The notes below the pieces were generated by a model. The model worked only from the letters and a program-made list of their open reading frames with translations. It did no database searches and had not been told where the DNA came from. Shown here piece by piece: positions 1-36,981 of a DNA stretch of 36,981 nucleotides (positions within the stretch are counted from its first letter, which is position 1; each line of letters opens with the position of its first letter). The DNA is taken from IMG/VR virus record IMGVR_UViG_2703718854_000003; one strand, written 5' to 3'. The stretch comes from a virus (Duplodnaviria; Heunggongvirae; Uroviricota; Caudoviricetes). The position numbers were made by a program, and so were the translations under genes.

Positions 1-1053
1 TTACGGGGTAATGCCAACCGCTGCCGCCACTTTGTCGCCACTTGGCAGCGTTGCCAGAGGATTGAAACGGAGCGCCGTTTCCAGATGATCCGGTGCTAGA
101 TGTGCGTAACGCATAGTCATTTTTATGTCGTGATGTCCGAGGATTTTTTGCAAAGCAAGGATATTTCCACCCGACATCATGAAATGCGCCGCAAACGTAT
201 GGCGCAGAACGTGTGTCAGTTGACCGCGAGGGAGCACGATAGACGTTTTTCCCATCACAGATAAAAATTGAAAATAGCAGTCTGTGAAGAAATTGAACCC
301 ATCAAGCGCCATGATCTCTTCGTAAAGTTCTTTACTGATAGGGATGCTTCTGTTTTTCTTCCCCTTCGTTCTTACAAAGGTAATTCGGTATTTGGTCACC
401 TGTGAGCGGGTAAGATTTACAGCTTCACGCCAGCGTGCGCCTGTGCTTAAGCATATCTTAACTACCAGTGCCAGAATTGGGTCCTGACGTTTGCAATCAG
501 CCAGTAATTCAACAATCTGCTCATGGGTAAGCCATGCCATCTCTTTTTCTGCGATGGTGAATTTTCGCATGTTCTCCAGTGGGTTCGGATACGACCATTC
601 GCCCAGGCGGGATAGTTCGCTAAAAACACTACTAAGATAGCTTTGCTCCAGGTTAATGGTGACCGGGCTTGCTCCTTTCTTCCATTTTTCGCTGAAGTAG
701 ATCTCTCCTGTCAGGCGTTTATCTCGATAGTGGGCAAACATTTTAGAGGTGAGATCGGTTGCAATGGGATTTCCCAGAGCGTCAACCATCAACAGCAATT
801 TGTCATAGACATGCTGCCCAGCTGTCAGAGATTTACCATGTAGTTTGAACCATAGCTCAACCACGTCTTTCAGTGTTCGACGATCCACTGATTCACCCAG
901 CCAGGGTTTTGCTTCGGTTTCTTCCATCGTGTGACGCTCAAAAGCCAGAGCTTCGCCTTTGGTGGCGAATTGTTTACGCACACGACGTCCACTACGTCCG
1001 GCAGGGTAACATTCGCAAAGCCATTTTCCTGTGGTGAGTTTTCGTACTGCCAT
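1..1053 (-). CDS. int: Tyrosine recombinase / phage integrase (complete, 350 aa)
   Basis: C-terminal catalytic region LRHTFAAHFMMSGGNILALQKILGHHDIKMTMRYAHL shows the R..H-x-x-R..Y pattern of tyrosine integrases. Stop codon occupies window positions 1-3; position is next to the immunity region as in P2/186. Confidence 0.9.
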   Translation of the reverse strand: MAVRKLTTGKWLCECYPAGRSGRRVRKQFATKGEALAFERHTMEETEAKPWLGESVDRRTLKDVVELWFKLHGKSLTAGQHVYDKLLLMVDALGNPIATDLTSKMFAHYRDKRLTGEIYFSEKWKKGASPVTINLEQSYLSSVFSELSRLGEWSYPNPLENMRKFTIAEKEMAWLTHEQIVELLADCKRQDPILALVVKICLSTGARWREAVNLTRSQVTKYRITFVRTKGKKNRSIPISKELYEEIMALDGFNFFTDCYFQFLSVMGKTSIVLPRGQLTHVLRHTFAAHFMMSGGNILALQKILGHHDIKMTMRYAHLAPDHLETALRFNPLATLPSGDKVAAAVGITP

Positions 1054-1078
1054 AAAAAAGCCCTCATATCAGAGGGCT
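1053..1078 (-). terminator. Intrinsic terminator-like hairpin on minus strand (stem agccctc/gagggct, then T-run) immediately upstream of the int start codon
   Basis: Read on the minus strand: AGCCCTC-TGATAT-GAGGGCT-TTTTTT-ATG(int). The GAGGG arm doubles as the only SD-like sequence for int. Confidence 0.5.
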
Positions 1079-1139
1079 AAATTTAACTGTATATTTAAAC
1101 AGTTATCAATGTATGTTTAGGGTGAAATAAACATTGGCC

Positions 1140-2129
1140 TCACTCCTGTGCTTTTTCAGCGGTACTTGGCTTTAGTTTTTCTTTGGTTGAATCCCATAAA
1201 GATTGGATTCCCGGAGGGAGTTCTGTTTTGTCAGAAAATGCAGAGTTACCAGACATATTCCAGTCTTTAAAGACTAACACAGCATCTTCTTTTGTTGACG
1301 TGGAACCATAAATTTGCAGGAATACTTGCCCAAACATTAGTGCATGTCTTCTATCTTTTCTCAAAATTGATTCATGGGTATATTTTTTAGAGTTGCCAAG
1401 GCAAATATATGCTAGCCAAGAAAGAATGGAAATACCAATTAAACCACGTGTGAAAAAATAAAATAGCTCAAAGCCTTTAACATTGTTGAAGTCAATTGTG
1501 GCGTAGAGTGTATAAAATGATGCACATACAGCAAGTAGCCCGAAAATGCAGCCAGTAAAAGCCCATACTTGCGACATTCTAATGAAATATAAGTCATCTG
1601 AACTTAGTTCACTTTTAACGCTATCGACATATCCTGGTATTTTCTCATCAATCCTTTCTTGTTGTACTCGGCTTTGTAATTCGCTGTTAGAAGCTTCAAG
1701 TTGCTTTATTCTAGATACGGCTTGCTCAATAATTGCTTCTTTTTCAGAATTTAGTTTTTCTAAATTCTCATTCCGAAGATGTAACGTAGCTTTGGACTCT
1801 TCAGCCTCCAATAAACGTTTGGTATATGATCGCATTATCTCTCGAAGATGTTTTTGTTCTTTTATTAATTCATCTATCTTATTGTTTTCATTAATAAAAA
1901 TATCTCCAGCTTTATCGCTGTAGTTCATTTTTTCTTGCTGGGCTAATTTCCAGTAGTATTCTCTGAATTTATCAAGTTCACCTTTATTTAATAAGTCGAC
2001 TAAGTAGGCGCGTTCATTTTCATTAAATTTATGCAGATTTTCATTTAAAATATTATAAAGATCTTTCCATTCGCAATTAACTTTTTCAACATAATCGTTG
2101 TTTTCATTTTTTTTATTTTCAGAATTCAT
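1140..2129 (-). CDS. Hypothetical protein with N-terminal coiled-coil and C-terminal transmembrane helices; AT-rich cargo gene directly downstream of cI
   Basis: ORF-track frame 1140-2207; start placed at internal ATG (MNSENKK...) preceded by AAAGGAA, 10 nt after the CI stop. Heptad-like charged region (EKLNSEKEAIIEQAVSRIKQLEASNSELQ) followed by hydrophobic segments (WAFTGCIFGLLAVCASFYTLY; LIGISILSWLAYICLG). No family recognised. Confidence 0.6.
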   Translation of the reverse strand: MNSENKKNENNDYVEKVNCEWKDLYNILNENLHKFNENERAYLVDLLNKGELDKFREYYWKLAQQEKMNYSDKAGDIFINENNKIDELIKEQKHLREIMRSYTKRLLEAEESKATLHLRNENLEKLNSEKEAIIEQAVSRIKQLEASNSELQSRVQQERIDEKIPGYVDSVKSELSSDDLYFIRMSQVWAFTGCIFGLLAVCASFYTLYATIDFNNVKGFELFYFFTRGLIGISILSWLAYICLGNSKKYTHESILRKDRRHALMFGQVFLQIYGSTSTKEDAVLVFKDWNMSGNSAFSDKTELPPGIQSLWDSTKEKLKPSTAEKAQE

Positions 2130-2139
2130 GTATGTTCCT

Positions 2140-3078
2140 TTAAATTTCCTTTGAAAAAACGCAACAACATTTTGCGATGGTTGTAATGTCTTCAAGCTTA
2201 CAAACAAAATCAGTTGTATCTGATGTGATTTTTACTTTTCCAACTGGAATTCTTGTTAATTTTCTTAAACTTACTTTACCTTCAATCTCAATCAACCAAC
2301 TACCATCTGAAACATCATCATATTCTGTATCTGCAATAAAGGTTTTTCCTTCTGCGGTAACTCCAATAGGTTTTTTCAATCCGGAAGGTATAAGCGTCTT
2401 GTCAAATGCTAAGTAGCCTTCATCATGTAATTTACCGTCAATGATTGTTTGGTGTTTAAGTTGGGCTACAGAGCTGGAATTATCGATAAATTTGGGGCCA
2501 TTGCCGTTTGTGAGCCAGAGTAATGAAGTTCCTGTTTCAAGAGCGCATTGAATGATCCAATCGCTAGGAAACGTGTCTCGTAAGTACCTGTTTGCTACAG
2601 TGCTTTTTGAAACCTGCAAATGGTTTGCTAGGGCTTGTCGGGTGCTAAAGCCGTAGGCTGCGACTAAGCGATCAATTGCCGCCTTCCCTCCTTTATTAGG
2701 ATTTATGCTGGTCTCGATTGGGAACTTTTGGGCTATTGAGTTAGTTCTATCCAGGTCATCAGATTTGGTATGGGCTAAACGTTCATCATTTAATAAAACT
2801 GAGGATGATTCACAGCTGATTCCCGATGCCAACCAGTCGATAGATGCGCCGGTCTCTATACTGCAAATTATCACCCAGTCAGCAGGAAATGTGTCACGAG
2901 CATACCTGTTAGCCATCGTGCTTTGTGAGATACCCAGATGATTGCAAAATGCTTGCCGCGAAGTAAAACCATACGCAACAAGTATACGCTCAATTACTTT
3001 CTGTCCCCCACGGTTTTGCATTATTGAAGTTTTTAGACTCTCGCTAATATGGCGAAATGTGTTTTTTTGAGTTGACAT
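2140..3078 (-). CDS. cI: CI-type immunity repressor (phage 186 CI family) with tandemly duplicated N-terminal HTH domain
   Basis: Two consecutive copies of the motif (V/A)IxRLVAAYGF(T/S)(S/T)RQA..NHL..S.ST.ANRY.RDTFP.DW(I/V)I.C(S/A).ETG.S..WL (roughly aa 27-84 and 134-191), then a C-terminal domain (SDGSWLIEIEGKVSLRKLTRIPVGKV) resembling 186 CI as I recall it. Divergent from the Apl-like gene. Confidence 0.75.
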   Translation of the reverse strand: MSTQKNTFRHISESLKTSIMQNRGGQKVIERILVAYGFTSRQAFCNHLGISQSTMANRYARDTFPADWVIICSIETGASIDWLASGISCESSSVLLNDERLAHTKSDDLDRTNSIAQKFPIETSINPNKGGKAAIDRLVAAYGFSTRQALANHLQVSKSTVANRYLRDTFPSDWIIQCALETGTSLLWLTNGNGPKFIDNSSSVAQLKHQTIIDGKLHDEGYLAFDKTLIPSGLKKPIGVTAEGKTFIADTEYDDVSDGSWLIEIEGKVSLRKLTRIPVGKVKITSDTTDFVCKLEDITTIAKCCCVFSKEI

Positions 3079-3166
3079 AACCGTTATGAGATCCTAATCT
3101 CCGTTTTGTGAAGTTCTGGTCACAATTCAAACCGGCTCACCACAAGCCAATAGGAGATGTTGCATC
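3079..3166. promoter_or_regulatory. Lysis-lysogeny switch intergenic region (divergent repressor/early promoters and operators, not resolved)
   Basis: 88-bp gap between divergent cI and apl/cox-like genes; contains short inverted repeat GAGAT-N4-ATCTC. Promoter and operator positions not determined. Confidence 0.4.
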
Positions 3167-3388
3167 ATGACCCCTAACATTTCAATAACTCTGAATACGC
3201 CACATGTCACAATTGAGCGTTATAGCGAACTTACTGGTCTTTCAATCGATACAATTAACGATATGCTGGCTGACGGTCGCATCCCTCGGCATCGCCTTCG
3301 GAAAGACAAGAAAAGAGAAAAGGTGATGATCAACCTTGCTGCTCTTACCGTTGATGCACTTACTGATTGCAATGTTGTATTCAACTAG
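3167..3388 (+). CDS. Apl/Cox-like small DNA-binding protein (excisionase / switch regulator)
   Basis: 73 aa, first gene of the early operon divergent from cI; HTH-like segment [27 protein letters not shown]; AGGAGA upstream of ATG. Confidence 0.6.
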
Positions 3389-3420
3389 TTCCATTTTGGG
3401 ATACATCAGGGGTATCGACC

Positions 3421-3930
3421 ATGTTTGATTACCAAGTTTCCAAACATCCACATTTTGATGAAGCCTGTCGTGCATTCGCATTGCGCCACAACCTGGTGCA
3501 ACTGGCAGAACGTGCTGGCATGAATGTGCAGATTCTGCGGAACAAGCTGAACCCATCTCAACCTCATTTATTAACCGCACCAGAAATCTGGCTGCTTACC
3601 GATCTGACTGAAGATTCAACGCTGGTAGATGGTTTTCTGGCACAGATTCACTGCCTGCCATGTGTACCGATTAATGAGGTTGCAAAAGAGAAACTGCCGC
3701 ATTACGTCATGAGCGCAACTGCAGAGATCGGACGTGTTGCAGCAGGTGCGGTATCTGGTGATGTAAAAACTAGTGCCGGTCGTCGTGATGCTATCAGCAG
3801 CATTAACTCTGTAACACGACTGATGGCGCTGGCTGCTGTTTCATTGCAGGCCCGTTTACAGGCTAATCCTGCGATGGCGAGTGCAGTTGATACCGTGACT
3901 GGCCTCGGTGCTTCATTCGGTTTGCTGTGA
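3421..3930 (+). CDS. CII-like lysogeny establishment activator (186 CII-like, about 169 aa)
   Basis: Start placed at internal ATG ([10 protein letters not shown]...). Position immediately after the apl-like gene and size match 186 cII; the sequence resemblance is recalled from memory only. Confidence 0.5.
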
Positions 3931-3937
3931 GGTGCTT

Positions 3938-4138
3938 ATGCTGACGAAAGAACCATCATTTGCATCGCTGCTGGTAAAACAAAGCCCGGCAATGCACTAC
4001 GGTCACGGCTGGATCATGGGTGAGGATGGTAAACGCTGGCATCCGTGCCGTTCACAAGATGAATTGCTGGCAGAACTATCTACGAAAAAACGGGGGAACA
4101 AATGGCTATTGAAGGCGCTGCGACGACTGTTCCATTAA
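3938..4138 (+). CDS. Hypothetical small early protein
   Basis: ORF in early operon; start at ATG after GAGGTG; no recognisable motif. Confidence 0.35.
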   Translation: MLTKEPSFASLLVKQSPAMHYGHGWIMGEDGKRWHPCRSQDELLAELSTKKRGNKWLLKALRRLFH

Positions 4139-4443
4139 GCCCCGGCGAACGCCTGAATGGACTTAATCACATAGCGGAATTAAGGGCAAAAGTTTTTGGC
4201 CTGAATATTGAGTCAGAGCTTGAGCGGTTTATTAAAGATATGCGTGATCCACGGGATATCAATAACGAACAAAATAAACGAGCACTGGCAGCCATATTCT
4301 TTATGGCAAAAATTCCGGCTGAACGTCATAGCATCAGCATCAATGAGCTGACCACTGACGAAAAGCGGGAGTTGATTAAAGCAATGAATCATTTTCGTGC
4401 AGTGGTGAGCTTATTTCCCAGACGGCTAACCATGCCGAATTAA
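4102..4443 (+). CDS. Hypothetical early protein (113 aa)
   Basis: ORF with GGGGGAA upstream of ATG; overlaps the previous ORF in another frame. Confidence 0.4.
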   Translation: MAIEGAATTVPLSPGERLNGLNHIAELRAKVFGLNIESELERFIKDMRDPRDINNEQNKRALAAIFFMAKIPAERHSISINELTTDEKRELIKAMNHFRAVVSLFPRRLTMPN

Positions 4444-4510
4444 CCAACTAATGAAATTAATGGCGTAAACCCGCCGAGCATCCCTTTATCTAAATTCAGG
4501 AGAATTGATT

Positions 4511-4744
4511 ATGCGTAATATTGAGATCCTCACGACTAAAACCGGATCGGATGATGCAGGGCTTAATATTTTACTGACAGAGGCTCGTCTGGAAGAACGC
4601 CGGGCAAGGGCTGAAGCAATGGCAGCTCGCCTTGATAGCCTGGCGTGTCATATCTCATCCCGTCAGCTAAACCACGTGGAAGCGGCAGAACTGCTGCGTG
4701 TGACTGCTGAAGCAATCCAGAACGAAGCGCAGGAGATCCACTAA
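4511..4744 (+). CDS. Hypothetical early protein (77 aa)
   Basis: ATG at 4511 preceded by AGGAGAA; acidic/helical small protein. Confidence 0.45.
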   Translation: MRNIEILTTKTGSDDAGLNILLTEARLEERRARAEAMAARLDSLACHISSRQLNHVEAAELLRVTAEAIQNEAQEIH

Positions 4745-4971
4745 TGGCTGATGCAATGGATCTCGTACAGCAGCGCGTTGAAGAAGAACGCCAGCGCCAT
4801 ATCCGTGCTGCCCGTGCCAAAACACCGGGCGTGTCTCGCGTGCTTTGCATTGAGTGTGAAGCGCCAATTCCGCCAGCACGCCGCCGTGCCATTCCGGGTG
4901 TGCAGCTTTGCATTACCTGCCAGGAAATTGCAGAGCTGAAAGGCAAACATTACAACGGAGGTGCTGTATGA
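4744..4971 (+). CDS. TraR/DksA-family C4 zinc-finger protein
   Basis: CxxC...CxxC motif (CIECEAPIPPARRRAIPGVQLCITCQ) typical of phage TraR-like proteins; start overlaps the previous stop. Confidence 0.7.
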   Translation: MADAMDLVQQRVEEERQRHIRAARAKTPGVSRVLCIECEAPIPPARRRAIPGVQLCITCQEIAELKGKHYNGGAV

Positions 4972-5825
4972 GCACCATCCTGAAATGGGCGGGAAATAAA
5001 ACCGCCATTATGTCCGAACTGAAAAAACACCTTCCTGCTGGCCCGCGACTGGTTGAACCTTTCGCGGGTTCCTGTGCTGTGATGATGGAGACGGATTACC
5101 CCAGCTATCTTGTTGCGGATATTAATCCTGATTTAATCAACCTCTATAAAAAGGTTGCTGCTGATTGCGAGGCGTTTATATCTCGTGCCAGAGCTTTATT
5201 TGAGGAAGCAAACAGGGAGTTGGCTTATTACAACATAAGACAGGAGTTTAATTACTCCACTGAAATTACTGATTTCATGAAAGCGGTATATTTCCTGTAT
5301 CTCAATCGTCATGGTTACCGTGGGTTATGTCGTTATAACAAGAGCGGGCATTTCAACATTCCATACGGTAATTATAAAAATCCGTATTTCCCTGAAAAAG
5401 AAATTCGCGCATTTGCAGAGAAAGCCCAGCAAGCAACGTTTATCTGCGCCAGCTTTGATGAAACGCTGGCGATGCTGCAGGTGGGGGATGTGGTGTATTG
5501 CGATCCGCCTTATGACGGTACGTTTTCCGGCTATCACACTAACGGCTTCACTGAAGATGACCAGTATCACCTGGCATCTGTTCTTGAATATCGATCATCA
5601 GAAGGTCATCCAGTCATTGTTTCTAACAGTGACACATCCCTGATCCGTTCGCTGTATCGAAATTTCACTCACCACTACATCAAGGCAAAACGCAGCATCG
5701 GCGTGTCGGCTGGCGAGAGTAAATCTGCAACAGAAATCATCGCTGTTTCTGGGGCGCGCTGCTGGGTGGGATTTGATCCTTCGCGTGGCGTGGATAGTTC
5801 TGCCGTGTACGGAGTGCGTGCATGA
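4968..5825 (+). CDS. dam: DNA adenine methyltransferase (Dam-like, GATC N6-adenine MTase family)
   Basis: N-terminal SAM-binding motif LKWAGNK...PFAGSCAV and catalytic DPPY motif (VVYCDPPY). Start chosen at ATG 4968 overlapping the upstream stop (ATGA), not the ORF-track start 4908. Confidence 0.85.
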
Positions 5826-8236
5826 GCCATGCTGATATGAACAACTGCAGCGGCTTTAACGAGGCCGCCGCAGCATTCTCATGGAACAGCCCGAAAAAGG
5901 CTATTAACCCTTATCTGGACCTGGCGGAAGTTGCGCCGGTTTCTGCGCTTTCAAACCTGATCACTCTGTACGCTGCCGATAACGAGCAGGAACAACTGCG
6001 CCGCGAGGCACTGAGTGATCAGGTTTGGGAGCGTTATTTCTTTAATGAATCCCGTGATCCTGTCCAGCGCGAAATGGAGCAGGATAAGTTCATTAGCCGG
6101 GCAAAGTTGGCGCATGAGCAGCAGCGTTTTAACCCGGACATGGTCATTCTGGCAGACGTTAACGCCCAGCCTTCCCATATCAGCAGGCCGCTGATGCAAC
6201 GTATTGAATACTTCAGCAGCCTTGGCAGGCCAAAGGCTTATTCCCGCTATTTACGTGAGACGATTAAGCCATGTCTGGAACGGCTGGAGCATGTACGCGA
6301 CAGTCAGCTATCCACTTCTTTTCGCTTTATGGCAAGCCATGAAGGGCTGGACGGCCTGCTGATTCTGCCTGAAATGAGTCAGGATCAGGTGAAACGCCTG
6401 TCCACCCTTGTTGCTGCGCATATGAGCATGTGCCTTGATGCAGCTTGTGGCGATTTGTATGCCACCGATGACGTTAAGCCAGAAGAAATCCGCAAGACAT
6501 GGGAAAAGGTGGCAGCAGAAACCCTGCGACTGGATGTCATACCGCCTGCGTTTGAGCAACTCCGCCGGAAAAGAAACCGCCGTAAACCCGTGCCCTATGA
6601 ACTCATTCCGGGTTCGCTGGCGCGTATGTTGTGCGCCGATTGGTGGTACCGGAAATTATGGAAGATGCGTTGCGAATGGCGGGAAGAGCAGTTGCGTGCT
6701 GTTTGCCTGGTCAGCAAAAAAGCATCTCCCTATGTCAGCTATGAAGCCATGATGCATAAACGTGAGCAGCGCCGTAAGTCGCTGGAGTTTTTCCGTTCTC
6801 ATGAACTGGTGAACGAAGACGGCGACACGCTGGACATGGAGGATGTGGTAAACGCCAGCAGCAGCAACCCTGCGCATCGCCGCAATGAGATGATGGCCTG
6901 TGTTAAAGGTCTGGAGCTTATCGCGGAAATGCGCGGTGACTGCGCCGTTTTCTACACCATCACCTGTCCGTCACGTTTCCATTCCACGCTAAATAACGGC
7001 AGGCCCAACCCGACCTGGACAAATACGACGGTAAGACAAAGCAGTGATTATCTGGTCGGCATGTTTGCTGCATTTCGTAAGGCGATGCACAAAGCCGGAT
7101 TGCGCTGGTATGGCGTGCGGGTGGCTGAGCCGCATCATGACGGTACAGTTCACTGGCACCTGTTGTGTTTTATGCGCAAAAAAGATCGCCGCACCATTAC
7201 TGCTTTGTTGCGTAAGTTTGCCATTCGTGAAGACCGCGAGGAGCTGGGTAATAACACGGGACCACGCTTTAAGTCTGAGCTGATAAACCCGCGCAAAGGT
7301 ACGCCAACAAGCTACATCGCGAAATACATCAGTAAGAACATTGACGGGCGTGGTCTGGCTGGCGAGATCAGCAAGGAAACGGGTAAATCCCTGCGTGATA
7401 ACGCTGAATACGTTAATGCCTGGGCGTCTCTGCATCGTGTTCAGCAATTCCGCTTCTTTGGCATTCCGGGGCGTCAGGCTTACCGTGAACTGCGATTGCT
7501 GGCTGGTCAGGCGGCAAGGCAACAGGGGGACAAAAAAGCAGGTGCGCCGGTACTGGATAACCCGCGCCTTGATGCAATCCTGGCTGCTGCTGATGCTGGT
7601 TGTTTTGCCACCTACATCATGAAGCAGGGCGGCGTACTGGTTCCCCGCAAATATCACCTCATCAGAACTGCTTATGAAATCAACGAAGAACCGACCGCAT
7701 ATGGCGATCACGGTATTCGTATTTATGGCATCTGGTCACCCATTGCAGAGGGCAAGATCTGCACTCATGCGGTGAAGTGGAAAATGGTTCGTAAGGCCGT
7801 TGACGTTCAGGAGGCGGCAGCCGACCAGGGCGCTTGCGCCCCTTGGACTCGTGGCAATAACTGTCCCCTTGCTGAAAATTTGTACCAACAAGGGAAAGAC
7901 AAATCAGCTGATGGGGATACCAGAACGGATATCACCCGTATGGATGACAAGGAGTTGCACGATTACCTGCACAGTATGAACAAAAAAGAGCGCCGGGAAC
8001 TGGCTGCAAGGTTACGCCTGGTGAAACCGAAACGGCGTAGAGACTACAAACAGCGAATTACAGACCATCAACGACAGCAGCTCGTCTATGAACTGAAGTC
8101 CAGAGGATTTGATGGCAGCGAGAAAGAGGTCGATTTACTCCTTCGCGGCGGCAGCATTCCGTCAGGAGCAGGCCTGCGTATCTTCTATCGGAACCAGCGT
8201 TTGCAGGAAGATGATAAGTGGCGGAACCTGTATTAA
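5822..8236 (+). CDS. A: Rolling-circle replication initiator endonuclease (P2 gpA family)
   Basis: 804 aa; HUH-type motif [10 protein letters not shown] and active-site tyrosine motif [12 protein letters not shown]; position after the early operon as in P2/186. Confidence 0.85.
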
Positions 8237-8328
8237 TTACGCGGGTTAACAATTCGTGCTCTTAATAATACCCGGCATATCAGGCTGATGAACGTAAAAA
8301 AACGTTTTACATCAGTAAGATTATTATA

Positions 8329-8348
8329 TACTGTAAATATTAACAGTG
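8329..8348 (+). promoter_or_regulatory. LexA box (SOS operator) overlapping a sigma70-like promoter
   Basis: TACTGTAAATATTAACAGTG matches CTGT-N8-ACAG exactly (CTGT 8331-8334, ACAG 8343-8346); TTTACA (8306-8311) and TATACT (8327-8332) are candidate -35/-10 elements. Confidence 0.7.
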
Positions 8349-8390
8349 GTTATGCATACAGTATTGCTTGTGGTGTCATAGGAGGAAAGA

Positions 8391-8578
8391 TGCAGGACTA
8401 TTTTTGGGAGTCTTTGAAGCTCCAACGCATTGATTTTTTTCTTAAGCTTGTAGCGGCTAGTGAGTGTAGTGATGAAGAGAAGGGGTTGGCCCTGCAGTGG
8501 GTTTCTGAACTGACAGATGAACTCATGGCAAAAATCAGAAGCCACGAATACAACCGCTCAATGGATGTCATCAGCTGA
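8391..8578 (+). CDS. Hypothetical small protein, first gene of the LexA-controlled operon (possible Tum-like antirepressor component)
   Basis: ATG at 8391 preceded by GGAGGAAAG; 62 aa. The Tum-like role is inferred from position only. Confidence 0.45.
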
Positions 8579-8588
8579 GGGGACTTTT

Positions 8589-8822
8589 ATGCGCATTGAA
8601 ATAATGATCGATAAAGAGCAGAAGATTAGCCAGTCTACCCTGGACGCCCTTGAATCCGAGCTTTACCGCAATCTGCGCCCCCTATATCCCAAAACGGTAA
8701 TTCGTATCCGTAAAGGTAGCTCTAACGGTGTGGAACTGACCGGACTGCAACTGGACGAAGAAAGGAAGCAAGTGATGAAAATTATGCAGAAGGTGTGGGA
8801 AGACGACAGCTGGCTGCATTAA
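8589..8822 (+). CDS. DinI-family protein
   Basis: 78 aa; MRIEIMIDKEQ...ALESELYRNL...KIMQKVWEDDSWL resembles E. coli DinI (MRIEV...ALAGELSRRI...EILQETWESADDWF) as I recall it; ATG preceded by GAGGGGA. Confidence 0.7.
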   Translation: MRIEIMIDKEQKISQSTLDALESELYRNLRPLYPKTVIRIRKGSSNGVELTGLQLDEERKQVMKIMQKVWEDDSWLH

Positions 8823-9092
8823 GAAACGTTGCTGGCGTCTGAACTTGCTTCTGGCGTCAGCAAGGTTGAACAACGAGCTATGCGAGGCGTTAGTGTCAAT
8901 TTGTTATCTTAACCACTATATATGCCAGGAAATTAACAGTTCTTAAGAAACCGCTTGCATGATCGAGCGCATTGAACTTAAGTTTAAGTAACGAAATCAA
9001 CAGATGATATTGTTGTCTAAATTTTAAAGATAATCTGTTGAGGTTGTAGGCGTCGGAGTGTAGACTTCCGCGCCATGTGAAAAGGGGGAGTT

Positions 9093-9308
9093 ATGTCAAG
9101 CATCGCCGCATTTAGCCTGGGTAACCCAGTTGAACGTCTGGCAAGGGTTCTTAAAGAGAACCAGGACAAACTCAATCTTAGTAAAGATGGTTTTGTGTCC
9201 GTAGACTTGTCTAACAAAAGAGCAATGGATGCCATCAAGGCACAGATGGATAAGCTTGAAGGCATCAAAACGAGCACTGTAAAAGAGAAAACTAATAGAA
9301 CCAGATAA
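9093..9308 (+). CDS. Hypothetical small protein (71 aa)
   Basis: Strong SD (AAAGGGGGAG) 3-12 nt upstream of ATG; stop overlaps the start of the next gene (TAATG). Confidence 0.55.
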   Translation: MSSIAAFSLGNPVERLARVLKENQDKLNLSKDGFVSVDLSNKRAMDAIKAQMDKLEGIKTSTVKEKTNRTR

Positions 9309-10150
9309 TGGCAACATTACTTTTAGCAGTGATTTTGGTTAGTGGTTTTATTTATGTAAACCTATCACTTTCAACAAGATACCGATATAAGCGTTCCAAC
9401 GGCTGGGACGCTTATTTTTTTGTGGCTGCCTGGGGTATCGTTTTTTTTCTCCTTGGCGGTTTTTTCACCTTTATTTTGAACGTCAGCGGAGGGTTTCGTT
9501 GGCTGGCTAATGCCTTGAATCTAACACCTGACAGTTTTAATGGCATGTTGTCTTCATCGAAAGACAAACTTCAAAGAATAAATGAAATCAAACAGATAGC
9601 ATGGGTTATGATTTCAATTGTTCTCGCTGCGATTTCAGGTTTTGGAAATAAGTTACGCACATCACGTGGAGATCGTCGCTGGGATGCCTTAGCTAAAGCT
9701 GTGGGTAATAACGCTTTCGAATCATTACTCATGGAAGCGTCCGCAAGACAGTTTCCGATCATAGCAACTCTGTCGTCTCGCAAAATCTATGTTGGTCTTG
9801 TTACTTGTCCGGCGTTAGAAAACGGGCTTTCAGAACACCTTGAACTTCTCCCGATGTTAAGCGGATATCGGGATAAAGATGATCTAACGATTAGTATCAC
9901 GACTAACTATCACCAACATTATCTTGATAGTGGTGTGATAAGTGGAATGTCTCGGCTTAATATCGAAGATTTCCGTGTGCTCATACCAAAAGATGAGGTT
10001 GAAACAATTTCGTTTTTTGATACTGAGACATATAACAAATTTAAAGAAAATGAAGCCAGGGATAGAAAGAACTGTCGAAAGATTGGTAGTAAAAGTGCAT
10101 CTTCGCGCAGCAAGCGTGCAGCAGATGCTGAGTCAAATGATCGTGCATGA
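9308..10150 (+). CDS. Hypothetical membrane protein (three N-terminal TM helices plus C-terminal soluble domain)
   Basis: Hydrophobic segments LLLAVILVSGFIYV, FFVAAWGIVFFLLGGFFTFIL, IAWVMISIVLAAISGF; translationally coupled to the 71-aa ORF; followed by an intrinsic terminator. Confidence 0.6.
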   Translation: MATLLLAVILVSGFIYVNLSLSTRYRYKRSNGWDAYFFVAAWGIVFFLLGGFFTFILNVSGGFRWLANALNLTPDSFNGMLSSSKDKLQRINEIKQIAWVMISIVLAAISGFGNKLRTSRGDRRWDALAKAVGNNAFESLLMEASARQFPIIATLSSRKIYVGLVTCPALENGLSEHLELLPMLSGYRDKDDLTISITTNYHQHYLDSGVISGMSRLNIEDFRVLIPKDEVETISFFDTETYNKFKENEARDRKNCRKIGSKSASSRSKRAADAESNDRA

Positions 10151-10198
10151 CTATGCTGCATGAGATCGCATGATCGTTTGAGGATCGTTTTTGCTAAG

Positions 10199-10222
10199 GC
10201 CCGCCAGAACTGGCGGGCTTTT
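10199..10222 (+). terminator. Rho-independent terminator
   Basis: GC stem GCCCGCC-AGAACT-GGCGGGC followed by TTTT. Confidence 0.75.
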
Positions 10223-10267
10223 GCGTAGATCATGCACCTGCATGAAAACTACTACATAAAGCGGGCA

Positions 10268-10286
10268 GGCGTGGCGGGGATACGAG
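10268..10286. other. Candidate cos (cohesive-end) core of the prophage
   Basis: GGCGTGGCGGGGATACGAG resembles the P2/186 19-nt cohesive-end sequence as I remember it (GGCG-A/T-GGCGGGGAAAGCA-C/T). Lies in the region where P2 has cos, but is separated from Q by the retron-like cassette. Confidence 0.45.
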
Positions 10287-10319
10287 CGCGCGCTGAGCTG
10301 CATTCACTTGAATAATCCG

Positions 10320-10500
10320 TATGTTAGTGCTAGCCTAGCTGTGCCCTTAGCAGGAAAGTACATTCAATATGTTACTTTCTAGTGGTTGGTGTTTAGCCAA
10401 CTCGTATGGATTGCTTGGTATCTCGACACAAGTTAGCCTTGTGTCATTTATAGACACCAGGCTAACTTGTGTCTCGGGAACTCTTGTATGGGCATTAATT
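10320..10500 (+). ncRNA. Candidate retron msr-msd non-coding RNA (boundaries approximate)
   Basis: Structured non-coding stretch immediately upstream of the effector-RT pair. Small stem-loops (AAAGTACA-TTCAATA-TGTTACTTT at 10346-10369; GTTGG-TGTTTAG-CCAAC) are followed by a long hairpin at 10425-10473 (14-bp perfect stem GACACAAGTTAGCC/GGCTAACTTGTGTC enclosing inner stem GTGTC/GACAC), typical of an msd. The flanking a1/a2 inverted repeats could not be identified. Confidence 0.45.
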
Positions 10501-10503
10501 GTT

Positions 10504-11421
10504 ATGTGGTTTAAACATCCTAGATATTTACGAGCAAAAGAAAATTTTATTTCAAGTTTTTTTCCAAGTAACTTGAATTCTTTTAATTATATCCTGCCAA
10601 AAGTATTATTTATTTGTGGAGGAGATGAGACTTATTGTTCAAATAGAGGGATGCTGGAAAAATATATTGCTAAGCATCATAAAGAATTTGTTACTTTTCG
10701 AGCAGAATTAGCATGGGAAGTAATTAGCAATTTAGGAACTCATAGTAATGTGAATGCGCTATCACTTGAAGAATGGCTTGCGGATTTTTCTGATGTGGTA
10801 ATTATTCTCGTAGAGAGTTATGGCACTGTAGCTGAATTGGGCGCATTTTCATTAAGTCCTGTTTTACGTAAAAAACTTCTTCCTATATTAGATAAAAAGT
10901 TTGAAAGTCATAAGTCATTTATCAATACAGGGCCCGTAAAATGGGTTGATAGTGAATCCAAATTTGGCCCTACAATCTATACTGAATTTGAGACAATTTT
11001 AACGTGTATGCCTAAAATAAATGAAAGGCTAAATAGGAAAGTTCAATCAAACATAACTAATACAAATTCAATAGGTGATTACAAATATTCACCAAAAATT
11101 TTTTTATTTTTTGTGCTCGTTGTTATATCTTCTTTAGGTCCAATAACAATTCCTGAGATTATTAATATCACAGGTAGGTTGATAAATTATAAAATTAATA
11201 AAAATATTTCATTTGTTGTTTCTATTGGAGTTGCCCTTGGGATTTTTAAGGAAAGTCGATTTGAGGGCGTGACCCATTATTCATGTGTCGATTATATTAA
11301 ATTTTTTAATCATGAAAAGATGAAAGATTTAGTTGAAAGTATTCAACGAAGTAGAGCTAGATCATTATCCGATTTAATAATGATATCTAAATTCAAAGCA
11401 GAATTAGAAAGGATCATGTGA
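10504..11421 (+). CDS. Candidate retron effector: NDT-like (nucleoside deoxyribosyltransferase-like N-glycosidase) domain plus C-terminal putative DNA-binding domain
   Basis: AT-rich gene directly abutting the RT. Motifs KVLFICGGDE and DVVIILVESYGTVAELGAFS resemble NDT-like folds found in type II retron effectors. ORF-track start 10369 overlaps the hairpin, so start placed at in-frame ATG 10504 (10651 also possible). Domain assignment is from motif memory. Confidence 0.5.
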   Translation: MWFKHPRYLRAKENFISSFFPSNLNSFNYILPKVLFICGGDETYCSNRGMLEKYIAKHHKEFVTFRAELAWEVISNLGTHSNVNALSLEEWLADFSDVVIILVESYGTVAELGAFSLSPVLRKKLLPILDKKFESHKSFINTGPVKWVDSESKFGPTIYTEFETILTCMPKINERLNRKVQSNITNTNSIGDYKYSPKIFLFFVLVVISSLGPITIPEIINITGRLINYKINKNISFVVSIGVALGIFKESRFEGVTHYSCVDYIKFFNHEKMKDLVESIQRSRARSLSDLIMISKFKAELERIM

Positions 11422-11422
11422 T

Positions 11423-12352
11423 ATGTTAATTGAGTATCTAGCTAAAGTTTTACTGTTAGAAGCTGATTTTATATTAAAAGTTGCAAATGATGCTAACTCG
11501 CATTATGGTAAATTTTCTGTACCTAAAAAAGGCGGTGGGACAAGAATCGTCTATCAGCCCTCTAAAGAATTAAAAGTTTTGCAGAGATTACTTCATGATA
11601 ATGTTCTGTCGAAATTGCCGATTCATCCAAATGCTGTAGCATATCAGCAGGGTTCATCAGTGTTCAAACATGCAAGCATTCACAAAGCTAAACGTTTTAT
11701 GCTTAAGATGGACTTTGAAGGTTTTTTTGATTCAATTAAGAAAAGTGATGTTGAGAGATTTATAAACGACAACAAGCATTTCTTCAGTGATGATTGGTCA
11801 AAGGATGATACTGATTTGCTGGTGAAAATAGTATGCTTTAACGGGAGACTGACTATGGGTGCTGTTAGTTCCCCTGTGGTAAGCAATGCTATATGCTATG
11901 AATTAGATCATATATTGAATGAATTTTGTCTTTCAAAAGGTATAACATATACACGCTATGCTGATGATATGTACTTCTCAACAAACGAAGAAAATGTATT
12001 GAAGCAAATACCACCTTTTTTACGCTCGAATTTAAAAAATTTGAAATACCCATCAAAACTATGGATTAATAGAAAAAAGACACTGCATATGTCAAAGAAA
12101 AATAAAATGATGGTTACGGGTGTGACTTTGACAACAGATGGTGGAGTATCCTTAGGGAGAGATAAAAAAAGGATGGTTAAATCGCTTATTTTTAAATGGG
12201 AGGCTCTTGATGAGAAGAAAAGGCTATTTCTTCAAGGATATTTATCGTATTGCAAAAGTGTTGAGCCATTATTTATTAATAGGCTTTGTGCGAAATATTC
12301 ATCAGAGCTGATTGATGAAATCCAGAGATATCAACCTGTAGTATCAGAATAA
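11423..12352 (+). CDS. Retron-type reverse transcriptase
   Basis: RT motifs in order: PKKGGGTRIVYQPS (motif 1/2), LKMDFEGFFDSI (motif A), SSPVVSN (motif B'), YTRYADDMYF (motif C, YADD) and the retron-typical VTG triplet (KMMVTGVTL). About 309 aa, similar in layout to the Ec86 RT. AAAGGA SD; start 2 nt after the effector stop. Confidence 0.8.
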   Translation: MLIEYLAKVLLLEADFILKVANDANSHYGKFSVPKKGGGTRIVYQPSKELKVLQRLLHDNVLSKLPIHPNAVAYQQGSSVFKHASIHKAKRFMLKMDFEGFFDSIKKSDVERFINDNKHFFSDDWSKDDTDLLVKIVCFNGRLTMGAVSSPVVSNAICYELDHILNEFCLSKGITYTRYADDMYFSTNEENVLKQIPPFLRSNLKNLKYPSKLWINRKKTLHMSKKNKMMVTGVTLTTDGGVSLGRDKKRMVKSLIFKWEALDEKKRLFLQGYLSYCKSVEPLFINRLCAKYSSELIDEIQRYQPVVSE

Positions 12353-12358
12353 CGTGTG

Positions 12359-12389
12359 TGCGCATGAAAATTTCCATGCGCATTTTCTT
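12359..12389 (+). terminator. Intrinsic terminator after the retron-like operon (overlaps the 3' end of Q)
   Basis: Stem TGCGCATG/CATGCGCA with 8-nt loop, followed by TTTTCTT on the plus strand. Confidence 0.6.
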
Positions 12390-13413
12390 AAAAACAGTAG
12401 TCATTAAATGAAATAATTTCTTTTCCAGCCCAGTTATTCAGTGATTCAAAATTCTTTTGCAATGGCATTAACTCATTCCGCACAAACACTTTGCTTGCCT
12501 TCTCCACATCCCCAAATCCCCCAACACTATTAGGCATAATCCCCATCATCTGCGGCGGCACGCGGTGTGCCGCCATCATGTCATCGCGACTAACATTTTT
12601 GATATTCAAAAACTCATCCTTCGCCGCGACTTCTGACAATGGGATGATCTGAAGCCCGTCTTTTTTGCCGTTAGGCGAGTACATAAACAGGTTGCGGAAG
12701 TTGCCTGGCCCTTTGGCGCTTTTCATCGCGTTGCGGAGGTTGTTCACATCCTCCTGGTTCTGAGCGGCATCGGTCATGTACATTATGAATCCTGCATGGC
12801 TGCCATTAATATAATATTTGCGTCGGAACAGCGTGGCGGACTCGTTGAGCAGGGCTGACGGAATGGCAGAAAGATAACCGGGCAGGCCGTAGATCTCCTG
12901 GTTGATATCGGGTTCCATCAGATGAAAGATGCTGCCTTTCGTGAACTGATACGGCTGGGTTGTCATGCCGTATTGCACAAACCAGTAGGTATCCAGGTCT
13001 AACCCACGTCGGGTGTATTTTGCCAGAGCAGGCTCAAGGGCGATAACTTCACCGAACCGGTTCGTGCGTTTCTCCAGGTATGCGTTACCAAATACCAGAT
13101 AGTCCTGCACAAAACGTGAAAAAGCCTGCTGGCTGAGAAGCGGGTGAGGGATGTAGGTACTGGTCAGAATGTTGCATTTCACCGCAATTGGTGAACTGTG
13201 ATGCACGGCAGCGCGGAAGGTTCGCGCCAGTCCGTCAAAACTCACTGGCGGCTCATACCAGCGATCTGTCTGTACGCATTCCACATAGTCCAGCAGTTCG
13301 CGGCGGTCCAGAACAGGAACGGGATCGCCAAAGCTGAATGCTTCGGCTGAAGTCTGGCTTTTATGCTGAATCTGGTTCGTCGACACAGCGCGGTTCTTCT
13401 TACTCTTTCCCAT
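12388..13413 (-). CDS. Q: Portal protein (P2 gpQ-like)
   Basis: About 341 aa, N-terminus MGKSKKNR...; lies in the Q-P pair divergent from O-N-M-L as in P2; start chosen at ATG 13413. Confidence 0.8.
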   Translation of the reverse strand: MGKSKKNRAVSTNQIQHKSQTSAEAFSFGDPVPVLDRRELLDYVECVQTDRWYEPPVSFDGLARTFRAAVHHSSPIAVKCNILTSTYIPHPLLSQQAFSRFVQDYLVFGNAYLEKRTNRFGEVIALEPALAKYTRRGLDLDTYWFVQYGMTTQPYQFTKGSIFHLMEPDINQEIYGLPGYLSAIPSALLNESATLFRRKYYINGSHAGFIMYMTDAAQNQEDVNNLRNAMKSAKGPGNFRNLFMYSPNGKKDGLQIIPLSEVAAKDEFLNIKNVSRDDMMAAHRVPPQMMGIMPNSVGGFGDVEKASKVFVRNELMPLQKNFESLNNWAGKEIISFNDYCF

Positions 13414-15179
13414 CAAAAAATCTCCACAATATTGCTGGTATTGGCGGACTCGCCCTGCAGCGGTTCGTTAAACAGTGCGTGCATTGTTGCCCACGCCAGA
13501 TCGGCATGGCTGGCTTCTTCGCTGCGGCTGGCTTCATAGGTCGGGCGGTTGCCGCTGGCGGTGGTGGCGCGACGGATTGCCATAAATGACTGCGCTATGT
13601 CGGTGTGTCCGGCGTCAAACTCCAGACGGCGGTGACTGATAATGTCGTAGGCCTTGAGTACCAGGGCATTTTTAACGTTGGGGTTGTAGACAAACTCCCG
13701 GACGGCAGGAAAAAACGCTTTCACGTTCTCGTAAACCCCGTGACCGACGCCGGTTGAGTCGATACCGATGTATGTCACGTTGTACTGTTCAGTCAGTTTT
13801 TTGATGGCGTCAGCCTGGGCGCGGAAGTCCATCCCGCGCCACTGGTGACGCTCAAGAATGCGGAACTTACCGCCCGGCACGGCTGGCGGTGCCACCACTA
13901 CGCATCCGGCGCTGTCGCCGTTCTGCGTACCTTTTGCCGGGTCATAACCGATCCACACTTCGCGCCAGCCAAACGGGCGCAGCGCCAGTGCATGAAAGTC
14001 GGTCCAGACTTCCCAGCTGTCCACCATGCACGCCTGTAGTTCGCTGAGCGGGAACACGGACGCGAGATCGTCCACAAACTCGCACATCAGCAGGTTCTGG
14101 TATTCGTCCGGGCTGTATTCCATGCGCAACTGGTCAAGGTCGAACAGGTTACAGCCGCCGCGCACCGCATCTTCGACGGTGACTATCTGGCGGTATTGCC
14201 CGTCAGCGCACAGCAGGCCGGGGGCCAGATTGTTGTGGGACAGGTCGATGTCCACCTTGTCGGCTTTGTTGCGTCCGCGGTTGAACAGCGCACCGGACCA
14301 GAACGGATAAGCACTGTGGGTCAGGCTGGATGGTGTGGAAAAATAGGTCTGCCGCCATTTCTTGTGAATAGCCATACCGGAAGCCACTTTGCGTAGCTCC
14401 TGAAATTTCGGTATCCAGAAATATTCATCCAGATACAGGTTGCCGTGATAACTCTGGGCCGTGCGGGCATTGGTGCCGAGGAAGTAAAGCGTGGCCCCGT
14501 TAGGAAGCACCATCGGATCGCCTTTCAGTTCCACATCCACTTCTTTGGCGAAGTCGATGATGTACTGCTTAAAGACGTGGGCCTGTGCCTTACTGGCGGA
14601 AAGGAAAATCTGGTTACGTCCGGTAAGCAGGGCGTCAATCAGGGCTTCACGGGCAAAGTAAAAGGTCGCGCCGATCTGGCGTGACTTCAGCAGGTTGCGG
14701 ATGCGGTTGGTTTTTCCGGCTTCCCACCAGTGGCGCTGGTAGTTGAACATGGAGGAATGGAAGATTTTTTCCAGCTTCTCAATCTGTTCATCGGTGAAGA
14801 CATTCTTTTCCGGCTGACGGCGCGGGCCTTTGTTGCGGTTGGCGACGTTAGGGTTTAAGTCAGCTTCGTTGCCGCCATTGTTAAACTTGCCGATCCGCGC
14901 GTGGCGCTCAGACTGGCGCGCCAGCAGGTCAATCTCTTTGAAATCTTTCCCTTCTTTGTGCTCCTTCATAATGAGCTGGCAGTAGCGTGCGGCGGTGGTG
15001 AGCTGCATCTGATCCAGCGGCCCATAGTCACCCCACTTGTCGCGTTTTTTCCAGCTGTGAACGGTTGCAACTTTCTCGCCCAGCATTTCAGCAATGCGGG
15101 CGACGCGGTATCCCTGAAAGTACAGCAGCATGGCCTGCCGACGGGGATCGAGATCTGCGGGTGTCAGTGTGGTGTTCAT
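13413..15179 (-). CDS. P: Terminase large (ATPase) subunit (P2 gpP-like)
   Basis: 588 aa; synteny with Q and divergent from the capsid operon. Confidence 0.8.
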   Translation of the reverse strand: MNTTLTPADLDPRRQAMLLYFQGYRVARIAEMLGEKVATVHSWKKRDKWGDYGPLDQMQLTTAARYCQLIMKEHKEGKDFKEIDLLARQSERHARIGKFNNGGNEADLNPNVANRNKGPRRQPEKNVFTDEQIEKLEKIFHSSMFNYQRHWWEAGKTNRIRNLLKSRQIGATFYFAREALIDALLTGRNQIFLSASKAQAHVFKQYIIDFAKEVDVELKGDPMVLPNGATLYFLGTNARTAQSYHGNLYLDEYFWIPKFQELRKVASGMAIHKKWRQTYFSTPSSLTHSAYPFWSGALFNRGRNKADKVDIDLSHNNLAPGLLCADGQYRQIVTVEDAVRGGCNLFDLDQLRMEYSPDEYQNLLMCEFVDDLASVFPLSELQACMVDSWEVWTDFHALALRPFGWREVWIGYDPAKGTQNGDSAGCVVVAPPAVPGGKFRILERHQWRGMDFRAQADAIKKLTEQYNVTYIGIDSTGVGHGVYENVKAFFPAVREFVYNPNVKNALVLKAYDIISHRRLEFDAGHTDIAQSFMAIRRATTASGNRPTYEASRSEEASHADLAWATMHALFNEPLQGESANTSNIVEIF

Positions 15180-15225
15180 GGCACAAACCTACAGCCTTGA
15201 ATGAAGGCTTTCCCCGCCTGCGGTT

Positions 15226-15243
15226 TGTGTGGTTGTCGGTACA
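15226..15243 (+). promoter_or_regulatory. Ogr/Delta-type late promoter element (TGT-N12-ACA) for the O-N-M-L operon
   Basis: TGTGTGGTTGTCGGTACA lies about 80 bp upstream of the O start, in the P/O divergent intergenic region; consistent with the P2 late promoter dyad centred near -55. Confidence 0.6.
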
Positions 15244-15321
15244 AATACCGCGCATTGTTTCACTGCCCCCATCACCGCAACCATAAGGCTCCAGTAAGTT
15301 TTTTCTAACGGAGCACGGCTC

Positions 15322-16155
15322 ATGACAGTGAAAGCAAAGCGTTTTCGCATCGGGGTGGAAGGTGCCACCACCGACGGACGCGAAATCCAGCGTGAATGGC
15401 TGGAACAGATGGCAGCCAGCTACAACCCGGCGGTGTATACCGCGCTGATTAACCTTGAGCACATCAAGTCTTATCTGCCGGACAGCACCTTTAACCGCTA
15501 CGGCAAGGTGACGGCGCTGTTTGCTGAAGAAATCACGGAAGGTCCGCTGGCAGGCAAGATGGCGCTGTATGCCGACGTTGAGCCAACGGAGTCCCTGGTG
15601 GAACTGGTGAAAAAAGGCCAGAAATTATTCACCTCTATGGAAGTCAGCCCGAAGTTCGCTGATACGGGCAAAGCCTATCTGGTCGGCCTGGCTGCCACTG
15701 ATGACCCTGCCAGTCTGGGTACGGAAATGCTGACATTCAGCGCCAGTGCAGCCCATAACCCGTTGGCAAACCGCAAGCAGAATCCTGCCAATCTCTTTAC
15801 CGCTGCAGAGGAAACGGTGATCGAACTGGAAGAAATCCAGGACGACAAACCGTCCCTGTTTGCCCGCGTCACGGCGCTGTTTACCAAAAAAGAGCAGTCC
15901 GATGACGCCCGGTTCTCTGATGTGCATAAGGCCGTGGAGCTGGTCGCCACTGAGCAGCAGAACCTGAGCGCACGCACCGAAAAATCCCTGTCTGAGCAGG
16001 AAGAACGCCTGTCTGAGCTGGAGACTGCCCTGCAGGCACAGCAAACCGCCTTTAACGAACTGGTGGACAAGCTGAGTCATGAAGACAGTCGCCAGGACTA
16101 CCGCCAGCGTGCAACAGGCGGTAACGCCACCGCTGACACTCTGACCAATTGCTGA
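15322..16155 (+). CDS. O: Capsid scaffolding protein (P2 gpO-like)
   Basis: 277 aa; first gene of the capsid operon; Ala/Glu/Gln-rich helical C-terminus. Confidence 0.8.
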   Translation: MTVKAKRFRIGVEGATTDGREIQREWLEQMAASYNPAVYTALINLEHIKSYLPDSTFNRYGKVTALFAEEITEGPLAGKMALYADVEPTESLVELVKKGQKLFTSMEVSPKFADTGKAYLVGLAATDDPASLGTEMLTFSASAAHNPLANRKQNPANLFTAAEETVIELEEIQDDKPSLFARVTALFTKKEQSDDARFSDVHKAVELVATEQQNLSARTEKSLSEQEERLSELETALQAQQTAFNELVDKLSHEDSRQDYRQRATGGNATADTLTNC

Positions 16156-16171
16156 TGGAGCACAAAACCCG

Positions 16172-17230
16172 ATGAAGAAGAATACCCGCTTTGCTTTTAA
16201 CGCTTACCTGCAGCAGCTGGCGCGTCTGAACGGTGTGGCAGTTGAAGAACTGTCCAGCAAGTTCACCGTGGAGCCGTCTGTGCAGCAGACGCTGGAAGAC
16301 CAGATCCAGCAGTCCGCCGCTTTCCTGACGCTGATTAACGTCACGCCAGTGACTGAGCAGTCCGGTCAGCTGCTGGGGCTGGGAGTTGGCAGCACCATTG
16401 CCGGAACCACTGACACCACCGCGAAAGAGCGTGAACCTGTCGATCCGACGCTGATGGTCGATGTGGAATATAAATGCGAGCAGACCAACTTTGACACGGT
16501 GCTGACCTACGCGAAGCTGGACCTGTGGGCGAAGTTTCAGGATTTCCAGGTGCGCATCCGTGACGCCATCGTGAAACGTCAGGCTCTGGACCGCATCATG
16601 ATCGGCTTTAACGGCGTGAAGCGTGCGAAAACCTCCAACCGTAGCGAAAACCCGCTGCTGCAGGATGTGAACAAAGGCTGGCTGCAGAAAATCCGTGAAG
16701 ATGCACCGGATCACGTCATGGGCAGCACCACCACGGGCGGTGAAACCACACCGGGTGCGGTGAAAGTCGGGAAAGGTGGCGAATATGCCAACCTGGACGC
16801 CGTGGTGATGGATGCCGTCAATGAGCTTATCGATGTGGTCTACCAGGACGATGACGATCTGGTGGTGATTTGCGGTCGTGAACTGCTGTCTGACAAGTAT
16901 TTCCCGCTGGTCAACAAAGAGCAGGAAAACAGTGAAAAACTGGCTGCCGATATGATCATCAGTCAGAAACGCATGGGTGGCCTGCAGGCCGTGCGTGCGC
17001 CGTTCTTCCCGCCGAATGCACTGCTGATCACCCGTCTGGATAACCTGTCCATCTACTGGCAGGAAGACACCCGCCGCCGCTCAGTTATCGACAACCCGAA
17101 ACGTGACCGGATTGAAAACTTTGAATCCGTTAACGAAGCCTATGTGGTTGAGGACTACCGCTGCGCCGCACTGGTGGAAAACATCCAGATTGGCGACTTC
17201 AGCGCCGCAGCAGCAGAAACCGGAGCGTAA
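16172..17230 (+). CDS. N: Major capsid protein (P2 gpN-like)
   Basis: 352 aa; synteny O-N-M-L. Confidence 0.85.
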   Translation: MKKNTRFAFNAYLQQLARLNGVAVEELSSKFTVEPSVQQTLEDQIQQSAAFLTLINVTPVTEQSGQLLGLGVGSTIAGTTDTTAKEREPVDPTLMVDVEYKCEQTNFDTVLTYAKLDLWAKFQDFQVRIRDAIVKRQALDRIMIGFNGVKRAKTSNRSENPLLQDVNKGWLQKIREDAPDHVMGSTTTGGETTPGAVKVGKGGEYANLDAVVMDAVNELIDVVYQDDDDLVVICGRELLSDKYFPLVNKEQENSEKLAADMIISQKRMGGLQAVRAPFFPPNALLITRLDNLSIYWQEDTRRRSVIDNPKRDRIENFESVNEAYVVEDYRCAALVENIQIGDFSAAAAETGA

Positions 17231-17233
17231 TTC

Positions 17234-17884
17234 ATGAGCCTGAGTCCCGCACGGCAGCATCGCCTGCGCGTTCAGGCTGAACAGGCCGCCCGCGAGGGCG
17301 GCAGCGTTCGCCACGCGTCGGGCTATGACCTGATGCTGCTGCAACTGGCGGAAGACCGCCGCCGTCTCAAGGGCGTTCAGTCCACGGTCAAAAAAGCGGA
17401 AATCAAGGTGGAGCTGCTGCCGAAGTACGCCGCCTGGGCGGAGGGTGTCCTGGCTGCCGGAGGCGCTCAACAGGATGACGTGCTGATGTACGTGATGCTG
17501 TGGCGCATTGATGCCGGAGATTATGCCGGGGCGCTGGAGATCGGGCGTCACGCCCTGCGTCATGGCTGGGTGATGCCGTTAGGTAACCGCAACGTGCAGA
17601 CCGTGCTGGCAGAGGAAATGGCAGATGCAGCCCAGAGCGCAATGCTTGCCGCCACCGGCTTTGATGCCGATCTGTTGCTGCAGACCCTGGAGCTGACAGA
17701 CGGTATGGATATGCCGGACCAGTCACGGGCGCGTCTGCATAAAGCGATTGGCGCTGTCCTGAGTGAAAGAAATCCGGCGTCTGCCCTTAATCATCTCAAC
17801 CATGCGTTACAGCTCGATCCCCGCTGTGGCGTGAAAAAAGACAAACAGCAGCTGGAGCGCAGACTGCGCAATGACAGCCGCTGA
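17234..17884 (+). CDS. M: Terminase small/endonuclease subunit (P2 gpM-like)
   Basis: 216 aa; synteny. Confidence 0.75.
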   Translation: MSLSPARQHRLRVQAEQAAREGGSVRHASGYDLMLLQLAEDRRRLKGVQSTVKKAEIKVELLPKYAAWAEGVLAAGGAQQDDVLMYVMLWRIDAGDYAGALEIGRHALRHGWVMPLGNRNVQTVLAEEMADAAQSAMLAATGFDADLLLQTLELTDGMDMPDQSRARLHKAIGAVLSERNPASALNHLNHALQLDPRCGVKKDKQQLERRLRNDSR

Positions 17885-17979
17885 CAGAACGTGCCCCCGC
17901 GCACGGGCGGCACGGGGTGGCGAAAGGCACTGCCACATCAAAACCCCGTCCACCGCCCTCTATTTCAGGAGAAAGCAGC

Positions 17980-18444
17980 ATGAAGTTTGTTGCGCCAGAA
18001 CAGGCACCGGAACAGGCGGAAATCATCAGGAATACGCCGTTCTGGCCTGATGTGGACCTGTCGGAGTTTCGCAGTGTGATGCGCACTGACGGCACGGTGA
18101 CGCAGCCGCGTTTAAAACAGGTTGCCCTGTCGGCAATTTCGGAGGTCAACGCAGAGCTGTATGAGTTTCGCAGACGCCAGCAGATGCTGGGGTATGCCTC
18201 GCTGGCAGAAGTCCCGGCGGAACAACTGGACGGCAAAAGCGAGCGCATTCAGCACTATTTCAACGCGGTTTACTGCTGGGCACGCGCCATGCTCAACGAA
18301 CGTTACCAGGACTATGACGCCACGGCATCCGGTGCGAAGCGAGGCGAGGAACTGGCGGAAGCAAGCGGTGATTTATGGCGTGACGCCCGCTGGGCCATCA
18401 GCCGGGTGCAGGATGCGCCGCACTGCACAGTGGAGCTTATCTGA
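17980..18444 (+). CDS. L: Head completion/stabilisation protein (P2 gpL-like)
   Basis: Start at ATG 17980 after AGGAGAAAG; about 154 aa; synteny. Confidence 0.75.
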   Translation: MKFVAPEQAPEQAEIIRNTPFWPDVDLSEFRSVMRTDGTVTQPRLKQVALSAISEVNAELYEFRRRQQMLGYASLAEVPAEQLDGKSERIQHYFNAVYCWARAMLNERYQDYDATASGAKRGEELAEASGDLWRDARWAISRVQDAPHCTVELI

Positions 18445-18647
18445 TGAAAGTGCGTGCGCATCAGTATGACACGGTGGACGCACTTTGCTGGCGTTATTAC
18501 GGGCGCACGCAGGGTGTCACGGAGCAGGTACTGAAGGCAAATCCGGGGCTTGCCGAATACGGCCCCTTTTTACCTCACGGGCTGCAGGTGGAGCTGCCGG
18601 ACATTCCGACAACCACCACCGTGCAGACCGTCCAGCTATGGGACTGA
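18444..18647 (+). CDS. X: Tail protein X (P2 gpX-like)
   Basis: 67 aa, same size and position as P2 X; start overlaps the L stop. Confidence 0.7.
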   Translation: MKVRAHQYDTVDALCWRYYGRTQGVTEQVLKANPGLAEYGPFLPHGLQVELPDIPTTTTVQTVQLWD

Positions 18648-18650
18648 ATT

Positions 18651-18866
18651 ATGACGCTTGAGCGAATCAGCGCCTTTATCACGTACTGCATCGCCGTCGT
18701 GCTGGCCTGGCTGGGCGATTTGTCCATCAAGGATGCCTCAACGCTGGGCGGCCTGATGATCGGTGTGCTGATGCTGGCTATCAACTGGTACTACAAACAC
18801 AAAGCCTACCAGCTTCTGCGCGACGGGCAGATCTCGCGGGAGGACTATGAATCCATCAATCGTTAA
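18651..18866 (+). CDS. Holin
   Basis: 71 aa with two hydrophobic helices (ISAFITYCIAVVLAWLG; LGGLMIGVLMLAINWYY) and charged C-terminus; directly upstream of the endolysin. Confidence 0.75.
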   Translation: MTLERISAFITYCIAVVLAWLGDLSIKDASTLGGLMIGVLMLAINWYYKHKAYQLLRDGQISREDYESINR

Positions 18867-19359
18867 ACGCTGCCTTGTCGGGACCGTGCTGGCTATTGCT
18901 GCCACGCTGCCGGGTTTTCAGCAGCTTCACACCTCCGTGGAGGGGCTGAAACTGATTGCTGATTACGAAGGCTGTCGTCTGCAGCCGTATCAGTGCAGCG
19001 CGGGTGTCTGGACCGACGGCATTGGTAATACATCGGGCGTCATCCCGGGCAAAACCATTACGGAACGACAGGCAGCGGAAGGGCTGATCTCCAACGTGCT
19101 GCGTGTGGAGCGGGCGCTGGAAAGGTGTGTGAAGCAACAGCCGCCGCAGAAGGTGTATGACGCTGCGGTGTCGTTTGCCTTCAACGTGGGAACGGGAAAT
19201 GCCTGCAGTTCCACACTGGTGAAATTACTCAATCAGCGGCGCTGGGCAGATGCGTGCCGACAGTTGCCGCGCTGGGTTTATGTGAAAGGTGTTTTTAATC
19301 AGGGGCTGGATAACCGCCGTGCGCGGGAGATGGCCTGGTGCTTACAGGGAGCAAACTGA
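18847..19359 (+). CDS. Endolysin, lysozyme-like with N-terminal signal-anchor (SAR-type)
   Basis: N-terminal hydrophobic segment CLVGTVLAIAATLPG followed by a lysozyme-like region (EGCRLQPYQCSAGVWTDGIGNT). Confidence 0.75.
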   Translation: MNPSIVKRCLVGTVLAIAATLPGFQQLHTSVEGLKLIADYEGCRLQPYQCSAGVWTDGIGNTSGVIPGKTITERQAAEGLISNVLRVERALERCVKQQPPQKVYDAAVSFAFNVGTGNACSSTLVKLLNQRRWADACRQLPRWVYVKGVFNQGLDNRRAREMAWCLQGAN

Positions 19360-19360
19360 A

Positions 19361-19738
19361 ATGAAAAAGAAATTAATCAGCGGACTGTTTCTGATGTTAT
19401 GGATGGCGCTGTTAATCGCAGCAATGGTGTATCCGCAGGGGATTTTTCCGGTACTGGCAGCGTCCGGCGTTTGGGTAGCCTGTTTGCTGACATGGGCGGT
19501 AATTCCGGTAGCACTGGCTGCGTTAATTAAGAATGGCCCGCTCTGGCAGGAGTTAAGGGCATCTTTGCTGAATACAATTACCCGAAAAGAAAACGTATTT
19601 ACCAGTTGGGTGATGCGATTGCTGATTGTTGTAAGTCTCGCCTGGACGGGGTGGGCTATTACCCTGGTCTTTTATCTACTGACCGTTATTGCCTTCTGGA
19701 TCACCCGTAATCAGATGGCGCAACAGGTAGCAGCATGA
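19361..19738 (+). CDS. lysA: Lysis-associated membrane protein (P2 LysA-like)
   Basis: Start at ATG 19361 (MKKKLISG...); multiple TM helices; position between endolysin and spanin. Confidence 0.6.
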   Translation: MKKKLISGLFLMLWMALLIAAMVYPQGIFPVLAASGVWVACLLTWAVIPVALAALIKNGPLWQELRASLLNTITRKENVFTSWVMRLLIVVSLAWTGWAITLVFYLLTVIAFWITRNQMAQQVAA

Positions 19739-20163
19739 ACCGGTTGCTGCTGGTTGTGCTGGCGTTATTACTGGCGGCGCTGGGCTGGCAGACGTGGCGG
19801 CTGGCTGATGCCAGCCAGACCATCAGCACGCAGGCAGACGAGCTGCAGAGCAAAAGCCAGGCACTGGCAAAGAGCAATAGCCAGCTTATCAGCCTGTCCA
19901 TTCTGACTGAAACCAATAACCGGGAGCAGGCGCGGCTCTATGCCGAAGCAGAACAGACCAGTGTACTGCTGAGACAACGACAACACCGGATTGAGGAACT
20001 GAAACGTGAGAACGAGGATTTACGCCGCTGGGCTGATACACCTTTGCCTGCTGACATTATCCGGCTGCGGGAACGCCCCACACTCACCGGAGGTGCAGCT
20101 TACCGTCAGTGGTTGTCCGCGAGTGACGCCGTGTCGGCTGGGACAGGCAGCGCCGCGCACTAA
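19735..20163 (+). CDS. lysB: i-spanin (Rz-like, P2 LysB-like)
   Basis: N-terminal TM anchor (LLLVVLALLLAALGW) then coiled-coil periplasmic domain; contains the embedded o-spanin gene. Confidence 0.75.
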   Translation: MNRLLLVVLALLLAALGWQTWRLADASQTISTQADELQSKSQALAKSNSQLISLSILTETNNREQARLYAEAEQTSVLLRQRQHRIEELKRENEDLRRWADTPLPADIIRLRERPTLTGGAAYRQWLSASDAVSAGTGSAAH

Positions 20164-20296
20164 CGGTGGCCTGAACGCGTTGCTGGATGAAACGGAGGCC
20201 GCCTGGGCGGTCTGTGCAGACAAAGTGGACATGATTATTGCGTGTCAGGAGCGAAACAGTGAACAAACCACAATCCCTGCGCCACGCCCTCAATAA
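20006..20296 (+). CDS. lysC: o-spanin lipoprotein (Rz1-like, P2 LysC-like) embedded in +1 frame of lysB
   Basis: Signal peptide with lipobox LSGC (MRTRIYAAGLIHLCLLTLSGC); GTG start; overlaps lysB and the R start. Confidence 0.65.
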   Translation: MRTRIYAAGLIHLCLLTLSGCGNAPHSPEVQLTVSGCPRVTPCRLGQAAPRTNGGLNALLDETEAAWAVCADKVDMIIACQERNSEQTTIPAPRPQ

Positions 20297-20690
20297 AGCG
20301 GTGCCTTATGTCCGCAATAACCCGGACAAACTGCATCTGTTTGTGGATAACGGTTCGCTGGTTGCCACGGGGGCCAGCTCCATGTCATGGGAGTACCGCT
20401 ATACCCTGAACGTGGTGATAGAGGATTTCAGCGGCGACCAGAATCTGCTGATGGCCCCGGTTTTACTGTGGCTTCGGGATAACCAGCCCGATGCCATCAA
20501 TAACCCGGCGTTACGGGAAAAGCTATTCACCTTTGAGGTGGATATTTTGCGCAACGATGTCTGTGATATCAGCCTTAACCTGCAATTGACGGAACGTGTG
20601 CTGGTCAGTACTGACGGCAGTGTGTCGAGCGTTGAAGCTGTAGCAGAACCCGATGAACCTGAAGAAATGTGGACGGTGAAACGTGGCTGA
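20259..20690 (+). CDS. R: Tail completion protein (P2 gpR-like)
   Basis: Synteny. Start placed at GTG 20259 after AGGAG; N-terminus then begins VNKPQSLRHAL, which resembles what I recall of P2 R (MLKPDSLRRAL). Confidence 0.7.
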   Translation: MNKPQSLRHALNKAVPYVRNNPDKLHLFVDNGSLVATGASSMSWEYRYTLNVVIEDFSGDQNLLMAPVLLWLRDNQPDAINNPALREKLFTFEVDILRNDVCDISLNLQLTERVLVSTDGSVSSVEAVAEPDEPEEMWTVKRG

Positions 20691-21129
20691 ACTGCAGAAG
20701 GTGGACGACTGGCTGAGTGCCTTGCTGGCGAATCTGGAACCAGCCACGAGAAGCCGCATGATGCGCCAGCTGGCGCAGGAACTGCGCCGGACACAGCAGC
20801 AGAATATCAGGATGCAGCGCAATCCAGATGGCAGCAGTTATGAACCGCGCAGGGTAACAGCACGCAGCAAGAAAGGCCGCATCAAACGTCAGATGTTTGC
20901 AAAGTTGCGCACCACAAAATACCTGAAAACTGCCGCCAGCGCCGACTCTGCCAGCGTACAGTTTGAAGGCAAGGTGCAGCGTATTGCCCGTGTTCACCAT
21001 TACGGCCTGCGTGATCGCGTCAGTCGCAAAGGACCGGAGGTCCGTTACGCAGAGCGCCGCCTGCTGGGTGTAAATGATGATGTTGAGGCAATGACCCGCG
21101 ACATGATTCTGCAATGGCTGGCGGAGTGA
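20683..21129 (+). CDS. S: Tail completion protein (P2 gpS-like)
   Basis: 148 aa; GTG start overlapping the R stop; synteny. Confidence 0.7.
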   Translation: MAELQKVDDWLSALLANLEPATRSRMMRQLAQELRRTQQQNIRMQRNPDGSSYEPRRVTARSKKGRIKRQMFAKLRTTKYLKTAASADSASVQFEGKVQRIARVHHYGLRDRVSRKGPEVRYAERRLLGVNDDVEAMTRDMILQWLAE

Positions 21130-21133
21130 TCTT

Positions 21134-21151
21134 TGTATCAGCACTGATACA
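21134..21151 (+). promoter_or_regulatory. Ogr-type late promoter element (TGT-N12-ACA) for the V-W-J-I-H operon
   Basis: Perfect dyad TGTATCAGCACTGATACA about 47 bp upstream of the V start. Confidence 0.65.
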
Positions 21152-21197
21152 AGTTGCAGCACTGCCGCCTTTCTTCCCCTGATGGCAACCTTTCCCT

Positions 21198-21776
21198 ATG
21201 AACGCACAATTAACCGAAATCATGCGCCTTATCACCAACCTGATCCGCACTGGGGTAGTCACCGAAGTGGACAGGGAAAACTGGCTTTGCCGGGTGAAAA
21301 CGGGCGAGCTTGAAACCAACTGGATCAGCTGGCTGACGCTGCGTGCCGGGAATGCCCGCACATGGTGGCGACCATCGGAAGGTGAGCAGGTGGTGCTGCT
21401 GAGTCTGGGCGGCAATCTGGAAACCGCCTTTGCGTTACCCGCCATCTATTCGAATCAGTTCGCGCCACCGTCGACGTCGGCGGACGCCTGCGTGACAGAA
21501 CATCCTGACGGTGGCTGGTTTGAATACGAACCCGCCAGTGGGCGCTGGTATGTCAGGGGCATCAAATCAATGGTCATTGAGGCCGCTGACAACATCACCA
21601 TGAAAACCAGTGAGTTTGTACTGGAGGCTGACCGCACGCGCATTAACAGCGAAGTGGTGATCAATGGTGGCGTTACCCAGGGCGGCGGAGCGATGAGTTC
21701 TAACGGGATCGTGGTTGATGCGCATCAGCATACTGGCGTCCTGAAAGGCGGCGATACAACCGGAGGCCCGGTATGA
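21198..21776 (+). CDS. V: Baseplate spike/assembly protein (P2 gpV-like)
   Basis: 192 aa; synteny. Confidence 0.75.
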   Translation: MNAQLTEIMRLITNLIRTGVVTEVDRENWLCRVKTGELETNWISWLTLRAGNARTWWRPSEGEQVVLLSLGGNLETAFALPAIYSNQFAPPSTSADACVTEHPDGGWFEYEPASGRWYVRGIKSMVIEAADNITMKTSEFVLEADRTRINSEVVINGGVTQGGGAMSSNGIVVDAHQHTGVLKGGDTTGGPV

Positions 21777-22132
21777 CGCTTTATAGCGGGATGAACAATA
21801 CCAGCGGCAAAGTCATTACTGATATTGACCATCTGCGCCAGTCGGTGCGGGACATTCTGCTGACGCCACAGGGTAGCCGCATTGCCCGTCGGGAATATGG
21901 TTCCCTGCTGTCGGCACTGATAGACCAGCCACAAAATCCGGCATTACGCCTGCAGGTCATGTCGGCAGTGTATGCGGCGCTGAGTCGCTGGGAGCCACGG
22001 CTGACGCTTGATTCCATCACCATCAACAGCAACTTTGACGGTTCTATGGTGGTGGAGCTGACCGGGCGGCGTAATAACGGTGTGCCTGTTTCCCTTTCCG
22101 TATCAACAGGAGCAGAGAATGGCAGTGATTGA
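21773..22132 (+). CDS. W: Baseplate protein (P2 gpW-like, gp25-like)
   Basis: 119 aa; synteny V-W-J-I. Confidence 0.75.
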   Translation: MTLYSGMNNTSGKVITDIDHLRQSVRDILLTPQGSRIARREYGSLLSALIDQPQNPALRLQVMSAVYAALSRWEPRLTLDSITINSNFDGSMVVELTGRRNNGVPVSLSVSTGAENGSD

Positions 22133-23027
22133 CCTTTCGCAGTTGCCTGCGCCGCAGATTGTGGATGTGCCGGACTTTGAGACGCTGCTTGCCGAACGCA
22201 AGGCCGAATTTGTGGCGCTTCATCCGAAAGATGAGCAGGAAGCAGTGATCCGCACGCTGGAACTGGAATCTGAACCCGTCACCAAATTGCTGCAGGAGAA
22301 CGCTTACCGTGAGTTGCTTCTGCGCCAGCGCATTAACGAAGCCGCGCAGGCTGTGATGGTGGCTTACGCGATGGGCAGCGATCTTGACCAGCTCGCTGCC
22401 AACTACAACGTGAAACGCCTGACGGTGACGCCTGCTGATAATGACGCTGTGCCGCCCGTTGCAGCTGTGATGGAAAGCGATGAAGCGTTACGCCTGCGTG
22501 TGCCTGCAGCCTTTGAAGGGCTTTCAGTTGCGGGGCCAACTGCAGCTTATGAATTTCATGCCCGAAGCGCCGACGGCCGGGTGGCGGATGCCAGTGCAAC
22601 CAGCCCGGCACCTGCAGAGGTGGTGCTGACTGTCCTTAGCCGCGAAGGCGATGGAACTGCAGAAAAAGACCTGCTGGACGTGGTGGAAAAAGCTCTGAAC
22701 AGTGAGAACGTCCGCCCGGTGGCTGACCGTCTTACGGTTCGCAGCGCAGAAATCATCCCGTACCGTGTGGAAGCCACCATTTTTCTTTATCCGGGACCGG
22801 AAGCAGAGCCGGTAATGGCAGCGGCAAAAGTCAGCCTGCAGAGGTACATCGCCAGTCAGACGCGGCTCGGTCGGGATATTCGCCGTAGTGCTATTTTTGC
22901 CGCGCTGCATGTTGAGGGTGTTCAACGTGTGGAACTGGCTTCTCCGCTGGCGGATGTGGTTCTGAACAAAACACAGGCGGCATCATGTACGCAGTGGAGC
23001 GTAACCAACGGAGGAACGGATGAATAG
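22119..23027 (+). CDS. J: Baseplate wedge protein (P2 gpJ-like)
   Basis: Start at ATG 22119 (MAVIDLSQLP) after AGGAGCAGAG; about 302 aa; synteny. Confidence 0.75.
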   Translation: MAVIDLSQLPAPQIVDVPDFETLLAERKAEFVALHPKDEQEAVIRTLELESEPVTKLLQENAYRELLLRQRINEAAQAVMVAYAMGSDLDQLAANYNVKRLTVTPADNDAVPPVAAVMESDEALRLRVPAAFEGLSVAGPTAAYEFHARSADGRVADASATSPAPAEVVLTVLSREGDGTAEKDLLDVVEKALNSENVRPVADRLTVRSAEIIPYRVEATIFLYPGPEAEPVMAAAKVSLQRYIASQTRLGRDIRRSAIFAALHVEGVQRVELASPLADVVLNKTQAASCTQWSVTNGGTDE

Positions 23028-23625
23028 TCTGCTGCCACCGGGTTCAACACCACTGGAGCGCCGACTGGCGCAAACCTGCAGCGGGATTTCTGATCTGCAA
23101 GTGCCGCTGCGTGACTTGTGGAATCCGGCAACCTGTCCGGTCAGTTTCCTGCCTTACCTCGCCTGGGCGTTCTCTGTGGATCGCTGGGACGAGGGCTGGA
23201 CAGAAAGCGTCAAACGCCAGGTAGTGAAGGATGCTTTTTATATTCATCAGCACAAAGGAACCACCAGTGCCGTACGGCGGGTGGTGGAGCCGTTCGGCTT
23301 CCTGATCCGCATTATTGAGTGGTGGCAGACCGGAGAAACACCGGGCACGTTTCGCCTGGATATCGGCGTGCAGGACCAGGGCATCACTGAAGATACCTAT
23401 CTGGAACTTGAGCGGCTGATAAGCGATGCCAAACCATGTAGCCGTCACATGATCGGCATGTCCATCAATCTGCAGACCAGCGGTCCGCATTGGGTGGGGG
23501 CCGCCAGCTATCTTGGCGAAGAAATCACGATCTATCCGTATATCAACGAAACAATTATTTCCGGCGGCACCGCGCATGAAGGCGGGGCGGTCCATGTTAT
23601 TGACACAATGAGAGTGAATCCATGA
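23020..23625 (+). CDS. I: Baseplate/tail-fibre attachment protein (P2 gpI-like)
   Basis: 201 aa; synteny. Confidence 0.7.
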
Positions 23626-25019
23626 GCACAAAATTTTATACCCTGCTGACGGATATTGGCGCGGCGAAACTTGCCAGCGCCGCCGCGCTCGGTGTGCCGC
23701 TAAAAATTACCCATATGGCGGTGGGCGATGGCGGCGGAGCATTGCCGACGCCGGACGCAAAGCAGACGGCACTGGTAAATGAGAAACGCCGGGCTGCGCT
23801 GAATATGCTCTATATCGACCCGCAGAACAGCAGCCAGATTATTGCTGAACAGGTGATCCCTGAAAATGAGGGTGGTTGGTGGATACGTGAAGTGGGTCTG
23901 TTTGATGAGTCCGGGGCATTGATTGCCGTGGGCAACTGCCCGGAAAGCTATAAGCCGCAACTGGCTGAAGGCAGCGGGCGTACCCAGACCGTGCGCATGG
24001 TGCTGATTACCAGCAGCACGGACAATATCACCCTGAAAATCGACCCTGCTGTAGTGCTGGCAACCCGCAAGTATGTGGATGACAAGGCACTGGAGCTGAA
24101 GGTGTACGTGGATGACCTGATGGCAAAACATCTTGCCGCGCCGGACCCGCATTCACAGTATGCACCCAAAGAAAGTCCAACGTTTACCGGAACCCCCAAA
24201 GCGCCAACGCCAGCGGCGGGGAATAATACCACGCAGCTTGCGACCACCGCGTTTGTACAGGCGGCACTGACGGCCCTTATTAATGGTGCGCCAGCCACGC
24301 TGGACACGCTGAAAGAAATAGCCGCAGCCATTAACAATGATCCGAATTTCAGTACCACCATTAACAATGTGCTGGCACTAAAAGCACCGTTGTCGAGTCC
24401 GGCACTCACCGGAACGCCAACAGCCCCCACGGCGGCACAGTCGGTCAACAATACACAGATTGCCACTACGGCTTTTGTGAAATCGGCGATTGCGGCAATG
24501 GTGGGTTCTGCACCTGCGGCACTGGATACACTGAACGAACTGGCGGCGGCGCTGGGGAATGACCCGAACTTTGCCACGACAATGCTTAATGCACTGGCAG
24601 GTAAACAACCGCTGGACAATACGCTGACTAATTTGAGTGGAAAGGATGTAGCTGGTCTTCTCGCATACCTTGGTTTGGGAACGGCATCGAAAAGGAATGT
24701 CGGGACGGGGGCAAATCAGATACCGGACATGTCCGCCTTCGCGTCAGGATCTGGGTATCAAAAACTACCGGGAGGATACATTTTGCAGTGGGGATCTGCG
24801 AATGCAGGTAACTCAGCATCAACGGGAATATCTAATACGTTCCCAATTCCATTCCCGTCAGGGATTATCATCATTACGACCGGGCAGATTGACCCCTCTT
24901 ATACTTCAGCACAACAGCCAGCAGCAGTCGGTATTTCGTCGCCCACTACCACTGGGTTTATTGCGAAGTCAGCCGCAGCTAACTCGGATGCCTTTAACTA
25001 TTTAGCGATTGGGTACTGA
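23622..25019 (+). CDS. H: Tail fibre protein (P2 gpH-like) with invertible C-terminal variable region
   Basis: N-terminus [24 protein letters not shown] resembles P2 H as I recall it. Internal repeated PNF(S/A)TT..N.LA.K.PL blocks; the C-terminus (...NYLAIGY) parallels the oppositely oriented alternative segment at 25860-26243. Confidence 0.8.
24658..24683 (+). repeat. Candidate invertase crossover site (left inverted repeat) inside H
   Basis: TTCTCGCATACC-TT-GGTTTGGGAACG; shares the TT-GGTTT(G/A)GGA core, in inverted orientation, with the site at 26190-26215; resembles the 26-bp hix/gix architecture (AAACC-NN-GGTTT core). Confidence 0.5.
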
Positions 25020-25020
25020 C

Positions 25021-25455
25021 ATGGGAAATTATATTTTTAGTCCATCAAAAAATGCTTTCTATCCGTTTGAGCTAAAAACTTCATACGAAGCAACAGACTC
25101 ATGGCCGGAGGATGGAGTTGATGTAGAAGATTCTATTTTTATAGAGTTCACAGGAATTCCACCTGAGGGAATGATTCGTGGGGTTAGCGATAAAAACATG
25201 CCAGTCTGGGTTCTGCGCCCTGAACCTACACAAGATGAGTTAATTGCAAATGCTGAAGCAAAAAAACAATACCTTATTGAACAAGCGAACAATTACATCA
25301 ATAGTAAGCAGTGGCCCGGCAAAGCCGCTTTAGGTCGCCTGAAAGACGTGGAAAAAGGGCAATATAATCTGTGGCTGGATTATCTCGATGCGCTGGAGGC
25401 CGTAGACACCTCCGGCGCACCAGATATTAACTGGCCTGAGTCGCCGGAGGCGTAG
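25021..25455 (+). CDS. Tail fibre assembly protein (chaperone), orientation-A copy
   Basis: N-terminus MGNYIFSPSKNAFYP...; paralogous to the minus-strand copy at 25427-25858. Confidence 0.75.
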   Translation: MGNYIFSPSKNAFYPFELKTSYEATDSWPEDGVDVEDSIFIEFTGIPPEGMIRGVSDKNMPVWVLRPEPTQDELIANAEAKKQYLIEQANNYINSKQWPGKAALGRLKDVEKGQYNLWLDYLDALEAVDTSGAPDINWPESPEA

Positions 25456-25858
25456 GCCATTCCGGGTCTGCTGTTTCAACACGCATCAGCAGCACCCGGT
25501 ATTTTTTCCATTCAGTAAGCGCGGCGGTTTCAACTTCCGTCGCGATGCCTACATCAACGGCATCCTGTCGCCATGCTATTTCTGAATCTGCAATAACGCG
25601 CAGGGCTGCTTTTTTGTCTTCATTTGCAGCAATTATGTCTTCTTGAGTTGGTGCTGGTATATCTGTCCATGCCGGAAGGCCGTCATCACCTGCTATTCTC
25701 ATCTTTCCTTTTTCAGCAGGCGTCTGAATAAAGTTAAATACAATATCATCGCTAACTTCCACTGAATCCTCAGGCCACGCCCCTGATTTAAGGTATTCAG
25801 ATCTTAAATCAGAAAGATAAAACTCATTTTTGGAAGGACTATAAAAAAACTTATCCAT
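25427..25858 (-). CDS. Tail fibre assembly protein, alternative (orientation-B) copy
   Basis: N-terminus MDKFFYSPSKNEFYLSDL..., paralogous to the plus-strand copy; convergent with it inside the invertible segment. Confidence 0.75.
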   Translation of the reverse strand: MDKFFYSPSKNEFYLSDLRSEYLKSGAWPEDSVEVSDDIVFNFIQTPAEKGKMRIAGDDGLPAWTDIPAPTQEDIIAANEDKKAALRVIADSEIAWRQDAVDVGIATEVETAALTEWKKYRVLLMRVETADPEWPTPPATQAS

Positions 25859-25859
25859 A

Positions 25860-26243
25860 TTAATAACCTATAGCCAGATAATAGAATTGTTCTGATGATG
25901 ACAAGGTGCTTTTTGCAATAATTGACGCCCTTGTAACATTGCAGAACCCTATCGCTCCAGGAATAGAGGTTGACGTATATGTCTGATCGACATTACCAGT
26001 CATAACTGTAAATACCTGATTTGGAAAGGTGAAAGGGAAGTTACAAACAAGCCCTGTAGAATTTGATCCTCCAGCTGTGCCGTATGCCCATTGAATGATA
26101 AGCGTCTTTTTATCAGTGCCAAGTAGCACAGGTAATCTCAACCAGCCATTTTCTCCAAATGATGCACTTGCTGCATCTAACTTAGCGGCTCCTCCTAAAC
26201 CAACGTTTAAGAAAATGAAGAGATAACGGCTAACTGGCATCAT
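25860..26243 (-). CDS. Alternative tail-fibre C-terminal variable segment (becomes fused to H after inversion)
   Basis: Minus-strand frame whose end (...SEQFYYLAIGY) parallels the H C-terminus (...[11 protein letters not shown]); its 5' end runs through the crossover site, so it lacks an independent start. Confidence 0.65.
   Translation of the reverse strand: MMPVSRYLFIFLNVGLGGAAKLDAASASFGENGWLRLPVLLGTDKKTLIIQWAYGTAGGSNSTGLVCNFPFTFPNQVFTVMTGNVDQTYTSTSIPGAIGFCNVTRASIIAKSTLSSSEQFYYLAIGY
26190..26215 (-). repeat. Candidate invertase crossover site (right inverted repeat)
   Basis: Reverse complement reads TTTTCTTAAACG-TT-GGTTTAGGAGGA; inverted relative to the site in H; about 50 bp upstream of the invertase gene. 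Confidence 0.5.
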
Positions 26244-26264
26244 TTCCGGTTTCTATTCAGGGGG

Positions 26265-26837
26265 ATGATCATGCTTATTGGATATGTACGCGTGTCAACA
26301 AATGACCAGAACACCGATTTGCAACGCAATGCGCTGAACTGCGCGGGATGTGAGCGGATTTTTGAGGATAAAATCAGTGGCACTAAGTCCGACAGACCGG
26401 GGCTGAAAAAACTGCTCAGGACACTATCGGCAGGAGACACGCTGGTTGTCTGGAAGCTGGACAGGTTGGGGCACAGTATGCGGCATCTTGTTACGCTGAT
26501 AGAAGAGTTGCGCCAGCGTGGTGTGAATTTCCGAAGCCTGACTGACAGTATTGATACCAGTACCCCAATGGGCCGTTTCTTTTTTCATGTCATGGGTGCC
26601 CTGGCTGAAATGGAACGCGAACTGATAGTTGAACGTACCAGGGCAGGGCTGGCTGCAGCTCGTGCTAAAGGCAGAGTAGGTGGACGCCGTCCTAAGTTGA
26701 CCACTGAACAGTGGGCACAGATTGGACGTTTACTCGAGGCCGGAGAATCAAGACAGCGTATTGCACTGATTTTTGATGTAGGCGTTTCTACCATTTATAG
26801 AAAATTTCCGGCAAATAAGAGCAATGAATCCCCCTGA
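26265..26837 (+). CDS. Serine recombinase DNA invertase (Hin/Gin/Cin/Pin family)
   Basis: N-terminal catalytic motif (M)LIGYVRVSTNDQNTDLQ with the active-site Ser in YVRVS; C-terminal HTH (GVSTIYRKF). Start at 26265 or 26271. Confidence 0.9.
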   Translation: MIMLIGYVRVSTNDQNTDLQRNALNCAGCERIFEDKISGTKSDRPGLKKLLRTLSAGDTLVVWKLDRLGHSMRHLVTLIEELRQRGVNFRSLTDSIDTSTPMGRFFFHVMGALAEMERELIVERTRAGLAAARAKGRVGGRRPKLTTEQWAQIGRLLEAGESRQRIALIFDVGVSTIYRKFPANKSNESP

Positions 26838-26885
26838 ATCAGCATAATTTTGATTATCCCTGCAAGCAGACAAATACCGTCATTT

Positions 26886-26903
26886 TGTGTGAATAACGGT
26901 ACA
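26886..26903 (+). promoter_or_regulatory. Ogr-type late promoter element (TGT-N12-ACA) for the FI-FII-E-T-U-D operon
   Basis: TGTGTGAATAACGGTACA about 77 bp upstream of the FI start. Confidence 0.6.
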
Positions 26904-26979
26904 ACTGCGCTTAGCTGTTTGTCAGGCACAATCACTTCAACATAGGGCGAAGCCTAATCCAATCAGGAGGTTCGCCACT

Positions 26980-28152
26980 ATGGCTCAGGATTACCACCAC
27001 GGGGTGCGCGTTGTTGAAGTCAACGAAGGCACCCGATCCATTACCACGGTGAGCACCGCCATCGTGGGCATGGTCTGCACGGGCGATGATGCCGATGCAA
27101 AAATGTTTCCTCTTAATAAACCTGTACTGATCACTGATGTGCTTACCGCCAGCGGTAAAGCGGGTGAGTCCGGCACGCTGGCCCGTTCGCTGGATGCCAT
27201 CTCTGACCAGGCAAAACCCGTGACCGTTGTTGTGCGTGTGCCGCAGGGTGAAACGGAAGAAGAAACCACGACCAATATCATCGGCGCAGTGACCGCTGAA
27301 GGTAAAAAAACTGGCATGAAAGCCCTGTTATCTGCACAGGCACAGCTCGGCGTTAAACCGCGCATTCTCGGCGTGCCAGGTCACGATAACAAAGCCGTTG
27401 CTACTGAGTTGCTGAGCGTGGCGCAAAGCCTGCGTGGGTTTGCTTACCTGTCAGCGTATGGCTGCAAGACGATACAGGAGGCGATCACTTACCGCGAAAA
27501 CTTCAGCCAGCGCGAAGGGATGCTGATCTGGCCTGACTTTACTGGCTGGGACACGGTGCTGAATGCCGAAGCAACGGCATATGCCACCGCCCGTGCGCTT
27601 GGTCTGCGCGCCAAAATTGATGAGCAGACTGGATGGCACAAAAGCCTGTCCAACGTGGGCGTGAACGGTGTCACCGGAATTTCTGCTGATGTGTTCTGGG
27701 ATCTGCAGGACCCGGCAACCGATGCAGGTCTGCTGAACCAGAACGACGTCACCACGCTTGTGCGTAAAGACGGTTTCCGCTTCTGGGGTTCCCGCTGCCT
27801 GAGTGATGACCCGCTCTTTGCCTTCGAAAACTACACCCGCACGGCGCAGGTGCTGATGGACACGATGGCAGAAGCACACATGTGGGCGGTGGATAAACCG
27901 CTTAACCCGTCGCTGGCCCGCGACATTATCGAAGGTATCCGCGCCAAAATGCGCAGCCTGGTCAGTCAGGGCTATCTCATTGGTGGTGATTGCTGGCTGG
28001 ATGAGTCGGTGAACGACAAAGACACGCTGAAAGCCGGAAAACTCACCATCGACTATGACTACACGCCAGTGCCGCCACTTGAAAATCTGATGCTGCGCCA
28101 GCGCATCACCGATCAGTACCTGGTGAATTTCGCCAGCCAGGTCAGCGCGTAA
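26980..28152 (+). CDS. FI: Contractile tail sheath protein (P2 gpFI-like)
   Basis: 390 aa; N-terminus [19 protein letters not shown]...[12 protein letters not shown] resembles P2 FI as I recall it; synteny. Confidence 0.85.
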
Positions 28153-28161
28153 GGGGACAAC

Positions 28162-28677
28162 ATGGCTTTACCACGCAAATTAAAACATCTGAACCTGTTT
28201 AACGACGGGAACAACTGGCAGGGGATCGTTGAGTCGCTGACGCTGCCGAAATTCACCCGCAAATATGAGAAGTATCGCGGCGGCGGAATGCCGGGTGCAG
28301 TGGATGTGGATCTGGGACTGGATGACAGTGCACTGGATACAGAATTTTCCATTGGTGGTACTGAACTGCTGCTGTTTAAGCAGATGGGCAAATCCACGGT
28401 GGATGGCATCCAGCTGCGCTTTACCGGCTCTATCCAGCGTGACGATACCGGGGAAGTGCAGGCCGTGGAGCTTGTCGTGCGTGGACGTCACAAAGAAGTG
28501 GATTCCGGCGAGTGGAAGACGGGCGAAAGCAACACCACCAAAGTGACCAGTACCAACAGCTACGCGAAGCTGACCATCAATGGTGAGGTGCTCTATGAAG
28601 TGGACCTTATCAACATGGTGGAAATTGTGGACGGTGTGGACCTGATGGAAGCGCACCGCAACGCCCTCGGCCTCTGA
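28162..28677 (+). CDS. FII: Tail tube protein (P2 gpFII-like)
   Basis: 171 aa; immediately after the sheath gene. Confidence 0.85.
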   Translation: MALPRKLKHLNLFNDGNNWQGIVESLTLPKFTRKYEKYRGGGMPGAVDVDLGLDDSALDTEFSIGGTELLLFKQMGKSTVDGIQLRFTGSIQRDDTGEVQAVELVVRGRHKEVDSGEWKTGESNTTKVTSTNSYAKLTINGEVLYEVDLINMVEIVDGVDLMEAHRNALGL

Positions 28678-28731
28678 TGTATCTGAACGGCGCGGAATGC
28701 CGCGCCAGAACCTAATTTACAGGACAACAAA

Positions 28732-29034
28732 ATGAGCGATAAACAGACTGAAAAGACCATTCAACTGGATACCCCCATCATGCGCGGTAAAACAGAAATT
28801 ACCGAAATTGTGTTGCGTAAACCGCAGTCCGGTGCGCTGCGCGGCACACGCCTGCAGGCCATTATGGATATGGATGTGAACGCGATGATGACCGTGATCC
28901 CCCGCATCTCCAGTCCGGCACTGACTGCACAGGAAATCGCAGAGATGGACCCGGCAGATCTCACAGCCATGTCGGTTGAGGTTGTCACTTTTTTGTTGAA
29001 GAAGTCGGTGCTTGCCGGTTTACCGACAGCCTGA
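28732..29034 (+). CDS. E: Tail assembly chaperone (P2 gpE-like)
   Basis: 100 aa; precedes the tape-measure gene; contains slippery heptamer TTTTTTG at 28989-28995 near its 3' end. Confidence 0.75.
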   Translation: MSDKQTEKTIQLDTPIMRGKTEITEIVLRKPQSGALRGTRLQAIMDMDVNAMMTVIPRISSPALTAQEIAEMDPADLTAMSVEVVTFLLKKSVLAGLPTA

Positions 29035-29168
29035 CGGTTGACGATCTGGTGGCAGATATCGCCACCATTTTTCACTGGCCGCCATCCGTTACTGACGTTA
29101 TGCCGCTGACCGAAGTGCTGGAATGGCGGTATAAAGCGATTCAGAGAAGTGGGGCCAGCCATGAGTGA
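28732..29168 (+). CDS. E': Frameshift-extended chaperone (P2 gpE+E'-like), predicted -1 frameshift at 28989-28995
   Basis: After a -1 slip on T-TTT-TTG the reading frame stays open to TGA 29166-29168 (…FFVEEVGACRFTDSLTVDDLVADIATIFHWPPSVTDVMPLTEVLEWRYKAIQRSGASHE), ending where T starts. Confidence 0.6.
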
Positions 29169-32100
29169 CAATAACCTGCGTCTGCAGGTCATTCTTAATG
29201 CGGTTGACAAGCTCACCCGCCCATTTCGATCTGCGCAGGCCAGTTCAAGAGAACTGGCTGCTGCTGTCAAAAAATCCCGCGATGCAATAAAGCAGCTTGA
29301 TCAGGCCGGGAGCAGTCTGGACAGCTTCCGAAAGCTGCAGGCAGAAAATCAGAAATTAGGCGACAGGCTGAGCTATGCCCGCCAGCGTGCAAATTTGCTC
29401 AGTCAGGAACTGGGAGCGATGGGGCCGCCTTCGCAACGTCAGGTTGTTGCTCTGGGCCGTCAACGGCTGGCTGTTCAGCGCCTGGAAGAACGCCAGAAAA
29501 AGCTGCAGCAGCAGACGGCGCTTGTGCGTGCAGAACTTTATCGTGCTGGTATTTCAGCTAATGATGGTGCCAGTGCGACGGCCCGCATTACCCGTGAAAC
29601 GATGCGTTATAACAGGCAGCTTTCTGAGCAGGAAGCGAGGTTACGACGTGTCGGGGAGCAACAGCGAAAAATGCACGCCGCCCGAGGGGCTTACGCCAGG
29701 CGTCTTGAAGTAAGGGATCGGATTGCAGGTGCCGGAGCCACCACCACGGCTGCAGGGCTGGCAATGGGCGCACCAGTGATGGCGGCAGTAAAAAGCTATA
29801 CCAGCATGGAAGATGCCATGAAAGGTGTGGCAAAGCAGGTCAATGGTCTGCGTGACGATAATGGCAACCGCACTGCACGTTTTTATGAAATGCAGGATGC
29901 CATCAAGGCTGCCAGCGAACAATTGCCGATGGAAAACGGTGCGGTGGATTTCGCTGCACTGGTTGAAGGTGGTGCGCGCATGAACGTCGCAAACCCTGAC
30001 GACAGCTGGGAAGACCAGAAACGTGACCTGCTGGCCTTCGCCAGTACGGCAGCAAAGGCGGCAACAGCCTTTGAGCTGCCAGCGGATGAACTGTCAGAAA
30101 GTCTGGGGAAAATCGCCCAGCTCTACAAAATCCCTACCCGCAATATTGAACAGCTCGGTGATGCGCTGAATTATCTGGATGATAACGCCATGTCGAAAGG
30201 TGCAGACATCATTGATGTCATGCAACGCCTGGGCGGTGTGGCTGATCGTCTGGATTATCGTAAAGCGGCGGCGCTGGGTTCCACCTTCCTGACACTGGGC
30301 GCTGCGCCAGAGGTTGCAGCCAGTGCAGCAAACGCGATGGTGCGTGAATTGTCCATTGCCACCATGCAAAGCAAGAGTTTCTTTGAAGGGATGAATCTGC
30401 TGAAACTCAATCCTGAAGTGATTGAAAAGCAGATGACGAAGGATGCGATGGGAACCATCCAGCGCGTGCTGGAGAAGGTGAACGCACTGCCGCAGGACAA
30501 GCGTCTGTCTGCCATGACCATGTTGTTTGGTAAAGAGTTTGGTGATGACGCGGCGAAACTGGCAAACAACCTTCCGGAACTGCAGCGCCAGCTAAAACTG
30601 ACAGCGGGCAATGATGCGCTCGGTTCCATGCAGAAAGAATCCGACATCAACAAAGACTCACTTTCTGCTCAGTGGTTGCTGGTCAAAACCGGAGCGCAGA
30701 ACACCTTCAGCAGCCTGGGCGAAACGCTGCGCCAACCGCTGATGGATATTCTGTACACGGTGAAAAGCATCACGGGGGCGTTGCGCCGCTGGGTGGAAGC
30801 TAACCCGGAACTGACAGGCACACTGATGAAAGCAGCGGCTGTTGTGGCTGCGGTTACTGTCGGCCTCGGCACCTTAGCGGTGGCGCTGGCTGCAGTGCTG
30901 GGGCCGCTGGCAGTGATCCGTCTGGGATTCTCTGTGCTGGGTATCAAAACGTTACCTTCCGTTACGGCAGCAGTAACTCGAACCAGCAGCGCGTTGTCCT
31001 GGTTAGCTGGCGCACCACTGATACTGCTGCGACGCGGGCTTGCTTCATCGGGCAACGCTGCGGGTTTACTTACTGCACCGTTGTCATCTTTGCGCCGCAC
31101 GGCATCACTGACGGGAAATGTCATGAAAACTGTAGCAGGTGCGCCGGTTGCACTTTTGCGGTCTGGATTATCCGGTTTACGTGCTGTTGCTGTGATGTTT
31201 ATGAATCCTCTGGCGGTACTGCGCGGTGGACTGGTCGCCGCAGGCACGGTGCTGCGAGTACTGGCATCTGGTCCACTGGCGATGCTGCGCGTTGCCCTGT
31301 ATGCCGTATCTGGTCTGTTAGGTGCTCTGCTCAGTCCGATAGGTCTTGTGGTTACTGCACTGGCGGGCGTGGCGCTGGTTGTCTGGAAATACTGGCAACC
31401 CATCACCGCATTTCTTGGTGGCGTGGTGGAAGGATTCAAAGCGGCGGCAGGTCCCGTCAGTGCAGCATTCGAACCACTTAAGCCTGTGTTCCAGTGGATT
31501 GGCGACAAAGTGCAGGCGCTGTGGGGCTGGTTTACTGATCTGCTGACGCCCGTTAAGTCGACCTCTGCCGAACTGCAGAGCGCAGCGGCAATGGGGCGGC
31601 GATTCGGGGAGGCACTGGCGGAAGGGCTGAATATGGTCATGCATCCGCTGGACTCCCTGAAATCCGGCGTTTCCTGGTTGCTGGAGAAGCTCGGCATTGT
31701 CAGTAAAGAGGCCGCAAAGGCAAAACTGCCGGAAAGCGTGACGCGTCAGCAACCTGCGACGGTGAATGCAGACGGTAAAGTGATGATGCCATCGGGTGGT
31801 TTTCCATCATGGGGATATGGCTTTGCGGGGATGTATGACAGCGGCGGGTATATCCCGCGCGGGCAGTTTGGCATCGTCGGTGAAAACGGGCCGGAAATTG
31901 TTAACGGCCCGGCAAATGTGACCAGCCGGAGAAATACAGCTGCACTGGCTGCCGTTGTTGCCGGAATGATGGGCGTTGCTGCCGCGCCAGCAGAGCTTCC
32001 ACCGTTGCACCCTTTGGCACTTCCCGCGAAAGGTGGAGAAGCAATTGTGAGTCGCGCAGCCACTGTGCCGCTCGTTCAACGGATTGAGGCACCGACGAAG

Positions 32101-32238
32101 ATCATCATTCAGACGCAGCCAGGACAAAGTGCGCAGGATATTGCGCGGGAGGTGGCACGCCAGCTTGATGAACGTGAACGCAGGCTGAAGGCAAAAGCCA
32201 GGAGTAACTACAGCGATCAGGGGGGATACGACGCATGA
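29161..32238 (+). CDS. T: Tail tape measure protein (P2 gpT-like)
   Basis: About 1025 aa with coiled-coil N-terminus and a hydrophobic Ala/Gly/Leu/Val-rich central region; start at ATG 29161 rather than the ORF-track 29149. Confidence 0.85.
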   Translation: MSDNNLRLQVILNAVDKLTRPFRSAQASSRELAAAVKKSRDAIKQLDQAGSSLDSFRKLQAENQKLGDRLSYARQRANLLSQELGAMGPPSQRQVVALGRQRLAVQRLEERQKKLQQQTALVRAELYRAGISANDGASATARITRETMRYNRQLSEQEARLRRVGEQQRKMHAARGAYARRLEVRDRIAGAGATTTAAGLAMGAPVMAAVKSYTSMEDAMKGVAKQVNGLRDDNGNRTARFYEMQDAIKAASEQLPMENGAVDFAALVEGGARMNVANPDDSWEDQKRDLLAFASTAAKAATAFELPADELSESLGKIAQLYKIPTRNIEQLGDALNYLDDNAMSKGADIIDVMQRLGGVADRLDYRKAAALGSTFLTLGAAPEVAASAANAMVRELSIATMQSKSFFEGMNLLKLNPEVIEKQMTKDAMGTIQRVLEKVNALPQDKRLSAMTMLFGKEFGDDAAKLANNLPELQRQLKLTAGNDALGSMQKESDINKDSLSAQWLLVKTGAQNTFSSLGETLRQPLMDILYTVKSITGALRRWVEANPELTGTLMKAAAVVAAVTVGLGTLAVALAAVLGPLAVIRLGFSVLGIKTLPSVTAAVTRTSSALSWLAGAPLILLRRGLASSGNAAGLLTAPLSSLRRTASLTGNVMKTVAGAPVALLRSGLSGLRAVAVMFMNPLAVLRGGLVAAGTVLRVLASGPLAMLRVALYAVSGLLGALLSPIGLVVTALAGVALVVWKYWQPITAFLGGVVEGFKAAAGPVSAAFEPLKPVFQWIGDKVQALWGWFTDLLTPVKSTSAELQSAAAMGRRFGEALAEGLNMVMHPLDSLKSGVSWLLEKLGIVSKEAAKAKLPESVTRQQPATVNADGKVMMPSGGFPSWGYGFAGMYDSGGYIPRGQFGIVGENGPEIVNGPANVTSRRNTAALAAVVAGMMGVAAAPAELPPLHPLALPAKGGEAIVSRAATVPLVQRIEAPTKIIIQTQPGQSAQDIAREVARQLDERERRLKAKARSNYSDQGGYDA

Positions 32239-32720
32239 TGATGGTGCTGGGATTGTACGTGTTTATGCTGCGCACTGTGCCGTATCAGGAACTGCAGTAT
32301 CAACGCAGCTGGCGACATGCGGCAAACAGCCGGGTAAACCGACGTCCGTCCACGCAGTTTCTGGGACCGGAAAACGACATGCTGACGCTTTCCGGTGTTC
32401 TTATGCCGGAGATAACAGGCGGCAGGCTGTCGTTGCTGGCACTGGAACAGATGGCAGAACAGGGGAAAGCATGGCCCCTGATTGAAGGCAGTGGCACGAT
32501 TTACGGCATGTATGTGATTGAGGGACTGAATCAGACTAAAACGGAGTTTTTCCGCGACGGTATGCCGCGCCGGATTGAGTTCACCCTGTCGCTCAAACGA
32601 GTGGATGAATCCCTGTCCGATATGTTCGGTGATCTCAGTGCGCAACTGAATAATCTGCAGGAAACGGCAACATCTGCTTTAAGCGATATCAGTAAAACGG
32701 TGGGAGGGCTGCTGTCGTGA
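32235..32720 (+). CDS. U: Tail protein (P2 gpU-like)
   Basis: 161 aa; start overlaps the T stop; synteny. Confidence 0.75.
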   Translation: MMMVLGLYVFMLRTVPYQELQYQRSWRHAANSRVNRRPSTQFLGPENDMLTLSGVLMPEITGGRLSLLALEQMAEQGKAWPLIEGSGTIYGMYVIEGLNQTKTEFFRDGMPRRIEFTLSLKRVDESLSDMFGDLSAQLNNLQETATSALSDISKTVGGLLS

Positions 32721-33817
32721 ATTTCAGCTCTGAACTGCTTAACAAAGGCAACAAAACTCCCGCATTCAGCATCAGTATTGAGGGCAGGGATATCACCACT
32801 GTCCAGGATAATCGCCTGATGAGTCTGACGCTGACGGACAATCGGGGCTTTGAAGCAGACCAGCTTGATCTGGAGCTGGACGACGCCGACGGAAAAATCG
32901 TGCTGCCGCGCCGTGGTGCGGCCATTACGCTGGCGCTGGGCTGGAAAGGGCAGCCGCTTTTCCCGAAAGGGGCATTCACGGTGGACGAGATTGAACACAC
33001 TGGCGCACCGGACCGCCTGACTATCCGGGCGCGAAGTGCTGATTTTCGTGAAACGCTGAATACCCGCCGTGAAAAGTCGTGGCACAAGACTACGGTCGGG
33101 GAAGTAGTGAAGGAAATAGCTGCGCGTCACAAACTGAAGATGGCACTGGGTAAAGACCTGTCGGATAAACCCGTGGATCATATAGACCAGACTAATGAGA
33201 GTGACGGCAGTTTTTTGATGCGGCTGGCGCGCCAGTACGGTGCCATTGCATCGGTGAAAAATGGCAATCTGTTATTCATCCGGCAGGGACAGGGCAAAAG
33301 CGCCAGCGGTAAACCACTACCGGTGATCACTATCACACGTAAGGACGGCGACAGTCACCGCTTTACCCTGGCAGATCGCGGAGCTTACACGGGGGTAATT
33401 GCCAGCTGGTTGCATACCCGCGAACCCGCGAAGAAAGAAAGCACTACGGTGAAGCGTAAGCGCAGGACTAAGAAGCAGAAGAAAGAGCCGGAAGCGAAGC
33501 AGGGCGATTACCTGGTGGGGACGGATGAAAACGTGCTGGTACTTAATCGCACTTATGCCAACCGGAGCAACGCCGAACGAGCGGCAAAAATGCAGTGGGA
33601 ACGCCTGCAACGCGGCGTTGCGTCATTCTCGCTACAACTGGCGGAAGGGCGGGCAGATCTCTACACGGAAATGCCAGTGAAAGTCAGTGGCTTTAAACAG
33701 CCGATAGATGATGCGGAATGGACTATTACGACTCTGACACATACTGTCAGCCCGGATAACGGTTTTACAACCAGTATTGAACTCGAAGTGAAGATTGATG
33801 ATTTCGAAATGGAATGA
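32717..33817 (+). CDS. D: Tail protein / late control protein (P2 gpD-like)
   Basis: 366 aa; GTG start overlapping the U stop; synteny T-U-D-ogr. Confidence 0.75.
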   Translation: MNFSSELLNKGNKTPAFSISIEGRDITTVQDNRLMSLTLTDNRGFEADQLDLELDDADGKIVLPRRGAAITLALGWKGQPLFPKGAFTVDEIEHTGAPDRLTIRARSADFRETLNTRREKSWHKTTVGEVVKEIAARHKLKMALGKDLSDKPVDHIDQTNESDGSFLMRLARQYGAIASVKNGNLLFIRQGQGKSASGKPLPVITITRKDGDSHRFTLADRGAYTGVIASWLHTREPAKKESTTVKRKRRTKKQKKEPEAKQGDYLVGTDENVLVLNRTYANRSNAERAAKMQWERLQRGVASFSLQLAEGRADLYTEMPVKVSGFKQPIDDAEWTITTLTHTVSPDNGFTTSIELEVKIDDFEME

Positions 33818-33907
33818 TTCTTCGCAATGGAGAACTTTTAAGTTTGCAAAATGGAATAATACGGTATCATTATTGTGAATTTAGCAAAAATGGGGAGAAC
33901 TCGAAAA

Positions 33908-34126
33908 ATGATGATTTGCCCACTGTGTGGAAGTGCCGCCCATACTCGCAGCAGTTTTCAGGTATCTTCATTGACCAAAGAGCGTTACAACCAGTGCCAG
34001 AACATTAACTGCAGCCATACTTTTGTTACCCATGAAACTTTTGTTCGTTCGATTGCAACGCCAAAAGAGTCAAATCCGGTTCAGCCGCATCCAATGAAAT
34101 CAGGACAGGTGGTGCTCTCTCTTTGA
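33908..34126 (+). CDS. ogr: Ogr/Delta-family zinc-finger late transcription activator
   Basis: MMICPLCGSAAHTRSS...KERYNQCQNINCSHTF matches the P2 Ogr C2-C2 finger (CPLC...H.R...KERYHQCQNVNCSATF) as I recall it; start at ATG 33908 or 33911 rather than 33875. Confidence 0.85.
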   Translation: MMICPLCGSAAHTRSSFQVSSLTKERYNQCQNINCSHTFVTHETFVRSIATPKESNPVQPHPMKSGQVVLSL

Positions 34127-34205
34127 CGCTGCCGCCATTTTGTCGCCATCGTTAAAAAGCAGTGCTTCTAACATCATGATTTTAAAAGGCATAAATTTCA
34201 GACAA

Positions 34206-34249
34206 CAAAAAACCCATCAACCTTGAACCGAAATGGCGGGGTTGATGGG
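34206..34249 (-). terminator. Terminator-like hairpin downstream of ybjL (minus strand), also a candidate prophage/host junction landmark
   Basis: 10-bp stem CCCATCAACC/GGTTGATGGG; on the minus strand it is followed by TTTTTT. Loop is long (17 nt). Confidence 0.45.
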
Positions 34250-34361
34250 CTCCACAAAATGGGGACATCAAAGAAAAGCAGTGGCACTAATTAAGACTGA
34301 TGCCCTGCGGAAAAGTTCTGCGGTTGTGCAAAAAAATTTCATTTTCAGGGCAACTTCAGTT

Positions 34362-36047
34362 TTATCCTAATCCTGGCCATACCATGACGATGATTGTCCC
34401 TGCCAGCGTCAGCAGGACGTTGGCGATTGCATAGGTGCCCGCATAGCCCAGCGCCGGGATGTTACTGCGAGCTGTATCACTGATGATCTCCATTGCCGGC
34501 GCGCAGGTACGTGCGCCCATCATTGCGCCGAACAACAGCGCGCGGTTCATTCGCAATACATAAGCACCGAACAAGAAACAGATAACCACGGGCACCAGAC
34601 TGACAATCAATCCGGCAATCAACATCTGACCGCCAATCGCGCCCAGGCCGTTATTAATACCGCTACCGGCGCTCAGACCAACGCCTGCCATAAACACCAT
34701 CAAGCCGAACTCTTTCACCATGCTTAATGCACCCTGCGGAATGTAACCGAAGGTCGGGTGGTTAGCACGCATAAAGCCCAGCATAATTCCGGCGAATAAC
34801 AACCCGGCAGCGTTCCCCATGCCGAAACTGAATGTGCTGAACTGGAAGGTGATCATCCCGATCATCAGCCCAATAACAAAGAAGGCGCAGAATGCCAGCA
34901 GGTCAGTGACCTGGCTGTGAATCGAGATAAAGCCGATGCGATCGGCGATGGTTTTTACGCGGCGGGCATCGCCGCTGACTTGTAAAACGTCACCTTTGTT
35001 AAGCACGACGTTGTCATCTATCGGCATCTCAATCTGGCTACGAATGACGCGGTTAAGGAAGCAACCGTGATCGGTCAACTTCAGTTGTGCGAGACGTTTA
35101 CCTACAGCGTTATGGTTTTTAACGACCACTTCTTCAGTGACGATACGCATGTCGAGAAGGTCACGATCGAAAACTTCTTTACCGTTACGGAAGCTGGGAT
35201 CGAGTCGGGCATGGGCGTCGGGATAGCCTACCAACGCTATTTCATCGCCCATTTGTAGCACGGCATCACCGTCTGGATTTGCCAGAATCCCGTTACGTCG
35301 AATACGTTCAATGTAGCAGCCGGTTTGTCGATAAATACCCAGTTCACGCAGATTTTTGCCGTCGGTCCAGGCCACCAGTTCCGGGCCGACGCGATAGGCG
35401 CGGATCACCGGTAAATAAACCTTACGGTTGGCATCAGTGTCCAGGCCACGTTCGCGGGCGATTTGCTGGGCGCTGGTCTGTAAGTCCTGATGCTGCAATT
35501 TCGGCAAGTAACGCGCACCAACAATCAAACTCACCAGACCGATTAAATAGGTTAAGGCATACCCGAGGCTCAGATTATCCAGTGCCAGTGAGAGCTGCCT
35601 GCTTTCCATGCCGGAATGACGCAGTGTATCGCCAGCACCGACCAGAACCGGTGTCGACGTCATAGAGCCTGCTAACATACCGGCCGTCAGGCCAATATCC
35701 CAGCCAAACAGCTTACCTAACCCTAAGGCGATCACCAGCGCACTGCCAACCATCACCAGTGCTAACATTAGGTAATTTTTCCCATCGCGAAAAAAAATGG
35801 AAAAAAAGTTCGGTCCGGCTTCGACCCCGACGCAGAAAATAAACAGCATAAAGCCAAGATTAAGCGCATCGGTGTTAATGCTGAAATGTTGTTGGCCTAA
35901 TAACAGCGATACGACTAAAACGCCAATGGAATTACCCAGTTGGATCGAACCAAGTCGTAACTTTCCGAGACATAGCCCAAGCGCGAGGACCACAAATAAT
36001 AACAGAATGTAATTCCCATTTAACAATTCGGCGACGTTTATATTCAC
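34362..36047 (-). CDS. ybjL: Putative AAE-family transporter YbjL (host gene)
   Basis: 561-aa polytopic membrane protein with central soluble duplicated domains; N-terminus [20 protein letters not shown]... recognised as E. coli YbjL from memory. Confidence 0.8.
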
Positions 36048-36316
36048 GGAGGCTAACTTCTTGTTTACTAGTAAGCTGTTGAAAGAAATGGTAATTTACG
36101 ATAATGTTTTTTACCAGAATTCAGGGCGCAGATTCATTCAGCGCACCTAAACGATAGTAAAGTAACAATATATTTTACTAGTGTAATCACATTAGGTATC
36201 AACGGCTATATGAATTGCGTTGGCCTATATTAGCATGGAATGCGAAGCGGCTTTATCTTACTGAACGCCACACTGGCGAAAAATGTGTTCGATAGACGCA
36301 GTGTCAGGAGGAACGA

Positions 36317-36694
36317 GTGAAACATAAACAACGTTGGGCGGGGGCAATCTGCTGTTTTGTCCTCTTCATTGTGGTGTGCCTTTTTCTGGCGACGCACATG
36401 AAAGGCGCTTTTCGGGCTGCCGGGCATCCTGAAATCGGCTTGCTATTTTTCATTCTTCCTGGAGCAGTCGCCAGCTTCTTTTCACAGCGTAGAGAAGTCC
36501 TGAAACCTCTGTTTGGCGCAATGCTGGCGGCACCCTGTTCGATGCTCATTATGCGGCTGTTTTTTTCACCGACGCGCTCATTCTGGCAAGAGCTGGCATG
36601 GTTACTAAGCGCGGTGTTCTGGTGTGCGCTGGGGGCACTGTGTTTCTTATTTATCAGTAGTTTGTTTAAACCACAGCACAGAAAAAATCAGTAA
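36317..36694 (+). CDS. ybjM: Inner membrane protein YbjM (host gene)
   Basis: 125-aa membrane protein, divergent from ybjL and next to grxA, matching the E. coli ybjL-ybjM-grxA order. Confidence 0.7.
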   Translation: MKHKQRWAGAICCFVLFIVVCLFLATHMKGAFRAAGHPEIGLLFFILPGAVASFFSQRREVLKPLFGAMLAAPCSMLIMRLFFSPTRSFWQELAWLLSAVFWCALGALCFLFISSLFKPQHRKNQ

Positions 36695-36714
36695 AGCCCT
36701 CAACGCGAGGGCTT
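36694..36714. terminator. Bidirectional terminator hairpin between convergent ybjM and grxA
   Basis: AAGCCCTC-AACGC-GAGGGCTT between the two convergent stops. Confidence 0.5.
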
Positions 36715-36723
36715 GTCAGACGA

Positions 36724-36981
36724 TCAGGCGTCCAGATTTTCTTTCACCCATGCAGCAAAATCGGTATAGCCGCCGATATGTTGCTGATCGACAAAAATCT
36801 GCGGCACGGTTTCTACGGGTTTACCTGCCTTTTGTTGTAGATCTTCTTTAGTGATCCCTTCCGCACGAATATCTACATACTGATACTGAAAATCATCGCG
36901 TTCATTGCTCAATTTCTCAGCCAGATCTTTTGCACGCACACAGTAAGGGCAACCCGAACGACCAAAAATAACGGTTTGCAT
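36724..36981 (-). CDS. grxA: Glutaredoxin 1 (host gene)
   Basis: 85 aa with CPYC active site (MQTVIFGRSGCPYCVRAKDL...); start codon is the last 3 nt of the window. Confidence 0.85.
   Translation of the reverse strand: MQTVIFGRSGCPYCVRAKDLAEKLSNERDDFQYQYVDIRAEGITKEDLQQKAGKPVETVPQIFVDQQHIGGYTDFAAWVKENLDA

Follow-up and report, generated by a model that had tools for sequence, protein, structure and literature searches.

A membrane-hairpin protein gene in the cI-int slot of a 186-like Escherichia coli prophage, a predicted single-gene phage defense cargo

The cI-int interval and its cargo gene

The window, that is, the whole stretch of 36,981 nucleotides analyzed here, begins with an integrase gene, a cargo gene and a repressor gene on the same strand, with several short elements between them.

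1..1053, minus strand: tyrosine integrase (int), 350 aa, with Pfam Int_N and Phage_integrase
1054..1078, minus strand: terminator-like GC hairpin AGCCCTC-TGATAT-GAGGGCT with a T-run (fold z = -3.3)
1080..1109, minus strand: promoter-like TTGATA-17-TTAAAT with a LexA-box-like spacer (0 expected in shuffles)
1113..1134, minus strand: inverted repeat (arms 1128-1134 and 1113-1119) directly 3' of the cargo stop, right-hand edge of the variable slot
1140..2129, minus strand: cargo gene, 329 aa (ATG 2129-2127, TGA 1142-1140)
2130..2142, minus strand: cI stop (2142-2140), AAGGAA Shine-Dalgarno sequence (2140-2135) and 6-nt spacer to the cargo ATG, read from the sequence
2140..3078, minus strand: cI repressor, 312 aa, with two tandem Phage_CI_repr HTH domains and Phage_CI_C (Pfam E = 5e-55 and 1.5e-30)

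A preliminary description of this DNA had reported an AT-rich open reading frame of 329 aa between cI and int, starting 10 nt past the cI stop with a Shine-Dalgarno sequence of its own, and both statements hold: the frame occupies 1140-2129 of the minus strand, the cI-cargo spacer (2139-2130) reads AGGAACATAC, and AAGGAA lies 6 nt upstream of the cargo ATG. The product is identical to RefSeq WP_061362412.1, a "hypothetical protein." The baseline given for comparison, int next to the repressor gene in P2 and 186, is likewise correct, with cI abutting int in 186 and a C-int gap of 115 nt in P2. The cargo gene has a GC content of 33.5% (GC3 27%), compared to 47.9% for int (GC3 48%) and 50.5% for the window; its base composition is foreign, and the AT-rich stretch extends into the 3' part of cI (36.7% GC). 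The two genes lie on the same strand 10 nt apart, with no promoter-like site between them and a hairpin downstream, and from this geometry only we infer that they are probably co-transcribed in the lysogen. The layout supports the gene as an extra cargo added to the predicted lysogenic operon (cI-int) of this 186-like prophage of E. coli.

Equivalents of the inverted repeat, ATGTATG...CATACAT, come after most other cargos of the slot. A LexA-box-like CTGT-N8-ACAG (1087-1102) fills the spacer of the promoter-like sequence, and its CTGG/CTGT-N8-ACAG form is kept in 80/80 loci compared. A terminator had also been assigned to the cargo gene. A hairpin with a T-run is indeed present 61 nt past the cargo stop, immediately before the int ATG and on the same strand, but it is part of a conserved int-proximal module common to all cargo states in the 80 loci and is not the cargo's own.

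Exchange of cargo in the slot and distribution of the family

For comparison of the slot, 80 IMG/VR viral contigs with Int at least 99% identical were used. At least nine states of the cI-int slot occur among these loci. PADLOC identifies alternates as PD-Lambda-1 (2e-120), Old (9e-235), PDC-S20 KAP NTPases, PDC-M18A/B and PDC-M11A; PD-Lambda-1 and Old are validated defense genes, and PDC-S20, PDC-M18 and PDC-M11 are PADLOC candidates. Two further cargos have no identification, and about half of the loci hold only a 63-aa secreted ORF. The slot is thus a hotspot with interchangeable cargo, including known defense systems. The cargo gene studied here is missing from most prophages with the same Int, and each cargo type accompanies a particular CI allele. 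A cI-int defense hotspot has been recorded in Vibrio P2-related phages (PMC9122126), and 8% of P2 defense systems are located between integrase and primase (bioRxiv 10.64898/2026.02.27.708500). Since the slot carries known anti-phage genes in related prophages, the cargo is predicted to be, most likely, a novel one-gene phage defense protein, although guilt by location is a probabilistic argument for such a role.

The gene is also not a chance ORF, as phrog_2628 (PHROGs, function unknown) matches its product over the full length (E = 8.3e-89, residues 22-326 on profile positions 13-311 of 314), and 167 homologous protein clusters, all annotated "hypothetical," exist in Enterobacterales. Relatives in 186-like prophages of E. 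coli (P0050) and Dickeya (P0094) show the same order of CI, gene and Int, and the family extends to prophages of Klebsiella, Salmonella, Citrobacter, Yersinia, Serratia, Pectobacterium and Dickeya. Its conserved half is present in 154 of 5,426 complete E. coli genomes (~3%), where disrupted alleles (a frameshift in TM2, N-terminal truncations) are common, as fits a costly gene. All known members of the family come from prophages or IMG/VR contigs, and a tblastn search of 50,697 GenBank phage records with the cargo protein returned no match. Scans of the protein against Pfam, NCBIfam and PADLOC 2.0 gave nothing above threshold, the best PADLOC match being LeoBC at E = 0.77 only; a sequence-profile search of the PDB gave no match, and Foldseek of the full-length model against PDB and BFVD found nothing at E<=0.001, returning only generic helical hairpins. 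Membership in DUF2207_C (PF20990) was considered and rejected, because the cargo protein scores 21.7 bits against a Pfam gathering threshold of 33 bits, and all matches in 35/130 relatives fall below the threshold as well. Literature searches for the family accession numbers and phrog_2628 found no mention, the accessions are absent from the DefensePredictor supplements, and neither Vassallo 2022 nor Rousset 2022, whose P2 hotspots are different ones, describes the cargo gene.

Might such a gene serve the prophage or its host instead of acting against phages? It could stabilize the prophage as a toxin-like addiction gene, modulate lysogeny or induction in a way linked to the cognate CI allele, or affect host fitness as a lysogenic conversion factor. 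The coupling of cargo types to CI alleles, with an AT-rich segment that takes in the 3' part of cI, would fit an accessory role of this kind, as would the frequency of disrupted alleles and the toxin-antitoxin and other functions also held by integron cassettes and prophage slots. However, absence from most prophages with the same Int indicates that the gene is dispensable for lysogeny, no antitoxin-like partner accompanies it, all identifiable slot alternates match defense models (two validated, three candidate), and the domain partners of its C-terminal module (see below) are immune domains. We therefore regard a non-anti-phage role as unlikely, though not negligible.

Protein architecture and the C-terminal module

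The protein can be divided into a variable and a conserved part, which map to the gene as follows.

1680..2129, minus strand: residues 1-150, hypervariable cytoplasmic helical/coiled-coil N-terminus, proposed sensor or regulator
1230..1679, minus strand: residues 151-300, conserved C-terminal module (pre-TM helix, TM hairpin, post-TM motif)
1503..1574, minus strand: predicted TM helix 1, about residues 186-209 (Kyte-Doolittle maximum 1.86; helix in both AF2 models)
1395..1475, minus strand: predicted TM helix 2, about residues 219-245 (invariant R228-G229 near the periplasmic end)

The AF2 model is all-helical, with helices at 8-71, a long helix (81-209) leading into TM1 and, after a short loop, TM2 followed by cytoplasmic helices; together with the two hydrophobic segments (about residues 187-209 and 222-245), it agrees with the N-terminal coiled coil and C-terminal membrane helices described earlier. 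The C-terminal module modeled alone reaches a pLDDT of 87.8 and a pTM of 0.73. In the predicted models the TM helices are joined by a periplasmic loop of ~9 residues, and the two large portions of the protein lie in the cytoplasm. Among 99 family members, mean pairwise identity is 19-20% over the N-terminal 150 residues and 61%, 53% and 86% over the sub-regions of the C-terminal module, the post-TM region being the one at 86%, and 40 columns are invariant. The pre-TM helix carries the motif QQxRIDEKIPxYV and the post-TM region YTHESIxRKDRxHALMFGxxFLQIYG...VFKDWNxS..SAF; E253, R260, H262, A263, G267 and W290 are invariant in the basic post-TM cytoplasmic helices. The gap between 19% N-terminal and 86% post-TM identity may be a sign of an arms race.

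The C-terminal module, to which no Pfam family corresponds, is found in 435 representative clusters (50% identity), always at the C-terminus. When the N-termini of 238 relatives were compared by BLAST, at least 60 groups without links between them emerged. Among 130 distant members, an N-terminal TIR_2 is present in 26 (up to 72 bits), EAD11 in 8 (up to 85 bits), and ThsB_TIR or CAP12-PCTIR_TIR in a few; the cargo protein itself has neither TIR nor EAD11. EADs are adaptors coupling effector or signaling domains to conflict-system cores (PMC7159879). PADLOC matches on the distant members are mostly to TIR models; LeoBC matches some part of the protein in 13/130 (E down to 3e-8) and PDC-S66 in 8/130.

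In Idiomarina, a TIR-module fusion adjoins a Thoeris/SLATT island with ThsB-SLATT-ThsB-TIR and HEPN genes on a mobilizable element. In Vibrio and Photobacterium, distant members occur as integron cassettes of one gene each, a documented defense reservoir (bioRxiv 10.1101/2024.07.02.601686). Some members are located among housekeeping genes; one TIR fusion (P0205) is a lone insertion in a microcompartment operon, and one EAD11 fusion (P0209) lies on a short contig, neither context being informative. No conserved partner gene was found, and a genome scan with a narrower alignment gave 9 loci without a shared neighbor; in two TIR-fusion lineages a conserved gene of unknown type directly follows the fusion.

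What, then, does the cargo protein do? Our best explanation, to which we give about an even chance, is that it is the product of a horizontally acquired one-gene system, made from the lysogenic operon and acting at the membrane to cause abortive infection or exclusion. An activity of this type had been suggested beforehand; the position of the cargo, the hotspot slot and the association of the module with TIR and EAD11 favor it on comparative grounds, but no defense model matched the protein. On this view the gene is a "moron" carried between cI and int by the 186-like E. coli prophage; it would be transcribed with cI in the lysogen on a transcript ending at the hairpin before int, and its product would be an inner-membrane protein built as a bitopic hairpin, with the N- and C-terminus both cytoplasmic. 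The fast-evolving N-terminal helical/coiled-coil region may act as sensor or autoinhibitor, and the conserved module (long helix, membrane hairpin, basic cytoplasmic helices) as effector. A superinfecting phage would be sensed in the cytoplasm, the protein would oligomerize and the inner membrane would be compromised, so that the infection either ends with the loss of the cell (abortive infection) or is blocked early.

P22 SieA, T4 Imm and HK97 gp15 are examples of non-abortive superinfection exclusion. The cargo could likewise be an inner-membrane protein of the lysogen that bars entry of phage genomes without killing the cell, as might be expected of a prophage-encoded predicted inner-membrane protein in a lysogenic operon whose slot also carries PD-Lambda-1, a membrane-anchored DUF4041 nuclease. 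Yet the periplasmic loop is very short, both large parts, including the hypervariable one, are cytoplasmic, TIR and EAD11 as module partners belong to suicide or signaling immunity, and the PHROGs and PADLOC searches revealed no homologous exclusion family, all of which makes non-abortive exclusion distinctly unlikely.

Known TIR fusions mostly use TIR as the enzyme and its partner domain for sensing, as in TIR-SAVED and TIR-STING. In the TIR fusions described here the module may serve for anchoring or sensing and not as the effector. Extended to the whole family, the 2TM module would be an anchor, an oligomerization scaffold or a membrane-stress sensor, with the output in the variable N-terminus (TIR in some relatives, a coiled coil recruiting a host or prophage factor in the cargo). 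This division of labor would accommodate the cargo N-terminus, which has no recognizable enzymatic domain in Pfam, and the two TIR-fusion lineages with a conserved, uncharacterized gene directly downstream. We nevertheless consider it improbable for the family, because the extreme post-TM conservation across unrelated N-termini suggests autonomous activity, because members of the prophage family, like the integron cassettes, consist of one gene with no conserved partner, and because the fusions to EAD11 point to the module itself as effector or signaling cargo (PMC7159879). That the gene is a decaying or nonfunctional remnant, as some frameshifted or truncated alleles might suggest, is hardly credible and already contradicted by the conservation pattern, with intact full-length copies in many genera, 40 invariant columns in 99 sequences at 86% post-TM identity, and a module kept across 435 clusters.

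Returning to a membrane-acting defense protein, a broader proposal can be made, tentatively and with somewhat less than even confidence. The C-terminal part may represent a membrane effector domain that is widespread in bacterial immunity but has had no name so far, a functional analogue of SLATT without detectable relation to it, bearing interchangeable sensor or signaling heads (coiled coils in enterobacterial prophages, TIR or EAD11 elsewhere); the cargo gene would then be a self-contained one-protein abortive-infection system in a 186-like lysogenic operon, with allele specificity set by the hypervariable N-terminus. If confirmed, this would define a compact single-gene defense family in ~3% of complete E. 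coli genomes and a new membrane effector module common to TIR- and EAD11-containing immune proteins across Proteobacteria, and it would make the enterobacterial 186-like cI-int slot a defense hotspot that can be mined. The allele series, one conserved effector with dozens of unrelated N-termini, offers a system for studying how a sensor gates a membrane effector, and such prophage cargo, again if confirmed, helps account for strain-specific resistance in phage therapy against E. coli and Klebsiella.

Comparison with known systems

RexB of lambda is an ion channel that acts at the membrane. Like RexAB, the cargo lies directly after the repressor gene, and hence would be made in the lysogen, and is predicted to act at the membrane. 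The likeness to lambda cI-rexAB noted in the preliminary description applies to this position after the repressor but not to the gene content, since there is one gene and no pair of sensor and channel. Membership in RexAB was rejected: a single gene encodes two hydrophobic segments, a two-helix hairpin compared to the 4-TM RexB, no partner lies between cI and int, and the phage lineage is 186-like (Peduoviridae). The PADLOC scan showed no RexA/RexB similarity (LeoBC at E = 0.77 only), and no Rex family appeared in the Pfam scan. RexAB itself, encoded after cI, is described as a membrane-acting exclusion or abortive-infection system (bioRxiv 10.1101/2024.07.02.601686). The inner-membrane exclusion proteins of the SieA, Imm and gp15 type show no PHROG or PADLOC similarity to the cargo, whose TM loop has ~9 residues.

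A structural parallel is provided by the SLATT 2TM effectors (CBASS; type VII Thoeris ThsH; the conflict systems of Burroughs and Aravind), small proteins with a two-helix membrane hairpin followed by cytoplasmic helices, as in the module, that are predicted or assumed to kill the cell by forming pores (PMC7159879; bioRxiv 10.64898/2025.12.03.692087). Both are associated with TIR, the module through N-terminal fusions in relatives and not in the cargo protein itself, and a ThsB-SLATT operon is adjacent in Idiomarina. Compared with SLATT, the module has a pre-TM helix of much greater length and a distinct motif, HES..R.DR.HA..FG...YG...F..WN. Membership in SLATT was rejected for want of a Pfam match or profile homology. 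Pfam SLATT_1-6 and DUF4231 were absent for the cargo protein and the distant members scanned singly (E<=0.01 or 0.001), SLATT was absent from the 25 most-matched families of the 130 members (E<=1), and precomputed Pfam annotations placed none on the module. With hhalign, the module profile against a SLATT_1 alignment of limited diversity gave a probability of 0.9% (E = 0.06, 7 columns), and Foldseek matches to SLATT proteins had E values of 0.5-1.3.

The slot itself resembles hotspots of P2-like prophages, including the Vibrio K139-like cI-int region, in having conserved flanks and interchangeable cargo (PMC9122126; PMC9519451; bioRxiv 10.64898/2026.02.27.708500). The well-described E. coli P2 hotspots, unlike the cI-int slot, are the interval between gpA and the portal gene and the tail region, and the enterobacterial 186-like cI-int slot is mentioned only in aggregate, as "between integrase and primase" (bioRxiv 10.64898/2026.02.27.708500). 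The cargo family is absent from the described P2-hotspot systems. A counterpart by position is PD-Lambda-1 (DUF4041 and T5orf172), which occupies the same slot after cI in Klebsiella phage KP12 and other loci and is, like the cargo, a single gene whose product combines a membrane anchor with a coiled coil. In PD-Lambda-1 the anchor is N-terminal and a nuclease-type domain C-terminal, whereas the cargo protein has no enzymatic domain and carries its membrane hairpin near the C-terminus.

Layout of the cI-int region

The gene order of the window is that of a 186-type P2-related prophage, and identical sequence occurs at the rcdA-ybjJ locus of E. coli chromosomes (RefSeq protein WP_061362412.1, "hypothetical protein").

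1053 to 1, minus strand: tyrosine integrase, at the window start
2129 to 1140, minus strand: 329-aa ORF (the cargo gene), next to the integrase
3078 to 2140, minus strand: CI repressor, next to the cargo gene
Opposite strand: apl/cox-like gene, cII, fil, Dam methylase and replication gene A

As the preliminary description had it, the cargo gene is AT-rich (GC 33.5%, GC3 27%, versus 47.9% for int and 50.5% for the window), starts 10 nt past the cI stop (2142-2140; intervening nucleotides AGGAACATAC) with its own Shine-Dalgarno sequence (AAGGAA, 6 nt upstream of the ATG), and is followed by a terminator-like GC hairpin and T-run (1078-1054, coding strand; fold z = -3.3). Its account of the reference phages also holds: 115 nt separate C and int in P2, and in 186 cI abuts int in one lysogenic operon (pL-cI-int-orf69-terminator). 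Here, in contrast to 186, a promoter-like element and hairpin precede int. This element (1054-1109, minus strand) is conserved in 80 of 80 loci with this Int, irrespective of cargo, and consists of a -35 box (TTGACA/TTGATA), a 16-17-nt spacer, a -10 box (TAAAAT/TTAAAT) and the GC hairpin with a T-run to the int ATG, the spacer being a LexA-box-like CTG(G/T)-N8-ACAG (1087-1102). This arrangement suggests that int has a putative promoter under SOS control and that a terminator would shield it from the cI-cargo transcript.

LexA-box-like sites number two in the window and 0 in shuffled sequence. The second (8331-8346, CTGTAAATATTAACAG) lies just past gene A, preceding small ORFs 8288-8578 and 8517-8822, and by analogy with phage 186 could act as promoter for a Tum-like SOS antirepressor gene. 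Also after gene A, at the classical P2 gpA-portal hotspot, a second cargo region (9308-12352) encodes three proteins, of 280, 350 and 309 aa; the first is multi-TM and the third has a YADD motif like that of reverse transcriptases. The region is probably a defence system of retron or DRT/Abi type.

The low-GC stretch extends from the cargo gene into the 3' part of cI (36.7%), and across the 80 loci every cargo type is paired with its own CI allele; thus, immunity and cargo appear to move together as a unit. The window's CI (2140-3078) is 312 residues long and combines a CI C-terminal domain with a tandem pair of Phage_CI_repr HTH domains; the 186-type CI of other loci has ~190-220 aa.

Contents of the cI-int slot

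The CI-to-Int interval, or slot, was parsed in 80 IMG/VR loci, chosen for an Int with >=99% identity to the window's, and at least nine states were found.

Slot states by gap length, gene content and identity (PDC names are PADLOC candidate defence systems)
~395 nt: 63-aa secreted Cys-rich ORF alone; roughly half of the loci
1086 nt: the window's cargo gene; no PADLOC/Pfam identity
1068 nt: 324-aa protein; window cargo family by sequence
1779 nt: 558-aa protein; PD-Lambda-1 (E = 2e-120), DUF4041 + T5orf172
1886 nt: 589-aa protein; Old (E = 9e-235)
1886 nt: 400+176-aa pair; PDC-M18A/B
1629 nt: 505-aa protein; KAP NTPase, PDC-S20
1622 nt: 60-aa ORF + 443-aa protein; KAP NTPase, PDC-S20
2621 nt: 354+359+123 aa; the 359-aa protein is PDC-M11A
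1748 nt: 349+201-aa pair; no PADLOC/Pfam match

In every state the cargo lies on the same strand as CI and close behind it. Klebsiella phages KP12 and 4LV2017 share int with the window to positions ~1136 and 1065, respectively, and their genes between int and repressor differ from the window's. The same CI-gene-Int position is held by distant relatives of the cargo protein in E. coli (P0050) and Dickeya (P0094). Judged by its sequence content, the slot is a defence hotspot. Rousset et al. described a cI-int defence hotspot in Vibrio K139-like P2-related phages (PMC9122126), and a 2026 preprint reports that the integrase-primase interval holds 8% of P2 defence systems (bioRxiv 10.64898/2026.02.27.708500); the cargo gene is absent from both hotspot descriptions. 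The tie of each cargo to a particular CI allele would also fit a non-defence accessory role, in addiction, lysogeny control or host fitness, but the cargo gene is missing from most prophages with the same Int and every identifiable slot alternate matches a defence model (two are validated systems), so that we consider such a role unlikely.

The right-hand boundary of the slot is an inverted repeat directly 3' of the cargo stop (1113-1134, AUGUUUA ... UAAACAU). Equivalents (ATGTATG ... CATACAT, loop variable) directly follow the stop of nearly every cargo, about 45-75 nt upstream of int in the compared loci L008-L087; the repeat could end transcription, although it lacks a U-run, bind a protein or delimit recombination. 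The commonest slot ORF (60-63 aa; L016:5621-5812 and some 50 further loci) has a signal peptide and several cysteines (MLGKVFFVVLSCSLLLNPLATYARNYPCSGKKGG...), and in L070 (ORF 4394-4576) a KAP NTPase is inserted behind it. The 349+201-aa pair (L075:4255-5911, equal to the 1851-2900 region of 4LV2017), whose second protein looks multi-TM by sequence, and the 354-aa protein upstream of PDC-M11A (L055:3408-4472) have no PADLOC/Pfam match and are candidates for further uncharacterised systems.

The cargo protein family

Pfam, NCBIfam and PADLOC scans of the cargo protein gave no match above threshold; in PHROGs it matches phrog_2628, which has no assigned function, over its full length (E = 8e-89). 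Among 5.8 billion proteins searched, 167 homologous clusters were recovered, all ~310-340 aa and almost all named "hypothetical protein". Their sources are Escherichia, Klebsiella, Citrobacter, Salmonella, Enterobacter, Leclercia, Kosakonia, Pectobacterium, Dickeya and Serratia, with Yersinia joining in a wider profile search. Of 5,426 complete E. coli genomes, 154 carry the conserved half of the gene, as one chromosomal copy each, 24 of them with the exact cI+gene module; tblastn of 50,697 GenBank phage records found none with the cargo gene.

The whole protein is modelled by AF2 as all-helical (pLDDT 73), with short helices to residue 71, a long helix (81-209) joined through a 9-residue loop to a helix over 219-274, and then two short helices. 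The long helical hairpin recurs in a model of residues 140-329 built from a diverse alignment (pLDDT 87.8, pTM 0.73). Hydropathy bears out the membrane helices proposed toward the C-terminus, giving two segments (~187-209 and ~222-245); with a net charge of +4 following the second, both termini should be cytoplasmic and ~9 residues periplasmic.

Mean pairwise identity among 99 family members
Residues 1-80: 19%
Residues 81-150: 20%
Residues 151-185 (pre-TM segment): 61%
Residues 186-245 (membrane hairpin): 53%
Residues 246-300 (post-TM region): 86%

The post-TM motif is YTHESIxRKDRxHALMFGQVFLQIYGST.TK.DA..VFKDWNMS..SAF. By its sequence conservation the cargo ORF is a real, conserved gene, a pattern that rules out a dead ORF. 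Disrupted alleles are common in E. coli (P0326, P0331, P0290, P0337, relatives of L035:4945-5919). The 324-aa allele is often affected: one form is frameshifted inside TM2 (234 aa + 66 aa), and an N-terminally truncated 258-aa form occurs in 231 contigs, versus 172 for the intact form. Frequent split or truncated alleles are expected of a costly gene under fluctuating selection; assembly error is also possible.

A conserved module with immune-type partners

A profile of residues 140-329, the conserved module, matched 435 clusters at E<=1e-3 (242 at E<=1e-10) among 1.84 billion representative proteins. It is C-terminal in full-length members, after ~30-250 unrelated residues, and the N-termini of 238 module proteins, compared by BLAST, split into at least 60 unlinked groups. 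Among 130 distant members scanned against Pfam, 26 have an N-terminal TIR_2 (P0205, residues 4-110, 72 bits; P0187, 44 bits), 8 have EAD11 (P0209, residues 6-83, 85 bits; P0195, 78 bits), and a few match ThsB_TIR, CAP12-PCTIR_TIR or DUF4062. PADLOC classes the TIRs as ThsB / SAVED-TIR / Aga-TIR-like, and the TIR fusions, searched with a wider profile, reach scores as high as those of the prophage proteins (E ~1e-57 to 1e-63). NCBI names of these fusions refer only to the TIR, and precomputed Pfam domains over the module are none except DUF2207_C (PF20990) on a few members.

Since EADs are adaptors that link the core of a conflict system to an effector or signalling domain (PMC7159879), the EAD11 fusions argue that the module is such cargo. 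The TIR fusions would also suit a module that is an anchor or sensor rather than the effector; against this stand the EAD11 fusions and the prophage and cassette forms, which stand alone as single genes, making that role quite improbable. The cassettes, in chromosomal integrons of Vibrio rotiferianus and Photobacterium lipolyticum (L091:2850-4103, L094:3527-4786), are bounded by attC/VCR-like repeats (~100-130 nt), and integron cassettes are a documented defence reservoir (bioRxiv 10.1101/2024.07.02.601686). In Idiomarina sp. (L102:8001-13681), a compact island on a mobilisable element adjoins TrwB/TrwC conjugation genes, with the gene order TIR-module fusion, ThsB_TIR, SLATT_1/3, ThsB_TIR, TIR and a HEPN_Toprim_N/HEPN_RiboL-PSP protein. 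No conserved partner gene was found across the other, heterogeneous contexts.

One TIR-module fusion (L098:5617-6573) stands alone amid the BMC shell, EutN and aldehyde dehydrogenase genes of a microcompartment operon, an odd site for an immune-type gene. In two lineages (L103:8001-10146, L104, L105/L106:8001-9861), a conserved gene of 356 or 291 aa with no Pfam match on record directly follows the fusion, and the two may form two-gene systems.

From protein anatomy together with domain and genomic company, we propose a one-protein sensor-effector that would be produced in the lysogen along with CI. The hairpin module would be a membrane-damaging or membrane-gating effector, and the hypervariable cytoplasmic N-terminal helical region a sensor or autoinhibitor co-evolving with phage triggers; once activated, the protein would oligomerise and the membrane would lose its integrity, aborting the infection. 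A non-abortive block of DNA entry is possible but disfavoured, given a periplasmic loop of only 9 residues and the cytoplasmic location of the variable part. Comparative evidence lends good support to the reading of the preliminary description, in which the cargo gene would be expressed along with cI and act at the membrane in abortive infection or exclusion.

The likeness to lambda cI-rexAB drawn in the preliminary description stands as an analogy only. Nearest to the module, by analogy of architecture and partnerships, is SLATT, which serves as 2TM effector in CBASS and type VII Thoeris. Membership in SLATT was rejected: its models were absent among Pfam matches of the cargo protein and among the 25 families most often matched by the 130 distant members (E<=1), hhalign of the module profile against the SLATT_1 alignment (of limited diversity) gave a probability of 0.9%, and Foldseek matches to SLATT proteins were non-significant. 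Defence cargo with 2TM effectors in P2-like prophage hotspots is already known; the cargo family itself is uncharacterised, and the domain formed by its module is unnamed and has immune-type partners.

Follow-up and report, generated by a model that had tools for sequence, protein, structure and literature searches.

The stretch of DNA analyzed here (36,981 nucleotides, hereafter "the window") is a 186/P2-like prophage. Its genes follow one another as int, an AT-rich ORF, cI, an apl-like gene, cII (PF06892), a DUF5347 gene, a Dam methylase gene, the gene for replication protein A, a DinI-like ORF, a retron, the late genes, D and B/ogr, after which the host gene rybB is found (Table 1). [quoted passage not shown] The gene is read from an ATG at 3078 to a stop at 2140, and its product is placed by PHROGs among the transcriptional repressors. 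It is intact in the 20 E. coli complete genomes listed of the 24 with a full-length match at ≥99%, with an identity of 98.9–100%.

Table 1. Features of the window referred to in the text; positions are counted from its first nucleotide.
Feature	Position	Strand	Remarks
int	1-1053	-	
Second LexA-box-like palindrome	1087-1102		CTGTATATTTAAACAG; between the int start (1053) and the stop of the AT-rich ORF (1140)
AT-rich ORF, 329 aa	1140-2129	-	about 35% GC
cI, two-headed 186-type immunity repressor	2140-3078	-	312 aa + stop
Hinge (aa 197-206) and 186-type C-terminal oligomerisation domain (aa 207-312)	2143-2490	-	
N2, second Phage_CI_repr HTH (aa 131-196)	2491-2688	-	recognition helix SKSTVANRYLRD
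Pre-N2 arm (aa 119-130)	2689-2724	-	FPIETSINPNKG; homologous to the S-type CI N-terminal tail (YPNEIKINPNQG)
Inter-head linker (aa 88-118)	2725-2817	-	unconserved, predicted disordered
N1, first Phage_CI_repr HTH (aa 22-87)	2818-3015	-	recognition helix SQSTMANRYARD
N-terminal arm (aa 1-21)	3016-3078	-	MSTQKNTFRHISESLKTSIMQ; common to L003-type single-domain CIs; AF2 pLDDT 39-57
Predicted lytic promoter pR	3072-3100	+	-35 TTGACA 3072-3077, 17-nt spacer, -10 TAATCT 3095-3100; by eye and conservation
Candidate half-site a	3084-3091	+	TTATGAGA; in the spacer just before the -10; putative role
Candidate operator half-site b	3104-3115	+	TTTTGTGAAGTT; overlaps the predicted pR start
Element c	3119-3127	+	GTCACAATT; inverted relative to a and b
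Element d	3136-3148	+	CTCACCACAAGCC; inverted relative to a and b
apl-like gene, 73 aa	3167-3388	+	divergent from cI
LexA box and DinI-like ORF	8331-8822	+	LexA box CTGTAAATATTAACAG (8331-8346, perfect), then ORF 8517-8822 (PF06183, 1e-22)
Type II-A retron	10369-12352	+	low GC (31-38%)
Retron NDT effector	10369-11421	+	PADLOC NDT_II-A 1e-53
Retron reverse transcriptase	11423-12352	+	RT_II-A 4e-105; Pfam RVT_1
Putative promoter of the late activator B	33840-33885		TTGTGAAT directly after a TATCAT -10
B/ogr	33908-34126		
RybB, host sRNA gene	34204-34282	-	Rfam 105 bits

The AT-rich ORF, placed directly downstream of cI and upstream of int, encodes a product that looks coiled-coil and membrane-like, with homologues in the same slot of two related loci (L001 and L002), and gave neither an above-threshold Pfam match nor a PADLOC match. 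The slot between cI and int is one that we take to be a known hotspot for accessory or defence genes in P2-like phages. The retron is situated between the replication gene and the portal gene; no Rfam match was obtained for the msr/msd RNA expected upstream of it, and the ORF that neighbours it (9308-10150, 280 aa) gave no family match. At the right end, RybB lies about 80 bp beyond B/ogr, followed by a gene for a YbjL-like transporter; since RybB is found just past B/ogr, the prophage right end abuts rybB, which is likely the attachment site. Two LexA-like boxes are present in the window against 0.5 expected by chance, namely the perfect one ahead of the DinI-like ORF and the palindrome between int and the AT-rich ORF. 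By analogy with 186, the DinI-like ORF is likely a Tum-type SOS antirepressor acting on the CI of the window.

The canonical plan of this repressor family comprises one N-terminal domain (NTD), a short linker and one C-terminal domain in about 190–210 aa; the CI of the window has two NTDs in 312 aa. It belongs to a well-known repressor family and is not a new kind of system. The preliminary description, made from the sequence alone, had proposed two 186-CI-type helix-turn-helix (HTH) motifs followed by a single C-terminal domain, and this architecture is borne out by Pfam and by the 186 CI structure: PF07022 (Phage_CI_repr) matches two stretches of the protein (E 5e-55), PF16452 (Phage_CI_C) matches aa 207–305 (E 1.5e-30), and 2fjr covers aa 134–310 only (E 2e-32), so that the first head, N1, is an extra domain on an otherwise complete CI. 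The internal repeat (aa 15–86 against aa 121–192) scores 244, compared with 25 ± 4 for the shuffled sequence. N1 and the second head, N2, are 57% identical both at the amino-acid and at the nucleotide level, a divergence which rules out an assembly duplication, as had already been argued. None of the codons between aa 88 and 131 is ATG, GTG or TTG, and a short form of CI would therefore have no obvious internal start.

The same description had spoken of a duplicated domain, a view that did not hold. Two separate lineages of single-domain CIs, which we will refer to as "L003-type" and "S-type", account for the two parts of the protein. N1 and the N-terminal arm are about 88% identical, counted from the sequences, to the sole DNA-binding domain of the L003-type CIs (about 208 aa; P0098 from Salmonella and relatives from Klebsiella and Xenorhabdus) and have the same recognition helix, against the 57% that relates N1 to N2 of its own chain. 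On the other hand, residues ~118–312 are an almost complete S-type CI (about 198 aa; P0026 from Kluyvera, L002 and L048), ~77% identical to the 199-aa Kluyvera protein (P0026). The arms are co-linear with each parent: residues 1–87 follow the N-terminus of the L003-type CI, and from "KFPIETSINPNKGG..." onwards the protein is co-linear with "KYPNEIKINPNQGG..." of the S-type CI, from residue ~5 of the latter to its end. The DNA tells the same two parts apart by BLAST, since nt 217–486 of the cI region (beginning 34 nt before the cI ATG and reaching codon ~79) match L003 at 76%, and nt 601–1288 (from codon ~117 to past the stop) match the S-type locus L002 at 77%. Thus, N1 being orthologous to the DNA-binding domain of another CI lineage, the repressor joins two immunity lineages by fusion.

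When 166 NTDs were placed in a neighbour-joining tree, built on 66 residues and not bootstrapped, 36 of 47 N1 domains fell into one clade, whose sister is formed by nine single-domain CIs of the L003/P0098 type (~207 aa); the N2 domains are interspersed among the single NTDs of S-type CIs (~198 aa). Mean identity from N2 to single NTDs is 0.75, compared with 0.59 between N1 and N2 of the same protein. In the other N1 lineages, three or four groups in this tree, the head is again attached to an S-like N2 at this junction, which suggests, from these sequences, either that the fusion recurred or that the N1 cassette was swapped later.

The constraint on the different regions of the protein is highly unequal. 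Mean pairwise identity among the 31 two-headed proteins of the main clade is 0.82 for N1 and 0.76 for N2, 0.36 for the C-terminal domain, 0.19 for the hinge and 0.13 for the linker, and the recognition helices are almost invariant in this clade (SQSTMANRYARD in N1 and SKSTLANRYLRD in N2). When the cI of the window was compared with two close relatives (L008 and L001), dN/dS amounted to 0.03–0.06 for N1, 0.07–0.08 for N2, about 0.2 for the C-terminal domain and 0.7–2.3 for the linker. Both N1 and N2 are under strong purifying selection (dN/dS 0.03–0.08), and the value of N1 contradicts the possibility, raised at the outset, that only the distal part of the gene is translated. An AF2 model of the monomer, obtained with a 63-sequence alignment, gave pLDDT values of 79–90 for N1, about 90 for N2 and about 93 for the C-terminal domain, which superposes on that of 186 CI (2fkd_A) with a TM score of 0.93 and an rmsd of 1.6 Å. 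Residues 90–125 are without predicted structure (pLDDT about 30), and a disordered linker of ~35 residues is accordingly predicted by the model; the pTM of the whole is 0.43, and the model therefore has no fixed inter-domain arrangement.

The -35 of the predicted pR overlaps the cI start codon, and the layout of this promoter is conserved in all the related loci. A consensus promoter scan returned nothing; it missed pR because the -10 matches the consensus at only 3 of 6 positions. Two candidate half-sites accompany this promoter. The position of half-site a keeps TTNTGNGATCC across CI lineages, and half-site b is diagnostic of two-domain and L003-type phages. Half-sites a (3084-3091) and b (3104-3111) are exactly 20 bp apart, a two-turn phasing which is that expected for the 186-type wheel (PMC3675496). 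L003-type phages contain TGTGAA-like direct repeats every 18–21 bp, of which the window retains two (a and b). The half-site assignments are ones that we infer from conservation and co-inheritance; as a and b coincide in part with the -10 and with the ribosome-binding region of cI on the opposite strand, there are other possible causes for their conservation, which by itself is no proof of repressor binding. Elements c and d also occur in S-type phages and are absent where Apl differs, even with the S-type palindrome present; their presence thus goes with the type of Apl rather than with that of CI. Judging from this sequence pattern, they probably belong to Apl or to pL, and they were discarded as N2 sites for the same reason.

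The apl-cII backbone of S-type phages and the right-hand half of their switch region are those of the window; S-type phages have no N1, and present at pR (GTACCCAATTGGGTAC) a 16-bp palindrome, GTNCCC-N4-GGGNAC, right after the -10, with a CCAATTGG core as in the central 186 pR operator. Two-domain phages show the reverse: on the same apl/cII backbone the S-type palindrome is missing, the region is 7 bp shorter and TTTTGTGAAGTT is found instead. Along the 900 nt upstream of cI, the fixed differences between S-type and two-domain phages all fall within the first 63 nt. Among loci of the same Apl type, the A-type palindrome accompanies single-domain CIs exclusively (21 unique sequences), and TGTGAWG exclusively two-domain CIs (16 unique sequences); an A-type palindrome was not found at the pR of the window. 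These observations support the earlier suggestion of a changed operator or immunity specificity, as the pR operator differs between two-domain and single-domain relatives whose apl/cII backbone is otherwise identical.

From the -10 through site b, the consensus of two-domain phages agrees with the L003-type at 19/20 positions and with the S-type at 11/20, whereas along the following 30 nt the agreement is 8/30 with the L003-type and 27/30 with the S-type. Thus, a contiguous L003-type block, comprising the N1 coding region, the pR core and site b, sits in an S-type phage. In L003-type loci the pR core is that of the window, as is the TGTGAA element following the -10; these loci differ from the window in having their own C-terminal domain directly after the head, another Apl, and two further direct TGTGAA-like repeats. 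The recognition helix SKSTLANRY is common to single-domain CIs with differing palindromes.

Further operator sites were sought throughout the window. A cognate site for N2 was not found in the phage's own switch, and the S-type palindrome, allowing ≤2 mismatches, gave 13 matches in the window against 11 expected, i.e., chance level. One of the S-type-like sequences, GGTCTCGATTGGGAAC at 2710-2725, lies inside cI about 360 bp to the left of pR and has a perfect right half and 2 mismatches overall; considered as an operator whose position recalls 186 FL, it was rejected, being of chance-frequency quality and not conserved in relatives. TTGTGAA shows no enrichment, occurring 6 times in the window against 7.4 expected, and phased direct TGTGA pairs elsewhere in it are at chance level, as are the 186-type B palindromes (one match for TTCAC-N-GTGAA and none for the reverse arrangement). 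No FL/FR-like distal sites were found, and the related loci contain no positionally conserved extra site except one inside apl, also present in S-type phages. A repeat finder applied to the switch region returned chance-level pairs only; a 10-nt inverted repeat in this region was dismissed, as it arises since cI and apl both encode I-E-R. The putative late-activator B promoter (pB) was also considered as a covarying CI site and set aside, its region being identical in two-domain and S-type phages, and hence non-discriminating; if CI represses pB, the two-headed and the S-type CI must recognise the same site.

Two-headed repressors are not restricted to this prophage. Among the best 120 protein clusters, 49 have two NTDs (290–330 aa, with identities down to 42%), from E. 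coli, Klebsiella, Citrobacter, Enterobacter, Salmonella, Kosakonia and Edwardsiella, and the source annotations name them only "phage repressor protein CI". GenBank Klebsiella phages, among them ST11-OXA245phi3.1 and 4LV2017, encode versions of 311–313 aa, and in IMG/VR one scan gave at least 34 contigs with the two-headed gene, to which a second scan added more. A single-domain CI is found in 46 of the 80 loci examined, and S-type phages are the commonest relatives in the same hosts. We found no mention of a two-NTD 186-type CI in full-text searches of the literature or in the comparative paper on P2/186 regulatory regions (PMC3448106); the two-headed CI is common in enterobacterial prophages and databases, yet apparently undescribed.

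Other arrangements of CI heads, which illustrate the material from which such fusions can be made, were also observed. In one viral contig (L020, 1875-3424), a canonical single-domain cI is situated at pR and is followed, after ~50 bp, by a two-headed cI and then by a 505-aa ORF; four further contigs (L109, L110, L111 and L114) share this arrangement, making five in all. In such loci, the role of primary repressor of the switch does not fall to the two-headed protein. In another locus (L046, 2360-3516), a 198-aa ORF with two HTHs and no C-terminal domain shares 4 nt with the start of a complete single-domain cI of 187 aa, giving three CI heads in a row; the two-head ORF may represent an intermediate of recombination, or a DNA-binding protein in its own right.

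The window repressor can be set beside several known systems. 186 CI (192 aa; PDB 2FJR and 2FKD) has the same two Pfam families and the same position opposite apl-cII, and the likeness extends to the predicted C-terminal fold (TM 0.93 to 2fkd) and to the presence of a Tum-like SOS antirepressor gene; N2 and the C-terminal domain of the window protein are in the 30–40% identity range with 186 CI. Unlike the latter, the CI of the window has an extra N-terminal HTH head and a ~35-aa disordered tether. The operators also differ: 186 pR has an A-type inverted repeat (TCTCAATTGGGAGA) between the -35 and the -10, and the window pR has phased TTNTGNGA half-sites instead; 186 has distal FL/FR palindromes, and none were found in the window. 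[quoted passage not shown] In engineered single-chain 434 repressors, one polypeptide with two DNA-reading modules binds a single site as a monomer. A monomeric two-domain mycobacteriophage repressor likewise acts as a monomer on a single site (PMC9283540). The window CI resembles both in having two DNA-reading modules per chain, but unlike them keeps an oligomerising domain; a dimer would therefore present four heads, and a 186-style 14-mer 28.

The reading toward which we lean, with modest confidence, is that of a functional chimeric CI, in which an L003-type N1 head was added to a complete S-type CI, the matching operator was co-acquired, and N1 reads the phage's own pR. A whole S-type CI, extending over aa ~118–312 with its arm, N2, hinge and oligomerising C-terminal domain, would have gained N1 and its arm (aa 1–87) at its N-terminus, the two parts being connected by a disordered tether some 35 residues long. 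The cassette of N1 coding region, pR core and TGTGAA operator would have been acquired as a single contiguous DNA block, and through this acquisition pR would have obtained an operator suited to N1, and the palindrome corresponding to N2 would have been lost. The C-terminal domain would build dimers and higher oligomers, as in 186 CI, and the N1 heads would maintain lysogeny by occupying the 20-bp-phased TTNTGNGA half-sites over the -10 and the pR start. N2, in its canonical position beside the C-terminal domain, would stay an active DNA-binding head, which may add contacts on the wrapped DNA, repress incoming S-type phages, or both. Points that count against this reading are the failure to find a cognate N2 site in the switch, the lack of TTGTGAA enrichment, and the occurrence of SKSTLANRY in CIs with unlike palindromes. 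Induction would proceed through the LexA-controlled Tum-like antirepressor and not by self-cleavage. Such a route is probable because CI is without an S24 signature (no match to Peptidase_S24, PF00717, at E≤1 in Pfam); its C-terminal domain has a distant fold likeness to LexA C-terminal domains (TM about 0.6, 9–15% identity).

A related possibility, which we put forward tentatively, is that the protein is a bispecific immunity repressor, with N1 silencing its own L003-type operator and N2 together with the C-terminal domain silencing the S-type pR, the two-headed gene also circulating as an accessory second repressor. If this were true, one protein would make a lysogen immune to two or three heteroimmune phage groups, and the accessory two-headed cI found behind a canonical cI in L020-type loci would turn the heads into stackable superinfection-exclusion modules.

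Three other explanations are less well supported than the chimeric repressor. Tandem duplication within the gene, followed by divergence, would make of the two heads a covalent pseudo-dimer sitting on both halves of one operator, in the manner of the engineered single-chain 434 repressors; N1 and N2 are clearly homologous (57% identity), and an inverted pair, TGTGA-N8-TCACA at 3107-3124, occupies the same dyad position as the S-type palindrome with a spacing of 7 to 9 bp across the family that a flexible tether could tolerate. We nonetheless consider this origin unlikely, given that N1 is far nearer to L003-type NTDs (about 88%) than to N2 and that the DNA is a mosaic, that the right arm of the pair is element c, also present in S-type phages and tracking the Apl type, and that AF2 gave no fixed packing of N1 against N2 (pTM 0.43).

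The remaining two would each leave a single working head. If only N2 and the C-terminal domain work, N1 would be a regulatory appendage that reads no operator, acting as an antirepressor decoy or sensor, or by autoinhibition. N2 with the C-terminal domain does constitute a complete canonical CI, and the prophage encodes a Tum-like antirepressor; the phage's own pR, however, lacks the S-type palindrome and has an L003-type element co-inherited with N1, whose recognition helix is identical to that of the L003-type CIs, where it belongs to the sole DNA-binding domain, which makes this proposal quite unlikely. The opposite view, that N2 is a vestigial fusion spacer and the protein acts as an L003-type CI with a long neck, would agree with the failure to find a cognate N2 site in the phage's own switch region, but it is highly improbable in view of the dN/dS of 0.07–0.08 and of a recognition helix that is nearly invariant while the C-terminal domains are only 36% identical; the true linker, in contrast, evolves freely.

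186 CI is the reference system for cooperative gene control by a protein wheel that wraps DNA, and a natural version with doubled heads, half of them on long flexible tethers, raises questions on how operator grammar adapts and how immunity specificities originate. For the latter, the data point to an evolutionary route in which head and operator move as one DNA cassette, stacked onto an existing repressor. A demonstrated bispecific immunity, or a 28-headed wheel, would raise the importance of the finding. If N2 still reads the operators of its parent lineage, the prophages with this gene would keep out a group of related phages that is very common; such exclusion would bear on the design of orthogonal or bispecific synthetic repressors, and also on prophage competition in E. 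coli and Klebsiella.

Follow-up and report, generated by a model that had tools for sequence, protein, structure and literature searches.

How does a prophage whose repressor appears to lack a RecA-dependent self-cleavage domain respond to DNA damage, and could a short LexA-controlled operon downstream of its replication gene provide the link? This question is raised by a locus in a 36,981-nucleotide stretch of DNA (hereafter, the window), which is a segment of an Escherichia coli chromosome whose ybjL is identical at 561/561 positions to ybjL of E. coli HS. The element in the window is a complete P2/186-like prophage that carries, among other genes, int (1-1053, minus strand), a 186-type CI, apl, cII, dam, and gpA, as well as a 329-aa moron of membrane/coiled-coil character; its chromosomal site adjoins ybjL, as in HS. 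We conclude that the locus is very probably the "split tum" SOS operon of a Fels-2-like (P2/186 family) E. coli prophage, with a small trigger protein, TumA, and a DinI-like accessory protein, TumB.

A P2/186-like prophage with a 186-type repressor

The replication gene A of the prophage (gpA, 5822-8236, plus strand) was identified through PF05840 (E = 1.4e-126). The tumA-like gene follows it directly on the same strand, and the matching gene order is found in 186, PSP3, Fels-2, and HS. The presumed target of TumA is encoded on the minus strand at 2140-3078: it is a 186-type CI of 312 aa, in which Pfam recognizes two Phage_CI_repr HTH domains and a Phage_CI_C domain. A Pfam search of this protein gave no match to Peptidase_S24, and, judged by its domain content, the window CI is a repressor without the RecA-dependent self-cleavage domain. 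It is 39% identical to Fels-2 CI, 35% identical to 186 CI, and 46% identical to HS CI.

For comparison, related loci were gathered with a close-family alignment of the 62-aa product of the tumA-like gene, which yielded a set of 40 genome loci. The 62-aa family is spread throughout the Enterobacterales, and the two-gene module is present in 1124 of 5426 complete E. coli genomes, or about one fifth, where it is annotated just as "hypothetical protein" next to "DinI-like family protein".

The SOS promoter is overlapped by a double LexA operator

The -35 hexamer of the promoter, TTTACA (8306-8311, plus strand), is identical in Fels-2 and E. coli HS and is placed relative to the LexA box like the annotated -35 of the 186 promoter p95. 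The -10 region, TATACTGT (8327-8334, plus strand), can be read either as TACTGT (8329-8334), which gives a spacer of 17 nt, or as TATACT (8327-8332), which gives a spacer of 15 nt. The layout matches the annotation of 186, where p95 is given as TTCACA / TACTGT and the LexA site opens with the -10 hexamer TACTGT itself. A generic promoter and terminator scan called neither this SOS promoter nor a terminator; the promoter was missed because TACTGT agrees with TATAAT at just three of six positions.

The preliminary description had proposed a consensus LexA operator over a plausible promoter, and this is what we found: box 1, TACTGTAAATATTAACAGTG, occupies 8329-8348 and covers the -10 region. It scored 21.0 bits on a symmetrised weight matrix compiled from 28 literature examples of E. 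coli SOS boxes, on which absolute scores are approximate; the median of the training sites was 19.9 bits, and the best score among 200 shuffles of the window was 19.8 bits. The same description overlooked a second box, CAGTGGTTATGCATACAGTA (8344-8363), which scored 14.0 bits, ranks as the fourth best site in the window, and overlaps box 1 at an offset of exactly 15 nt.

A LexA box of at least 14 bits lies upstream of the orthologous gene in all 40 genome loci and also in six reference phages from five genera (186, PSP3, Fels-2, a Yersinia phage, ev015, and ESSI-2). The double-box arrangement with the +15 offset recurs in about 21 of the 40 related loci, where the second box reaches up to 19.8 bits, while the operators of 186, PSP3, and the loci of Pantoea/Erwinia type contain a single box. 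Presence of the double box goes along with that of dinI (14/21 vs 3/17, Fisher p = 0.004), an association that is descriptive only because the loci are not phylogenetically independent.

The arrangement resembles that of colicin operons, which also have two LexA boxes at a 15-nt offset and whose sequence is almost like that of the window (colicin, TATACTGTATATAAAACCAGTGGTTATATGTACAGTATT; window, TATACTGTAAATATTAACAGTGGTTATGCATACAGTATT). A 46-nt version of the operator taken from Fels-2 matches 1204 plasmid records (colicin/klebicin promoters), and in the two plasmid matches examined it lies ~40 nt upstream of colicin-like bacteriocin genes. The two systems differ in that the colicin operator controls a bacteriocin and has both boxes downstream of the -10 in the promoters examined, whereas box 1 of the window overlaps the -10 and the controlled gene acts in prophage induction. 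At colicin genes, the double SOS box binds two LexA dimers, which results in very tight repression (PMC2994835). We regard the operator in the window as a putative colicin-type double SOS box, with a higher induction threshold as a plausible consequence.

The 62-aa protein is a remote homologue of the N-terminal part of 186 Tum

The tumA-like gene extends from the ATG at 8390 to the TGA at 8578 on the plus strand and encodes a 62-aa protein, the SOS-induced trigger of prophage induction and presumed CI antirepressor of our reading; a Shine-Dalgarno sequence, AGGAGG (8380-8385, plus strand), precedes the start codon by 4 nt. The ORF as described earlier is thus present, with its start shifted by one base from 8391 to 8390. 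It behaves as a real gene, with a median dN/dS of 0.07 across 41 orthologues, while the two out-of-frame readings gave 1.3 and 2.1. Many gene callers report a 96-aa ORF beginning at the ATG at 8288. We rejected this longer form, the extension of which spans the promoter and the operator; it is further disfavoured by the observations that conservation begins at Met-1 of the 62-aa form and that N-terminal extensions vary between loci.

Reference collections say little about this protein. It has no match in Pfam or PADLOC, it belongs to phrog_698 ("unknown function") in PHROGs, and its PGAP label is "hypothetical protein"; the gene is sometimes mislabelled "levan regulatory protein". An AlphaFold model (pLDDT 88) predicts a two-helix hairpin with helices at residues 5-23 and 28-61, and a Foldseek search of the PDB with this model brought up nothing beyond generic helical hairpins, with no hit at E <= 0.001. 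Close relatives are readily found, with 61 of 62 residues identical in ECHS_RS04495 of E. coli HS and 59 of 62 in STM2728 of Fels-2.

The relationship to 186 Tum is far more distant. The tum gene of 186 is undivided: it encodes 146 aa, contains internal starts, and is DinI-like over its C-terminal 77 aa; according to the 186 annotation, the last internal start gives rise to a 77-aa DinI-like product, and truncated Tum "modulates SOS induction". A BLASTP comparison of the 62-aa protein with 186 Tum produced no alignment, and a profile of the close family alone reached 22% with 186 Tum by hhalign, so that detecting the homology requires a broadened profile. This was obtained by an exhaustive profile search that collected 88 diverse small relatives of the 62-aa protein. 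When the broadened profile was compared with 186-type Tum N-termini using hhalign, residues 3-44 aligned on residues 3-44 with 96.4% probability (E = 1.2e-9), while the controls reached 0.1% for the reversed profile and at most 28% for 20 column-shuffled profiles. A Yersinia phage "tum protein" was matched at one place by both queries. The TumA of PSP3 scored 84.9% against the 186-type profile and 34% against the 62-aa family of the window in the same kind of comparison. Taken together, these profile comparisons identify the 62-aa protein as a remote homologue of the N-terminal (antirepressor) part of 186 Tum.

The second gene of the operon encodes a DinI-like protein

The second gene, tumB, begins at an ATG at 8589, 10 nt after the tumA stop, and ends with the TAA at 8822 (plus strand); its ribosome-binding site, GAGGGGA, lies at 8577-8583 on the same strand. 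The preliminary description had assigned this gene, ending at 8822, to the DinI family, and the assignment holds. The 77-aa product matches Pfam DinI (PF06183) with 81.3 bits against a cut-off of 24.2 (E = 6.6e-23), covering profile positions 1-63 of 63, and it aligns with the structure of E. coli DinI, 1GHH, over residues 1-75 on 1-77 (E = 2.7e-6). The W-E-acidic helix at the C-terminus is recognizable in this comparison, with "QKVWEDDSW" aligned with "QETWESADDW" of 1GHH. PHROGs places TumB in phrog_189, "RecA filament binding protein DinI". When it is compared with 186 Tum, 41% identity is found over Tum residues 71-145 (E = 3e-24), and it is identical at 77 of 77 positions both to STM2726.1 of Fels-2 and to the DinI-like ECHS_RS04500 of HS.

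The dinI-like gene is present in 19 of the 40 related loci and absent from the other 21, which indicates that evolution can dispense with its contribution; likewise, the LexA box and tumA occur without dinI in ev015, ESSI-2, and the Yersinia phage. In Gifsy prophages, non-polar deletions of dinI had no measurable effect on induction (PMC3121763). Host DinI binds RecA filaments and modulates the coprotease activity of RecA, according to the sources cited as refs 27-29 of PMC3121763. TumB is probably an accessory protein that, like host DinI, would bind RecA filaments and tune the strength or duration of the SOS response.

Elements flanking the operon

At the 3' end of the conserved module, a stem-loop (8827-8867) is followed by a near-invariant motif, GGTTGAACAACGAG...GCGAGGCGTTA, the whole element spanning 8827-8892 on the plus strand and having no U-run. 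The stem-loop has a minimum free energy of -28.9 kcal/mol (z = -2.3), and 8 of its 17 predicted pairs show compensatory changes across 13 loci that include PSP3. Similarity to the relatives stops at about 8893, and the cargo located 3' of dinI in the window is a type II-A retron. An Rfam scan of 8200-12500 came back empty, with neither the stem-loop nor any retron msr/msd recognized.

Elsewhere in the window, at 1085-1104, lies its strongest LexA box (26.1 bits), which marks a probable second LexA-controlled site. This box falls between the hexamers TTGATA and TAAATT of a promoter on the minus strand, immediately upstream of int, and the int LexA-box module is conserved ahead of int in 4LV2017, vB_EcoM-813R9, and E. 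coli HS, though the upstream gene differs.

Relationship to known SOS-induction modules

The closest counterparts of the locus are those of the HS prophage (ECHS_RS04495 and ECHS_RS04500) and Fels-2 (STM2728 and STM2726.1), both of which have the two genes, the promoter, the double LexA operator, and the position after gpA in common with the window; the HS promoter region is nearly identical to that of the window. What sets the window apart from these two is its CI, which is heteroimmune and has a second HTH domain, the cargo after dinI (the retron in the window), and the 3' stem-loop, which is absent from both HS and Fels-2.

PSP3 is split in the same manner, with a tumA of 60 aa separated by a few bases from a dinI-like tumB of 77 aa, and it has both a LexA box over the promoter and the 3' stem-loop. 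Its annotation describes tumA as "similar to 5' end 186 tum; UV induction of prophage" and tumB as "similar to dinI and 3' end of 186 tum". It differs in having a single LexA box and a TumA that is only a remote relative of the window family. The split arrangement is therefore not new, a point that the preliminary description had missed: PMC3121763 states that tum is split by a stop codon in Fels-2 and PSP3, and the primary source for Fels-2 is Bunny, Liu & Roth 2002. The same article relays a personal communication, and hence second-hand information, that the upstream half in PSP3 is the antirepressor.

The SOS operon of 186 itself (p95, tum, orf97) resembles the window in having a LexA site that starts from the -10 TACTGT, a position after gene A, and a 186-type CI. 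The N-terminal region of 186 Tum is homologous to TumA and the DinI-like C-terminal region to TumB, but the two parts are fused in 186 (146 aa with internal starts), where there is also one LexA box and a canonical partial terminator, t95a, with orf97 after it. A functional parallel is provided by the dinI-gfoA/gftA operons of the Salmonella prophages Gifsy-1/2/3, which are likewise LexA-repressed and combine a dinI homologue with a small antirepressor directed against a non-cleavable repressor. These differ in that dinI comes first, the phages are lambdoid, and the antirepressor and repressor families are unrelated to those of the window.

At the level of sequence, the locus shows all the features expected of the Tum module known from 186, Fels-2, and PSP3 and of a DinI family member; the corresponding functions have been demonstrated in other elements, on genes that are near-identical or homologous to those of the window. 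The proposal that it is the equivalent of the LexA-controlled Tum locus of 186 is upheld by its near-identity to HS and Fels-2, the hhalign result, and the position after gpA.

The orthologous gene is required for induction of the HS prophage

The system is already known and common, and it has been tested genetically in a near-identical prophage. A 2024 preprint (PMC11195241) describes an in-frame "delta-tum" deletion in the P2-like prophage of E. coli HS, in which the start and stop codons were fused. We mapped its junction primers onto the window: the reverse complement of the 5' junction primer matches 8370-8392 with no mismatches, and the 3' junction primer aligns to 8576-8598 with a single mismatch, continuing into ATGCGCATTG, the start of dinI. 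The deletion in HS thus removed the orthologue of the 62-aa ORF and spared dinI. Both delta-tum and lexA(Ind-) abolished mitomycin-C-induced lysis and the formation of virion foci (PMC11195241), so the orthologous 62-aa gene and a cleavable LexA are required for induction of the HS prophage. Mitomycin C induction with and without a deletion of the operon had been proposed as a check on the locus, and the HS experiment in effect provides it. As to how Tum works, 186 Tum binds CI and blocks its binding to the operator (Shearwin 1998, as cited in PMC3121763).

TumA and CI do not covary

If TumA acted on CI as a strictly cognate partner, the two would be expected to co-vary. In the window, TumA is 95-98% identical to its counterparts in Fels-2 and HS, while the CI is 39-46% identical to theirs, a heteroimmune pairing. 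Among the related loci, those whose TumA is 95-97% identical encode CIs that are 39-50% identical to the window CI and comprise several immunity types. In a mirror-tree test over 33 loci, the Spearman correlation between TumA and CI was -0.01 for the HTH domain and -0.16 for the C-terminal domain; mean identity over these loci was 79% for TumA, 67% for the CI HTH domain, and 41% for the CI C-terminal domain. A locus in Pantoea stewartii pairs a window-type TumA with a 186-type CI.

The lack of covariation counts against strictly cognate binding, although it neither proves nor excludes that TumA binds CI. Either TumA recognizes some portion of CI that is conserved, in which case it might act as a cross-inducer like the Gifsy antirepressors, or its target may not be CI. 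Four loci had no CI match, which raised the idea of another repressor type as the partner of TumA; this was dropped, as these loci are decayed prophage remnants.

Weighing alternative explanations

These data bear on a variant of the split-tum reading in which TumA is needed for induction but works otherwise than by cognate binding of its own CI, acting on some other pro-lysogenic component or, as a generic cross-inducer, on a feature shared by all 186-type repressors. The near-invariance of TumA across CI immunity types, the Pantoea stewartii pairing, and the documented trans-acting antirepressors of the Gifsy phages (PMC3121763) all fit this variant, as does the wording of the HS preprint, which is limited to the statement that Tum "inhibits pro-lysogenic regulators" (PMC11195241). 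We nonetheless consider it rather unlikely: TumA has its homologue in the antirepressor half of 186 Tum, for which CI binding has been shown biochemically in the work cited by PMC3121763, and the fairly conserved CI HTH domain offers a possible common docking surface, engagement of which would still amount to antirepression of CI.

Could the operon instead serve the host or the prophage mainly as a modulator of the SOS response, by way of its DinI-like protein, with the small ORF being an accessory irrelevant to induction? DinI homologues are common LexA-regulated prophage cargo, and neither PGAP, PHROGs, nor Pfam gives the 62-aa ORF a function. Yet deleting the 62-aa gene alone, with dinI intact, abolished induction in HS, and the ORF is kept together with its LexA box in the 21 of 40 loci that have no dinI and is under strong purifying selection, so we judge this explanation very improbable. 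We give still less credence to the idea that the LexA box arose by coincidence in promoter DNA that is AT-rich and that the operon is not SOS-regulated. The core pattern CTGT-N8-ACAG occurs twice (8331-8346 and 1087-1102) where chance would give 0.49 per window, and 10 of 100 shuffles also gave two matches; however, the full 20-mer outscores every shuffle, the box is retained at one place in 40/40 loci and in five phage genera despite diverged flanks, and lexA(Ind-) blocks induction in HS.

A model for induction

We therefore return to the split tum operon as the preferred reading and propose the following sequence of events. In the lysogen, LexA, presumed to occupy both boxes of the double operator (8329-8363), would mask the -10 together with the promoter's start region and keep the operon silent. 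Upon DNA damage, activated RecA would promote self-cleavage of LexA, the promoter would fire, and a bicistronic mRNA would direct the synthesis of the 62-aa TumA and the 77-aa TumB. By analogy with 186 Tum, TumA would then bind the 186-type CI, which is presumably not cut by RecA, and reversibly stop it from binding its operators. With CI off the operators, the early lytic promoter would open, and the prophage would excise and replicate; TumB meanwhile would probably act on RecA filaments and tune the SOS signal.

Beyond this model, we tentatively suggest a broader picture that we regard as possible yet doubtful as a whole. TumA may be a broad-range antirepressor, most likely one that docks on the HTH shared by heteroimmune 186-type CIs, and could cross-induce P2-like prophages residing in one cell. 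This would be combined with SOS wiring that has not been described before, in which a colicin-type double operator at tumA sets a high threshold and a separate LexA-gated promoter drives int, its transcript starting inside a terminator hairpin.

Significance

Searches of the literature for the double-operator sequence, and for "tum" together with SOS boxes, returned nothing relevant. We found no description of the double operator or of the lack of TumA-CI covariation in the searchable literature, which is not proof of novelty, and we regard the two as small additions. Together with the int LexA box, they are modest leads on induction thresholds and prophage cross-talk, and they leave the basic picture unchanged. 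The main value of the analysis lies in annotation, in that an unnamed 62-aa gene is assigned as the induction trigger of a widespread prophage module. Recognizing tumA together with its LexA operator would show which P2-like prophages are SOS-inducible, including by DNA-damaging antibiotics.

A LexA box and a candidate promoter precede int

Of all LexA boxes in the window, the one upstream of the integrase gene int (1-1053, minus strand) is the strongest. This box (1085-1104, AACTGTATATTTAAACAGTT) scored 26.1 bits with a weight matrix built from 28 E. coli SOS boxes, whose absolute values are approximate. It sits between the two hexamers, TTGATA and TAAATT, of a minus-strand promoter with an 18-nt spacer, and is followed by a hairpin (GCCCTC-tgatat-GAGGGC) and a run of six T residues that adjoin the int ATG, with the int Shine-Dalgarno sequence located within the hairpin. 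This LexA/promoter/hairpin module (1054-1109, minus strand) also precedes int in the P2-like prophage of E. coli HS and in two phages, 4LV2017 of Klebsiella and vB_EcoM-813R9 of E. coli, even though the upstream gene is not the same; Fels-2 lacks it. One possibility is that the module drives int under SOS control, with transcription beginning within a terminator arm.

The region between int and cI differs from that of relatives

In the window, the interval from cI to int holds an inserted gene for a 329-aa coiled-coil/membrane protein (1140-2129, minus strand; phrog_2628); relatives carry other genes at this position. A third LexA-like site (1936-1955, TGCTGGGCTAATTTCCAGTA, 15.2 bits) lies inside this gene. 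The adjacent CI repressor (2140-3078, minus strand; 312 aa) contains two tandem Phage_CI_repr HTH domains, in contrast with the CIs of 33 related loci, HS, Fels-2, and 186, which are 189-222 aa long and have a single such domain. The CI of Klebsiella phage 4LV2017 (313 aa, 47% identical) is of the same two-domain type as that of the window. The prophage adjoins ybjL and ybjM (window 33817-36981), and the P2-like prophage of E. coli HS occupies the identical chromosomal site next to these genes, with the ybjL products of the window and HS being identical at 561/561 residues.

Annotation of the tumA-like gene

Many gene callers place the start of the 62-aa tumA-like gene further upstream, at ATG 8288, giving a 96-aa ORF (8288-8578) that would span the promoter and both LexA boxes of the SOS operon. 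Pfam has no model for the family of the 62-aa protein, which is labeled "unknown function" in PHROGs (phrog_698) and "hypothetical protein" by PGAP, and is now and then called "levan regulatory protein."

A conserved stem-loop separates the SOS operon from variable cargo

Directly 3´ of dinI is a stem-loop with a downstream motif (8827-8892) that marks the boundary between the conserved module and variable cargo. Compensatory changes were found at 8 of its 17 pairs across 13 loci, PSP3 included, and the motif 3´ of the stem-loop, GGTTGAACAACGAG...GCGAGGCGTTA, is near-invariant; HS and Fels-2, unlike the window, lack the stem-loop. The element contains no U-run, and the stem-loop had no Rfam match. 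Candidate roles are those of an atypical terminator, an RNA 3´-end element, or a recombination anchor.

The cargo itself (9093-12352), which follows the SOS operon and precedes the portal gene, has two parts. One comprises two genes, encoding 71 aa (phrog_9843) and 280 aa (phrog_3630) proteins; the other is a type II-A retron consisting of an NDT-like effector (10369-11421; PADLOC NDT_II-A, 1.2e-53) and a reverse transcriptase (11423-12352; RT_II-A, 4.4e-105), although an Rfam scan of 8200-12500 did not locate its msr/msd RNA. Since all cargo genes share a strand with the SOS operon, read-through from the LexA-controlled promoter into the cargo is conceivable.

Prophage remnants retain tumA-like genes

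Four tumA-bearing loci (L011, L021, L039, and L048, each near its position 10001) are decayed prophage remnants in which gpA is truncated or absent and CI is missing. All four nevertheless retain the tumA-like gene together with an intact, high-scoring LexA box, a pattern of sequence retention suggesting that the host may keep SOS-inducible orphan antirepressor genes.

Follow-up and report, generated by a model that had tools for sequence, protein, structure and literature searches.

The interval between gene A and the cos site of P2-like prophages holds variable cargo, and in P2 it contains that phage's own genes tin and old. Membrane proteins are encoded by other prophage-borne accessory genes for abortive infection or exclusion as well, among them lambda RexA/RexB, SieB and the HK97 moron gp15, the last of which lies within the lambdoid tail gene cluster. 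Two groups of proteins come close by their architecture instead: the Sm/LSm/Hfq ring proteins, and the MscS channels, in which three N-terminal transmembrane (TM) helices precede a cytoplasmic Sm-like beta domain.

Here we describe a two-gene cassette from a P2/186-like prophage (IMG/VR record IMGVR_UViG_2703718854_000003; the whole stretch of 36,981 nucleotides that was analysed is called the window). With DinI on one side and the cos site (about 10269-10287) on the other, the cassette occupies the same slot as old and tin, directly on the gene A side of cos, and behaves as they do in being present in some phages and absent from others. It differs from them in its opposite orientation and has no sequence or domain relationship to either, Old being an ATPase/TOPRIM protein. 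With RexAB, gp15 and SieB it shares the nature of a prophage-borne accessory that includes a membrane protein, and one relative of the pair is found, like gp15, within a lambdoid tail gene cluster. However, there is no homology to these systems (PADLOC, Pfam and PHROG functional categories were negative), and the soluble partner, which is large in RexAB, measures 55-90 aa across the cassette family. The features of the locus are collected in Table 1.

Table 1. Features of the cassette and its surroundings, in positions of the window
Feature	Position	Strand	Basis or remark
Upstream context	8329-8822	+	LexA box TACTGTAAATATTAACAGTG (8329-8348), 62-aa ORF (8390-8578, PHROG 698), DinI (8589-8822)
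Swappable cassette	8894-10142	+	about 200 nt of conserved 5' non-coding sequence and both genes; 1.25 kb
Candidate weak promoter with overlapping perfect palindrome	8955-8984	+	TTGCAT-17-TTAAGT (8955-8983), palindrome AACTTAAGTT (8975-8984); putative
Shine-Dalgarno sequence AAAGGGGGAG	9076-9086	+	read from sequence
Small soluble protein, 71 aa, WP_000094764, PHROG 9843	9093-9308	+	ORF; PHROG match 1.4e-36
TAATG stop/start overlap	9305-9309	+	read from sequence
Inner-membrane protein, 280 aa, WP_000212611, PHROG 3630	9308-10150	+	ORF; PHROG match 3.3e-99; three TM helices and a cytoplasmic Sm-like domain (predicted)
TM region	9308-9643	+	hydropathy, charge counts, helices in AlphaFold2 model
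TM1, residues 1-23	9308-9376	+	hydropathy
Terminator-like hairpin AAGCGTTCC-N7-GGGACGCTT with U7	9387-9422	+	codons 27-38 of the membrane gene
TM2, residues 34-63	9407-9496	+	hydropathy
TM3, residues 94-112	9587-9643	+	hydropathy
Predicted Sm/LSm/Hfq-fold domain, residues about 136-236	9713-10015	+	invariant motif LSGYRDKD
Conserved cos region	10143-10293	.	common to P2-like phages; holds terminator hairpin and cohesive-end sequence

A mobile two-gene cargo beside cos

The first-pass annotation of this DNA had described a translationally coupled gene pair with a strong Shine-Dalgarno sequence in the tin/old position. Both open reading frames are found where it had placed them, the two overlap, stop codon to start codon, in TAATG, and the Shine-Dalgarno sequence is present 4 nt before the first ATG. 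The position is borne out as well: because gene A lies at 5822-8236 and the P2 cos junction aligns collinearly with 10157-10171 and 10259-10280, the pair occupies the A-to-cos interval. Its borders are given by the "empty" P2-like phage 500465-1, in which homology to the window ends at 8893 and restarts at 10143. The block in between reappears in E. coli TUM1881 at 99.6% identity and in Klebsiella phage ST15-OXA48phi14.1 at 82%.

The cos region that follows the cassette folds with an energy of -37.3 kcal/mol (z -4.3) and is kept at 96% identity in phage 500465-1, which is without the pair. A terminator had been assigned to the pair as its own. A hairpin with a U-run is indeed present (10196-10221), but it belongs to the shared cos flank, which P2-like phages lacking the pair also possess. 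In the relatives from lambdoid prophages, the cassette has its own terminator directly 3' of the membrane gene.

The pair occurs in 52 of 5,426 complete E. coli genomes and the flanks occur in 1,274, so that about 96% of the genomes with the same flanks are without it. One of the membrane-gene copies, in E. coli MIN9, is frameshifted. The adjoining slot from cos to the portal gene is variable in its turn, being either empty or filled with TIR, SEFIR, a three-gene cargo or a retron. In the window a retron lies on the opposite side of cos from the pair, and E. coli TUM1881, MIN9 and 98-3133 and Klebsiella phage ST15-OXA48phi14.1 carry the pair with no retron, which agrees with the earlier view of a variable module separate from the retron. 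Variable presence between conserved flanks of collinear phages is the mark of a moron or hotspot cargo, and this is what is seen here, as opposed to the fixed position in nearly all members that would distinguish a P2/186 core gene. Nor is the pair a required component of retron St85/type II-A, the genes of which are recognised on their own: PADLOC and NCBIfam find a complete pair of effector and reverse transcriptase without these two genes. The cassette is an autonomous, horizontally mobile two-gene cargo and not part of the core. That the genes serve replication or packaging as core genes of 186-like phages, or form an accessory part of the neighbouring retron, has in its favour their position between gene A and cos, less than 220 nt from the retron cassette; this notion is refuted by the pattern of presence and absence, and we give it almost no credence. 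Both accessions appear as 'hypothetical' cargo in Table S5A of Rousset et al. 2022 (PMC9122126), a source of validated P2/P4 hotspot systems, where the pair has SieB, PIN or DUF262 as co-cargo and adjoins SieB in the table; it was not found among the systems tested there.

The two proteins and a predicted Sm-like domain

The 71-aa protein is soluble, as had been claimed; hydrophobic segments are lacking in it (maximum 19-residue Kyte-Doolittle score 0.64). Its AlphaFold2 model, which consists of a helix, a hairpin and a long helix, is poor (pLDDT 62.8). An AbrB/MazE-like antitoxin fold, considered from a 'GRG-h-h-V-D' pattern, found no profile or structural support. When the 7,375 small ORFs of 80 related loci were searched with a profile of the small protein, 74 matched, and every one of the 74 immediately precedes the membrane gene in the same orientation; a homologous small ORF is therefore found at this place in 74/80 loci. 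The pairing is far above chance. The spacing of the two genes varies from -13 to +35 nt within the family, and the pair is conserved as a unit in Gamma- and Betaproteobacteria and in Acidobacteria. A third conserved gene was sought in 30 diverse loci and none was found.

The three N-terminal TM helices ascribed earlier to the 280-aa protein correspond to hydrophobic segments and to helices in its AlphaFold2 model (pLDDT 76.8). With four lysine and arginine residues in loop 1 and six after TM3, the charge counts fit a topology in which the N-terminus is outside and the C-terminus inside. The C-terminal domain, which this topology would place in the cytoplasm, displays in the model the N-terminal helix and five strongly bent strands that define the Sm fold, and the domain is accordingly predicted to be an Sm/LSm/Hfq fold. 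It differs from the ring proteins of that fold in being fused to three TM helices, in a 30-residue insert between strands 4 and 5, and in its own invariant motif SGYRDKD, alongside which K159, Y161, Y201 and Y205 are invariant in the family. Sm1/Sm2 or Hfq sequence motifs were not found, with no LSM or Hfq Pfam match at E<=1. The PDB sequence-profile searches with both proteins gave nothing meaningful (for the membrane protein, nothing at E<=10), and with Foldseek against BFVD no viral protein matched along the full length (TMq at most 0.34). MscS is similar in size and in the order of its parts, a likeness that is an analogy only. Homology to MscS was rejected, as there was no Pfam match (PF00924 / PF21088) and hhalign of the family profile against the MscK-type protein of one locus (L092) returned a probability of 0.4%.

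That the pair has no recognisable function, as first noted, agrees with the family searches. Pfam, NCBIfam and PADLOC hold no family for either protein, and PHROGs places both in families of 'unknown function'. In PADLOC-DB 2.0.0 the small protein had no match and the only match of the membrane protein (E 0.14) covered TM segments; the search itself worked, since the neighbouring retron genes matched strongly in it. Rfam has no family in 8200-12500. The source names 'multidrug ABC transporter ATPase', 'YobD' and 'HrcA' are spurious. No paper text was found that names the two accessions, nothing was found in the literature on Sm-like TM anti-phage proteins, and the pair is not discussed in the NAR 2026 and iLund4u papers. 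The membrane family nevertheless comprises 2,884 clusters at 50% identity (E<=1e-3, full-length matches). Its size was absent from the first-pass annotation, as were the Sm-like domain, the terminator-like element within the gene, the putative LexA-controlled operon upstream and the origin of the terminator in the cos flank.

The pair recurs in accessory slots of mobile elements. Relatives occupy the P2 hotspot in E. coli, Klebsiella, Salmonella SEN4/5 and Photorhabdus, and one lies at the edge of a P2-like prophage in Shewanella. In lambdoid prophages they are found in the tail region between K and I/J and in the nin region adjoining hok, and on IncC conjugative plasmids, where an AAA ATPase and a methyltransferase are neighbours. 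A Pseudomonas relative resides in a variable chromosomal locus, the flanks of which diverge more slowly than the pair, and a stand-alone locus in Pectobacterium retains the linkage of DinI and the pair. The neighbours in the 30 diverse loci are mixed, mostly housekeeping genes with few defence genes, and many distant relatives sit in such ordinary chromosomal neighbourhoods.

Putative control elements upstream of and within the pair

The LexA box upstream of the cassette contains a perfect CTGT-N8-ACAG (8331-8346). DinI is assigned by a Pfam match of 1.3e-22, with which the RefSeq annotation agrees, and the hairpin found 3' of DinI has no U-run. Together, the LexA box, the 62-aa ORF and DinI may form a unit under SOS control, with transcription continuing into the pair. 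In the related loci, the sequence upstream of the pair has a 13-fold higher density of LexA boxes than the remainder, and such boxes are found upstream in at least five lineages, three of which have no intervening gene; none is present at the lambdoid tail, nin and plasmid copies. From this it could be argued that the pair belongs to the induction or lytic programme of the phage itself, the membrane protein being co-expressed with DinI upon LexA cleavage so as to adapt the physiology of the host to induction, for instance by dissipating the membrane potential, delaying division or tuning lysis, or so as to exclude superinfection only during induction. The LexA box with its two following genes, the lack of a canonical terminator ahead of the pair, the boxes in other lineages and the linkage kept in Pectobacterium all suit such a role. 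Against it stand the dispensability of the cassette, which most P2-like phages do not carry, the copies that have no LexA box, and the roughly 200 nt of conserved 5' sequence with a candidate promoter that the cassette brings with it. On balance we regard this role as improbable, if still the most serious of the alternatives.

The candidate promoter is itself weak. A scan of the + strand upstream of the pair against the consensus gave no strong sigma-70 site; no convincing promoter was found here, nor a strong sigma-70 one in the lambdoid relatives. The promoter and palindrome blocks are invariant in six relatives while the surrounding non-coding sequence varies.

A further candidate control element lies inside the membrane gene. 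The hairpin and U-run there are the only terminator-like site flagged by a scan of 8200-10450, and the hairpin is kept in 18 relatives, down to 38% protein identity. Codon entropy in the hairpin, at 0.33 bits, is the lowest of 69 windows, with 1.47 bits for 68 other conserved codons, and 98% of the cells of the hairpin alignment are paired, with two compensatory changes. These alignments indicate that the hairpin is under synonymous-site selection.

An attenuator in this place would favour the upstream product, and this recalls the type II toxin-antitoxin modules, which also have a small upstream gene overlapping a larger one, a palindrome at the promoter and a device that favours the upstream product. 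Following this comparison, the pair could be a selfish addiction module, with the small protein as both labile antidote and autorepressor and the membrane protein as a toxin through which any element carrying the pair is stabilised, any anti-phage effect being incidental. The conserved perfect palindrome over the candidate -10 element would be consistent with autorepression, as would the presence of the pair on plasmids, in prophages and beside hok with addiction. The likeness here is nonetheless one of gene layout and palindrome alone: neither protein resembles known toxin or antitoxin families (Pfam, NCBIfam), and the downstream product is an integral membrane protein. The frameshift in MIN9 shows that the membrane gene can be lost, which has little bearing on toxicity. 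To our knowledge, an intragenic terminator-like hairpin is not among the stoichiometry devices of described toxin-antitoxin systems. We hold an addiction module to be unlikely.

A hairpin with a U-tail is also the class of 3' end that is bound by Hfq. The membrane protein might then be a tethered RNA-binding or regulatory protein that acts on RNA at the membrane as Hfq and LSm proteins do elsewhere, in a physiological or lysogenic-conversion role that does not involve killing. The predicted fold of its C-terminal domain, the conserved hairpin and U-tail in its own mRNA, and the relatives in ordinary chromosomal neighbourhoods are in keeping with this. However, the Sm1/Sm2 and Hfq motifs are not detectable and the invariant residues K159, Y161, SGYRDKD, Y201 and Y205 are different ones; the obligatory small partner is left unexplained, and a housekeeping RNA chaperone would not be expected to favour mobile-element cargo slots in Enterobacterales so strongly. 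This role appears to us less likely again than addiction.

Possible role of the pair

The reading that we favour, with a probability of about 0.45, is that the cassette encodes a tightly restrained membrane effector and a small regulator that act in phage conflict, be it through abortive infection, exclusion or in a toxin-antitoxin-like manner. The membrane protein would be the effector, with its Sm-like domains assembling as a ring beneath the membrane and its TM helices perturbing the membrane or blocking entry. The part of cognate regulator or antidote would fall to the small protein. We propose that the hairpin and U-run, 80-115 nt into the membrane reading frame, hold down the full-length effector, and because membrane-protein production is restrained in this way the small protein would be made in excess. 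Transcription of the pair would be SOS-linked in several lineages.

This conflict reading draws on the borders, the presence in 52 as against 1,274 genomes, the 74/74 pairing, the varied slots, the hairpin and the LexA boxes, and on a prediction of defence genes. For the candidate defence or exclusion role named in the first-pass annotation, the support is contextual and comes from the mobile-element hotspots of the relatives and from that prediction. DefensePredictor reportedly takes neighbouring genes as model input, and its score is for that reason not independent of the hotspot position. In Table S5 of the DefensePredictor paper, WP_000212611.1 is listed as 'Predicted novel defense gene' with a log-odds of 5.10; the tables in which that paper gives its tested systems do not include it. 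Counting against a part in phage conflict are the missing PADLOC match, the mostly housekeeping neighbours in 30 loci, the undetectable Sm RNA-binding motifs, the low-confidence model of the small protein and the want of a convincing promoter, and SOS-linked expression suits a role in prophage induction equally well.

A more elaborate version, a long shot in our estimation, centres on RNA and has three parts. Transcription would mostly stop at the intragenic hairpin and U7, releasing a U-tailed transcript whose 3' hairpin and tail would be the kind of ligand that Sm/Hfq rings take. A membrane-anchored Sm-like ring might hold or sense this RNA, or a competing phage RNA or DNA end, with the small protein setting the threshold. 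Once the RNA was lost or displaced during infection or the SOS response, the TM helices of the Sm-domain-gated effector would turn to a membrane-damaging state. If this were true, the immune effectors of the membrane would gain a new class, in which an Sm domain acts as the gate.

Should the cassette be a conflict module, a membrane-anchored Sm-like fold and a large family would join the effectors of phage defence or exclusion, and there would be an explanation for a cargo that recurs on P2-like, lambdoid and IncC elements of E. coli, Salmonella and Klebsiella. The intragenic terminator-like element would offer a clean case of synonymous-site selection that restrains a membrane protein, and the recurrent LexA boxes would tie the module to the SOS response. 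If the pair is not defensive, it would still represent a widespread class of membrane-tethered Sm-like proteins.

A swappable gene pair beside cos

Two adjoining genes, for a 71-aa protein (WP_000094764; the small protein) and a 280-aa protein (WP_000212611; the membrane protein), form a pair that is real, translationally coupled and widely conserved. Both ORFs were found where the first-pass annotation had placed them, and the coupling it proposed is seen in the TAATG at 9305-9309, shared by the stop of the small gene and the start of the membrane gene. AAAGGGGGAG lies 4 nt upstream of the small-gene ATG. Escherichia coli MS14386 is 100% identical to the window across the 1.5-kb query 8850-10350, and its RefSeq annotation lists both genes as hypothetical.

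The P2 cos junction aligns collinearly to a conserved 150-nt block, with TGCATGAGATcGCAT (10157-10171) and AAGCGGGCaGGCGtGGCGGGGA (10259-10280) at the 102-nt spacing of P2, and the cohesive-end sequence is therefore placed at about 10269-10287. The pair thus takes up the old/tin position between gene A and cos, as had been suggested, and the retron lies across cos from it, in the interval up to the portal gene; the prophage therefore bears cargo on both sides of cos. Homology to P2-like phage 500465-1 ends at 8893 and restarts at 10143, with 96% identity on each side, which sets the borders of the cassette at 8894-10142. The terminator previously ascribed to the pair itself belongs to the shared cos flank. 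In the window, termination is supplied by this flank, unlike in lambdoid-prophage relatives (L086 8803-8820; L090 8839-8858, both coordinates of the retrieved loci), which end in a terminator of their own with the same CCCGCTTCGGCGGG hairpin.

Features of the window and of relatives of the pair
Feature	Position	Strand	Remark
Gene A	5822-8236
LexA box TACTGTAAATATTAACAGTG	8329-8348		perfect; core 8331-8346
62-aa ORF	8390-8578		PHROG 698 (unknown function)
DinI	8589-8822		Pfam 1.3e-22
Conserved block TTGCAT-17-TTAAGT	8955-8983		candidate promoter
Palindrome AACTTAAGTT	8975-8984		perfect, 10 bp; overlaps candidate -10 element
Pair	between DinI and conserved 150-nt block
Small gene	9093-9308	+	ORF, 71 aa
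Membrane gene	9308-10150	+	ORF, 280 aa
Intragenic terminator-like site	9387-9422		ATAAGCGTTCC-AACGG-CTGGGACGCTTAT then TTTTTTTG; codons 27-38 of membrane gene
Conserved 150-nt block	10143-10293		cos region
Hairpin and U-run	10196-10221		in shared cos flank
Retron St85/type II-A effector and reverse transcriptase	10369-12352
Portal gene	from 12388	-
Photorhabdus LexA box	238 nt 5' of pair		no gene between
Proteus LexA box	183 nt 5' of pair		no gene between
P2-like prophage LexA box	directly after gene A		no gene between box and pair
Shewanella relative	edge of P2-like prophage		beside repressor
Enterobacter hormaechei relative	within lambdoid tail cluster		K to I/J
E. coli relative, 52% identical	lambdoid nin region		hok to DUF968/RusA/Q
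Pectobacterium relative	amid chromosomal genes		DinI and pair, alone
Salmonella phages SEN4/5 relative	right genome end		past gene A
Salmonella IncC conjugative plasmid relative			flanked by AAA ATPase and DNA methyltransferase region
Pseudomonas fluorescens group relative	one chromosomal locus		variable neighbours

Among 5,426 complete E. coli genomes, the query was matched in 1,274 and the pair was present in just 52; these are not conserved core genes of all 186-like phages. The content of the interval between cos and the portal gene varies among carriers: it is the retron in the window, nothing in TUM1881, a SEFIR protein in Klebsiella phage ST15-OXA48phi14.1, three hypothetical genes in MIN9, and a hypothetical gene with a TIR protein in 98-3133. 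The pair is thus swappable cargo beside cos and independent of the retron, as first thought. The same two accessions have been reported as 'hypothetical', adjoining SieB, PIN_12 or DUF262 cargo, and neither was found among the systems tested in that study (Rousset et al., 2022; PMC9122126).

In the retron itself, a 21-nt inverted repeat (10425-10473; 95% complementary, 7-nt loop) lies within the annotated 5' end of the St85-family effector ORF (10369-11421). Family models match the effector only from residue 57 or 76, and Rfam gave no match for the repeat. This repeat probably forms the msd stem in the ncRNA of the retron, and the true effector start probably lies downstream of the annotated one.

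Family, partner gene and genomic settings

Neither protein was matched in Pfam, NCBIfam or PADLOC searches; in PHROGs, the small protein falls into 9843 and the membrane protein into 3630, both of unknown function. Names in public records include 'multidrug ABC transporter ATPase' and 'YobD' for the 71-aa protein, and 'HrcA' for one homologue of its membrane partner; no profile supports any of these names. A word-indexed search for relatives of the membrane protein gave just 57 clusters, while an exhaustive profile search gave 2,884 at 50% identity (E<=1e-3; 2,012 at E<=1e-10), nearly all of them matching full-length and spanning 240-340 aa. From Enterobacterales, Aeromonas, Vibrionaceae, Shewanella, Pasteurellaceae, Neisseria, Pseudomonas and Acidobacteria, 80 loci were retrieved, and almost all have a same-strand ORF of 55-90 aa immediately 5' of the membrane gene. 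These ORFs share an alignable core, approximately '..DG.h.h(N/D)h........h...h..h'. A profile built from 40 of them matched 74 of the 7,375 small ORFs in the loci; 69 end -13 to +35 nt from the mapped membrane-gene start, and the other five also precede the gene, of which only the C-terminal half was mapped there. The matches beyond the 40, and the lack of any elsewhere, serve as an independent control. No conserved third gene was found in 30 diverse loci.

The settings of the relatives are varied (see table). A distant copy (~23% identity; 68 aa and 262 aa) on pSTY1-2010K-1587 (L098 5791-6789) is carried by 25 Salmonella plasmid records. At the Pseudomonas fluorescens group locus, the pair is 69-80% identical, compared with 84-88% for the flanks. 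Neighbours across the 30 loci are mixed and mostly housekeeping, with a few defence genes, among them mads, Ssp, PD-T4-5 and methyltransferases, and therefore a mobile-element bias is clear in Enterobacterales and not established superfamily-wide. That the pair forms a selfish toxin-antitoxin module appears distinctly unlikely to us.

Signals upstream of and within the pair

No canonical terminator was found between DinI and the pair, where a hairpin lacks a U-run, and a scan found no strong promoter upstream of the pair. Five of six relatives carry the palindrome AACTTAAGTT unchanged, and the sixth carries it almost so; it may be an operator. Perfect CTGT-N8-ACAG boxes are 13x denser 150-1000 nt 5' of the pair than in the rest of the loci, a count in which several loci are near-duplicates and at least five lineages are independent. 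LexA boxes recur 5' of the pair, and in three lineages no gene stands between. These boxes bear on the alternative that the pair serves prophage induction, which we regard as unlikely. In the window, the LexA box overlaps a promoter-like TTTACA-15-TATACT ahead of the 62-aa ORF and DinI, a layout (8329-8822) that resembles the tum region of phage 186, which is under SOS control.

A hairpin and U-run inside the membrane gene was the sole terminator-like site flagged in a scan of 8200-10450. The same structure is found in 18 relatives from P2, lambdoid and chromosomal settings, the most divergent at 38% protein identity, and is absent from more distant subfamilies. Mean codon entropy over it is 0.33 bits with four invariant columns, against 1.47 bits and no invariant column at conserved residues outside it (68 columns); no other of the 69 sliding windows is as low, and the sole variable codon of the element is in the loop. 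Stem pairing is maintained in 98% of cells of the alignment. It survives two double changes, from U-A to C-G in Erwinia and from U.G to G-C in Aeromonas, both altering the amino acid as well; 4 of 500 shuffles reach this. The element is conserved at the nucleotide level. We read it as a putative attenuator of transcription, through which the small protein would outnumber the membrane protein.

Protein architecture and possible function

The 71-aa protein has no hydrophobic stretch, in keeping with the soluble protein first described, and its AlphaFold2 model is poor (pLDDT 62.8; helix, hairpin, long helix). In the membrane protein, the three predicted TM helices correspond to hydrophobic segments at residues 1-23, 34-63 and 94-112, which are long helices in AlphaFold2 (pLDDT 76.8). 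Positive charge is concentrated in loop 1 and immediately past TM3, consistent with the N-terminus outside and the C-terminus inside. A T8 run (9441-9448) lies within the TM2 codons; E. coli MIN9 (L100 3959-4800) has T7 there, which splits the gene into two ORFs, and the site is either slippage-prone or an assembly error.

The TM segments are followed by an Sm-like cytoplasmic domain (residues ~136-236), a combination of which we could find no description. Most conserved are K159, Y161 and G163 in strand 2, the hairpin LSGYRDKD (184-191) and Y201/Y205; these differ from the Sm1/Sm2 and Hfq motifs, and neither the LSM nor the Hfq Pfam profile matched. The reading of the membrane protein as a membrane-tethered, putatively RNA-binding protein is, in our estimate, very unlikely. 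MscS likewise has three TM helices and an Sm-like domain, a layout that is purely analogous; when the family profile was aligned with that of an MscK-type protein, the probability was 0.4%, and MscS-family homology was rejected. The domain (residues ~124-260) is also encoded within shorter phage proteins near a genome end (PHROG 23864; homologues H69-H72, in Cronobacter phage phiES15 (218-610) and Pseudomonas phages vB_Pae_U5/U6) and may therefore exist without the TM region.

WP_000212611.1 (E. coli GCF_003334235) is listed in Table S5 of DefensePredictor as a 'Predicted novel defense gene', with a mean log-odds of 5.10 (range 3.92-6.19) against a cut-off of 4, and is absent from the tables of tested and validated units of that work (PMC13092281). 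Neither accession was found in the paper texts searched. We favour the pair acting as a phage-conflict module, at somewhat under even odds (about 0.45), in which the membrane protein would be the effector and the small protein would regulate it. A small regulator with a membrane effector is a known kind of mobile-element cargo, of which the pair would be a variant.

Follow-up and report, generated by a model that had tools for sequence, protein, structure and literature searches.

What occupies the space between the cos-like motif and the portal gene Q of this prophage, and what might it do for its carrier? The window studied here (the whole stretch of 36,981 nucleotides) carries at this place an AT-rich insert. 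A first-pass annotation had read it as a structured noncoding RNA, an NDT-like effector gene and a retron reverse transcriptase (RT), perhaps acting as prophage-encoded anti-phage defence. The evidence presented below makes it very probable that the cassette, with its three parts, is a type II-A retron (II-A1-like, "St85 family") that a P2/186-like prophage bears as cargo in its cos-proximal hotspot. Retrons of this well-known kind serve bacteria as a means of aborting phage infection, and the present one is complete and apparently functional. Its features are collected in Table 1.

Table 1. Features of the retron cassette and its surroundings (positions are those of the window).
Feature	Position	Strand	Basis or remark
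gpA	5822-8236		ORF list/annotation
P2/186-type cos 19-mer GGCGTGGCGGGGATACGAG	10268-10286	not assigned	prophage backbone element, outside the retron
Retron cargo cassette	10294-12387		~2.1 kb, AT-rich; between the prophage cos and the end of portal gene Q
Putative retron promoter	10308-10336	+	-35 TTGAAT (10308-10313), 17-nt spacer, extended -10 TGcTAGCCT (10328-10336)
Retron ncRNA (msr-msd)	10338-10495	+	covariance model, folding, covariation
a1 repeat GTGCCCTTA	10341-10349	+	part of msr-msd
Branching G	10350	+	directly after a1
msr hairpin 1	10353-10361/10372-10380	+
msr hairpin 2	10384-10390/10396-10402	+
Predicted msd (msDNA template)	10413-10486	-	cDNA is the reverse complement, ~74 nt: CAAGAGTTCCCGAGACACAAGTTAGCCTGGTGTCTATAAATGACACAAGGCTAACTTGTGTCGAGATACCAAGC
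msd hairpin	10425-10445/10453-10473	+	20-bp stem
a2 repeat TATGGGCAT	10487-10495	+	pairs with a1
Effector/toxin, 305 aa	10504-11421	+	NDT-like N-glycosidase domain and C-terminal winged-helix-like domain
Catalytic Glu E111 (VAELGAF)	codon 10834-10836	+	aligns with Eco1 E106
Retron RT, 309 aa	11423-12352	+	profile searches
YADD	11957-11968	+	RT residues 179-182
VTG	12113-12121	+	RT residues 231-233
Intrinsic terminator of the retron operon	12358-12393	+	hairpin 12358-12383 (GTGCGCATG...CATGCGCAT) followed by TTTTCTT; terminator scan
Portal gene Q	12388-13416	-	ORF list

A cargo cassette between cos and gene Q

The GC motif that had been described as cos-like is identical to positions 1-19 of the Salmonella phage SEN8, where it is annotated "putative cos site", and the last base of the SEN8 record is the equivalent of position 10267. 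The same cos sequence also lies 5′ of the Ec86 retron (locus L003) and of the cassette of a relative (L086). Backbone homology extends to position 10293 and then ends in Ec86, in L086 and in SEN8, with different cargo beyond it in each; 1279 E. coli records match as far as ~10298. The low GC content noticed earlier is also evident, being 0.27-0.35 over 10400-12400, as against 0.40-0.46 in the left flank and 0.47-0.62 in the Q/P region to the right.

Variable cargo adjoining cos, between gpA and gpQ, is the hallmark of the P2 cos-proximal hotspot, and this region of P2-like phages has been described as a defence hotspot, retrons included (Rousset et al. 2022, PMC9122126). In the sibling prophage of Kp52145, this slot is taken not by the retron but by a gene with a SEFIR domain. 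It had further been proposed that this is the position of the retrons Ec67 and Ec86 in 186-related prophages. For Ec86 we verified this directly in E. coli BLR(DE3), where, within a P2/186-like prophage, the retron is flanked by an identical cos and by gene Q; for Ec67 the position is taken from the literature (Dodd & Egan 1996, as quoted in PMC7826664). The agreement of the window with the prophage of E. coli MS14386 holds for the retron region only, and the left-end ORFs differ, so that the window was rejected as being this prophage throughout.

The order within the operon is msr-msd RNA, effector and RT, with the RT start 1 nt past the effector stop. An intrinsic terminator closes the operon, adjoining the Q stop codon (12388), as had been suggested, and other cassettes in the same slot have their own, different terminators. 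An alignment of 11 loci shows no variation at the TGnTAnnnT positions of the putative promoter and a -35 consensus of CTTGAA, and the predicted transcription start would fall at ~10341-10343. It is the conservation that points to this promoter, since a generic promoter scan did not report the 10308-10336 site.

The reverse transcriptase belongs with retron RTs

The VTG and YADD motifs had been taken as the signature of a retron RT, and the profile searches bear this out. The RT matches the NCBIfam model retron_St85_RT (NF038233) with 326.2 bits (cut-off 235) and the PADLOC model RT_II-A with an E value of 4.4e-105, and the retron RT models make up its top 25 matches; the general Pfam domain RVT_1 is matched at 2.5e-23. 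Thus the RT groups with retron RTs and not with those of group II introns, DGRs or Abi systems. The NAxxH motif appears as HASIH (residues 83-87), and the first position alternates between N and H among homologues. In PADLOC, the best RT_II-A model scores 349 bits and RT_I-A comes second with 279, ahead of the other RT_II-A models (227 and 190). All 14 PDB sequence matches with E < 1e-6 are retron RTs, among them the clade-1 type I-A RTs of Ec78 and Ec83 (E 1e-50 to 1e-44) and that of Ec86 (4e-32). This pattern of scores, together with the PDB matches, fits a clade 1, II-A1-like RT as judged by sequence similarity. The RT gene is under purifying selection, with a dN/dS of 0.07 (dS ~1) in comparison with an Enterobacter copy.

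The effector has an NDT-like and a winged-helix-like domain

The gene upstream of the RT had been compared with NDT-like effectors on the grounds of its motifs. It matches the PADLOC model NDT_II-A (7.2e-54) and the NCBIfam model STM3845_fam (NF038232; 178.7 bits, cut-off 100), so that both proteins of the cassette pass the NCBIfam cut-offs for the "retron St85 family". An older release of Pfam gave no match on the effector; the newer family PF28093 "STM3845" is present only in precomputed annotations. The effector of Ec86 is the only PDB sequence match (1.5e-17), and it is also the best structural match: with the AF2 model (pLDDT 85), Foldseek found the Ec86/Eco1 effector chains 7xjg_J, 8qbl_E and 8qbk_E over the full length (E 5e-11 to 1e-10, TM 0.51-0.57). 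For the N-terminal domain, DNPH1, BcmB and NDT enzymes follow next after Eco1. The C-terminal domain (approximately residues 197-260) has the order helix-helix-helix-strand-strand and a weak match to MarR, and is winged-helix-like in the model, in line with a further suggestion of the first-pass annotation. E111 is invariant in 37 effector homologues and is the counterpart of Eco1 E106, which is replaced in the mutant structure 8qbl (E106A); an ADP-ribosylated effector is, like this mutant, represented among the PDB entries for the Eco1 filament. An NDT_II-A profile, an NDT-like plus winged-helix-like fold and a conserved catalytic Glu, by which type II-A is recognised in the Mestre 2020 classification that PADLOC and the census use, are thus all present.

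The effector start proposed earlier, ATG at 10504, is retained, as the N-terminus MWFKHP is conserved in 11 of the 11 aligned loci. RefSeq begins the gene at ATG 10369 (350 aa). We rejected this start in view of the conserved MWFKHP, and because the longer reading frame runs through the msr-msd RNA. Compared with the Enterobacter copy, the effector gene has a dN/dS of 0.04 (dS ~1).

A conserved msr-msd RNA precedes the effector gene

Upstream of the effector, a structured RNA with a long msd-like hairpin had been suspected, and three lines of evidence now establish it. The minimum free energy of the folded region is lower than that of shuffled sequences (z = -5.1). In an RNAalifold consensus of 9 loci, 15 of the 44 pairs show compensatory changes and 94% of the cells are paired, values that were reached in none of 500 shuffles. 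The covariance model R1, built from these loci, matches 10338-10495 on the plus strand with 140.8 bits and also matches 19 other loci having an RT relative; among 22 R1 matches, covariation is found in 41 of the 44 pairs. The compensatory changes cover the a1/a2 stem, both msr hairpins and the msd stem. It is worth noting that R1 also recovers the experimentally known msr-msd of Ec86 (L003 4002-4167). An Aliivibrio locus with a longer msd was left out of the covariation alignment because MAFFT misaligned that msd, and R1 still recovered it. An Rfam scan of 9800-12700 (E <= 1) gave two chance miRNA-like matches only and no family for the msr-msd.

The RNA lies on the strand of the RT and has inverted a1 and a2 repeats, a branching G, msr hairpins and an msd hairpin, as is expected of a retron ncRNA. 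CCCTTAG is invariant or nearly so among the aligned loci, and the branch motif CCCTTAGC is common to Ec86. To place the ends of the predicted msd, we aligned it with the RT-DNA sequenced from a Colwellia psychrerythraea retron (census entry "Terminal 257"), and by analogy we predict that an msDNA of ~74 nt is produced. Folded as DNA, this msDNA reaches -21.5 kcal/mol (z = -8.4), and its 20-bp stem contains CCTGG/CAAGG with one G.A mismatch. The sole CCWGG of the cassette is the CCAGG at 10457-10461, and the msd has no GATC. The msd of the window is nearly identical to that of the Enterobacter copy.

Classification, copies and relatives

Copies 98-100% identical to the cassette are found in 8 E. 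coli genomes and 13 phage records. In RefSeq, both genes of an identical E. coli copy bear the name "retron St85 family", as does the effector of the 98% identical copy in the Klebsiella phage 4LV2017. The retron is therefore a regular member of the St85 family, type II-A, already recognised by automated annotation. The papers and the census supplement that we searched do not carry its RefSeq or GenBank accessions or its sequence strings. Members of the family are carried by P2-like prophages, P4-like satellites and chromosomal islets: L086 occupies the same P2 slot, and three other relatives (L087, L089 and L091) adjoin the primase gene of P4-like satellites. Contigs were also scanned with the most conserved RT peptide, Y[TS]RYADD, a motif generic to RTs. 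Among the matches listed were distant loci only (27-42% identity), with no close relatives and no Salmonella; these loci gave the covariance model independent sequences to search.

Retron-Sen2 (St85) of Salmonella Typhimurium, type II-A1 with a clade 1 RT (census, PMC10849725 supplement), has the same order of msr-msd, NDT-like effector (RcaT in Sen2) and RT, and the same ncRNA layout of a1, branching G, two msr hairpins, long msd hairpin and a2. However, the ncRNA sequence differs (ACTCTTTAG... in the window, GCCCTTAG... in Sen2). The E. coli locus L094 is Sen2-like, with 98% ncRNA identity to Sen2; compared with it, the RT is only 35% identical and the effector 29% over 148 aa, which cover the N-terminal domain only. 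The Sen2-like locus adjoins mnmE and lies next to a frameshifted integrase. Sen2 is reported to be chromosomal, whereas the present retron resides in a P2-like prophage, and the Sen2 msDNA has the GATC, its Dam trigger, that is absent from the window msd. Identity with Retron-Sen2 was rejected for these differences in RT, effector and msr, and with it identity with Retron-Eco9, because the Eco9 msr is reported to be 85% identical to that of Sen2 (10.1101/2020.06.22.160168) and the window msr differs.

Retron-Eco1 (Ec86) of E. coli B, type II-A3 with a clade 9 RT, shares with the window not only the slot and the branch motif but also the effector architecture with an equivalent catalytic Glu, and an imperfect Dcm site in the msd stem (CCTTG/CCAGG), which lies near the loop in the window msd and near the stem base in Ec86. 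The order in Ec86 is effector, ncRNA and RT, unlike that in the window. The divergence of the RT from that of Ec86, which had been noted earlier, is confirmed at 31% identity, and the effectors are 41% identical over the N-terminal 116 aa only. Identity with Ec86 or membership of subtype II-A3 was accordingly rejected.

The closest experimentally handled relative that we found is the type II-A1 retron of C. psychrerythraea ("Terminal 257", PMC10849725), from a marine host. In common with the window it has the CCTTAG/TAAGG core of a1/a2 and, in msr hairpin 2, the motif GGTTGGTGTATAGCCGAC, and a St85-family effector of C. psychrerythraea is 50% identical to the window effector, but the msd of "Terminal 257" differs from that of the window and is longer, with an RT-DNA of 97 nt. 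Its RT-DNA was made in E. coli at 0.32x the Eco1 level, in assays of DNA production and editing rather than defence (PMC10849725). Retron-Eco3 (Ec73) and other retrons of the P4-satellite and P2 hotspots (PMC9122126) follow the same logic of defence cargo beside cos in P2-like phages and P4-like satellites, and relatives of the present retron also adjoin a P4-type primase gene. Ec73 is type II-A1 in the census; the neighbouring entries Terminal 288 (E. coli) and 290 (K. pneumoniae) have a clearly different, Ec73-like ncRNA and were rejected as being this retron. The proposal of an uncharacterised retron variant therefore stands in part: with RT identities of 31-35%, the retron is a distinct lineage within its family as far as sequence divergence tells, but it is not an unrecognised one, as RefSeq already assigns it to the St85 family. 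Given the low identity to all characterised members, its trigger and enzymatic substrate may differ from theirs.

A putative mechanism and its alternatives

A single transcript would run from the extended -10 promoter, starting near 10341, to the terminator, and its first ~155 nt would fold as msr-msd, the covariation-supported pairing of a1 with a2 placing G10350 at the end of the stem. From what is known of the family and from the sequenced RT-DNA of the homologue, the RT would recognise the msr hairpins, prime on the 2′-OH of G10350 and copy from 10486 back to ~10413, giving a branched RNA-DNA molecule with ~74 nt of DNA and a 20-bp hairpin. Sen2 and Eco9 are tripartite toxin-antitoxin systems in which loss of the RT or of msDNA frees the toxin (10.1101/2020.06.22.160168). 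By analogy with them and with Eco1, the RT-msDNA complex may bind the effector and keep it inactive, in the role of an antitoxin. By analogy with Eco1, the effector would be freed once a phage product modifies or degrades the msDNA, and the freed N-glycosidase (E111) might attack NAD+ or nucleotides, halt growth and abort the infection, which would protect the lysogen population and the prophage.

Could the cassette serve mainly for addiction, as a toxin-antitoxin module by which the prophage or the cargo itself is stably kept, with no meaningful anti-phage role? The behaviour of Sen2 and Eco9 and the carriage of the family by mobile elements are in its favour. We nevertheless consider it improbable: validated defence systems are over-represented in the P2 cos-proximal hotspot (PMC9122126), the related type II-A retrons Eco1 and Sen2 respond to phage proteins, and addiction and defence are compatible with each other. 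It is more improbable still that the retron is a decaying, non-functional remnant, its effector inactive, for instance, or its msDNA synthesis lost via a weak a1/a2 stem. That stem is indeed short in this clade (9 bp, with one T.T mismatch), and most of the effector gene is gone from a sister locus in Lelliottia (L092), so decay does happen in the family. In the window, however, neither ORF is disrupted, purifying selection on both is strong, the catalytic motifs are preserved, and the ncRNA is conserved and covarying; moreover, the copies of E. coli, the Klebsiella phage and Enterobacter have all retained the same a2 variant, and the many near-identical copies also argue against decay. An RT of some other class, with a hairpin unrelated to it (a phage terminator or part of cos, for example), would be compatible with the generic RVT_1 domain only. 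The profile scores refute group II intron, DGR, Abi/UG and DRT assignments (bits/cut-off: group II intron 39/300, Drt2 28/390, Drt4 16/450), whereas the cut-off of the retron model is exceeded. With the PDB matches being retron RTs throughout and the covariance model recovering the Ec86 msr-msd as well, we regard this last reading as practically dismissed.

For the type II-A retron preferred here, the msDNA stem offers the most specific candidate trigger. Sen2 is triggered by Dam methylation of the msDNA GATC (10.1101/2020.06.22.160242), and Ec86 by Dcm methylation of the msDNA CCTGG; Ec86 forms effector filaments, and the CCTGG of its msd hairpin is experimentally required (10.1101/2023.08.16.553469). 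Since the window and Ec86 share the imperfect Dcm site, phage cytosine methylases of the Dcm type, acting on the CCTGG of the msDNA stem, would be a candidate trigger by analogy. This argument is post hoc, and most E. coli hosts have a Dcm of their own. The six ncRNAs of the sister clade have GATC/GCTC at the position equivalent to CCTGG/CAAGG. It is conceivable, though we think it rather unlikely, that an imperfect, one-strand methylation motif in the msDNA stem serves as a phage sensor that is swapped between lineages as a Dcm or a Dam half-site. If so, the swap would leave the retron untriggered in a prophage that itself encodes a Dam-type methylase (4908-5825) and would still allow the detection of phages that bring a cytosine methylase.

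Implications

The finding changes little for the field as a whole, adding another type II-A retron to the P2 cos-proximal defence hotspot. It does provide a precise map of an un-annotated msr-msd RNA and corrects an over-extended effector CDS in RefSeq. The retron is compact (2.1 kb), occurs in E. coli and Klebsiella and has a short predicted msDNA. Because the Dcm-type motif is common to it and Ec86 despite RT and effector identities of only ~30-40%, it would be a convenient second system in which to ask whether the sensing of msDNA methylation is general among NDT-effector retrons.

Organization and genomic position of the retron cassette

The retron cassette interval is a compositionally distinct block, with a GC content of 0.27–0.35 at about 10400–12400, compared with 0.40–0.46 to its left and 0.47–0.62 to its right over the portal and terminase genes. 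Two tandem ORFs fill the AT-rich block and are followed by an intrinsic terminator. To the left lies the 19-mer GGCGTGGCGGGGATACGAG, which is identical to the putative cos site of Salmonella phage SEN8, whose record terminates at the base equivalent to window 10267; this argues from sequence that the motif is a genuine P2/186-type cos.

Coordinates of features in the window
Feature	Position	Strand	Remarks
Integrase	1–1053	-	
355-aa ORF	1140–2207	-	function unassigned; phrog_2628, weak DUF2207_C
CI repressor ORF	2140–3078	-	
cos 19-mer	10268–10286		equals positions 1–19 of SEN8, "putative cos site"
a1	10341–10349		predicted ncRNA element
Branching G	10350		predicted ncRNA element
msr hairpin 1	10353–10380		predicted ncRNA element
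msr hairpin 2	10384–10402		predicted ncRNA element
msd hairpin	10425–10473		predicted ncRNA element
a2	10487–10495		predicted ncRNA element
Effector ORF	10369/10504–11421	+	first tandem ORF of the AT-rich block
RT ORF	11423–12352	+	second tandem ORF, 309 aa
Intrinsic terminator	12358–12383		3′ of both ORFs; touches the portal stop codon
Portal gene Q	12388–13416	-	Pfam Phage_portal; terminase gene next

The host element is a P2/186-like prophage with genes for an integrase, CI, CII, a D12 adenine methylase, the gpA replication endonuclease and a DinI-like protein, followed by cos, Q, P, O and N. The D12-class N6-adenine DNA methyltransferase gene is located at 4908–5825 (+) (Pfam MethyltransfD12, 8.9e-77). 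Homology to other P2-like prophages spans cos and ends at 10293, beyond which the cargo differs: the Ec86 retron in E. coli B, a sister retron (62% identical) in the P2-like prophage locus L086, a hypothetical gene and an HNH endonuclease in SEN8, and, in the K. pneumoniae Kp52145 prophage, a gene with a SEFIR domain; to the left of cos, this prophage otherwise has genes of the same sizes as the window. The retron slot is the cos-proximal gpA–gpQ hotspot of P2-like phages, which hosts many defence systems, retrons among them (Rousset et al. 2022, PMC9122126). The first-pass annotation had placed the cassette next to a cos-like motif, starting at the first base of what proves to be a real cos, and had likened its position to that of Ec67 and Ec86 in 186-related prophages. 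The likeness holds, as Ec86 occupies the same slot in E. coli B and both retrons were reported there by Dodd and Egan (1996), as cited in PMC7826664.

On the other side of cos, within the same gpA–gpQ hotspot, two plus-strand genes at 9093–9308 (71 aa, phrog_9843) and 9308–10150 (280 aa, phrog_3630) are followed at their 3′ side by a GC-rich terminator-like hairpin (10193–10224). Their proteins have no PADLOC, Pfam or NCBIfam match. Genes similar in size and position are found in the Kp52145 prophage, where the SEFIR-domain gene replaces the retron in the cos–Q slot, and the pair may form a second module of cargo. At its left end (1–3078, minus strand), the window departs from the prophage of E. 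coli MS14386, where a DUF4041 gene occupies this place despite a 100% match in the retron region. The prophage is a mosaic, and the interval between int and CI looks like another variable slot.

Retron relatives also adjoin the primase gene of P4-like satellites or occupy small chromosomal islets. A syntenic chromosomal site (glycosyl hydrolase 31, MFS transporter, retron, SymE toxin) is shared by a Lelliottia locus (L092) and an E. kobei locus (L093). The Lelliottia copy (L092, 3293–3511) keeps the ncRNA and the RT, with the effector gene cut to a 72-aa remnant, as if the toxin had been lost naturally and the RT retained.

A structured RNA precedes the effector gene

The region 10290–10520 contains a 21-nt inverted repeat and folds with z = -5.1 relative to shuffles. 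We gathered homologous loci via relatives of the RT (from Enterobacter, a P2-like prophage, P4-like satellites, Pectobacterium, Serratia, Yersinia, Lelliottia and E. kobei) and aligned their sequences upstream of the effector gene. The alignment contains a conserved promoter with an extended -10 element (TGnTAnnnT, invariant), followed by CCCTTAG, a hairpin GGTTGGTG...AGCCnAC, a long variable hairpin, GTAAGGG and the effector start ATGTGGTTTAAACATCC. The RNAalifold consensus is of the retron type: an a1/a2 stem closes the molecule, the G of CCCTTAG directly follows a1 on its 3′ side, and the remainder comprises two msr hairpins and a 16–18-pair msd stem. Compensatory changes are located in 15 of the 44 pairs and 94% of cells are paired, values reached by none of 500 shuffles; pairing falls to 35–47% when the partners are slid.

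A covariance model built from nine of the aligned sequences matches the window at 10338–10495 (+) with 140.8 bits, and gives full-length matches in 19 other loci, each of them upstream of the RT and on its strand. The matches include the experimentally established msr-msd of Ec86 at exactly its known position; the Ec86 sequence used for the comparison has a 100% match in E. coli B genomes. Among the matches, in an alignment fitted to the model, 41 of the 44 pairs covary. The fold z-score, the covariation and the recovery of the Ec86 msr-msd make a structured retron RNA at 10338–10495 a well-supported prediction. The window retron has msr motifs in common with a census retron from Colwellia psychrerythraea, the RT-DNA of which has been sequenced (PMC10849725). 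Judged by analogy with this retron, the msd would extend over about 10413–10486 and yield a 74-nt msDNA with a 20-bp stem, whose predicted DNA fold has -21.5 kcal/mol (z = -8.4). No ncRNA is annotated in any record of the matching E. coli or Klebsiella phage copies. RefSeq/PGAP starts the effector at ATG 10369 in E. coli and Klebsiella phage records (350 aa), an ORF that runs through the msr-msd; we rejected this start, as it is instead ATG 10504 (MWFKHP...) that is conserved in all homologous loci aligned.

The reverse transcriptase and the effector

The RT ORF matches Pfam RVT_1 (2.5e-23), RT_II-A as the best (4.4e-105) and RT_I-A as the second (1.7e-83) PADLOC model, and NCBIfam retron_St85_RT (326 bits; cut-off 235). 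Assignment to other RT classes was rejected, since the group II intron, Drt2 and Drt4 models score 39, 28 and 16 bits against NCBIfam cut-offs of 300, 390 and 450. All 14 PDB sequence matches stronger than E = 1e-6 are retron RTs, and the YADD, VTG and NAxxH-type motifs are kept across 28 homologues. These profiles and motifs identify the ORF as a retron RT. The nearest solved RT by sequence (PDB 22et/22eu; E 1.5e-54; 310 aa), labelled merely "Retron", resembles the type I-A Ec78 RT.

The effector matches PADLOC NDT_II-A (7.2e-54) and NCBIfam STM3845_fam (178.7 bits; cut-off 100), and its only PDB relatives by sequence are Ec86 effector chains, over the N-terminal domain. An AlphaFold2 model from 37 homologues (pLDDT 85, pTM 0.85) aligns best with the Ec86/Eco1 effector, in a full-length match (E 5e-11 to 1e-10; TM 0.51–0.57), followed, for the N-terminal domain, by DNPH1, the CMP N-glycosidase BcmB and nucleoside 2′-deoxyribosyltransferases. 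E111, invariant in the family, is the counterpart of the Eco1 glutamate changed in the inactive structure (E106A). Relative to the Enterobacter copy, both genes are under strong purifying selection, with dN/dS values of 0.07 (RT) and 0.04 (effector) at dS ~1.

Distribution and relationship to characterised retrons

The region 10150–12400 matches the E. coli MS14386 chromosome at 100% identity and eight further E. coli records at 98.5–99.7%; in all, it is present in 8 of the 5426 complete genomes. Klebsiella phage 4LV2017 and a set of Kp48xx phages of Klebsiella have copies with 98% identity. In the E. coli copy RefSeq names both genes "retron St85 family", whereas in the 4LV2017 record the effector alone has this name.

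In the retron census (PMC10849725), Sen2 (St85) and Ec73 belong to clade 1, type II-A1, and Ec86 to clade 9, type II-A3. With the Sen2 ncRNA sequence of the census supplement as a query, we found a Sen2-like E. coli locus with an ncRNA 98% identical to that of Sen2, an effector of 320 aa and an RT of 311 aa. Compared with this locus, the window retron has 35% identity in the RT and 29% in the effector, the latter over the N-terminal 148 residues; compared with Ec86, the values are 31% (RT) and 41% (effector, over 116 residues). The gene order is ncRNA–effector–RT, as in Sen2, whereas that of Ec86 is effector–ncRNA–RT. In the PDB sequence search, Ec78 and Ec83, type I-A RTs of clade 1, are nearer to the window RT than Ec86 is, which fits a II-A1-like placement. 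Identity with retron Eco9, whose msr is reported to be 85% identical to that of Sen2 (10.1101/2020.06.22.160168), was ruled out, and the window retron is absent from the census entries checked.

The first-pass annotation had read the stretch as a structured ncRNA with an msd-like hairpin, an NDT-like effector and a retron RT. This observation is confirmed and its interpretation supported, as all three parts are identified and intact and the RNA folds. The further proposal of an uncharacterised variant stands as regards the retron but not as regards its being unrecognised, given the RefSeq names. The cassette amounts to an intact type II-A retron of an ordinary kind, in its expected prophage hotspot and already recognised by databases; judged by sequence comparison, it is a distinct lineage within a well-defined family.

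Proposed mechanism and candidate trigger

Direct support covers what the three parts are, their integrity and the fold of the RNA; we infer the remaining steps from family knowledge. The RT would prime at the 2′-OH of the branching G and partially reverse transcribe the RNA, and the RT-msDNA complex would sequester the toxic effector, as shown for Sen2/Eco9 (10.1101/2020.06.22.160168) and structurally for Eco1 (10.1101/2023.08.16.553469). Phage products would then modify or degrade the msDNA and release the effector; known triggers are Dam at GATC in Sen2 and RecE degradation (10.1101/2020.06.22.160242), and Dcm at CCTGG in Ec86 (10.1101/2023.08.16.553469). The NDT-like N-glycosidase of the freed effector would cause growth arrest. 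In Eco1, adenine derivatives are reported to be depleted (10.1101/2023.08.16.553469), NAD+ hydrolysis is named in the title of Carabias et al. (2024), and ADP-ribosylation is named in PDB entry titles.

The sole CCWGG of the 2.1-kb cassette is located in the msd stem (10457–10461), facing CCTTG (10438–10442) on the other arm, so that the predicted msDNA would have CCTGG paired with CAAGG, with one G·A mismatch. Exactly the same arrangement is found in the Ec86 msd of the E. coli B locus (L003, 4001–4170), where CCTGG is the published Dcm sensor site (10.1101/2023.08.16.553469). In place of this CCWGG, six sister-clade ncRNAs each have one GATC, opposite GAGC, at the equivalent stem position, whereas the window msd, in a prophage that encodes a D12 methyltransferase, has no GATC. 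Argued post hoc, the single CCWGG, its Ec86-like arrangement and the sister-clade GATC suggest phage cytosine methylases as a candidate trigger of this retron.

Follow-up and report, generated by a model that had tools for sequence, protein, structure and literature searches.

The 19 nucleotides at positions 10268-10286 of the DNA analysed here very probably form the site, cos, at which the DNA of a complete 186-like E. coli prophage (Peduoviridae) is cleaved, and the retron beside them appears, from comparison of sequences, to be swappable cargo in the slot between cos and the portal gene Q. The window, meaning the whole stretch of 36,981 nucleotides (IMG/VR record IMGVR_UViG_2703718854_000003), corresponds to a complete E. 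coli prophage of the 186 type and is 100% identical to MS14386 (NZ_LR130552.1) over 10150-12420. Spanning integrase to gpD, the prophage carries an integrase gene (1-1053), a 186-type CI repressor, a Dam methylase, gpA (5822-8236), a DinI/Tum-like gene and two small accessory genes ahead of cos, followed by Q and P on the minus strand and then by scaffold O, capsid N, small terminase M and head-completion L (+ strand) and the tail genes up to gpD. P2 and 186 share this map order, and cos of P2, 186 and P4 likewise lies between right-end accessory genes and Q (reference records NC_001895 for P2, NC_001317 for 186 and NC_001609 for P4). The genes for head and packaging functions (Q, P, O, N, M and L) are all intact, including those of the portal protein (Q, 12388-13416, minus strand; Pfam Phage_portal), the large terminase gpP (13413-15179, minus strand; Terminase_5, Terminase_6N and Terminase_6C) and the small terminase gpM (17234-17884, plus strand; Pfam Phage_term_smal, 1.5e-40), the presumed cos-recognition subunit.

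Identification of the cohesive-end sequence

The sequence GGCGTGGCGGGGATACGAG was found exactly at 10268-10286 on the plus strand. The preliminary description of this DNA had remarked on its close resemblance to the cohesive ends of P2 and 186, and the resemblance itself held, with agreement at 15 of 19 positions with the annotated cohesive end of 186 (GGCGTGGCGGGGAAAGCAT) and at 14 of 19 with that of P2 (GGCGAGGCGGGGAAAGCAC). Its significance when the 19-mer is taken alone did not hold, the best scores in 200 shuffled 37-kb windows having a mean of 13.7 and a maximum of 16. A search of the window with the P2 and 186 19-mers, allowing three mismatches, returned no match. Because the 19-mer alone was not significant, the tests were extended to its flanks, and it is these flanks, together with identical annotated cos sites, that constitute the proof. 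Over -40 to +26, the window agreed, in one and the same register, with 186 at 52 of 66 positions and with P2 at 45 of 66, where shuffled windows reached 37 at most, so that the alignment to the P2 and 186 cos regions proposed in the preliminary description came out clearly positive once the flanks were included. A consensus of the P2 and 186 flanks gave a single match in the window, at 10261-10293, and none in 100 shuffles.

The 19-mer and the seven bases that follow it (CGCGCGC) are identical in SEN8, Cartapus, RE-2010, vB_EcoM-813R9, two Klebsiella phages and E. coli BL21. The record of Salmonella phage SEN8 begins at this 26-mer, annotated there as "putative cos site", and Escherichia phage Cartapus also has it annotated as cos. 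SEN8 was plaque-purified and CsCl-banded, although its cos comes from annotation, not from mapping of the ends (PMC5427200). The last base of both the SEN8 and the EtG record corresponds to 10267, and that of the fiAA91-ss cosR corresponds to 10286. The records of PSP3 and Fels-2 were checked for an experimentally defined end of the ATACGAG type and provided none, the cos of PSP3 being annotated as identical to that of 186 and the Fels-2 record starting at attP. The proposal that the 19-mer is cos is thus upheld by what it has in common with P2 and 186 in sequence, register and place on the map, and by the identical annotated sites of SEN8 and Cartapus. A chance GC-rich resemblance, to which the scores of 15 and 14 would conform in lying within the shuffled range, retains practically no probability and is already refuted by the flank consensus search, by the shuffle test with the flanks in register far beyond the null, by identical annotated cos sites that coincide with record ends, and by the canonical genomic position.

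The cohesive ends of P2, 186 and P4 and that of the window are alike in being 19-nt, GC-rich and starting GGCG[A/T]GGCGGGGA, in the 55-bp core and the GCAT box positions described below. They differ in the final six overhang bases, with ATACGAG in the window and AAAGCA[CT] in the three reference phages. Predicted nicks lie at 10267/10268 on the top strand and 10286/10287 on the bottom strand, which would leave 5' overhangs; these positions were taken from the annotation of 186 and EtG, "top strand cut at 5' end and bottom strand cut at 3' end".

The conserved cos island

The 19-mer lies in a conserved island of 151 bp (10143-10293), the packaging signal, with variable cargo on both sides. Alignment by blastn to eight relatives placed the start of island homology at 10142-10143 and its end at 10293-10298. 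Compared with five aligned relatives, the island of the window has three private substitutions (alignment columns 58-59 and 71), and islands 100% identical to it occur in other E. coli genomes. At a coverage of at least 80%, the island was present in 1250 of 5426 complete E. coli genomes.

Five GCATGA boxes, at 10145, 10158, 10168 and 10240 on the plus strand and at 10230 on the minus strand (-123, -110, -100, -28 and -38 from the cut, respectively), are candidate terminase-binding repeats. They amount to five copies in 101 bp (10145-10245) against 47 in the whole 37-kb window (Poisson P about 3e-7). The GCAT motifs at -123, -110, -100 and -28 are conserved in position in P2, P4, 186, BL21, SEN8 and EtG, and the box positions are kept in 26 to 34 of 34 genome loci, including Chitinimonas loci only 35-50% identical overall. 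We infer from this pattern that the GCAT boxes are recognition elements of the terminase, through gpM. Their phasing is a small refinement that may already be published, possibly in Ziermann & Calendar 1990. Between P2 and P4, the boxes are conserved even outside the 55-bp core common to the two.

That core (-29 to +26) is the one identity block that P2 and its satellite P4 have in common, made up of 29 + 19 + 7 = 55 bp. It is described, with reference to Ziermann & Calendar 1990, in passages of PMC5694545 and PMC2231350; in the latter, P2 and P4 are cut by the same terminase, that of P2, which packages P4. Its counterpart in the window is at 10239-10293 and matches P2 at 41, 186 at 43 and P4 at 42 of the 55 positions, in register. 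On the portal side of the cut, only the last seven of these bases (CGCGCGC, 10287-10293, plus strand) are conserved. They are unchanged in all aligned relatives, with complete divergence thereafter; P2 and 186 have TGCGCGC and P4 has CGCGCGC. All other recognisable conservation is on the right-end side of the cut.

Between the GCAT boxes, inside the island, a GC-rich hairpin followed by TTTT (10193-10224, plus strand) forms a terminator-like end of the rightward operon of the DinI-like and left-cargo genes. It is an inverted repeat with 15-nt arms that are 87% complementary, and its CGCCAG..CTGGCG stem is kept in 186, EtG, SEN8 and BL21. A consensus terminator scan did not call this hairpin, its T-run being too short.

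Beyond the named phages, the exact 26-mer was found at 38 loci of a one-genome-per-species collection, in many genera of Enterobacterales and in Chitinimonas. Chitinimonas sp. BJB300 and C. taiwanensis carry it on five and four contigs, respectively (nine loci, including L017-L020, L023, L037, L040 and L048). The Chitinimonas loci keep the same GCAT box spacing, and a portal homologue was within range only at L020 (68% identity). These sequences suggest that each Chitinimonas genome holds multiple P2-like elements or satellites sharing a cos with phages of Enterobacterales. In Klebsiella phage 4 LV-2017 (L001) the cos 19-mer is GGCGTGGCGGGCATACGAG, with G changed to C at position 12 (equivalent to window position 10279) within an otherwise invariant G-run. 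The change would alter both cohesive ends equally and may be tolerated for that reason.

The cargo slot and its retron

Every relative diverges from the window at 10294, with DNA homology returning within Q, about 67 bp from its 3' end. Comparison with BL21, 813R9, Cartapus, RE-2010, ST15-OXA48phi14.1 and SEN8 placed the left junction at 10293-10298 and the right junction at 12454-12464, and thereby delimited a swappable module from 10294 to about 12454 (plus strand) that is here a type II-A retron. As described before, a retron-like cassette separates the 19-mer from the portal gene, with 2101 bp to the Q stop codon at 12388, an interval of 2.1 kb that in P2 and 186 measures 167 and 176 bp, respectively. 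The claim that the cassette is inserted exactly between cos and the 3' end of Q was right about the interval and wrong about the exact right limit, as the module extends into Q. Because homology returns only within the gene, the last 22 or so portal codons and a hairpin at 12358-12383 travel with the cargo, and the right-hand crossover of module exchange seems, from these junctions, to be inside the portal gene. The hairpin, situated between the stop codons of the reverse transcriptase (RT) and portal genes, is terminator-like with 9 pairs and is a candidate two-way terminator; BL21, 813R9 and ST15-OXA48phi14.1 differ in sequence at this position. Portal C-terminal peptides vary among relatives, the window's ending in NFESLNNWAGKEIISFNDYCF and that of BL21 in RLQELNNWLDEEVLNFSTYEL before the stop codon.

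The cargo at this junction is an AIPR gene in RE-2010, a Ymh-domain gene in vB_EcoM-813R9, a SEFIR gene in ST15-OXA48phi14.1, a DUF4145 gene in Cartapus, a hypothetical gene with an HNH gene in SEN8 (2 kb of unrelated DNA) and retron Ec86 in BL21, and in four species-level loci the interval between cos and Q is only 179-190 bp. Across the species-level loci with a portal gene within the DNA fetched, the distance from cos to the portal gene ranged from 179 to 2682 bp, with divergence right after CGCGCGC. A retron RT was absent from all 38 species-level loci that have the exact 26-mer. The presence of unrelated genes at the same junction identifies a general cargo slot, not one specific to retrons, and as conservation towards the portal gene stops seven bases after the cohesive end, the DNA from 10294 onward is free to vary. 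There was no sign that the retron is functionally linked to packaging, and the varied cargo argues that the slot is simply permissive.

A less favourable reading of the same interval is that cos is a relic no longer supporting packaging, the retron having replaced some 180 bp that P2 and 186 kept and the prophage being effectively locked in. The 167-176 bp that these phages have of their own between cos and Q are indeed absent from the window, some copies of the same retron lie in degraded prophages without terminase or with a truncated portal gene (L055, L056 and L059), and the Ec86 prophage of BL21 is also defective. We consider a relic improbable, however, because the 55-bp core of P2 and P4 ends at the same +26, beyond which P4 is unrelated and yet packaged by the P2 terminase; because plaque-forming SEN8 has the identical 26 bases followed by its unrelated cargo; and because the packaging genes of the window are all intact.

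It could also be argued that placement of the retron beside a cohesive end was functionally selected, either as the first DNA in, with early expression, or through an interaction of the structured element with the packaging site. Retrons recur at the site (Ec86, Ec67 and that of the window), and since the recognition elements are all across the cut, the right end would be packaged first and the retron end last and possibly be ejected first, should the analogy with lambda cosB extend to P2. Such selection is nevertheless very improbable given that relatives have unrelated non-retron genes, or nothing, at the same junction, that a retron RT is missing from all 38 species-level loci, and that, of about 1250 E. 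coli genomes with the cos island, just 8 carry the retron of the window. Nor is the element next to cos a fixed one, since the retron of the window begins with its ncRNA and Ec86 with its effector gene.

The retron, which we regard as permissively accommodated cargo, has its ncRNA region at approximately 10340-10500 (plus strand), with an msd-like hairpin at 10425-10473 whose 21-nt arms are 95% complementary and which would be 139-187 bp from the predicted left end. The region 10294-10510 folds at -76.4 kcal/mol (z = -5.1). A search for the a1/a2 repeats of a retron by inverted-repeat search, folding and eye found no convincing pair. An 8-nt complement (10192-10199/10345-10352) and a 7-nt complement between ATACGAG of cos and 10401-10407, both noticed by eye, were considered as a1/a2-type pairings and rejected as within chance expectation. 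An Rfam scan of 10150-10650 found no retron family and only a spurious match of a miRNA family on the msd hairpin (E = 0.16), and a promoter scan gave nothing at consensus level ahead of the ncRNA, where a weak TTGAAT-17-TAGCCT (10308-10336) was discerned by eye only. The effector gene (10504-11421, plus strand) encodes an NDT-like protein of the St85/STM3845 family (NCBIfam NF038232, 178.1 bits with a cutoff of 100; PADLOC NDT_II-A, 1.2e-53), and Pfam STM3845 is recorded on a protein identical to it. The RT gene (11423-12352, plus strand) is of the St85 family, type II-A (NF038233, 326.2 bits with a cutoff of 235; PADLOC RT_II-A, 4.4e-105; Pfam RVT_1). By family membership, this type II-A retron would be an anti-phage system protecting the lysogen.

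The exact RT protein was found in 586 blocks of the assembly collection and was located between the DinI-like/left-cargo genes and the portal gene in 8 of 8 places among the matches listed. A scan of viral contigs with the RT gave two loci, both near-identical and hence uninformative. Several copies are in decayed prophages: the effector is cut to 173 aa in L057 (E. coli A37, CP029327.1), L055 and L056 are without terminase and head genes, and the portal protein of L059 is shortened to 264 aa. As the RT stays identical in these remnants, the retron outlasts the phage that carried it, just as Ec86 has done in BL21. In E. coli Combat13F7, the stretch from cos through the retron to the portal gene occurs at 98.5% identity on a separate 45-kb replicon (NZ_CP019246.1, a record of 45,156 bp) and also on the chromosome. 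No RT gene is annotated beneath the match on the replicon, which may be either a phage-plasmid of the P2-like kind or a copy that was excised and whose RT is damaged.

On the other side of cos, the left cargo slot (9093-10150, plus strand; the tin/old position in P2) holds two genes of unknown function encoding 71 and 280 aa. Neither protein had a match in Pfam, NCBIfam or PADLOC, their only assignments being phrog_9843 and phrog_3630, both of unknown function, and the 280-aa protein was rejected as a homologue of 186 Orf97 for want of any similarity. The pair is a candidate for an uncharacterised defence or exclusion system. In the sister prophages L055 and L056, a 525-aa HEPN_LA2681 gene replaces it while cos and the retron are still 99.7% identical, so the two sides of cos are exchanged independently.

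Packaging and comparison with known systems

By homology to P2, 186 and P4, packaging would begin, after excision and replication, with recognition of 10143-10293 on circular phage DNA by the terminase (gpM and gpP), probably through the phased GCAT boxes, all of them on the right-end side. Terminase nicks staggered by 19 nt would then produce the 5' overhangs, the DNA would be fed through the portal gpQ, and the retron would come to lie at the very left end of the virion DNA. The slot begins exactly where the core recognised by the terminase would end, and only on the side without recognition elements; that this coincidence reflects a mechanism and not mere tolerance seems to us unlikely. In one version, left ends cut by the terminase could serve as recombination substrates, making cos an engine for the exchange of defence modules, and each module could bring its own portal C-terminus and terminator as the right-hand crossover point. 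In another, the cargo end could be packaged last and ejected first, with a head start on entry. The recombination idea is raised as a speculation in a passage of Rousset et al. 2022 (PMC9122126). The two slots around the 151-bp island, the fixed left junction at +26 and the right junction inside Q would make it testable.

The significance of the assignment is mainly one of annotation, in that it predicts where the prophage DNA is cut for packaging and thus where its genome ends in the virion. The retron, as accessory cargo of a probably viable temperate phage, becomes horizontally mobile between Escherichia and Klebsiella, and the module boundaries (10294 to about 12454) are usable for cargo swaps in P2-like vectors. 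No new question is opened; that portal C-terminal codons travel with the cargo is a small refinement which may already be published.

A close counterpart in layout is found in Klebsiella phage 4 LV-2017 (NC_047818, Elveevirus) and in Kp48xx records, which have the same succession of cos, retron and portal gene and an RT 97.4% identical to that of the window. RefSeq annotates the effector of 4 LV-2017 as "retron St85 family effector protein"; its host genus differs, as does one base of its cos. Retron-Sen2 (St85) of Salmonella Typhimurium, also of type II-A, resembles the retron of the window at the family level in RT and effector, and has the gene order ncRNA-effector-RT, as here. Retrons of the Sen2 family are reportedly triggered when their msDNA undergoes Dam-type methylation. 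Sen2 is described as lying in an old prophage remnant near SGI1 (PMC6868368), and not beside an intact cos. The prophage of the window itself encodes a Dam-type N6-adenine methyltransferase (4908-5825), and the Ec67 prophage is likewise reported to encode a Dam-type methyltransferase (PMC7826664).

In BL21, which is identical to the window in the cos 19-mer and CGCGCGC and diverges immediately after, Ec86 (Eco1) follows the order DinI-like gene, cos, effector, ncRNA, RT and portal gene, whereas the retron of the window has ncRNA, effector and RT. The Ec86 proteins belong to the same NCBIfam St85 family as those of the window, but the RT is only 31% identical and the effector can be aligned only over about 116 residues (41%). 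The Ec86 prophage of BL21 is defective, with gpA and CII pseudogenes, whereas the prophage of the window looks complete. A search with the Ec86 ncRNA sequence found 48 E. coli genomes at an identity of at least 99% (100% among the matches listed, which include BL21), and this validated the query. Another RT of P2-like coliphages is reportedly not a retron, and is said to lie where P2 has tin and old, across cos from the slot between cos and Q. It would likewise be accessory cargo near cos, and PMC9122126 cites Odegrip et al. 2006 for a functional reverse transcriptase in the variable locus of such phages.

The arrangement of cos and retron that the preliminary description picked out is therefore correct but already known, with retrons on record at the site since 1996 and the hotspot surveyed in 2022. 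Retrons Ec67 and Ec86 were placed at this position in 186-related prophages by Dodd & Egan 1996 (Virology 219:115), to judge by the title as cited in PMC6868368, PMC7826664 and PMC5694545, and a passage of PMC5694545 notes the interval between cosL and Q as a hotspot in phages of the phiRSY1/phiCTX type. The survey of Rousset et al. 2022 describes, in the part of PMC9122126 consulted, a cos-proximal gpA-gpQ hotspot of E. coli P2-like phages with diverse defence cargo that includes retrons, and the very effector of the window, recognised by its start (MWFKHPRYLRAKENF), is listed as "Type II retron" in the supplementary P2 hotspot table of that paper. Where that part of the survey treats gpA-gpQ as one hotspot, the window has two independently swapped slots, parted by the 151-bp cos island.

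Follow-up and report, generated by a model that had tools for sequence, protein, structure and literature searches.

A long hairpin upstream of the effector gene of a P2-like prophage as the probable msd stem of a type II-A1 retron ncRNA

What is the long, near-perfect hairpin that lies just upstream of the effector gene in this P2-like prophage? The window, by which we mean the whole 36,981-nucleotide stretch of DNA analysed here, carries the hairpin at 10425-10473, and the original prediction, made from the letters alone, was that it might be the msd of a retron. We consider it very probable (about 0.93) that it forms the msd stem in an msr-msd ncRNA of type II-A1 (the St85/Sen2 family), which belongs to a defence cassette inserted at the gpA-gpQ hotspot of the prophage. 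The prediction of a candidate msd is thereby supported by a covarying ncRNA, by the families to which the RT and the effector belong, and by a homologue whose RT-DNA has been sequenced.

The hairpin and the cassette that carries it

A repeat search found the two arms of the hairpin where they had been described, at 10425-10445 and 10453-10473 on the + strand, each 21 nt in length, 95% complementary and separated by a 7-nt loop. The stem is composed of 15 bp (10425-10439/10459-10473), a single T.C mismatch (10440/10458) and a further 5 bp (10441-10445/10453-10457). Inverted repeats of at least 14 nt within 60 nt are found only four times in the whole window. When the predicted 73-nt msDNA that includes the hairpin (see below) was folded as DNA, it reached -21.5 kcal/mol compared to -5.3 +/- 1.9 kcal/mol for shuffled sequences (z = -8.4). 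The hairpin is therefore far beyond chance.

An intrinsic (rho-independent) terminator was rejected as a reading of the hairpin. The sequence 3' of the stem is TCGGGAACTC, which lacks a T-run just as was originally noticed, and a terminator scan of 10100-10700 called none. When the whole window was scanned against Rfam with gathering thresholds, no family matched the locus; a more permissive search of 10250-10560 (E up to 10) returned only chance-level matches to miRNA-like hairpins and no retron family. Two direct repeats that had been seen to flank the hairpin, AACTCGTATGG at 10399-10409 and AACTCTTGTATGG at 10479-10491, are present at exactly those positions. In the window they exceed what chance would give (5 of 1000 shuffles); they are weaker in two related loci, L080 and L084, and absent from 17 other relatives. 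The second copy consists of the msd 3' end together with the beginning of a1. Since the repeats are not conserved in relatives, we treated them as incidental.

The ncRNA (10339-10497), the effector gene (10504-11421) and the RT gene (11423-12352) follow each other in this order on the + strand. The effector, of 305 aa, is an RcaT-like protein with an NDT-like domain; it matches NCBIfam NF038232, "retron St85 family effector", with 178.7 bits (cut-off 100) and the PADLOC profile NDT_II-A with 181.1 bits. The RT, of 309 aa and with a YADD motif, matches NCBIfam NF038233, "retron St85 family RT", with 326.2 bits (cut-off 235), the PADLOC profile RT_II-A with 349.5 bits, and Pfam RVT_1.

The genes around the cassette are those of a P2-like prophage. 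On one side is gpA (5822-8236, Pfam Phage_GPA), and on the other are the portal gene (12388-13416, - strand) and a terminase ORF (13413-15179, - strand; terminase ATPase subunit in RefSeq), so that the retron genes on the + strand lie between gpA and the portal and terminase genes. The cos-proximal region of P2 between gpA and gpQ is a published hotspot of anti-phage systems, retrons included (PMC9122126). In a megablast search of complete E. coli genomes, 1279 records shared only the sequence from 10150 to about 10298, which places the left boundary of the insert near 10299, while the whole cassette was found in nine records from 8 of 5426 E. coli genomes. A distant blastn search against E. 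coli found the cassette in only eight genomes, all with at least 99% identity. The window shows 100% identity with E. coli MS14386 over 10150-12400, and 98% with Klebsiella phage 4LV2017. The RT cluster is present on at least 1000 contigs, mostly of Klebsiella pneumoniae, and among the relatives the cassette is also found outside phage contexts.

Architecture and covariation of the ncRNA

The relatives comprised 79 loci, one genome per species, collected via an RT alignment, with closer ones added by exact protein look-up. Two alignments were used, A2 consisting of 17 ncRNAs aligned with MAFFT, and A3 fitted to the matches of the covariance model R1. RNAalifold run on A2 independently recovered the a1/a2 helix, the second msr stem and the msd stem. 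The 37-pair structure has 83.1% of cells paired in A2, compared to 33-50% when the partners are slid, and a covariation score of 0.333, compared to at most 0.151. In this alignment 25 pairs change on both sides, and the observed values were reached by none of 500 shuffles. The corresponding values for A3 are 89.9% versus 36-49% and 0.740 versus at most 0.172, with the pair counts inflated because A3 was fitted to the model.

In the window, R1 gave a single match, 10339-10497 on the + strand, which covers the full model length with 147.3 bits (E = 5e-32). This match arises by construction, since the window sequence belonged to the seed alignment. The independent support for the ncRNA is the set of full-length matches at 27 loci outside the seed, including loci from Acidobacteriota, Nitrospira, Sulfuricurvum and Clostridia. 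Altogether, full-length + strand matches were found directly upstream of the effector in 47 of the 84 related loci, in several phyla.

The a1/a2 repeats, which had escaped the original reading, are found at the ends of this RNA. The repeat a2, GTGCCCTTA, occupies 10341-10349 (conserved core 10343-10349) and pairs with a1, TATGGGCAT, at 10487-10495, as recovered by RNAalifold and as borne out by compensatory changes. In the window eight of the nine pairs are formed, the exception being a U-U mismatch at 10347/10489. Within the family, only the seven junction-proximal pairs adjoining the G are conserved, and this is why the repeats were missed by eye. Compensatory variants in the relatives include CCCTTA/TAAGGG, TCCTTA/TAAGGA, CCCCTA/TAGGGG and CTTTTA/TAAAAG; three positions alternate between CG, UA and UG pairs and a fourth between UA and CG, and seven of the nine pairs show changes on both sides across the relatives. 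It had been suggested that the repeats might be short or degenerate or else that the architecture might be atypical. The first of these suggestions held, with a helix of 9 bp interrupted by the U-U mismatch, and the second did not, since the architecture is of the standard IA/IIA1 kind. The mismatch is missing from most relatives, and it could make priming less efficient.

Immediately 3' of a2 is the candidate branching G at 10350, which would provide the priming 2'-OH. The TAG that holds this G is invariant in all 17 aligned ncRNAs, and the two pairs adjoining the G show no variation in any of the 48 model matches. The Ec86-like motif TGTGCCCTTAGCAGG flagged in the original prediction turns out to be a2 plus this candidate branching G, so that the likeness was right in substance, while the position was not: the motif lies at 10340-10354, where 10331-10345 had been given. 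At the other end of the RNA, the G at 10486 lies opposite the branching G and would remain outside the msDNA copy; a G precedes a1 in all aligned relatives.

Between these repeats lie the msr stem-loops and the msd. The first msr stem-loop (10353-10380), predicted by RNA folding, has a bulged stem of 11 bp and a 5-nt loop; the corresponding helix 2 reaches 85.7% pairing in A2 and 88.6% in A3, where seven of seven pairs change on both sides. The second (10384-10402), GGTTGG-TGTTTAG-CCAACT, has 6-7 bp and a 7-nt loop and is the most conserved portion of the RNA, with helix 3 paired at 100% in A2 and 94.1% in A3 and with the motif GGTTGGTGT kept in close relatives. An msr with two stem-loops, both supported by covariation, is what characterizes the IA/IIA1 ncRNA type, and it matches the published descriptions of Vmi1 and Ec78. 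The msd hairpin itself (helix 4) is 89.4% paired, with 15 of 15 pairs covarying in A3, and one relative, L083, shows a compensatory change within its stem.

Folding of 10325-10505 as RNA gave a structure of -67.9 kcal/mol (z = -6.2) that is closed by GUGCCC/GGGCAU and contains two small hairpins and the long hairpin. The close relatives follow a fixed plan, which begins with CC(C/T)TTA-G, a variable hairpin, GGTTGGTGTATAGCCGACC and a linker ending in ATTG, and continues with a long variable hairpin, G-TAAGG(G/A) and the effector start MW(F/S/Y)(K/N)HP. Two other pairs of repeats were considered as a1/a2 and rejected, both being unconserved: ACTACATAA/TTATGTGGT (10251/10502) starts in the P2 backbone common to the 1279 E. 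coli records, and AATAATCCGTATG/CAAAAGTATTATT (10311/10598) has its second arm inside the effector ORF.

Transcription, msDNA synthesis and alternative readings

A generic promoter scan of 10100-10700 called no promoter, and the promoter of the retron operon was therefore inferred from positional conservation in the relatives, most of which have (C)TTGA(A/G) as the -35 element and TGnTAnnnT at a constant distance from the branching G. In the window the predicted promoter spans 10308-10336 on the + strand, with TTGAAT at 10308-10313 and an extended -10 element, TGcTAGCCT, at 10328-10336, the spacer being 17 nt when counted to the -10 hexamer. Transcription is predicted to start near 10343, the 5'-most position of the conserved a2 core.

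The ends of the msDNA were transferred by homology from census retron 257 of Colwellia psychrerythraea, which is of type II-A1 and for which the RT-DNA was sequenced experimentally (Khan et al., PMC10849725). The Colwellia RT-DNA starts 1 nt 5' of the G that precedes a1 and ends opposite the G of ATTG. The census ncRNA is identical to that of the related locus L005, except for letters duplicated at PDF line joins, and L005 fits this rule exactly. Applied to the window, the rule gives an msd template at 10413-10485 on the + strand and a predicted msDNA of 73 nt, the reverse complement of that segment, AAGAGTTCCCGAGACACAAGTTAGCCTGGTGTCTATAAATGACACAAGGCTAACTTGTGTCGAGATACCAAGC, which would run AAGAGTTCCC...ATACCAAGC. 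These predicted ends are uncertain by 1-2 nt, the 3' end having been taken from a relative with an RT that is only about 49% identical. The census supplement (PMC10849725) does not contain the exact ncRNA of the window, and the E. coli and Klebsiella II-A1 entries that it lists differ in their ncRNA.

We propose the following sequence of events. A single transcript from about 10343, driven by the extended -10 promoter of the cassette itself, would cover the msr, the msd, the effector gene and the RT gene. As the covariation shows, a2 pairs with a1 and brings G10350 beside the msd 3' end. By homology, the RT would recognise the msr stem-loops and prime from the 2'-OH of G10350, and, judging from the relative with sequenced RT-DNA, it would copy from 10485 back to about 10413. 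RNase H would presumably remove the template RNA. The product would be the 73-nt msDNA, chiefly a 20-bp hairpin, with its 3' end probably staying paired to the msr RNA; in Ec78, six 3' nucleotides of the msDNA are paired to the msr. The complex of RT and msDNA would be expected to keep the RcaT-like effector inactive, as in Retron-Sen2 and Retron-Eco9, and the toxin would be freed, and infection aborted, once phage proteins modified the msDNA hairpin or degraded it. Retron-Sen2 and Retron-Eco9 are tripartite anti-phage toxin-antitoxin systems with triggers that act on the msDNA, and the published triggers are Dam methylation of GATC and degradation by RecE (10.1101/2020.06.22.160168, 10.1101/2020.06.22.160242). 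Since the msd of the window is without GATC, the Dam trigger described for Sen2 is inapplicable here and the trigger would differ.

Two further features of the cassette were observed. The msd is usually regarded as the variable part of a retron, and the pattern seen with the window runs against this: in comparisons with L080 (an Enterobacter copy with genes at 83-85% identity), L084 and L083, no part of the cassette, the protein genes included, is as well conserved as the msd template. The msd is identical at 73 of 73 positions in L080 (100%; effector and RT genes 85% and 83%), at 71 of 73 in L084 (97.3%; 85% and 82%) and at 91.8% in L083 (74% and 65%). The second feature concerns the start of the toxin gene. 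In 14 of the 18 close loci the a1 core (TAAGGG, TAAGGA or TAGGGG) is the sole Shine-Dalgarno-like motif for the toxin gene, 6-10 nt before its start, while in the other four a1 is 19-29 nt from the start codon and a separate Shine-Dalgarno motif is present. In the window, too, the effector start is preceded by no Shine-Dalgarno-like motif other than a1, and in the clade of the window the a1 variant weakens both the a1/a2 helix and the Shine-Dalgarno motif. A limited literature search found no report of a1 as a ribosome-binding site, and both observations, which are correlative, may be new.

Since a1 is the only Shine-Dalgarno-like motif, translation of the toxin could be gated by a1/a2 pairing and by its resolution during reverse transcription and RNase H action, in which case the dose of toxin would be coupled to the synthesis of the antitoxin (msDNA). 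Likewise, an msd that is identical at 73 of 73 positions while the protein genes differ by about 15% implies that either the effector or a phage trigger may read the hairpin sequence-specifically, and a CCAGG motif spanning the single stem mismatch is a candidate read site. That the ncRNA does more than template msDNA, with a1/a2 gating toxin translation and the msd being read in a sequence-specific manner, is a tentative proposal that we hold to be possible and on balance rather unlikely. If the observations hold, they would bear on the toxin/antitoxin balance of type II-A retrons and on how msDNA is read.

The msd reading of the hairpin has to be weighed against the annotation in public records. 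RefSeq has a 350-aa effector in E. coli MS14386 and Klebsiella phage 4LV2017 that starts at ATG 10369 and runs across the msr, the msd and a1, and the public records of these two have no ncRNA feature at the locus. If this start were correct, the hairpin would simply be part of the effector coding sequence, and the frame is indeed open from 10369. We argue for ATG 10504 as the true start, on sequence comparison. Homology to the relatives begins at the residue encoded at 10504, where MW(F/S/Y)(K/N)HP is conserved, and the PADLOC effector profile aligns from residue 12 of the 305-aa form onwards. Furthermore, in 11 relatives the frame is interrupted by stop codons after the hairpin and before the conserved effector start, most relatives have no upstream in-frame ATG, and the region evolves through base-pair covariation and not codon-wise, leaving it highly improbable that the hairpin is coding. 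On this evidence the public records make the effector CDS 45 codons too long by running it through the msr-msd, and given that the RT cluster is on at least 1000 contigs, the error seen in the two records examined may be widespread. Equally hard to credit is that the hairpin is an ordinary 5'-UTR element or attenuator, or a DNA site of the phage (cos-proximal or for recombination), with no reverse-transcribed product. In favour of this reading, the hairpin is within the effector mRNA leader, and the part of the P2-like phage that holds it is cos-proximal. Against it, the T-run is missing, and a separate terminator-like hairpin, at 10193-10224, serves the upstream gene. Moreover, the long hairpin is found together with the RT and effector in non-phage contexts as well, a covarying a1/a2 with the invariant TAG flanks it in every case, and the homologous segment in Colwellia is sequenced RT-DNA. 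The original prediction had itself named a translated or plain 5'-UTR element as the outcome that would tell against an msd, and the in-frame stops together with this homologue contradict that scenario.

It is also conceivable that the hairpin is an msd but that the retron is decaying, the A-to-T change in a1 (TATGGG for TAAGGG) impairing priming so that msDNA would be made in small amounts or not at all. The U-U mismatch at 10347/10489 is confined, among the 17 aligned ncRNAs, to the window, L080 and L084, and the change weakens the effector's only Shine-Dalgarno-like motif to -2.4 kcal/mol from about -4.7 kcal/mol. On the other hand, eight of the nine a1/a2 pairs remain, and the variant is common to three lineages with genes that have diverged by about 15% and with both ORFs intact. 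The msd is 97-100% conserved among these lineages, which indicates continued selection, and an inactive antitoxin would leave the toxin unchecked. Decay is therefore improbable, if somewhat less so than the coding and leader readings. We retain the reading as the msd of a type II-A1 retron, and the mapped ncRNA together with the predicted 73-nt msDNA offers a ready design for phage-defence or genome-editing tests.

Comparison with known retrons

The junction of the window family is the same as that of Retron-Eco1 (Ec86), the RNA of which has the 5' end CCCTTAG and the junction CCCTTA-G ... G-TAAGGG. Ec86 also has an NDT-like effector (7v9x_C, E = 1.5e-17 with the window effector), its gene following that of the RT. 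The Ec86 RT is more distant from the window RT (E = 4e-32), and Ec86 is a type II-A3 retron with an a1/a2 of about 12 bp and a different msDNA shape, whereas the window cassette is II-A1. Ec86 is also carried by a P2-like prophage (PMC6868368).

The best match of the window RT among solved structures is 22et_A, titled only 'Retron' (E = 1.5e-54); among the named RTs, those of the type I-A retrons Ec78 (Eco7) and Ec83 (Eco4) come closest (E = 9e-50 to 1e-43). Types I-A and II-A1 share one ncRNA type (Mestre et al., PMC7736814), and Ec78 resembles the window cassette in having two msr stem-loops and an msDNA that is a single long stem-loop. The effector modules are different, since Ec78 and Ec83 have a PtuA ATPase and a PtuB nuclease where the window has an NDT-like protein.

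Retron-Eco3 (Ec73) of retronphage phiR73 is also of type II-A1, has an ORF between the msd and the RT, belongs to a mobile element of the P2/P4 system and has an msDNA of 73 nt, the length also predicted for the window cassette. Identity with Ec73 was nevertheless rejected on msr shape, host element and RT accession. The RT of Ec73 is reported to bind a 9-bp stem with a 3-base loop in the msr (PMC6868368), a shape matched by neither msr stem-loop of the window. Ec73 is in a P4-like satellite and the window cassette in a P2-like phage, and the RT accessions are WP_137545672.1 for Ec73 (census table) and WP_047090129.1 for the window. The related locus L086, which lies beside a P4-like primase, provided no bridge to Ec73 since it had no megablast match in the 5426 E. 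coli genomes.

The ncRNA of Colwellia retron 257 is homologous to that of the window, sharing the a2-TAG, the GGTTGGTGT stem-loop, the ATTG stop motif and the a1 of G+TAAGG. The RT and effector are about 49% and 50% identical, respectively, while the msDNA is 95 nt long with another hairpin sequence, and a separate Shine-Dalgarno motif follows 25 nt after the a1 core.

The same plan is found in Retron-Sen2 (St85, Salmonella Typhimurium) and Retron-Eco9 (E. coli NILS-16), both of type II-A1 and both in the order msr-msd, NDT-like effector, RT. The window cassette is not Retron-Eco9, since the diagnostic serines are absent: RcaT-Eco9 has Ser155, Ser181, Ser254 and Ser292 (PMC13645617), where the window effector has G/Q/E/I in the numbering of the 305-aa form and A/H/S/I in that of the 350-aa form, and no constant offset fits. 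It is also unlike Sen2 in that its msDNA would start with AAGA, where a TAGA motif is reported for Sen2. In common with Sen2 and Eco9, the window cassette has the same NCBIfam families, two msr stem-loops, a short a1/a2 and an msDNA formed of a single long hairpin. Wherever a defining feature of type II-A1 (Mestre et al., PMC7736814) could be tested, the locus shows it. Apart from the conservation of its msd and the position of its a1, this ncRNA, although unannotated, is ordinary for a type II-A1 retron, and the prophage hotspot in which it sits is well described.

Start of the effector gene and the a1 repeat

In RefSeq the effector coding sequence begins at ATG 10369 and runs through the msr-msd region, as annotated both in E. 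coli MS14386 (WP_181654987.1) and in Klebsiella phage 4LV2017 (YP_009789833.1), and neither record carries an ncRNA feature at 10369-10503. Comparative sequence evidence puts the predicted start of the effector at ATG 10504. We compared the a1 repeat with potential Shine-Dalgarno motifs upstream of the effector start in the window (10487-10503) and in the related retron loci L001-L042 and L080-L088. In 14 of the 18 close loci, the sole Shine-Dalgarno-like motif lying 6-10 nt 5' of the effector start is the a1 core itself, in the variants TAAGGG, TAAGGA or TAGGGG, while a separate Shine-Dalgarno motif is present in the four loci with an a1-to-start gap of 19-29 nt. The TATGGG of the clade to which the window belongs is a weaker motif of this kind (-2.4 versus about -4.7 kcal/mol).

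Conservation and folding of the msd

The msd is the most highly conserved segment of the cassette when the window is compared with L080 (an Enterobacter copy), L084 and L083. The identity of its template (10413-10485) to the window is 100% in L080, 97% in L084 and 92% in L083, the corresponding values for the effector and RT genes being 82-85% in L080 and L084 and 65-74% in L083. The msd stem has a single mismatch, T10440 facing C10458, and a Dcm-type CCAGG motif at 10457-10461 spans it; all three of these loci keep the motif. In the predicted msDNA this site would read CCTGG on one side of the stem and CAAGG on the other, leaving a G.A mismatch. A repeat search also found that the left arm (10425-10445; GACACAAG/CTTGTGTC) and the right arm (10452-10474; AGACACCAG/CTTGTGTCT) of the hairpin at 10425-10473 are each self-complementary. 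Since each arm could thus fold on itself, the region has an alternative fold with two hairpins in place of the long stem.

Surroundings of the cassette and its relatives

Immediately 5' of the retron, in the gpA-gpQ hotspot, lies an ORF of 280 aa (9308-10150, + strand) that is labelled hypothetical in RefSeq and has no match in NCBIfam or Pfam; its 3' flank (10150-10298) is common to about 1279 E. coli records. Within the gpA replication gene, a 24-nt inverted repeat (5946-5969 / 6010-6033; 88% complementary, spacing 40 nt) might be related to the phage origin. The full-length match to the RybB sRNA at 34204-34282 (- strand; 105.3 bits, E = 7e-21) probably marks chromosomal sequence past the prophage end.

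Close relatives of the cassette are also found outside P2-like phages, in L080-L082 (Enterobacter) and L086-L087. One such cassette has an ars operon on one side and a GIY-YIG gene on the other, and another adjoins a P4-like primase. The occurrence of related cassettes in these non-P2 contexts therefore indicates that the cassette moves between mobile and chromosomal contexts.

Follow-up and report, generated by a model that had tools for sequence, protein, structure and literature searches.

The window, by which we mean the whole stretch of 36,981 nt analysed here, very probably carries an invertible tail-fibre segment of the Din family (Gin/Cin/Pin/Hin/Fin-type) within a P2-like E. coli prophage (Peduoviridae, Cartapus/Elveevirus-like). 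As a Mu/P1-type tail-fibre switch in a P2-like prophage, it belongs to a kind that is already known. A preceding sequence-only reading had let the element extend from 24658 to 26837. The H 3' end, two opposed tail-fibre assembly genes, an inverted alternative H C-terminus and a nearby invertase gene are all found where it had placed them. However, the invertible DNA proper covers 24670-26203 only, that is, 1,534 bp between two inverted 26-bp crossover sites, and the invertase gene lies outside of it and most likely starts at 26271.

The window is collinear at 94–97% with the P2-like phage Cartapus (Peduoviridae, Elveevirus), in whose record homologues of P2 gpV, W, J, I, FI, FII, E, T, U, D and Ogr are annotated and, at the same place as here, a 'Mu phage Gin invertase homolog'. 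The gene order V-W-J-I-H-G ... FI-FII-E-T-U-D is that of a P2-like tail module, and the genes around it have Pfam families consistent with this. The flanks of the segment are present in 1586 out of 5426 complete E. coli genomes (about 30%), and the same arrangement occurs also in Fels-2, P88 and ENT90. The switch had been regarded as grafted into a P2-like tail module. The module is indeed P2-like, but the arrangement is the standard one of a large group of P2-like prophages and not a novel graft.

Gene content of the segment and its crossover sites

The gpH-like tail fibre gene (23622-25019, plus strand, 465 aa; Pfam Phage_tail_fib N-terminus and Gp53-like_C) reaches across the left boundary of the segment. 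Its constant N-terminal part, Hc (23622..24669, 349 codons), lies outside and matches Phage_tail_fib at residues 1-150 (E = 3e-65); all related loci are collinear with the window at 95–99% up to about 24680. The expressed variable C-terminus, Sv (24670..25019, plus strand, including the stop codon), is a gp53-like C-terminal domain (Pfam Gp53-like_C at H residues 381-465, E = 3e-13). It is followed by the gene of its assembly chaperone, Tfa (25021..25455, plus strand, 144 aa; Pfam Caudo_TAP, E = 1e-32), which we take to be the analogue of P2 gpG and Mu U and whose counterpart in a related locus (L001) is annotated as tail fiber assembly protein. On the minus strand follow the alternative chaperone Tfa' (25427..25858, 143 aa; Caudo_TAP, E = 4e-29), silent in the sequenced orientation, and the alternative H C-terminus Sv' (25860..26203, 114 codons plus stop; Gp53-like_C, E = 7e-11), which in this orientation is a promoterless silent cassette. 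Identity amounts to 38% between Sv and Sv' and to 36% between the two chaperones. With a constant fibre N-terminus outside and two opposed C-termini inside, each accompanied by one chaperone, the layout is that of a Mu G or P1 C segment. A mechanically predicted reading frame that extends Sv' to 26243 was rejected as an artefact, as it reads through the crossover site. For annotation it is of use that the 127-aa ORF labelled 'gp53-like domain-containing protein' is the silent cassette.

The left 26-bp site (24658-24683), TTCTCGCATACC-TT-GGTTTGGGAACG, has its central TT at 24670-24671 and is located within the H coding sequence (codons ..AYLGLG..). The right one (26190-26215), TCCTCCTAAACC-AA-CGTTTAAGAAAA, has its central AA at 26202-26203, at a distance of 68 bp before the start of the invertase gene. 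In inverted orientation the two match at 17 of 26 positions. When the 37-kb window was scanned with a palindromic consensus of the family, the left and the right site scored 19/24 and 18/24 and were the top two, followed by a next best score of 15; a score of 18 was reached in just one of 50 shuffles. The core TT-GGTTT(G/A)GGA, which the sequence-only reading had considered common to two inverted sites, is contained in both 26-bp sites. By itself this 12-nt core is not significant (three matches in comparison to 1.0 expected; 8 of 100 shuffles were equal), and therefore we draw support from the full 26-bp sites, their placement relative to the reading frame and the comparative data. It had also been suggested to align the candidate sites with gix, hix and cix. 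Both turn out to be imperfect palindromes around an identical 2-bp core (TT/AA) in inverted orientation, which is the architecture of Din-family sites, and the half-site pattern TTnTCnnAAACC is common to them, gix and cix. Furthermore, the homology breakpoint of all relatives falls at the left site, and the outer half-site CGTTTAAGAAAA of the right site is invariant across 13 out of 13 related loci. A shufflon with a third site, as in one EPEC prophage, was considered as well, but apart from these two nothing in the window scores better than expected by chance. This points to a simple two-state switch.

The invertase and its histidine 68 allele

The gene next to the right site (26271..26837, plus strand) codes for a Din-family serine DNA invertase of 188 aa (Pfam Resolvase, 7e-52; HTH_7, 1e-15). 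It matches the Mu Gin structure 3UJ3 in full length (residues 1-184, E = 4e-92) and shares 74% identity with Gin, 79% with Cin, 85% with Salmonella Fin ('serine-type DNA invertase Fin') and ~98–99% with the enzymes of Cartapus-type prophages. The catalytic Ser9 in YVRVSTNDQ (MLIGYVRVSTNDQ; Gin S9, motif GYxRVSTxDQ) is invariant in the alignment. Size, resolvase domain, C-terminal HTH and high identity all place the protein in the Din family, as the sequence-only reading had supposed when naming it a Hin/Gin-type enzyme. An alternative ORF of 190 aa, starting at 26265, gave no match in an exact look-up, whereas the 188-aa form was matched exactly. Therefore the start codon is most likely the ATG at 26271, as annotated in relatives.

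Codon 68 (26472..26474, plus strand) is CAC and codes for His, where relatives have CGC for the catalytic Arg; the position equals Gin R68, Hin R69 and gamma-delta/Tn3 R71. The motif reads DRLGH instead of DRLGR, with His68 aligned to gamma-delta R71, and the full set of catalytic arginines, to which the second Arg of DRLGR belongs, is not complete in the window invertase. Among 120 related cluster representatives position 68 is Arg in 119, and the motif could not be located in the other one. In complete E. coli genomes the His allele occurs three times, the Arg allele 612 times. The exact H68 protein is present on 230 contigs and adjoins at least seven different cassette sets, and the gene has no other lesion such as a frameshift or stop. 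Judged from the sequence, the substitution would bear on activity and would leave the family ancestry, which is established by homology, unaffected.

In Tn3 resolvase, the replacements R71A and R71K made cleavage ~1000-fold slower and abolished resolution in vivo (PMC2794168), and the equivalent R69 of Sin is regarded as the likely general acid (PMC6007550). No report on an R71H resolvase was found in the literature searched. With His in place of the catalytic Arg68, the resident invertase has probably reduced or lost its own activity, and flipping of the window copy may require that some activity is left or that the cell contains a further Din invertase. Gin, Cin, Pin, Hin and Fin can substitute for each other by cross-complementation. 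Each of the three complete H-allele genomes contains one to three additional Din-like invertase genes (the median E. coli genome has two), which makes complementation in trans plausible.

A putative Fis-dependent recombinational enhancer can be placed at 26289..26360, the stretch homologous in position to nt 19-90 of cin, where the P1 record annotates one. It contains two G-N13-C cores, GTGTCAACAAATGAC and GCGCGGGATGTGAGC, 49 bp apart. The region is 78% identical in nucleotides to the cin enhancer, a value that is inseparable from coding constraint as it lies in a conserved coding region, and its synonymous sites are not extra conserved in comparison to gin (8 of 22, elsewhere 51 of 114). A simple promoter and terminator scan yielded nothing that exceeded the expectation from shuffles, and no sigma-70 promoter that would convincingly serve the invertase. 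From the Gin/Cin/Hin paradigm we infer that inversion would depend on Fis and the enhancer, and that the fibre genes would be transcribed only from the upstream late promoter.

Orientation of the segment in related prophages

When the segment is flipped in silico at the central dinucleotide, the H reading frame is retained, and the outcome is a 463-aa H' with Tfa' directly after it; the predicted left junction reads ...CTCGCATACCTTGGTTTAGGAGGAGCCGC... Copies of this kind exist in nature. In E. coli E47 (L003) the window region 24670-26206 aligns in reverse at 97.7% between collinear flanks of 95.5% and 97.0%, and in L008 the segment is reversed at 98.4%, again between collinear flanks, of which the right one is 99.96% identical. 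In both, Sv' is fused to Hc, the breakpoints relative to the window coincide precisely with the central dinucleotides, and the inner half-sites are swapped and reverse-complemented exactly as predicted, with the outer half-sites unchanged. Since the window cassettes differ by 1.6–2.3% from these flipped copies, the flips in L003 and L008 need not be recent. Closer still is the pair L006 and L011, which share an identical H68 invertase, flanks of 99.9% and a segment of 99.9–100% identity, in opposite orientations. This comparative evidence from relatives indicates that the DNA between the sites inverts. Assemblies of the segment may show either orientation. The assignment to the Mu G or P1 C type, which the sequence-only reading had made, is upheld by the Din site architecture, the frame kept upon flipping and the natural flipped copies. 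Among the observations that would speak against it, that reading had named a single orientation throughout together with an inactivated invertase gene. Both orientations are carried by related prophages; the point on the invertase gene is touched by R68H at the catalytic arginine.

A very improbable explanation is that no site-specific inversion takes place at all, and that prophages came by the opposite arrangements through homologous recombination with one another or replacement of cassettes, the site motifs being merely conserved coding sequence (GLG). Cassettes are in fact exchanged very frequently: unrelated ones were found between 99.9% identical flanks, with homology breaking at the sites, so that the crossover sites are the sharp boundaries of exchange. 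The divergence of the window segment from its flipped copies would also fit with replacement. However, the right site is located outside the expressed coding sequence and its outer half-site is nevertheless invariant. Breakpoints at the central dinucleotide with a reciprocal swap of the inner half-sites likewise speak against replacement, L006 and L011 differ essentially by a precise inversion alone, and a full-length Din invertase is found at a gin-like distance from the site. Moreover, inversion was demonstrated experimentally in P2-like E. coli prophages (PMC4272514).

Given that the segment is an invertible one, the window copy itself may be frozen: R68H would have killed the resident invertase and locked the segment in the Sv orientation unless a Din invertase acts in trans, and the orientation variants among relatives would stem from trans-acting enzymes or have arisen before or outside the H68 background. 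We regard this as a serious possibility that falls somewhat short of even. In its favour are the nature of the replaced residue, its near invariance among relatives, the rarity of the His allele and the phenotype of the Tn3 mutants. On the other hand, the exact H68 protein recurs on 230 contigs and stands beside many cassette sets, the gene is free of frameshifts and stops, and His can in principle serve as a general acid, by which partial activity is possible. A further objection comes from H68 prophages with flanks of 99.9% identity, in which a segment of 100% identity stands in one orientation or the other, from which it follows that inversion went on after the mutation arose and that flipping still occurs in the H68 lineage, be it by the H68 enzyme or by a co-resident invertase in trans. 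It is conceivable, though rather unlikely, that H68 is not a dead allele but that His acts as general acid in a slower invertase with a lower switching rate, or that the lineage has outsourced flipping to co-resident prophages. R68H is the only point of wider interest here, being a natural substitution of the catalytic Arg which persists in a lineage with orientation polymorphism. The allele could help in examining the proposed general-acid role, or in gauging the extent to which prophage switches rely on invertases acting in trans.

For the invertible segment as such we propose the following course of events. The late tail operon would read through Hc (23622-24669) into the segment (24670-26203). 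In the sequenced orientation the fibre would end in the Sv receptor-binding domain and be folded by the co-transcribed Tfa, with Sv' and Tfa' antisense and silent. The serine invertase would cut the two sites at their central TT/AA with a 2-bp stagger, rotate the ends and religate them, upon which Hc would be in frame with Sv' and Tfa' would come to lie immediately downstream. A population of lysogens would then release particles with two receptor specificities; from the Gin/Cin/Hin paradigm and the divergence of the receptor-binding tips we infer two host ranges.

Comparison with known systems

As a switch the segment offers nothing new, since its mechanism is that of the textbook and has been annotated or demonstrated in close relatives. 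The closest known systems are Fels-2 with Fin and the E. coli P2-like switches of EPEC E2348/69 and of Cartapus of LF82. For EPEC E2348/69, sequencing and PCR demonstrated inversion in its P2-like prophages (PMC4272514), and in Fels-2 the tail-fibre inversion occurs beside fin and joins alternative C-termini to a constant N-terminus (PMC7953296). The window shares with the Fels-2 type the kind of phage and the gene order I - H - tfa - tfa' - Hc' - invertase - FI sheath. It differs from the Fels-2/EPEC/Cartapus group by another pair of receptor-binding cassettes and by R68H. Of the 5426 complete E. coli genomes only three contain the complete Sv/Sv' pair, two of them in the window orientation and one flipped. 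In the phage collection the segment has no close match (10–28% covered at 66–77% identity), thus this cassette pair is absent from sequenced phage records.

Among the more distant systems, the P1 C segment with Cin resembles the window in the central TT/AA, the half-site pattern and the logic of Sv/U and Sv'/U', and cin is similar both in its product (79%) and in its region nt 19-90 (78%). However, P1 has its cin gene on the opposite side of the segment, which is 4.2 kb long and has much longer Sv parts, in contrast to 1.5 kb, gp53-like tips of ~115 aa and a P2-like host phage in case of the window. The Mu G segment has the same layout, Sc - [Sv U / U' Sv'] - invertase, with a Gin of 74% identity and a distance between site and invertase start of 67 bp, compared to 68 bp here, but its gix sites have a central TC/GA, the segment is 3 kb long, and the phage itself is transposable and its tail module unrelated. 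The P segment of e14 with Pin (pinE) and the Hin/hix system have the recombinase family and the site architecture in common with the window; e14, however, is a defective lambdoid element, and Hin flips a promoter instead of a coding cassette.

Gene order and crossover sites

The tail fibre gene H (23622-25019, + strand, 465 aa) starts with a Phage_tail_fib N-terminus (Pfam, E = 3e-65) and ends in a Gp53-like C-terminal domain. It is followed by a tail-fibre assembly gene, Tfa (25021-25455, +; Caudo_TAP, 1e-32), a second one convergent with it, Tfa' (25427-25858, -; Caudo_TAP, 4e-29), a reverse-strand ORF for the alternative tip Sv' (25860-26243, -; Gp53-like C-terminal domain, 7e-11) and a serine recombinase gene (26265/26271-26837, +; Pfam Resolvase and HTH_7). 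A sheath gene comes next in the ORF map, at 26980. ORF map and Pfam matches bear out the sequence-only reading, which had placed the H 3' end, two opposed assembly genes, an inverted alternative tip and an adjoining invertase here. The two tips are 38% identical, the two chaperones 36%; they make up two distinct pairs of tip and chaperone. The 127-aa reverse-strand ORF, named 'gp53-like domain-containing protein' by RefSeq in relatives, is the silent Sv' cassette, extended across the crossover site as far as an ATG that is there by chance; about 13 initial codons lie outside the invertible segment. In the related prophage locus L001 the constant part of H lacks about 222 bp that the window has, at 24350-24557 (391 aa vs 465 aa). 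The missing stretch falls among repeated 'TGTPxAPT...NNTQxATTAFV...APAxLDTLxExAAAxxNDPNF' units, suggesting that fibre shaft length may vary through repeat deletion.

Two 26-bp sites were read from the sequence, TTCTCGCATACC-TT-GGTTTGGGAACG on the left (24658-24683) and TCCTCCTAAACC-AA-CGTTTAAGAAAA on the right (26190-26215); in inverted orientation 17 of 26 positions are identical. The 12-nt core to which the sequence-only reading had pointed is, taken alone, not beyond chance in the window. The inverted crossover-like sites proposed within 24658-26837 hold up, being the top two matches in the whole window to the family palindromic consensus (19/24 and 18/24; the third reaches 15), and a score of 18 was attained even once in just 1 of 50 shuffles. 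No third site in the whole window scores above chance against the consensus; therefore the switch has two states and is not a shufflon. The Mu record yielded gix (TTATCCAAAACC-TC-GGTTTACAGGAA and TTCCTGTAAACC-GA-GGTTTTGGATAA), and the P1 record, which is annotated, yielded cix (CAATCCTAAACC-TT-GGTTTAAGAGAA and TTCTCTTAAACC-AA-GGTATTGGATAA). All four window half-sites match the gix/cix pattern TTnTCnnAAACC, the central dinucleotide of P1 cix, TT/AA, is that of the window sites, and the centre of the right site is 68 bp upstream of the invertase start, compared with 67 bp in Mu.

Natural inversions and exchange of cassettes

When 24670-26203 is inverted in silico, the frame is kept through the conserved ..AYL-GLG.. 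codons, yielding a 463-aa fibre, H', with the second gp53-like domain at its end and the ATG of Tfa' one base after it. A query with the predicted flipped left junction matched one complete genome, E. coli E47 (L003), over 100% of the query length. There, window 24670-26206 aligns locally in reverse at 97.7%, and the collinear flanks stop at 24680 and resume at 26193. The exact invertase protein as query led to ten more loci. The prophage locus L008 has the same segment reversed, at 98.4%; its right flank is 99.96% identical. Two other loci, L006 and L011, are 99.9% identical in their flanks and 99.9-100% identical in the segment, which lies in opposite orientation. In flipped copies the outer half-sites are unaltered and the inner ones swapped and reverse-complemented, as is predicted by crossover at the central dinucleotide. 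Sites, in-frame flip, natural inverted copies and a Gin/Cin/Fin-like invertase together support the proposed switch of Mu G / P1 C type. At the left site of L006 (2386-2411), TTCTCGCATACC-TT-CAATTGGGAGAA, the inner half is degenerate, and even so L011 is the exact inversion partner of L006; therefore poor inner half-sites still recombine, or once did.

Of 5426 complete E. coli genomes, 1586 contain the flanks (H constant part and invertase), and just 2 of these (L001 being one) have the window cassette pair in the window orientation. Every locus with different cassettes loses homology at the two sites, which therefore also bound frequent cassette replacement. Among L004-L013, the prophages that match the window at 99.9% over the right flank (4.6 kb, from the invertase to the tape-measure gene) have at least seven unrelated cassette sets between the sites, and homology breaks exactly at these (24680, 26190). 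Such sequence comparisons imply that whole invertible segments would be replaced very rapidly relative to point divergence.

The invertase and its codon 68

The recombinase aligns over its full length with the Mu Gin structure 3UJ3 (E = 4e-92). Its identity is 79% to P1 Cin, 74% to Gin, 85% to an NCBI-named 'serine-type DNA invertase Fin' and 98-99% to the invertases of many P2-like prophages from E. coli and Klebsiella. Exact protein look-up matched the 188-aa form only, which places the start codon, ATG, at 26271.

Codon 68 (26472-26474) is CAC, coding for His; relatives have CGC (Arg). In alignment it falls on gamma-delta resolvase R71, at the second Arg of the DRLGR motif, which is R68 in Gin and R69 in both Hin and Sin. 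In Tn3, R71A and R71K lower cleavage by a factor of about 1000 and leave no resolution in vivo (PMC2794168), and Sin R69 is described as the likely general acid (PMC6007550). Of 120 cluster representatives, 119 have Arg at position 68; no such motif was found in the other one. Although rare, the His allele is not confined to the window: a 41-nt probe with codon 68 at its centre found it in 3 complete E. coli genomes, versus 612 for the Arg allele, and 230 contigs encode exactly this H68 protein, accompanied by at least seven different cassette sets. L006 and L011, essentially one inversion apart, both have the H68 allele, therefore inversion went on in this lineage. The flipping may be the work of the H68 enzyme itself or of another invertase in trans; the three complete genomes in which the allele occurs contain 1 to 3 additional Din-like invertase genes, the median per E. 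coli genome being 2. We regard the R68H allele as of modest side interest.

A candidate enhancer, at nt 19-90 of the gene, is homologous to the one annotated in P1 cin, with 78% identity. It contains two G-N13-C cores, and ATTTG and CAATG elements that resemble ATTTA and TAATG described for hin. The region is coding sequence and shows no excess synonymous conservation. A scan gave no clear invertase promoter. A perfect 12-nt inverted repeat surrounds the gene, with ATTCAGGGGGAT (26255-26266) over the Shine-Dalgarno and ATCCCCCTGAAT (26828-26839) over the stop codon, and its arms are predicted to pair in MFE and centroid folds of the 625-nt transcript. The repeat could sequester the RBS and hold invertase translation low, or could be due to chance, about 1.5 such pairs being expected per 7 kb. 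It also occurs in phage Cartapus and L001-L003, all at least 96% identical, so that there is no covariation to test, and is absent in Mu, P1, P88, ENT90 and 689R6.

Relation to known phage switches

From about 3.4 to 33.8 kb the window is collinear with Escherichia phage Cartapus (Peduoviridae, Elveevirus) at 94-97%. The Cartapus record annotates homologues of P2 gpV, W, J, I, FI, FII, E, T, U, D, Ogr and A and, in the same place, a tail fibre, two assembly genes, a reversed 'tail fiber protein' and a 'DNA-invertase, Mu phage Gin invertase homolog'. Window 8893-12455 has no counterpart in Cartapus. The variable P2 'hotspot' between gpA and the portal gene holds retron-like type II-A defence cargo (9308-12352, +), consisting of an NDT_II-A effector (10369-11421; PADLOC, 1e-53) followed by a reverse transcriptase (11423-12352; RT_II-A, 4e-105; Pfam RVT_1). 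No Rfam match to an msr/msd was found at gathering threshold, and no family matched the 280-aa ORF 9308-10150. About 430 bp of the tape-measure gene (29260-29692) are unaligned to Cartapus, and the adjoining part is divergent in L010 (95%); by sequence, this stretch resembles a local patch of mosaicism.

The arrangement seen in the window recurs in P88 and ENT90, which belong to other Peduoviridae genera. The inversion systems of Mu, P1 and e14 are textbook examples. Goldberg et al. (2014) detected phase variation by inversion in two of the P2-like prophages that EPEC E2348/69 carries, with PCR validation given for a four-variant shufflon locus and the two-state locus shown in supplementary figures (PMC4272514). 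The Fels-2 tail fibre gene inverts beside fin, joining alternative C-termini to a constant N-terminus (Zaworski et al. 2021, PMC7953296). In view of the EPEC, Fels-2, Mu, P1 and e14 precedents the window is therefore one more copy of a described system; its switch is of a kind already known and, as a switch, of low interest, and its cassette pair is rare.
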